Source: an uncultured virus (IMG/VR IMGVR_UViG_3300048571_000076) (Duplodnaviria; Heunggongvirae; Uroviricota; Caudoviricetes). From it: 20,000 nt of DNA. This document shows, one piece after another, positions 1 through 20,000 of the stretch. Location: IMG/VR virus record IMGVR_UViG_3300048571_000076; one strand, 5' to 3'. A program made the translations under genes and the position numbers. The notes under the pieces were generated by a model. The model was given only the letters and a program-made list of their open reading frames with translations. It was not told the DNA's origin and did not search any database. Numbering within the stretch: the first letter of the stretch is position 1; every line of letters starts with the position of its first letter.

Positions 1-1926
1 TCTTTTAATAATCAATTACCTACATCTAGTGAGTTAAGTGTACATAAATTAGCTATCGTTTTCTTTAATAACGATAATCCTATTCTATATACCAAAACAT
101 TTACAGGTGAGGTAATTGAGATAGGTAAAGGAGTAGAGTATCTAAAAGATTTAAAAGATGTAGAGCTTTCTAATGCTAGAGAAGGTTATCTTTTAGTTAA
201 ACAAGGTAATAAATACATAGCATCTAACTTTATTGGTTCTCTTAATTCTTTAGCAGATATAGAACTACAAGAACCTATAGAGAATAATCAATACTTAAGA
301 TATAATGCACTGACTGAATCTTATGGTAATTATTATCCTTCCTTATATCTACATGAACTACGAAATGTAGAAGTAGCTGACCCCTTTGATGATGCTGCAA
401 GTTTAGCTCAACAAAATCAAGTATTATATTATGAATATTCTACTGGTAAATTCAAAACTAGGAATAGAACTAATTTAATTAATGAATTAGCTGATGTAGA
501 GATAACACAGACTCAAGATAAATATCAAATACTAGGTTTAGACCCTGTATCTGGTTTATGGCAGAACACTGACTTAAAAATAGAATATGACCCTGCACCT
601 AAGCTATCAGCTAATTTAGATGGTCAAGGTAATACCATCTCCAATACTTCTTATAAAATTAATACTTTACTATGTGATTTACCTATAGTAACGTTACAGT
701 ATGCATTAGGAGATTATTGGATTTTAGAAGGAGTAACATCTTCTATCATTAATCAATGTATAGTCAATATTGAACTAGGTACTAAAGCAGAAAGTACTAC
801 AGTATTAATGTTAGAAATTAGGCAAAGCACTAGTAATATTCTATTAGGAGGTTTAACTAATGTTAAGTATGAAGATGGAGAACTACTTAAGTTATCTGGT
901 GCAGGTAAAACAGACTTAATTACTATTACTCAAACTAATACTAATGGTGTACTTACTACTTACATAACTGCTGCTGCATTAAATCTAAGTGAGATAGGTC
1001 AGGGAGGTATAGCCGCTTATCGATATGATAAGAATAGATACCCCTTTGAACAACAGTTTCAAGTAGCGAATAGGTATGATACTTATTTTGATTATGTTCA
1101 ATTACTTCTAACATTTGAACCGGAGGTTAGTACAGGTAAAACATGGTTAGAAGATAAGTCATGTAGAGTTAATAATACAGGAAATCCTTTATTAAGCACT
1201 GTATCTACATCTGGTACTAGAAAAGTCACAGATAAGTATAATTTAGGTATACAAGAAGAAGTAGTCGAATTAATCAAAGGAATACCTACTGAAGTTATTA
1301 ACATAAATACTTTATTGAGTAATAATCAGTATCTTAGAGTAACTACAACTTCACCTATAGTTTTGACTAACGTATTTACTATTGAATTATACTTAAACTA
1401 TAATTTACTTAGATATAAAGAAGATACTATAAATATAGCTGATATACATTATCTATTTTCTAATGAAACTATTGTAAATACTAATAAGCTAGCTCTCAGT
1501 TATAAACCTTTCTTTAGTACGACTAGTCAAACTACACGACTCACCTTAGAAGTAGGTAATCAAGTTAGTAGTTTATCTAATGCTTATACTTATTTTGATA
1601 ATAAAACAGATGATTTTTATACACACATAGCTATTCAACGTAACTCTACTAATCAAATAGCTTTATTTATAGATGGAATAAAACAGGATATAAACATTAC
1701 TTATACAGGTTCTATTGCCCTTGAAGACTTGCGAATAGCTTTAGTAGGTAATCTAGGTTCTTTCCGTATCACAGAAGGTATAGAGCGATATAATGATAAT
1801 ACGGACTTATTACCTTCACTTAGATTTGGATTAGTAGGAGGTGCTGTTGATATTATTGACAGAGAAGTTTTTGATACGTATACCTGGTTAGATAGAGAGT
1901 TAGAACATGAAATATTCTGTTCATAG
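1..1926 (+). CDS. Tail fibre-like protein with C-terminal LamG/ConA-like domain (5'-truncated; the ORF track start at 808 is internal)
   Basis: Frame 1 is open from base 1 to the TAG at 1924-1926. N-part has LPTSSELSVHKLAI..ILYTK (fibre N-terminal motif), four L-x-x-L-x-[DN]-[VI] repeats (LKDLKDVEL, LNSLADIEL, LHELRNVEV, INELADVEI) and YDPAPKLSANLDGQGNTI. C-part has LamG-type motifs YVQLLLTFE, THIAIQR..IALFIDG, GNLGSFRITEG. Confidence 0.75.
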   Translation, partial: SFNNQLPTSSELSVHKLAIVFFNNDNPILYTKTFTGEVIEIGKGVEYLKDLKDVELSNAREGYLLVKQGNKYIASNFIGSLNSLADIELQEPIENNQYLRYNALTESYGNYYPSLYLHELRNVEVADPFDDAASLAQQNQVLYYEYSTGKFKTRNRTNLINELADVEITQTQDKYQILGLDPVSGLWQNTDLKIEYDPAPKLSANLDGQGNTISNTSYKINTLLCDLPIVTLQYALGDYWILEGVTSSIINQCIVNIELGTKAESTTVLMLEIRQSTSNILLGGLTNVKYEDGELLKLSGAGKTDLITITQTNTNGVLTTYITAAALNLSEIGQGGIAAYRYDKNRYPFEQQFQVANRYDTYFDYVQLLLTFEPEVSTGKTWLEDKSCRVNNTGNPLLSTVSTSGTRKVTDKYNLGIQEEVVELIKGIPTEVININTLLSNNQYLRVTTTSPIVLTNVFTIELYLNYNLLRYKEDTINIADIHYLFSNETIVNTNKLALSYKPFFSTTSQTTRLTLEVGNQVSSLSNAYTYFDNKTDDFYTHIAIQRNSTNQIALFIDGIKQDINITYTGSIALEDLRIALVGNLGSFRITEGIERYNDNTDLLPSLRFGLVGGAVDIIDREVFDTYTWLDRELEHEIFCS

Positions 1927-2983
1927 TATTGCTAGTGTAAGTCAACAATCTATAACCACAGAACCTACTTTAAGTTATGGAAAGCTATATGTCAATCAGT
2001 TAGATAAAACCCTATATGTAGTAGATAAGTACGGTAAGATTGACGCATGTGGTGATAGTTATCGATATTTAGAAGAGTTTAGTGACTTTTCTATAGTAGA
2101 TAATTATGATGGTGCTTTAGTAACTATGGTGCGAGATATATATGGTGAGTTAGTAGTGGGAGCTAAACTACCGAGTATACAGTTGCAGAGTCTTAGTGAT
2201 TTCGAAGAACCATTAAATAGATTCAATACTTATCTTACTTTTATTAATAATAGTCTTACAGGCGTAGAGGGCATTAAATTACATATCCCTGAATTATCTG
2301 ATGTCAAGATAGATAATCCAAATTCATATGCTAATAATAACTATGTATTGAGATGGAATGCAAGTAATGCGGCACAAAAAATTAATAGAATAAATAGTAA
2401 CATACCTAAAGACATCTTAGGTGAACCCATTTATGGTTATTGGGATTTAGCGCCAGAAGCATCTACTATAGTAGGTTTTGATGATGGTAATGGTTATCTA
2501 GCTACACCTAGACAAATATTTAGAATACCTAATCTATTAGAACGTAGTAGATTTAAATATGTTAATTCTCCCTTAAGTATTAAATGGGATAAATCTCCTA
2601 AGTTAGCAGGTCATTTAAATGGTGATAATTATAGTATACTTAATCAATCTTATAAAACACATAGTATTGTATTAACTAGTACGATATCTAATATAAGTAT
2701 TGACCCTGCATTTATGTCTAGTATCTTACTTAAACCTAACTCAACTGTTAAATTAATAGAGATAGATATTAATTCTGGTAATTTAACTGACTTTACTGCG
2801 AGGCATGTAGGTTTATTTATCCAGAACTATCAAGGTTCTATCAAGTTTAATAATAATGTGGTATTTGAGAATGGTAGAATACCTGTTATAGATGGTTATG
2901 ATACATTACTATCCATATCAGTTAAAAAAGAAGCGGATGTCAGTATAACCATTACACAAAAAACAATGTCCACACGAAACTAG
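1907..2983 (+). CDS. Tail fibre-like protein, paralog of the N-terminal part of the upstream gene
   Basis: 358-aa ORF overlapping the upstream stop by 20 nt. Shares PTLSYGKLYVNQLDKTLY, SD-type repeats (LEEFSDFSI, LQSLSDFE, IPELSDVKI) and WDKSPKLAGHLNGDNYSILNQSYK (cf. YDPAPKLSANLDGQGNTISNTSYK). Confidence 0.7.
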   Translation: MKYSVHSIASVSQQSITTEPTLSYGKLYVNQLDKTLYVVDKYGKIDACGDSYRYLEEFSDFSIVDNYDGALVTMVRDIYGELVVGAKLPSIQLQSLSDFEEPLNRFNTYLTFINNSLTGVEGIKLHIPELSDVKIDNPNSYANNNYVLRWNASNAAQKINRINSNIPKDILGEPIYGYWDLAPEASTIVGFDDGNGYLATPRQIFRIPNLLERSRFKYVNSPLSIKWDKSPKLAGHLNGDNYSILNQSYKTHSIVLTSTISNISIDPAFMSSILLKPNSTVKLIEIDINSGNLTDFTARHVGLFIQNYQGSIKFNNNVVFENGRIPVIDGYDTLLSISVKKEADVSITITQKTMSTRN

Positions 2984-2994
2984 AGACTACTAAA

Positions 2995-3633
2995 ATGTTA
3001 TTAGAATTATATACGGACATATCCGATAATTCATTACCTATATTATCGAGAGATTCAGCAATTGAGATACTTAGCAAGAAAGGTTATATTATAGGTCAAG
3101 TTACGAATATTGAAGGCATTGACTCAGACATTGTTCGATTAAATGTGTTATTTAACGAAGATGCTCAGACCTCCACTGTGTATATTGATAAACAAGGGAG
3201 GTATTCTTGTCAGCTATCTTCCTTAAAGGATACAGAACAAGCAAAAGCCTTTAATACTTCTCGTAATAAATTAAAAAGAAATGCTTTATTGTTAGATAGT
3301 GATTGGATAGAGAATAGTCCTTCCGTTACTACAAGAACTAAAGAACAATATAAAGCGTTTAGACAGTATTTACGTGATATATTTGATTATCAAGATGTTA
3401 CTACCTTTATTGACTTTCCCTTGCCTCCTAGTATTGTTGCTAAGACTACTCAACAAAGTCAAATTACCGATAACGAAGTACTTCTTATAAAAAAGTACAC
3501 ACCGTTAGATAAAGAGGTATGGTACACTTTCTTAGCAGAATGGTCTAAAACTAACTATAACCCTTCTCGTACTTTAATAGTAAATTTATTAAAAGCGTAT
3601 ACTTCTTTAACACTCACTGACGTATTAAAATAA
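2995..3633 (+). CDS. Tail fibre assembly chaperone (Phage_tail_APC/Caudo_TAP-like)
   Basis: KRNALLLDSDW...YKAFRQYLRDI...FPLPP matches the R-N-x-L-L-x-x-S-D-W / YRQxLRD / WPxxP signature; it lies directly after fibre genes. Confidence 0.8.
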   Translation: MLLELYTDISDNSLPILSRDSAIEILSKKGYIIGQVTNIEGIDSDIVRLNVLFNEDAQTSTVYIDKQGRYSCQLSSLKDTEQAKAFNTSRNKLKRNALLLDSDWIENSPSVTTRTKEQYKAFRQYLRDIFDYQDVTTFIDFPLPPSIVAKTTQQSQITDNEVLLIKKYTPLDKEVWYTFLAEWSKTNYNPSRTLIVNLLKAYTSLTLTDVLK

Positions 3634-3637
3634 ATCA

Positions 3638-6600
3638 ATGAAATTATTTTCTGCCTTTAGTAATACTTTTGCAGATAAGATACAACCACTTAATAATCTA
3701 TATGAGTTAGCTCAAGCTCAAGAGTCATTAAATGGTTTGTATTTATGTACAGGTAATACAGTCGATGCTTCTTTTATTGGTCAAAGAGAGACAGTTGTAA
3801 AAACATGGTATGACTTATCAGGTAGCACTAATTACTTATACTCTTCTTCTCCAACTACTGCACCATCCTTTACTAGTGTAGATAATAATTTAAATCAGAA
3901 TGGTTCTATTGCTTTTAACATAGATGGTACACAGCAATTATTATTTAAACAACCTCTGAGTATAAAAACTATTATTATTGTTTACTATAGTAAAGATAAT
4001 CGAAGTTATTTAATTTATGCACCTTTAAATACACCCCCACCTGACCCGTTATACTATGATTTATTCCCTAGTTATACAGATACCATATGGTCTACCTGTA
4101 ATCTATCCAATAATTTTGCCTATAATTCTACAACAAGAATCAATACTCAAGTAAAACCTAGTACAACTAAATTACCTCTTAATTATCCTAGAATACTTAC
4201 TACTCATAACTTTGGTGGTAATAATCAGACAGCAGTTATACAAGGAATAGGAGGTAGATTAGGTCAACCAAATGGAGGGGAGCTAGTACAAGGTATAACT
4301 GATAGTGTTAAAGGTAACATAGCGGCTATTTTAACATTCTCTACTAGCCTACCTGATAACGTATTACTCGAATTAGAGTTAGCATTACGTTCTATTTATA
4401 TTAATTACACAGGTAGTACTGTGGTAGGTAATAAAACATTTAAATATTTAGTAAATGATACAGTTAATTTTGATTTCTCAGATATAGTTGTAGATGGTTG
4501 GGCTACACCTACTACTTATGAGGTATTACATCCCTTCACATTAAATCTAACTTTTAATGGTTCTATACTTCAAGGGTTTCTGACAACAACATATAGTGAT
4601 GTATTAACTATAAGGATAACTAATTCAATTGGTTTACAATCTACTCTTTCCTTTAAGTTCGAAGTGGTAAAGGCTGACCCATTAGTTGCATTACTACCTG
4701 AATTAAATAATTTAGAGTTAGTATTAAGTTCACATAAAGATAACATAACTAACACTACCTATGGTGTGTACACAAATGAGGATAACACTATAGCAAAGTG
4801 GGAAGATGCTAGAAGAGTAGGGAGTAATTTAAGTACATTAGTACCTAATGGTCAAACTATAGGTAATTATAATAATACATTAGCCTTACCTGACGTTAAA
4901 CTAAGTAATGGAGAACGACTGACTAGCTCTAATACGCTTACTATGAAGAGCTTCTTAATTGTTTATTTACAGAATCAGTACGGTAATCGTTATATATTAG
5001 ATGGATTGCCTGATAGAAGAGGTACAGGTGTATTAGTTACTACTAATTCTAATACTCAAATACACGGTCAAACTGATGTAACTCGTCTTGCTGTATCTGT
5101 TAACAAAGCAAAAGTAAATACTCTTTTATATAAATATAGTTTAAATAAGTTAGGTTTTATTTATGGCTATCAACAAGATAATATCAACATACCGATATAT
5201 GGTTTAGATAGTAGTAGAGGTTCTATATACTTTGTAGCTATATGGGATAAGAAACTAACCTCTGCTCAGTTAGATAATGCTATACAGGTTATAGCAGATA
5301 GATATATTACTAGTCAAACTCCCTTTATTGTAAACACAGACACAGAATATAAAAAAGTAGTTGATGTTGAAGTTGATTTAAGTACTAAAGTAGTTGATTT
5401 AAACAATAGAGCACTGAGTTACAACATACTTACTAATCATTACTCAGCTAATATTACTAATAATCTGTTGAATTTTACAGCAACACAAGATGAAGTATTA
5501 ACCTTTTCTATCGAGGTCACTAATACAGATAACTTTAGTATTATTCTGACATTTGATGTAGATATCACTCTCAGAACTAATCCGTTGTATTTAAATCTAA
5601 AAGATTACTTCGCTACAAGAGTTATACCTCCTACAGTACAAGATGTATATCTTGCTACGTTTGATAGCTTAGTATTTAGTTCATCGAATATTATTAATCA
5701 ATGGAAAGATTATCGATTAAATGGTAGAAATGCTACTGCATTGAATTTAACTACTCTTACTACTCCCTTGCTCGATGACAAACTTGCAGTGTCTTACCCC
5801 TTAATTGGTAATGGTTATATTGATTTTGATAATGATATAACAAGTTCAGATTTTATATTAGTATACGTAAAACCTAATATAGGTAATATATCTTTAAGTT
5901 TCTTAGGGAGTAACACGACTTTATTATGGTCTAGTTCTACTGACTTAGTAGATACTACTAGTTCTATCTCTGCTGTAGTATTTGGAAGTAAATTTGTAAA
6001 TAAACAAAGTGTAAATAATTCTTATAAGTTATTACCCTCAGTTGTTAATGTATTGTATTTACACACTACCAGTCCTATTACTGTAAATACTTTAGCTAGA
6101 CAAATGACTACTAATAATTTAAGTCTTAAAGGTACCTTGCCTTTATTTATGACAGTTAATAGAGAGTTAACCTTTGATGAGTTTAAAGATGTTGATAGTA
6201 TTATTAGAGATTACTATGACCCTTTACGTTTTATATTAATTTTACATTTTAACGGTAATACAATAGATTCTTCTACAGAAGCTGCTAATTTAATAGGTGC
6301 TTCTAGTTTTACAACCTCAAGCAAGTTTGGTTCACAAGCATTACGTTTATTACATTCTACAGGCACTAGTACCTTACAAGTCCCTAATGCGAATAACATC
6401 AGTTATTTACGAGAGTACTTCAGTATTAGTTGTTGGTTAAATATATCTAATACGTTAGCATCAAATACAGTACTTAATATATATACACAAGATGGTATAT
6501 CGATATATATCAAAGGTAATACTTTAGTTATAGCTAGGGTATTAAATAGTATAGATGTTTTAATTAGCTATGTGTTACCTATTTCTTTATATAGTAATCA

Positions 6601-6853
6601 AGGTAGTTACTTTCATTTGGAAATAAGTAGAGTCGTTAATGATGAGTTAGTATTGTTTATTAATGGCGTAGTTATAGGAAGTGTGCTTGATGATTATGAA
6701 TATGGGAATGTTAGTACAAATGGTATTATAGGAGGGTTGACTGGAGTTAATAGTAACAATAGTATAGTTAATATGGATGAATTTGTTATACTAAAGAGAG
6801 GTTTCTTACATGAAACTACCTTTACGGTACCAGGTTCAGAATATATAGTATAA
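3638..6853 (+). CDS. Large multi-LamG (ConA-like) virion protein with Ig-like spacers; probable receptor-binding/tail appendage
   Basis: 1071 aa. Three W-x-D repeats (VKTWYDLSGSTNYL ~3800, IAKWEDARRVGSNL ~4795, INQWKDYRLNGRNA ~5700), the first two followed by Ig/He_PIG-like segments (LTIRITNSIGLQST, FSIEVTNTDNFSII). C-terminal LamG: LILHFNG..SKFGSQAL..FSISCW..LVLFINGV..MDEFVI. Confidence 0.75.
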   Translation: MKLFSAFSNTFADKIQPLNNLYELAQAQESLNGLYLCTGNTVDASFIGQRETVVKTWYDLSGSTNYLYSSSPTTAPSFTSVDNNLNQNGSIAFNIDGTQQLLFKQPLSIKTIIIVYYSKDNRSYLIYAPLNTPPPDPLYYDLFPSYTDTIWSTCNLSNNFAYNSTTRINTQVKPSTTKLPLNYPRILTTHNFGGNNQTAVIQGIGGRLGQPNGGELVQGITDSVKGNIAAILTFSTSLPDNVLLELELALRSIYINYTGSTVVGNKTFKYLVNDTVNFDFSDIVVDGWATPTTYEVLHPFTLNLTFNGSILQGFLTTTYSDVLTIRITNSIGLQSTLSFKFEVVKADPLVALLPELNNLELVLSSHKDNITNTTYGVYTNEDNTIAKWEDARRVGSNLSTLVPNGQTIGNYNNTLALPDVKLSNGERLTSSNTLTMKSFLIVYLQNQYGNRYILDGLPDRRGTGVLVTTNSNTQIHGQTDVTRLAVSVNKAKVNTLLYKYSLNKLGFIYGYQQDNINIPIYGLDSSRGSIYFVAIWDKKLTSAQLDNAIQVIADRYITSQTPFIVNTDTEYKKVVDVEVDLSTKVVDLNNRALSYNILTNHYSANITNNLLNFTATQDEVLTFSIEVTNTDNFSIILTFDVDITLRTNPLYLNLKDYFATRVIPPTVQDVYLATFDSLVFSSSNIINQWKDYRLNGRNATALNLTTLTTPLLDDKLAVSYPLIGNGYIDFDNDITSSDFILVYVKPNIGNISLSFLGSNTTLLWSSSTDLVDTTSSISAVVFGSKFVNKQSVNNSYKLLPSVVNVLYLHTTSPITVNTLARQMTTNNLSLKGTLPLFMTVNRELTFDEFKDVDSIIRDYYDPLRFILILHFNGNTIDSSTEAANLIGASSFTTSSKFGSQALRLLHSTGTSTLQVPNANNISYLREYFSISCWLNISNTLASNTVLNIYTQDGISIYIKGNTLVIARVLNSIDVLISYVLPISLYSNQGSYFHLEISRVVNDELVLFINGVVIGSVLDDYEYGNVSTNGIIGGLTGVNSNNSIVNMDEFVILKRGFLHETTFTVPGSEYIV

Positions 6854-6904
6854 TCAAATCACATACATATACAAATAAATACACAATTAGGAATCAATTT
6901 TAAT

Positions 6905-7528
6905 ATGGTATATACAAGAGTCAGAAATTCTCGTTATGCTCAGTATCATCGAGCTACAGGTAGACTAGCTAATTTTACTATCCCTCGCGCTAAAACAGCT
7001 AATTTCAATCCTTATATGGATATGTTGAATCAAGGTATGTCAATGGGCGGTGATGTGCTAGGACAAATGGGCGGTGCTATTGGTAACGCTGCTCATGGTG
7101 GCATGGATATGCTACAGAATGCTAGTGGTGGTATTGCTCGTGGTATCGGTAATTTGATGGATGGTAATCTAGTTAATACTGCTGATGGTCTATCAGGTAC
7201 GGCTAGTAGAGTAGGTCAAACTATAGGTGATATGAGTACTGGTCAACAAGCTGGTATTGCTGGTACATTAGCTGCCGCTACAGGTGGTGCGGGTGCTGCT
7301 GTTAATAGTGCTCGTAAAGGAATGGGCGGTGCTGCTGGAGTTGTTGATGATGTTTCTGAAGCTGCTGGTGGTCTAACTCAAGGTTTACGTGCTAAGGCTG
7401 GAGCTGCTCTAGGTGGAGCTAAACAAGCATTGAAGAATCCCTACGCTATGGGTGCGGCAGGTCTTGGTACTGCTGGTGCAGTTGGGGGCGGTGCTTACGC
7501 AATGACACGTCCAGAAGACCAAATGTAA
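6905..7528 (+). CDS. Gly/Ala/Met-rich glycine-zipper protein, putative internal head/ejection protein
   Basis: 207 aa; basic leader with RLANF and KTANF; C-terminal hydrophobic MGAAGLGTAGAVGGGAYAM; AGGA upstream. Function is inferred from context. Confidence 0.6.
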   Translation: MVYTRVRNSRYAQYHRATGRLANFTIPRAKTANFNPYMDMLNQGMSMGGDVLGQMGGAIGNAAHGGMDMLQNASGGIARGIGNLMDGNLVNTADGLSGTASRVGQTIGDMSTGQQAGIAGTLAAATGGAGAAVNSARKGMGGAAGVVDDVSEAAGGLTQGLRAKAGAALGGAKQALKNPYAMGAAGLGTAGAVGGGAYAMTRPEDQM

Positions 7529-7552
7529 TTTCATTACTAAATAGGTTATTAT

Positions 7553-7583
7553 ATAGGGAGTCTAATTATACTAGACTCCCTAT
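7553..7583 (+). terminator. Perfect 12-bp stem-loop, probable intrinsic terminator or mRNA-stabilising hairpin
   Basis: ATAGGGAGTCTA-attatac-TAGACTCCCTAT, starting 25 nt after the 7528 stop; only a weak U-tract (tcattt) follows. Confidence 0.6.
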
Positions 7584-7607
7584 TCATTTGCAATTATTAT
7601 AAATATT

Positions 7608-8633
7608 ATGTATAAAAGAGCTAATTTCTCATATGACACTTTAACTTTAGCTGACCCTGATTTAATTAATGAAACATTAGGTCAATCTATTAGAACAGCT
7701 AATGCAGTAACTGATGCACTGCAGAAACGTCTGACTGATTATCCAATGGATGTATTTGCTGACCAAGCAGATGTTATTCCAGGTAGGATAAGAGAGGGAT
7801 TATTAAATACTCTTAGTCCTTATCATGCAGGAAAAACTGTGGGACGTAGACTAGAGGTTATGAATACACTAGGTATGGAGCAGGGCTTACCCGATATCAC
7901 AGGTAATATAAAACGAGGTATTAATCGATTAGGTTCTGATGGATTTAATGATTTATCCTCCACAATGGAAGGAGTTCGTAGGAAAGCATCTTCTATACAA
8001 AACAATATAAATAGTATTAGAGAAGGATTTGCTGGTGATAAAAATCCATACGGACTAACCAGTATACCTCAAGAACTAGAATCACCAGGAATAGGTAAAG
8101 TATTCACTGATAGAGAACAAATACCTCAAGAACTTTCAACTCCTTTTTTTCCTAGAAATGTAACTCCTCCTAATACACAGGCATTACTTGGTGGTGCAGC
8201 AGCAGGGTCAGGGGTAGCAGCAGGTTTAACAGCTCTTGGTAATAAAGTAGCTAGAAGTAAAACAACTCCTTTGACTCAGGTATCTTCTAAGTTTATGAGA
8301 GAGAGTAACTTAAGACAAGCTGAGTTTGGATTTATGCCTTATGCTATGGATATGTTAGAACAAGTTCAATTACCTAGCACTAATTCAATTGGGCAAGGTT
8401 TAGCGAAAGCGGGTGCTGGTATTGCTCGTACTATGGATAATATTGGTGTCGATGATGTTGCTAAAGGATTAGCTAATACTTATAGAAAAGTGAAAAGTCC
8501 TATGGATACAGCAAAGCAGGCTTATGGTATGATTAAACCTGCTTTAGAAGGTAATTTAGTTCACGCTAGAGCTATGCTACAATCCCCAGGTATTAGTCTG
8601 AAGGACTTTAACCCGATGCCTATGCGCGGATAA
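7608..8633 (+). CDS. Putative internal head protein with a glycine-zipper helix
   Basis: 341 aa; leader MYKRANF; hydrophobic ALLGGAAAGSGVAAGLTAL; internal linker MRESNLRQAEF. Confidence 0.55.
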   Translation: MYKRANFSYDTLTLADPDLINETLGQSIRTANAVTDALQKRLTDYPMDVFADQADVIPGRIREGLLNTLSPYHAGKTVGRRLEVMNTLGMEQGLPDITGNIKRGINRLGSDGFNDLSSTMEGVRRKASSIQNNINSIREGFAGDKNPYGLTSIPQELESPGIGKVFTDREQIPQELSTPFFPRNVTPPNTQALLGGAAAGSGVAAGLTALGNKVARSKTTPLTQVSSKFMRESNLRQAEFGFMPYAMDMLEQVQLPSTNSIGQGLAKAGAGIARTMDNIGVDDVAKGLANTYRKVKSPMDTAKQAYGMIKPALEGNLVHARAMLQSPGISLKDFNPMPMRG

Positions 8634-8634
8634 C

Positions 8635-9108
8635 TTATAATCCTTCAAATCGATTAATATCAGTTCTTAAGAAAATAGGTACATCTTTTAATGCTAACTT
8701 TTCATTAAGTCTAGCTTGTCTTCGTGCTTCTTTTTTATCTTTAAATCCTTGGACGAATGCTCGATTAGCTTCTAGTGTTCGTTTTTCTGCATCAGTCAAT
8801 GTATCTTGTTCGTCTCTTAAACGTAAAATCATATGTTGACTAAACGTAAATTTAGGATAATACTGCATATGTCCTTTTCGAGATAATTTGTGTACAACTG
8901 TGTACTTACCTAACCCAAACATATTGACTGGCTCTAGAGCGCAAATCTTTTGTTTAAGAAATTCATAGTAATGAAGAATGGCTTTCTCTACAATGTAATC
9001 TTCTAGAAAAACATCGGGATGTTCATCAAATAACATCTCTTTTATGAAATTGATAGCCTCTGAGTTTTCTGATAGTTTTTGTTTGGGTAGTATTTTGTTA
9101 TTTCTCAT
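8635..9108 (-). CDS. HU/IHF-like DNA-binding protein with a charged C-terminal helical extension
   Basis: EKAILHYYEFLKQKICALEPVNMFGLGKYTVVHKLSRK..YPKFTFSQHMILRL follows the HU pattern (helix, V-x-[LM]-x-G-[FL]-G-x-[FY]-x-V, arm, P-x-F-x-x-S). Confidence 0.65.
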   Translation of the reverse strand: MRNNKILPKQKLSENSEAINFIKEMLFDEHPDVFLEDYIVEKAILHYYEFLKQKICALEPVNMFGLGKYTVVHKLSRKGHMQYYPKFTFSQHMILRLRDEQDTLTDAEKRTLEANRAFVQGFKDKKEARRQARLNEKLALKDVPIFLRTDINRFEGL

Positions 9109-9150
9109 ATCTTTATCTGTGTGTGTTTATGTACCACGTTTATTGTATCT

Positions 9151-9171
9151 ACGTATAGTGATATTATATAA
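9151..9171 (+). promoter_or_regulatory. Candidate promoter upstream of MuF (extended -10-like TGA-TATTAT)
   Basis: ACGTATAGTGATATTATATAA; 18/21 identical to 18752-18772. Confidence 0.45.
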
Positions 9172-9195
9172 CATATCATATACCTACTTAATATA

Positions 9196-11871
9196 ATGGT
9201 TAATAGAATACCTACACCACGACATAGTTTACGTTATCGTTCCTTTAAGAAAGCACAGTTTGATAAACAACGTCGTGATAATTTAAAATCAATGACTGAT
9301 AAACCTATTGACTTCTTTGCAGATGAAAAGATAGCAAAGAATATAGCAAGTTATATCGATAAAACATCAATAGGAGAATTAGATTTACTATATTTATATT
9401 CAGATACAGCACTAGAGAATAAGATAACATCATTTTTACCTGATGTAGCTAGTGCTGCAAAGATAAGATTTAAGAAAACACTAAGACAAGGATATATCGA
9501 TTTCTTAGATTTAGGTATTCAACATACTATATTGGATTATCTATATATGTTACCTAAAGTAAAAGGGGTATTAGATAAATCACCTGCACGATTTTCTAGC
9601 TTTGATGGTACTTTGACTGATTTTGTACTAGGTAATTCAGAGACTATAGCAGAGTTTAATAGTTATGATGATTTAACTAAAAAAGAGAAAGATGCAATTG
9701 ATAGAGCAGATAATGAATTAAATCGATTAGCTAATTCATTAGATAGATTGGGTTCAAATGGTAAGCCAGGAGGTTCATCTACTATTGGTAAGTATGCTCT
9801 AAGTCGTACAGGTAGATTAGCTCGTATGAGTTTTGAAGAACGATATCGTTTCTTAATTATTATGCAAGACATTGATAATTTTAAGAAAAGAGCCGAAGTA
9901 AGTAAAAAGAATTTCGTAGCTGATACTTATTTAGATAGACGTTATCAGGTACTAGAAGAAGACCTTACAGGCAAATATAATGAATATGTTAAACAAAGAA
10001 TAGCTAGTTTTCTTAAAGAAGAGACTCGTTACTTAAGTACATTAAAAGGAAGAGGTGCTTCTGTAGAAGAACTATCAAGAGATATTCAAGCAAAGTTAGC
10101 TGAGTATGATAGAAAGGTTAATAAACTTAGCAAAAAAGCTACACAGGCACAGACAAATCGTACAAGATATGGTAGAAGAGCAGAGACAATTATAGCTACC
10201 GAAGTCTCAACTGCTTATAATTTTGGTAAGTTACTAGGTTTTAGTGGGCCTGAAGATTTAGAGAAACGTTTAACTTGGAGAGCAGACTGGGAATTACAGA
10301 GTAATAGAAGCGATTATGAAGTATGTAAATACTGTTCTTTAATGGATGGTACTTCTTATACAGTAAGAGAGTTATTAGTAATTGGTACTCAATTAGATAT
10401 AGGTGCAGGGGGGTTTGGTAAGGATTGGCCTGCTGGGGGTAGGACAGGATTTAAGAATCCTTCTTTACCTATGATACCTGGTCATCCCAACTGTGTTACA
10501 CCCGATATGCAAGTGCTGTGTTACAATAACGAGTATAAACGAATCGATTCTTTAAAAGTAGGGGATATAGTCATAGCTCCTACTGAAGAGTTATTCCATA
10601 AAATCTCATATATTCATAAAAATAAGCACAATGACTCAGTATACAAGATTAGATTTGATAACGGAACAGAATCAACTTTTACAGGAAATCATCCAATCCG
10701 GCTTTCTTCGGGATGGGTTGACGCTAGAGATGTTAAGGCAGGAGATATCGCATTTGAGTACATTGAGAAAAGTAATACCAGCTTACCAAATGTATCAAAC
10801 TACTCAAAATCAAAAAATAGTATGTCGCTCTTTGAAAATATCAGAAAGTACTTTGATTCGAATTTTAAAACTAAGTCACCTACATCGAACACTAAAAGAT
10901 GTGTTGGCTACTCGAAATATATCCGCCGAGATTCGAAAAGCTACCTCAGACAGAATGAAAAAGAACAATCCTGTACATATGCCAGGGGTAATCGAGAAGA
11001 TAAAAGCCACTCAGTTATTAAACAGCAATGGTTTAAAAACAGCTCATTACAAATCTTTGACTGGACGCGGGCATTATCGAGTAGGTATGCGAGAGGATTT
11101 ACAGCACTTTTTTCGAAGCAGTTGGGAAGCGAATATTGCTCGAATTTTAAATTATTTAAATCTACACTGGGAGTACGAGAAAGAAGTACCATTAACAAAA
11201 TATTCCAGTTATTTCCCAGATTTTTATCTACCAGATTACAATCTATATATCGAGGTAAAGGGATATTGGACATCAGATGGAAAAAAGAAATTCAAACATG
11301 CCCGAAAGAAGTACCCATTTATGAATCTGTTACTAATAGACCAAAAAGTATACAAGAAATGCCTATCGACTTTCAAAGACTTAATTCAATTCGAGTAATT
11401 GATGTGGAAATTATTGAGTATAAAGGGTATGTTTATAATTTAGAGGTTGAAGGAGCGCATACATTTATCGTTAACAGTGTACTAACACACAACTGTAGTT
11501 GTTTTTGGGAAATTGCGGGACTTGAAGAACGTTTAACGTCTGAAGAATTATATGAAGATGTGCCTATAGAATCTGTCAAACAATTAGACCCGAATGCTCT
11601 GACAGTACCAAGTAAGGCAGGAACTCTAGCTATGCAAGTAGCTGGTGCTGGTTTATTAGTAGGTGGTGCTTTCTTATTAGCTAGAAGTAATCTATGGAAC
11701 ACAGCATTTAGTAGTATGTTTAATAAAAATACCTATACGTTCCCCTTAGTACCATTTGATGATGTATTAGAAAATGTAGTTAAATATAGTGATGATGTAT
11801 TTGATGACTCTGTAACTCAAGCTGTAACAGATACAGTGATAAACAGTTTACCCGATATTAATTTGAAGTAG
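9196..11871 (+). CDS. MuF / SPP1 gp7-family head morphogenesis protein containing an intein
   Basis: RRAETIIATEVSTAYNFG, LTWRA, VCKYCSLMDG and the terminal PGHPN|CSC motif (cf. HPNCRC) split by an intein; C-terminal hydrophobic helix VAGAGLLVGGAFLLA. Confidence 0.85.
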   Translation: MVNRIPTPRHSLRYRSFKKAQFDKQRRDNLKSMTDKPIDFFADEKIAKNIASYIDKTSIGELDLLYLYSDTALENKITSFLPDVASAAKIRFKKTLRQGYIDFLDLGIQHTILDYLYMLPKVKGVLDKSPARFSSFDGTLTDFVLGNSETIAEFNSYDDLTKKEKDAIDRADNELNRLANSLDRLGSNGKPGGSSTIGKYALSRTGRLARMSFEERYRFLIIMQDIDNFKKRAEVSKKNFVADTYLDRRYQVLEEDLTGKYNEYVKQRIASFLKEETRYLSTLKGRGASVEELSRDIQAKLAEYDRKVNKLSKKATQAQTNRTRYGRRAETIIATEVSTAYNFGKLLGFSGPEDLEKRLTWRADWELQSNRSDYEVCKYCSLMDGTSYTVRELLVIGTQLDIGAGGFGKDWPAGGRTGFKNPSLPMIPGHPNCVTPDMQVLCYNNEYKRIDSLKVGDIVIAPTEELFHKISYIHKNKHNDSVYKIRFDNGTESTFTGNHPIRLSSGWVDARDVKAGDIAFEYIEKSNTSLPNVSNYSKSKNSMSLFENIRKYFDSNFKTKSPTSNTKRCVGYSKYIRRDSKSYLRQNEKEQSCTYARGNREDKSHSVIKQQWFKNSSLQIFDWTRALSSRYARGFTALFSKQLGSEYCSNFKLFKSTLGVRERSTINKIFQLFPRFLSTRLQSIYRGKGILDIRWKKEIQTCPKEVPIYESVTNRPKSIQEMPIDFQRLNSIRVIDVEIIEYKGYVYNLEVEGAHTFIVNSVLTHNCSCFWEIAGLEERLTSEELYEDVPIESVKQLDPNALTVPSKAGTLAMQVAGAGLLVGGAFLLARSNLWNTAFSSMFNKNTYTFPLVPFDDVLENVVKYSDDVFDDSVTQAVTDTVINSLPDINLK
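10492..11493 (+). mobile_element. Class-1-type intein (334 aa) inserted in the MuF HPN/C motif
   Basis: Starts CVTPDMQV (block A), then KRIDSLKVGD, block B TGNHPI, GWVDARDVKAGD; ends VYNLEVEGAHTFIVNSVLTHN with +1 Cys. Removing it restores GHPNCSC. Confidence 0.93.
10754..11398 (+). CDS. Out-of-frame putative homing endonuclease (HTH + NUMOD3-like + PD-(D/E)XK, T7 endonuclease I-like) nested in the intein; ORF open from 10631, preferred start TTG 10754
   Basis: Frame 2 encodes FRSSWEANIARIL..WEYE..YFPDFYL..YIEVKGYW (PD..EVK active site), SAEIRKATSDRMKKNNP (NUMOD3-like) and QKIVCRSLKISESTLIRILK (HTH-like). AGGAG at 10740-10744 lies 9 nt before the TTG; the start is uncertain (ATGs at 10631 and 10730 are alternatives). 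Confidence 0.85.
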   Translation: MSTLRKVIPAYQMYQTTQNQKIVCRSLKISESTLIRILKLSHLHRTLKDVLATRNISAEIRKATSDRMKKNNPVHMPGVIEKIKATQLLNSNGLKTAHYKSLTGRGHYRVGMREDLQHFFRSSWEANIARILNYLNLHWEYEKEVPLTKYSSYFPDFYLPDYNLYIEVKGYWTSDGKKKFKHARKKYPFMNLLLIDQKVYKKCLSTFKDLIQFE

Positions 11872-12130
11872 TCATATAAAAGAAAGATATAGGTTTTCTA
11901 TATAATTTACTGAATTGTAATAATTTAAAAGCACTGACATTACTACCTTTTTCGTATTTAGATATACTATCTTGAGATAAACCTAATTTCTCTCCTACTA
12001 CTTCTTGAGATAAATCTGCGTCAAGTCTAGCTTTTTTAAGTAAAGTACCTACATTTCTATTAAAAGAAGCAGTTTCACTAGCTGTTTCTTCTGTAATGGG
12101 TGCTCTTTGATAGTGATTAAGTAAAGACAT
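11858..12130 (-). CDS. XRE/Cro-C1-type HTH transcriptional regulator
   Basis: VGTLLKKARLDADLSQEVVGEKLGLSQDSISKYEKG..KLLQFSKLYRKPISFF is a canonical HTH_3 pattern. Confidence 0.9.
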   Translation of the reverse strand: MSLLNHYQRAPITEETASETASFNRNVGTLLKKARLDADLSQEVVGEKLGLSQDSISKYEKGSNVSAFKLLQFSKLYRKPISFFYMTTSN

Positions 12131-12160
12131 TTAATATAAAGAAGTATAATATAAGTATTC

Positions 12161-12178
12161 TACGTAAACCGTTACGTA
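12161..12178. promoter_or_regulatory. Interrupted palindrome, candidate operator
   Basis: TACGTAA-accg-TTACGTA in the divergent XRE/protease intergenic region, next to TGT-TATTAT (12180-12188). Confidence 0.45.
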
Positions 12179-12246
12179 ATGTTATTATCTATATAATATA
12201 CTGTATATACAAAGTCCGTAATAATTACTATAAAAAAGCTATTTAT

Positions 12247-13215
12247 ATGAAACGAAAAAGAAATCAAGGGTTAGTATATTTTGGTAATCAAGGATATAGT
12301 AACTTCTTTGAAGGAATGAATTCTGATGGTGATGGCGGTATCACTAAGAAAGCTCTAGTAGCTGTAGAAGGCACTTTTGATGATAGTCAAGGAAACTCAC
12401 ACACATTTAGTCCTGAGCGATTGAACACTATTGCTGACCATACTAATACTGCATTAGAGATGGGTAGTATTATTCCTGTATGTCAAGACCATAATAAGAC
12501 TGTAGATTCTACTGTGGGTACAGTAGATGGTATGGCTTATGTCAAACCAATTGAACAATCTGACCTACCTAATGCAAAGTCAACTCATCTTCTAGGTAAG
12601 TTAGGTTTGTTCTTAGAAGATGTGCATATCAAAACTGCAAACGCTGTTAATAAAGTTAGAGATGGTGTTGTTACTTCTGTCTCAATGGGATTGAATTTAG
12701 ACCCAAAAGAACATAGAATAATGGAGTTATCTCTCGTGCCTATTCCTGCTATTCCTAATATGGGTTTGTTTAGACATAAATCTGCTTCCTTCGGTATGCA
12801 AGAAGATATTGATTCTCAAGCATTTACATGGGAAGACCTAGAGCAAGATTCTCTCGCAATGGATGAATTGCAAGATGAATTTGATGACTTAACTAAGCAA
12901 CTATGGTTAATTCTAAAAAATATCTATACTTCAGACGCAGTTAACATTACTGATGTTAATGTGCTTAAACAATATGTTTACAGTGCGATGAATGGTTATT
13001 CGATTAGAGTTATGGATTTGCTTGGTTTGAATGATGAACCAGAACCTACTGACCCTATGGCCGATGCTTCTGCTATGAATGCTAGTCAAGCTCAACAAAT
13101 GCAACAAACTCAATTACAAGATGTGAATCAAGCATCTATGCCTATGGGTGCTGCATATGGTAAAGCTCAGAGTGGTTTGATTAACTTTAAGAAAGCGGCT
13201 ATCTATTTAAAATAA
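12247..13215 (+). CDS. Prohead protease (Mu gpI/assemblin-fold-like) with an acidic scaffold-like C-terminal part
   Basis: GTFDDSQG..FSPERL..IPVCQDH (candidate catalytic His), VG-x-V, VRDG..SVSMG (candidate catalytic Ser), IMELSLVPIPAIPNM; located near MuF; acidic and Q-rich tail after KSASF. Confidence 0.75.
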   Translation: MKRKRNQGLVYFGNQGYSNFFEGMNSDGDGGITKKALVAVEGTFDDSQGNSHTFSPERLNTIADHTNTALEMGSIIPVCQDHNKTVDSTVGTVDGMAYVKPIEQSDLPNAKSTHLLGKLGLFLEDVHIKTANAVNKVRDGVVTSVSMGLNLDPKEHRIMELSLVPIPAIPNMGLFRHKSASFGMQEDIDSQAFTWEDLEQDSLAMDELQDEFDDLTKQLWLILKNIYTSDAVNITDVNVLKQYVYSAMNGYSIRVMDLLGLNDEPEPTDPMADASAMNASQAQQMQQTQLQDVNQASMPMGAAYGKAQSGLINFKKAAIYLK

Positions 13216-13225
13216 GGACTGTACT

Positions 13226-14782
13226 ATGAATTTACTAACCGCTGAATACGGAACTAGACTATATCTTGCATCTTTCGCTAAGGTAGGTAATCCATTTGGA
13301 GAGGAACAAGAATATAAAGTAAAGATGAAAAACGGTGTAGTAGATGGTAGCCCTGGTTCTACATTAACTACCCAGAAAGGTACTCAAAAAGATATATCAT
13401 CTATAGCTCAGAATCAAAATAGAGGTGCTTTATCCGGTCTCACACCTTCTGAGGTAGATGTAGCAGACAGAGTATATCGAGGTAGAAATGACTCATTAGG
13501 TTTACAAGACCCTAATGTATTACAGCGTTATGCTTCGAGTCCTACTACATCGACTGCTGACCAAGCTAGGTTAAGTCAAGCAATTACGGGTAAGACTTTA
13601 AATACTCCTGAAGATTTACTTAAACAAGCAATCGCTAATCAACGTACTGCAACTGTAGCTAATGATACAGCAGGATTAGGAAGTACAAAACCTTTGTCAC
13701 TATCTTCATCAGAGTTAGGTAGTCGTTCTGCCCGTTCACAATCTCTAATTGATTCTAGAGATTTAGATGAGTTCTACCGTACTATAAATTCTGGTGGTAA
13801 ACCTAGTAGACAAGTTACAGATAAAGCTAGAACAGCATTACAAAACTTAACTAATGCTCAACGTACATCTGCGTCTCCTTTAGATGAATTACTAAATGCT
13901 ACTAAAGATGTAGCTTACTTAACTGATAATGCAAAACCTGCGAGTGTTACTCCAGATATAGCAGCAGCAGGTAGAAATAAAAAGAAAGCTGCCTTACCTG
14001 TTAAACCTACATACATTGACCCTAATTCTACAGATGTTAGTTATAAACCTAAAACTAGACAACCAGGACAAGTAAGTGGTGTCCAACGAAGAGCAGATAG
14101 ATTAACTCAAGCAAAAGATTATAGTACTAGAGCTGCTCAAAACTTACCTGCTGGTGGTGTTGTTACAGATGATTTACTATATACATTAGCTGGTCAACAA
14201 CGTCCTCCAACATTAGGTGAGAAAGTTGCTGGTGTGCCTGCTGCCATTGGGAAAGCAAAACAAGATGCTGAAGCACGTAAAGCTGCTGGTATAGCTAAAC
14301 GACAAGCAGCTAAGAATCCTCCTGCTCCTAAACCTTCTACTCCTGCTAATCCATTATCCTTAACTTCAGCTCCTACTGGCAAAACTAGTGGTAAAGCTAA
14401 AGGAAAATCCGATGCTATTACAGGTAAATTAAAAGTTGGTAACACAGATATAGAAGGAGAAGTTAATATACCTAAATGGTTAAGAGGTAAAGCAGAAGCT
14501 AAACCTAAAGTACCAGGGAAGTTAAAGATTAATAATCCAATTGATAATGGCTCTATTATTAAAACTATTAGAGATAAAGTTAGTAAACTTGCACCATCTG
14601 GTAAAGCTGGGTTACTAGCTGGAGGTGCTGTTCTAGGCGGCGCTGGTTTACTAGGAGGAGGGGCTTTGCTTGCTAATAATAATCGAATCAAACAGGAAGA
14701 GAGACAACGACAACTAGATATAGTAGCTCAACGTCCTCCAATGCTACCTCAAAATCAATTACCTAATCAATACATGTACTAA
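13226..14782 (+). CDS. Low-complexity, largely disordered basic protein with a C-terminal glycine-zipper helix; putative internal head protein
   Basis: 518 aa; AAGGA RBS; leader MNLLTAEYGTRLYLASF; K/P/A-rich body; AGLLAGGAVLGGAGLLGGGALLA near the C-terminus. Confidence 0.6.
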   Translation: MNLLTAEYGTRLYLASFAKVGNPFGEEQEYKVKMKNGVVDGSPGSTLTTQKGTQKDISSIAQNQNRGALSGLTPSEVDVADRVYRGRNDSLGLQDPNVLQRYASSPTTSTADQARLSQAITGKTLNTPEDLLKQAIANQRTATVANDTAGLGSTKPLSLSSSELGSRSARSQSLIDSRDLDEFYRTINSGGKPSRQVTDKARTALQNLTNAQRTSASPLDELLNATKDVAYLTDNAKPASVTPDIAAAGRNKKKAALPVKPTYIDPNSTDVSYKPKTRQPGQVSGVQRRADRLTQAKDYSTRAAQNLPAGGVVTDDLLYTLAGQQRPPTLGEKVAGVPAAIGKAKQDAEARKAAGIAKRQAAKNPPAPKPSTPANPLSLTSAPTGKTSGKAKGKSDAITGKLKVGNTDIEGEVNIPKWLRGKAEAKPKVPGKLKINNPIDNGSIIKTIRDKVSKLAPSGKAGLLAGGAVLGGAGLLGGGALLANNNRIKQEERQRQLDIVAQRPPMLPQNQLPNQYMY

Positions 14783-14794
14783 GGATATTTATCA

Positions 14795-16276
14795 ATGGAT
14801 TACACTACTAGAAAAGATTTTCAATTTAGAGCAACTAAGCAACATGTACGCAGGCAGATATCTGATAGCATTAGAGCTGATTTAGCTAATATGCAACAAG
14901 CCAAGAGCGACCATCTTGCTGACTTTATCTCTCCCGCTATTCGTAATTTAGGTTTACTTGGTGCTGGCTTAGGTGCGACTAAAGGTGCATTGGAACCAGG
15001 GCTAGATGATGCAGGTCAACCTATGAGCATGTCAGGGAGGTTAGGTAATATACTAACTAATTCTGTTATGGGTGGTGTAGCTGGAGCTGGGGCAGGTGTC
15101 GGATATAAAGCACTTAATCCAGGAGCTAATTCTATTGCTAGTAGAGTTGGTGGTGCTATATCAGATATACCTGATGCAATTGCAGGTAAGCAAGGGTTAT
15201 TAGATAAGATTACTGATACTGCTAATGCTGATGTATTAGATGTCAGACCTAGTAAAATTGGGGAAACAAGTAGAGCGGTTCAAGGCAGAATTAGACGTGA
15301 TAAGTCTAGAACTAAACAATTCTTTACAGGAAAAGGTCAAGGTGTAGTAGAAGAAGCGAGACCAGTAGGTAAGACTATTACTACAATTGACCCTACTACT
15401 CAAGAAGCGACAGAACAATTCATTCCTACTAAGAATAAATTTGGAGATGATGTAACAGAAAATGTAACATCTGTAACTAATAATGCTCAAATAGACCAAA
15501 CTCCAGGAGTTAAACGTGCAGCTCAAATCGCAGGTGCTACTATTGGTGGTGGTTTAGGTAGTGCATTAGGCCCACTGGGTACACTCGGAGGTGTTGGTGG
15601 TGGTGTTGCTTTAGGAAGTAAAGTAGGAGATGCTGTTGTAGAAACCGCTGATGCTATTAATTCTAAAGGTCTTTTAGGAGGCATAGCGGCAAAAGCATCA
15701 ACAGATTTAGAGAGAACGAAACAAGCACTTGACTATGTAGGTGATGTACCTAAGCAAGCTGTTACTGGAGCTATATCTGGTATCGGTAATGCTTATTCTG
15801 GTGTTACTCAAAATCCTACTGTACAAAAGGTAGGGAATACTTTTAGAGGTCAACTAAGAGATATACGACAAAACTTAGGTTTCGAGCAATCATCTAAACA
15901 TATAGTTCATTTTGGAAGTCAACCTATCAATGGCTATCAAATTGGTGCAGGTGCGGGGTTAGGTCTTGGTATAGGAGCAGGTGCTATTAGTCAAATTGCT
16001 GACACAATGAACAGACAGGGAGTTAGAGAGCAACAAGAAATACAAGACATTAATGCTATTGATAATCCGTATATGAGAGTTGGTGCTTATCAAGACTATA
16101 CGAGTGAAGACAATACTAATTTACGTAGTCTCAGAGATAGTGGTGATGTATTAGCTAGAGGCGCATTAGGTGCTGGTGTTGGTGCTGGTGTTGGTTTAGG
16201 AGTTGGTGGCTTTGCTGGTTCTTTACTTGATAACGCACAAAAGAAACGTGGTCTTTTAAGTAAATTAAGAGGTTAA
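14795..16276 (+). CDS. Multi-module glycine-zipper protein; putative internal head/ejection protein
   Basis: 493 aa; AAGGA RBS; HLADF and HIVHF linkers; at least five GxxxG-rich hydrophobic segments. Confidence 0.6.
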   Translation: MDYTTRKDFQFRATKQHVRRQISDSIRADLANMQQAKSDHLADFISPAIRNLGLLGAGLGATKGALEPGLDDAGQPMSMSGRLGNILTNSVMGGVAGAGAGVGYKALNPGANSIASRVGGAISDIPDAIAGKQGLLDKITDTANADVLDVRPSKIGETSRAVQGRIRRDKSRTKQFFTGKGQGVVEEARPVGKTITTIDPTTQEATEQFIPTKNKFGDDVTENVTSVTNNAQIDQTPGVKRAAQIAGATIGGGLGSALGPLGTLGGVGGGVALGSKVGDAVVETADAINSKGLLGGIAAKASTDLERTKQALDYVGDVPKQAVTGAISGIGNAYSGVTQNPTVQKVGNTFRGQLRDIRQNLGFEQSSKHIVHFGSQPINGYQIGAGAGLGLGIGAGAISQIADTMNRQGVREQQEIQDINAIDNPYMRVGAYQDYTSEDNTNLRSLRDSGDVLARGALGAGVGAGVGLGVGGFAGSLLDNAQKKRGLLSKLRG

Positions 16277-16280
16277 GTTT

Positions 16281-16619
16281 GTGAATAAGTATAGTCATTT
16301 TGGTTTACGTTCACCTATTCCTAATATAGACCTTTCTAATGCCCCTCCTGGTTCTTTACCACTTACATTAGGTTCTCAAATTGGAACAGGTGTAGGTGGT
16401 TTATTAGGTGTAGAGCGTAGTTTAGAAGAAGGTATGGATGAGGAAGGTAACTTAACTAACCCTCTTAAAGCATTAGCTAAATCTGCAGTATATGTGCCTG
16501 CTGGAGCTACAGTCGGTACTCTAACTGGTTTAAGTGGGGGTGTATTACTGAATAGAATGAGAGGCATTAATAATCTAGATGCTTTACGTTATACTAGTAA
16601 TCAAGTATTCAATAACTAA
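16281..16619 (+). CDS. Small glycine-zipper hairpin protein
   Basis: 112 aa; GTG start with GAGG upstream; leader MNKYSHF; two Gly-rich helices around EEGMDEEGN. Confidence 0.6.
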   Translation: MNKYSHFGLRSPIPNIDLSNAPPGSLPLTLGSQIGTGVGGLLGVERSLEEGMDEEGNLTNPLKALAKSAVYVPAGATVGTLTGLSGGVLLNRMRGINNLDALRYTSNQVFNN

Positions 16620-16635
16620 TAATAAATAAAAAATC

Positions 16636-17904
16636 ATGGGTAGATTATATCAAGCATATTTTGCTGATAAAACAGTAGGTATTAAAGAAGAGTTAAATGC
16701 AGGTAAAGAAACAGACAAGGTTAGTAGGATAGGTATTCCTGCTGCTAGTGAATCAAAAGCTACTCGCATTAAGGATATCATACAGAAATCTTCAGCTAAG
16801 AAAAGTAAATCAAATATAGCTTCTTACTTAACATCGGATATAGCAAAATCAAATCCTGATATCACTATTTCTATTTCTTTAGATAAAACATCATTAGGTG
16901 GTAGTAGTCAAGTTAAACCGCATATTGAACCGGATGATGATGATGATGTCGAAGATATGGATAGTATGACTCCTATGGGCACTAAGAGAAAGAAGTCTAT
17001 GGTTAATATGAGTAGAGGAGGAAGAAAGTACTCTAATTTCATATTTGGTTCTATACCGTCTAATGATGAAGCGTATGCAATAGGAGAAGGACGTAAACTA
17101 GGAGAATTAAAACAACCTTATTATGCTAAAAAATATGGGAATATAGGAAGATTAGGAGGTCTTGCTTTAGGAGTAGGTGCAACTGCAGCTTTGCCTCATG
17201 ACATATTTAACACTAATATATTAGCTCCTGAGTTATTTACTATGGGAGCTGGCGGTGCTGTATTAGGTGACTATATAGGTAAGGATATTGGTTCTAATCT
17301 AGCGGTACCTCTAGAAATAGCTAAAGCTACGAAGTTAAAACTATCAGGGATACAAGCCCCTATTCAAAAAAGAATTAATGAATTGAATACCCCTTCTTCA
17401 CTAGTATCTAATGTCACTGAAGAAGTAAGCGATGCTTTAGATTCTACACAAAACATAGGTTCAGATTTACTAGATAATACAGATGAATTTATTGATTCAG
17501 GTAAACAAGTAGGAAAAAGGTTACTTAATAATCCTAATGCACGGTTAGGTGCAAGCGGACTAGGTGTTGCTGGACTTGCAGGTAGTGCAGGTGCTTATTT
17601 GGCTAATAGAAACCAAGAACAATCCAATATGAGTAGTCGTTATGCTCAGGCTCCTCGTGCTTCTTTTAAGCATGGTGTATATCGAGATGCTAGTTTTGGC
17701 ATATTAGATGGTATATCTAAAACTACTGAAACTGGCCCGACTTTAGAAAACTTACGTACAACAGGAAGTGTAGCAGGTGGTCTTGTTGGTGGTTCATTAG
17801 GTGCTGCGCTACCAAATTCTAGAGTTATTAATTCTTTAAGAGATGGTGTTTTTCCTGCTGCAGGGGCTACGACTACTAAACGATACGGAGTTCTCGGTGC
17901 TTAA
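16636..17904 (+). CDS. Multi-module glycine-zipper protein (probable polyprotein)
   Basis: 422 aa; leader MGRLYQAYF; internal MSRGGRKYSNF, MSSRYAQAPRASF and RDASF separate a charged module from Gly-rich modules. Confidence 0.6.
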   Translation: MGRLYQAYFADKTVGIKEELNAGKETDKVSRIGIPAASESKATRIKDIIQKSSAKKSKSNIASYLTSDIAKSNPDITISISLDKTSLGGSSQVKPHIEPDDDDDVEDMDSMTPMGTKRKKSMVNMSRGGRKYSNFIFGSIPSNDEAYAIGEGRKLGELKQPYYAKKYGNIGRLGGLALGVGATAALPHDIFNTNILAPELFTMGAGGAVLGDYIGKDIGSNLAVPLEIAKATKLKLSGIQAPIQKRINELNTPSSLVSNVTEEVSDALDSTQNIGSDLLDNTDEFIDSGKQVGKRLLNNPNARLGASGLGVAGLAGSAGAYLANRNQEQSNMSSRYAQAPRASFKHGVYRDASFGILDGISKTTETGPTLENLRTTGSVAGGLVGGSLGAALPNSRVINSLRDGVFPAAGATTTKRYGVLGA

Positions 17905-17906
17905 TT

Positions 17907-18740
17907 ATGTATAAGCTAGCGAAATTTAATTTAATGGGTAATGTAGCTGCACGTATGTTACCAAATGACCCTAGTAAAGTAATTGATATTGCTCAGAATC
18001 TAGGTAAAGTTAAGAATAAAGTCGCACCTACTCAAGCTGCTTCTACCTTTCTAGGAGGTGTAGATAATCTAGCAGGAGATATTGGTGCTGGTATTGGTGT
18101 TATGACAGCAGCAGGTGGTGCTGGTGTTAACAAGATGTTAGGTGCTAATACTAATCTAGGCAATAAACTCAAACAAATGGGCGTTAACACAGTCTTAGAT
18201 GGTGATAAGAGTAAGTTACTCGGACGAGGTTTACTTGGTACAGGTGCTGCTGCTGCTATTGGTGGTACTGGTTTAGGTGTCAAAGGTTATTTAGATAAAA
18301 ATATGGAGCAAATCCCAGAGGAACTAATGGGCGAAACAGACGCAGAAACGGTACAGAATTGGTTAGCTTATAAAAATGCTAATGGTGGATTTAGTCATAA
18401 ACGATATGTTACTTTTGCCATGCCTGGTTTAGGTATGATGAAAGCAGGTGGTTTACTAGGAGGAGGACTAGGAGGTGTTATGGCGCAAGGTGAAATAGAC
18501 CCTGTAACAGGGCAGCGTAAGTCTGCTAATCTAGGTGATAGATTTAAAGGTGCTTTAGTTGGTGGAGCATTAGGTGCAGGCGCTGGATACGGTGCCTCTA
18601 AAGCTATGCCGCTTGTTAAAAATAATTTAAATAAAGTTAATAATAAGTATGATGTATGGGATTCCACCCCTTCTAACACTCCTAACAAACCTATACTGAA
18701 AGAACCAGGGCAAAAAACAGATTATAGTGTTTGGGATTGA
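17907..18740 (+). CDS. Two-module glycine-zipper protein
   Basis: 277 aa; leader MYKLAKF; linker GGFSHKRYVTF; four Gly-rich hydrophobic segments; ends YDVWD..YSVWD. Confidence 0.6.
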   Translation: MYKLAKFNLMGNVAARMLPNDPSKVIDIAQNLGKVKNKVAPTQAASTFLGGVDNLAGDIGAGIGVMTAAGGAGVNKMLGANTNLGNKLKQMGVNTVLDGDKSKLLGRGLLGTGAAAAIGGTGLGVKGYLDKNMEQIPEELMGETDAETVQNWLAYKNANGGFSHKRYVTFAMPGLGMMKAGGLLGGGLGGVMAQGEIDPVTGQRKSANLGDRFKGALVGGALGAGAGYGASKAMPLVKNNLNKVNNKYDVWDSTPSNTPNKPILKEPGQKTDYSVWD

Positions 18741-18751
18741 TACTAACTACG

Positions 18752-18772
18752 ACATATAGTAGTATTATATAA
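18752..18772 (+). promoter_or_regulatory. Candidate promoter, near-copy of the motif upstream of MuF
   Basis: ACATATAGTAGTATTATATAA in the 18741-18823 intergenic gap. Confidence 0.45.
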
Positions 18773-18823
18773 TAAGAATTAATATACATTGATATATTCA
18801 TAAAAGGATAAATAATAATTACC

Positions 18824-19180
18824 ATGAAAAAAGGTTATAGAACTAATAGTTTAATTGCCTTCTCATCTAATTTACAAACGGCTAATTTTGGTGTAGGTAA
18901 AATTATAGGTGAAGGTATTAATAAAGTTGATGATGCTATTAGATGGGGGTCGGGTCACGCTTCGGAGCAACTAGGTAAAATAGGTGCAGACAAGGGATTT
19001 GGTTTTAGACATAGTATTGGTCAATCCGGTAAAAATTTAGGTGACTCTGCTTGGCAGAATGCTAATAAAATTAGAAACGGGTTAGGTATTGGTGCCGGGG
19101 TGGGTGCAGTTGGTTTAGGTGGTATGGCTCTTGGTTCAAGAGGTCAAAAGCCAAATCAACAACGTCAACCTGGGATGTAA
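18824..19180 (+). CDS. Small glycine-zipper protein
   Basis: 118 aa; AAGGA upstream; leader MKKGYRTNSLIAFSSNLQTANF; C-terminal GLGIGAGVGAVGLGGMALG. Confidence 0.6.
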   Translation: MKKGYRTNSLIAFSSNLQTANFGVGKIIGEGINKVDDAIRWGSGHASEQLGKIGADKGFGFRHSIGQSGKNLGDSAWQNANKIRNGLGIGAGVGAVGLGGMALGSRGQKPNQQRQPGM

Positions 19181-19208
19181 ATTAAGTATAAACAAGGATA
19201 ATAATAAT

Positions 19209-20000
19209 ATGGATTTGAATCCACAAAATGCCTTTGGTGTGTTACTTTTAGACCTTATCGAAGCACAATACGGTGTTATTGATAATGGACTAATTGCTCT
19301 AATGCAAACCACTGGACTAACAGAACAAGAAGTAGTTGGAATCATCAATGGTGATTTAATTGTAGAAAGTGAGCAACTTCTTTCTGGTTTGATTCAGGCA
19401 TTCCCTGATGCTGACCAAGAAGATATCTCTGTTGTAATTGATGTAGCAGTTGGCGTATCGGAATCCGATGCTAACGACCTAGCAACAATGAATCAAGAAG
19501 CTCAACAAACACAAGCTCAACAAGCTCAAGCTCAAGCTGGACAAGGTGCTTCTCCTGAAGCTGCTGGTGGTGGTTATGATGCTGAAGGCGGAATGGGAGC
19601 AGAGGGAGCTGAAGGTGGTTTTGGTAGACGAGGAAATACAGTGAATTTTAGCAGACAAGTTGCCGATACTCTAACACTGCAACAACAACAAATCAATCAA
19701 TTGACAGCAGGAATCTCGAACTTCCAAGCTCAGACAGCTCTAGCTGAAAGATTGAAAGATATTGATACCGTTGCAACTAAGTATGTGAACAATGGTATGT
19801 TGCCTCCTAGCTATAAATTGATGCTAGTTGGTGAGTTTAAGAATGATAAAGAGAGATTGGCTAAGTTCGGTCAAATCGCTCAACAAAATGGTGTTGATGT
19901 TCCATCGATGCTATTCGCTACAGAATATGCAATTAGTATGTTAGCTGATGCGTCTCAGTTTGTTGAATTCTCGGATTACTCTTTGTCGGAAGATGAAGTA
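19209..20000 (+). CDS. Probable capsid scaffold/core protein (3'-truncated; absent from the ORF track)
   Basis: ATG 19209 with AAGGA RBS; open to the window end (264 codons: MDLNPQNAFGVLLLDLIE...SEDEV). Acidic N-domain, Q/A/G linker, GGFGRRGNTVNF, then a coiled-coil-like segment with ISNF, LAKF and VEF. The scaffold call is inferred from composition and position. Confidence 0.55.
   Translation, partial: MDLNPQNAFGVLLLDLIEAQYGVIDNGLIALMQTTGLTEQEVVGIINGDLIVESEQLLSGLIQAFPDADQEDISVVIDVAVGVSESDANDLATMNQEAQQTQAQQAQAQAGQGASPEAAGGGYDAEGGMGAEGAEGGFGRRGNTVNFSRQVADTLTLQQQQINQLTAGISNFQAQTALAERLKDIDTVATKYVNNGMLPPSYKLMLVGEFKNDKERLAKFGQIAQQNGVDVPSMLFATEYAISMLADASQFVEFSDYSLSEDEV

Follow-up and report, generated by a model that had tools for sequence, protein, structure and literature searches.

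A short Ala-x-Phe word on the head protease, scaffold and candidate cargo of a siphovirus clade: a likely capsid-targeting tag with a probable cut after Phe

Tagged genes of the head module

The window analysed in this study is a 20,000-nucleotide stretch from a phage that, as judged by sequence, is related to the Pseudanabaena siphophages Pam2 (ON014754) and PA-SR01 (MT234670). Both share with it a syntenic block of MuF, HTH, protease, cargo and scaffold genes, a protease that is 52% identical and the same tag, but their cargo bodies are unrelated to those of the window. The clade holds 231 protease clusters at 50% identity, and the relatives are siphoviruses with genomes of ∼140 kb and a Mu-type portal. 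The genes of this block are annotated as hypothetical in the available accounts of the two phages, and the word "protease" is absent from the main text on Pam2.

All of the tagged genes lie on the plus strand. The first (6905..7528) encodes a Gly-rich, basic candidate cargo protein of 207 aa with ANF at 6968–6976 (F24) and 6998–7006 (F34), the N-terminus of which bears a weak likeness to the ORF at 74963 of G002, found in the same position. The next candidate cargo protein (7608..8633, 341 aa) starts with MYKRANF (F7, 7620–7628) and has an internal AEF (F240, 8319–8327). A MuF-like head morphogenesis protein (9196..11871), interrupted by an intein at 10492–11493, carries an N-terminal AQF (F22) and an internal AEF at F154 (9649–9657), and a putative prohead serine protease follows at 12247..13215.

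Downstream of the protease, the candidate cargo proteins are a basic low-complexity protein (13226..14782, 518 aa, pI 10) with ASF at F17 (13268–13276); a glycine-zipper protein (14795..16276, 493 aa) with ADF44 (14918–14926) and an internal VHF373 (15905–15913); a protein of 112 aa (16281..16619) with the leader MNKYSHF (Y4, F7; 16293–16301); a three-module protein (16636..17904, 422 aa) with AYF9, SNF135 (17032–17040), and ASF344 and ASF354 (17659–17697), the internal tags of which come after internal Met residues, as fused leaders would; a two-module glycine-zipper protein (17907..18740, 277 aa) with the leader MYKLAKF (17919–17927) and an internal VTF170 (18408–18416); and the conserved last cargo gene (18824..19180, 118 aa) with IAF13 and ANF22 (18881–18889), in which A20 and F22 are invariant in 5/5 orthologs. 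The window cargo is mostly basic (pI > 9 in 7/8) and Gly-rich. The final gene (19209..20000), which is cut by the contig end, encodes an acidic protein (pI 4.1) that is probably the scaffold; in relatives the scaffold gene directly precedes the decoration and capsid genes. Its tags VNF147, SNF172, AKF220 and VEF254 are internal and aligned among homologs, and no tagged leader was found at scaffold N-termini.

The motifs and coordinates given in a first-pass annotation of the window were all correct on rechecking, with the motif Phe codons at 6974, 7004, 7626, 12304, 12790, 13186, 13274, 14924, 16299, 16660, 17925 and 18887. The internal copies in the 7608, 14795, 16636 and 17907 proteins and the four in the scaffold are additions to that list. 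The same annotation had extended the tag across the whole head module, which holds for the protease, scaffold and cargo but not for the shell or portal. The major capsid protein has no tagged leader in eight relatives (the gene of the window phage itself lies beyond the contig end), decoration proteins have none and portals have no conserved one. In MuF only the internal site is conserved, F154 being aligned as A-[E/S]-F in 7/8 sequences, whereas the proposed ..KKAQF leader is absent in 7/7 homologs.

The head protease

The 12247 protein has, in its predicted structure, the assemblin-like beta-barrel fold of prohead proteases. The AF2 core has a pLDDT mostly > 90, and the top fold matches (VIA search) were to the VZV protease/assemblin (Z 10.2, rmsd 3.2 over 114), T4 gp21 (Z 9.4, rmsd 3.2 over 121) and the HCMV protease (Z 8.2). 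The protein also matched the Atlas Mu-like_Pro (TM 0.69) and phrog_976 (E 9e-10), and a sequence search of the PDB and Pfam returned no protease family. The core is Mu gpI/S78-like and spans residues ∼28–180. His82 (at 12490) and Ser146 (at 12682) are invariant in 63/63 aligned proteases, and we take them to be catalytic from what is known of the family.

The tag sites VYF12, SNF20, ASF182 and INF314 lie in low-pLDDT segments flanking this core, and the KSASF at 12784 does stand just after the protease domain, as had been claimed. Of the 63 aligned proteases, 57 have the motif in the leader, 30 in the post-core linker and 36 in the last 30 aa, whereas 8,835 residues of core yield just 9 matches. 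The protease of the distant Bacillus phage PS1 has no such leader.

Definition of the tag

As first written, [ASVI]-x-F captured a signal that is present, but the pattern is too loose. It gave 13 matches in six window cargo ORFs against 9.7 ± 2.4 in shuffles, and within the first 45 aa it occurs in 34/82 control ORFs of the window genome and in 252/663 unrelated ORFs (38%) of five relatives. The comparison of head with other genes that had been proposed as a check depends on the pattern, with the loose form near background and A-[NEQDKSHYT]-F clearly enriched. In the window genome the latter is found in 5/7 candidates vs. 5/82 controls, three of these five controls being the 6905, 7608 and MuF genes, and in the held-out relatives it is found in 15/24 vs. 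52/663 (p = 1e-10). The signal proper has the form A-[N/D/E/S/Q/K]-F, and ANF is its best version: in the five other genomes ANF occurs within the first 45 residues of 11/24 protease and cargo ORFs, but in only 11/663 others.

In 39 candidate proteins, A-x-F ranks first of 400 X-x-Y words (88 vs. 33 expected) and ANF is the top tripeptide (28 vs. 2.1 expected). Ala stands at −2 of 84/307 Phe residues (27%, vs. 10% expected), a preference absent for Tyr, Leu, Ile, Met and Trp. Observed over shuffled counts of held-out ANF were 11/1.0 for cargo, 7/0.3 for protease, 6/0.5 for scaffold, 0/1.1 for shell and 4/5.2 for tail proteins, the protease and scaffold counts being drawn from homologs and hence non-independent. 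The residue after A-[NDE]-F is G, A, S or N at 34/58 sites (33% expected, p = 7e-5) and never Pro. No X-x-E word is among the top enriched words, and neither a conserved Glu after the leaders nor any conserved second site downstream of them was found in the candidate proteins.

The tag is often doubled as [V/I/Q]-x-[H/Y]-F...A-[N/D/E]-F, and its modal Phe position is F7 (11/41 leaders). In the window genome alone A-x-F is just 14th of 400 words (13 vs. 6.8), because the tags of this genome are degenerate. A weight matrix trained only on relatives nevertheless places the nine candidates of the window at ranks 1–5, 11, 12, 15 and 17 of 90 ORFs (p = 2.5e-6), with the 6905 protein first. The tail ORF at 3638, raised as a possible counterexample for its start MKLFSAF, comes 19th of 90 and was rejected as low-ranking. 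The tag codons vary synonymously, and an origin in a DNA repeat or at the RNA level was therefore ruled out.

Two further traits had been ascribed to the leaders. They need not be basic, since the commonest leader of Pam2, MQHFANF, is not. The scarcity of Phe was counted correctly, with two in the 6905 protein, both in ANF, and three in the 13226 protein, but it is not a special feature: Phe makes up 1.9% of cargo residues vs. 4.25%, Trp and Cys are equally depleted, and the scarcity was set aside as evidence for that reason. The motif is a protein-level, Phe-specific signal restricted to the protease flanks, the scaffold and the cargo.

Tagged proteins in virions of Pam2

The published virion mass spectrometry of Pam2 (PMC9382816, Table S2) was compared with a leader pattern set beforehand. 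The pattern is present in 9/27 detected proteins vs. 12/162 undetected (OR 6.2, p = 6e-4), or 9/25 vs. 6/45 on the forward strand only (p = 0.036), in a table that gives plus or minus per protein, without peptides, and cannot separate the inside from the outside of the capsid. From this over-representation, loading of cargo into the capsid is the likely function of the tag. The tagged, detected proteins include scattered orphans starting with MQHFANF, and the 7-residue leader is carried by the unrelated virion proteins gp39, 41, 42, 44, 118, 186 and 187. The tagged proteins gp37 and gp16 (internal tags only), the MuF ortholog gp10 and the scaffold ortholog gp18 were not detected; protease and scaffold would be missing from virions whether they are cut or uncut. 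As window cargo has no BLAST match to the detected Pam2 proteins, this support carries over to the window by synteny and motif only.

BLAST sorts the 66 cargo proteins into 48 components; the bodies that bear the tag are therefore unrelated, an SNF2 helicase among them. Pfam gave a meaningful family for two of 25 leader-bearing or neighbouring orphan proteins (SNF2 helicase and DUF5754); a third match, to apolipoprotein, was weak and was ignored. A cargo module with the tag at both ends shifts between ORFs, Pam2 gp17 219–299 corresponding to G005 358–438.

Interpretation

The reading favoured here, with moderate confidence, is that the A-x-F tag docks the proteins that bear it in the prohead, and that the 12247 protease probably goes on to cleave it behind the Phe. 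A T4-like system with a Phe rule had been proposed from the window sequence; its targeting part agrees with the enrichment in Pam2 virions and its enzyme with the prohead-protease fold, while cleavage after Phe is our inference: P1 = Phe fits the A-x-F grammar, a small residue at P1′ and leaders that have no second conserved site downstream. With the Ala-x-Phe word the phage would mark its protease, its scaffold and a quickly changing group of basic, Gly-rich proteins, and the word may bind the scaffold core or inner shell. The protease would then cut at A-x-F|G/S/A/N, releasing its own core through the flanking tags, fragmenting the scaffold at its internal tags and splitting fused cargo into modules, before the cargo is ejected into the host. 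New genes could become cargo by acquiring a 7-residue leader.

The tag could instead serve for docking only, its Phe, often in an aromatic pair at 4 and 7, plugging a pocket of the scaffold or inner capsid, with the protease leaving it intact or following a looser rule. The virion protein gp46 of Pam2 and its G005 ortholog both end in HFANF-stop. The tag can thus occur where cleavage behind the Phe would release nothing, a point in favour of a docking role. The modal F7 agrees with the Y/F4 and F7 of T4 IPIII and IPI, the part of the T4 account available placing targeting at residues 4 and 7 and processing at 8 and 10 (PMC9026906), and a similar [A/E/Q]-[D/E]-F lies at the capsid protein C-terminus in 8/8 sequences. 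Docking alone, however, would leave an apparently active protease without a site to use, as neither a further enriched word nor a conserved site downstream was found. Also against it, tags coincide precisely with the two borders of the protease core and with the joints between modules, and small residues are favoured after F, as they commonly are at the S1′ site of proteases. It is considered clearly less probable than docking followed by cleavage.

That the tag is solely a cleavage site, with packaging driven by basic charge, glycine zippers or DNA binding, is unlikely. The grammar does parallel the A-X-E of SPN3US and the S/A-X-E of phiKZ, and the window cargo has the required composition, but the 7-residue leaders of Pam2, with nothing else to remove, and the terminal copy in gp46 make little sense unless the tag addresses the protein. 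A role outside head assembly, as a host-protease or export signal, a relic of gene fusion or compositional chance, is very improbable: the host protease Prp cuts phage head proteins after Phe (F|A) in S. aureus 80alpha, going by the portion of that study available (PMC5744158), several internal tags retain Met as in gene fusions and the loose pattern is near background, but enrichment far exceeds shuffles in held-out genomes, the tag keeps to the flanks of the protease, the scaffold and virion proteins, an intact protease is encoded by the phage itself, and the capsid protein of the relatives, a Prp substrate in 80alpha, lacks the leader.

Under the favoured reading of docking and cutting, a wider proposal can be put forward tentatively, namely that M-x-H-F-A-N-F is a capsid address and Phe-specific cut site in one, usable at either end of or inside a polyprotein, by which any gene may become injected cargo, one for an SNF2 helicase included, and that it forms a T4-independent code across a large clade of freshwater siphophages. 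If true, the tag accounts for roughly twelve virion proteins of Pam2 that are called "hypothetical", gives a sequence rule for likely injected proteins of uncultured cyanophages and is a ready tag for loading cyanophage heads, which could provide a protein-delivery tag for cyanobacteria. With cultured models and virion mass spectrometry in existence, the prediction is testable at once.

Comparison with known systems

To our knowledge, only in T4-like heads has a capsid-targeting tag been proven. No Phe-specific prohead protease or such tag was found in the literature searched, which included few subscription papers, and the prohead-protease rules found there, in the text available, end in Glu. 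If a siphovirus protease of the Mu type did follow a Phe rule, this would broaden what is known of protease rules and capsid tags alike.

The Prp system of 80alpha is alike in its cut after Phe and in that virion proteins without homology to one another have an N-terminal motif in common (PMC5744158). Prp, however, is a protease of the host, where it normally acts on ribosomal protein L27 by trimming it, and it has the capsid protein among its substrates; cargo loading is not described in the available part of that paper, whereas the candidate here is a phage prohead serine protease, and no tagged leader was found on capsid and scaffold N-termini, where the Prp/L27 type would have one. From the sections of the published accounts at hand, phiKZ gp175 and SPN3US gp245 share with the present system a small P3, any P2, a fixed P1 and a small P1′, several redundant sites per leader and self-sites in the protease, but here the fixed residue is Phe, not Glu. 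SPN3US also cuts its capsid and portal proteins, both of which are without a conserved leader here, and these phages are jumbo myoviruses rather than siphoviruses of ∼140 kb.

Also close is the capsid-targeting sequence of T4 (IPI–III, Alt) with gp21. There too, virion proteins that are variable and unrelated to one another share a short tag at the N-terminus, to which the 48 components and the enrichment in Pam2 virions correspond here; an aromatic residue at 4 and Phe at 7, the protease fold and a scaffold with many motif copies are likewise common to both. In T4, as far as the source covers it (PMC9026906), cleavage falls after L/I-X-E, which lies downstream of the Phe, and the capsid protein is cut as well. 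Unlike in T4, the leaders here are followed by no Glu site of the L/I-X-E kind and the capsid protein has no tagged leader; a 47-kDa band of PA-SR01 was assigned by size to the full-length 46.4-kDa capsid protein, and no T4-type cleaved capsid propeptide is indicated. Other differences from T4 lie in the Mu gpI/S78-like protease, in the relatives being siphoviruses with a portal of the Mu type, and in tags that are also internal and C-terminal. The system is thus likely a cargo tag that resembles that of T4 and follows a new rule, one that is likely specific for Phe; its clade is one of siphoviruses with a Mu-type protease and cultured models.

Locus and Relatives

The window is the terminal 20 kb of a virus contig 71 kb long and stops within the inferred scaffold gene, so that the capsid gene is absent from it. 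As far as it extends, it agrees with the Pseudanabaena siphophages Pam2 and PA-SR01, in which MuF is followed by HTH, protease, variable genes, scaffold, decoration and capsid, and the prohead serine protease (12247..13215) shares 52% identity with proteins of both. Five additional related contigs (G001-G005), each examined over its full length, formed the held-out sets; a 126-kb phage contig of the clade (L023 / G004:C155) was found inside a metagenome-assembled genome labelled Chroococcidiopsis.

The head morphogenesis gene MuF (9196..11871) carries an intein (10492-11493, +) with an interior open in frame, and a 255-aa endonuclease ORF matching Phage_endo_I (10631-11398, +) lies wholly within it in the +1 frame, giving ~770 bases of dual coding. 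Elsewhere on the phage's own contig, a 269-aa ORF (G000:C1:46268-47077, +) resembles by eye an EAL (c-di-GMP phosphodiesterase) domain, and a 172-aa ORF with a GG-H/Q motif and zero Phe (G000:C1:433-951, −) resembles a peptide-chain release factor fragment.

An Ala-x-Phe Tag

A short A-x-F word, most typically ANF, is a real tag in these phages. The first-pass annotation had proposed a looser [ASVI]-x-F leader; its listed motifs are all present where it placed them, and the pattern itself is at about background (13 vs 9.7 in shuffles of six window cargo ORFs); among the 663 control N-termini taken from relatives, 252 match it as well. With the cassette set by position alone (protease through scaffold, one strand), A-[NEQDKSHYT]-F lies within the first 45 aa of 15/24 held-out cassette ORFs vs 52/663 others, this residue class having been picked once the window, Pam2, PA-SR01 and related loci had been inspected and so not being blind to these genomes; for ANF the counts are 11/24 and 11/663. 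In an unbiased word count over 39 proteins, A-x-F heads the 400 X-x-Y words (88 vs 33 expected), as ANF does the tripeptides (28 vs 2.1). Genome by genome, A-x-F ranks 1, 1, 1, 3, 14 (window) and 15, and the enrichment of Ala at −2 is seen for Phe specifically. Using a weight matrix trained on 59 sites of G001-G005, the window's nine candidates rank 1-5, 11, 12, 15 and 17 of 90. Tag codons vary, which indicates that the signal resides in the protein. Rank 8 falls outside the window, to a single forward-strand ORF amid reverse-strand genes (G000:C1:1134-1610, +; start MYLTINF followed by G), likely a dispersed cargo gene of the window phage.

The signal had also been thought to span the head module. 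Judged by ANF against shuffles, it extends to the fast-changing cargo genes between protease and scaffold (11 vs 1.0; 66 proteins in 48 BLAST components, largely independent) and to protease (7 vs 0.3) and scaffold (6 vs 0.5), whose homologous members are non-independent counts, and not to capsid, decoration and portal (0 vs 1.1), tail/neck (4 vs 5.2) or MuF (0 vs 0.5). The proposed MuF N-terminal site is unconserved among homologs; in the interior of the protein, around residue 150, an A-[E/S]-F is aligned in 7/8 sequences. Capsid proteins of relatives have no leader (8 sequences) and end in [A/E/Q]-[D/E]-F in 8/8. One tag-flanked cargo module relocates between ORFs, and Met is often retained at internal tags, as expected of fused leaders. 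Tags also occur in a DUF5754-bearing orphan of G002 (L027:1709-2890, −) and at the start of an 879-aa tail-region gene (L028:922-3558, −). The MS-positive neck-region protein Pam2 gp22 (L001:22807-23346) and same-position genes of G001-G003 and G005 share an internal tag, conserved around residue 55-75 and preceded by a basic N-terminal segment.

The Protease

The AF2 model of the protease has a confident core at about residues 28-180, and tags F12, F20, F182 and F314 fall in low-confidence segments. Top fold matches among 48,161 chains were VZV protease (Z 10.2), T4 gp21 (9.4) and HCMV protease (8.2), and for the Atlas model the matches are to clusters of Mu-like_Pro and S78. His82 and Ser146 show no variation, and the protein is presumably proteolytically active. 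The query was aligned with 62 of its 72 homologs, the 10 set aside being self hits, near-duplicates or partial sequences; 57 leaders carry the motif, as do 30 post-core linkers and 36 C-termini, and the core has 9 hits over 8,835 residues. It fades with homolog distance, from 40/47 to 30/44 and then 22/44 distant homologs (near-full core in 135 of 144 examined).

Virion Proteomics

Published data on the related phage Pam2 support a packaging role of the tag. In PMC9382816, which reports purifying the phage on CsCl, Supplementary Table S2 scores 27 Pam2 proteins as MS-positive; it lists no peptides, and thus shows neither cleavage nor in-head location. Before the table was consulted, the pattern had hit 13 of 142 ORFs, of which six leader-like orphans (gp37, 41, 42, 44, 57 and 146) were flagged; five of these are MS-positive there, and the seven remaining hits are negative. 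The pre-set pattern is found in 9/27 detected vs 12/162 undetected ORFs (p=6e-4; 189 of 191 ORFs, gp35 and gp92, both negative, being excluded), or 9/25 vs 6/45 on the forward strand alone (p=0.036). A post hoc pattern, [ASV][NDE]F in 25 aa, matches 13/27 vs 10/162, RuvC gp59 among the 13 probably by chance. The tagged orphans are dispersed round the Pam2 genome and start MQHFANF, MQHFVNF, MQHFSNF, MEHFANF or MIHFANF. In G005 and PA-SR01 the same tag precedes an SNF2 helicase domain. Protease, scaffold, MuF, gp16 (internal tags only) and gp37 are absent from the proteins detected in Table S2. Pam2 gp9, with a weak HU/IHF-like match, is MS-positive there without an N-terminal tag; its window ortholog (8635-9108, −) is a conserved reverse-strand gene preceding MuF. 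For PA-SR01, PMC10286775 gives a gel only; its 47-kDa band is attributed on size to capsid protein of full length (46.4 kDa, computed).

Proposed Docking and Cutting

The tag may serve two jobs, docking the protein and offering the protease a cutting site, and we consider both together the most likely reading, with a fair margin of doubt. Docking is made plausible by MS-positive Pam2 gp46, which terminates in QHFANF-stop (an ending conserved in G005), by the modal leader position of Phe, F7 (11/41 leaders), and by the likeness to T4 IPIII and IPI, which have an aromatic residue at position 4 and Phe at 7, the positions that carry T4 targeting according to PMC9026906. Cleavage at the tag by the protease is plausible from sequence, as the tag adjoins the protease core and module joints, follows a P3-small/P1-fixed grammar, has a small residue directly after it in 34/58 sites and, unlike in T4, has no second site found after it. 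Docking alone is the second most likely reading, at a low probability. Window cargo is mostly basic and Cys-free, with glycine zippers in several proteins; this composition would fit a role in binding DNA or in crossing a membrane when ejected.

Comparison With Known Systems

Search listings of the open-access literature turned up neither a Phe-specific prohead protease nor a description of this tag. The known Phe case is Prp processing, by the S. aureus host protease (PMC5744158), from which the tag system here is distinct. The T4 capsid-targeting sequence and gp21 work similarly, but the tag departs from T4's Glu rule and the capsid propeptide of T4 has no counterpart in the capsid proteins of the relatives. 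The A-X-E motif of SPN3US, as described in PMC10052503, has the same P3-small/P1-fixed grammar as the tag.
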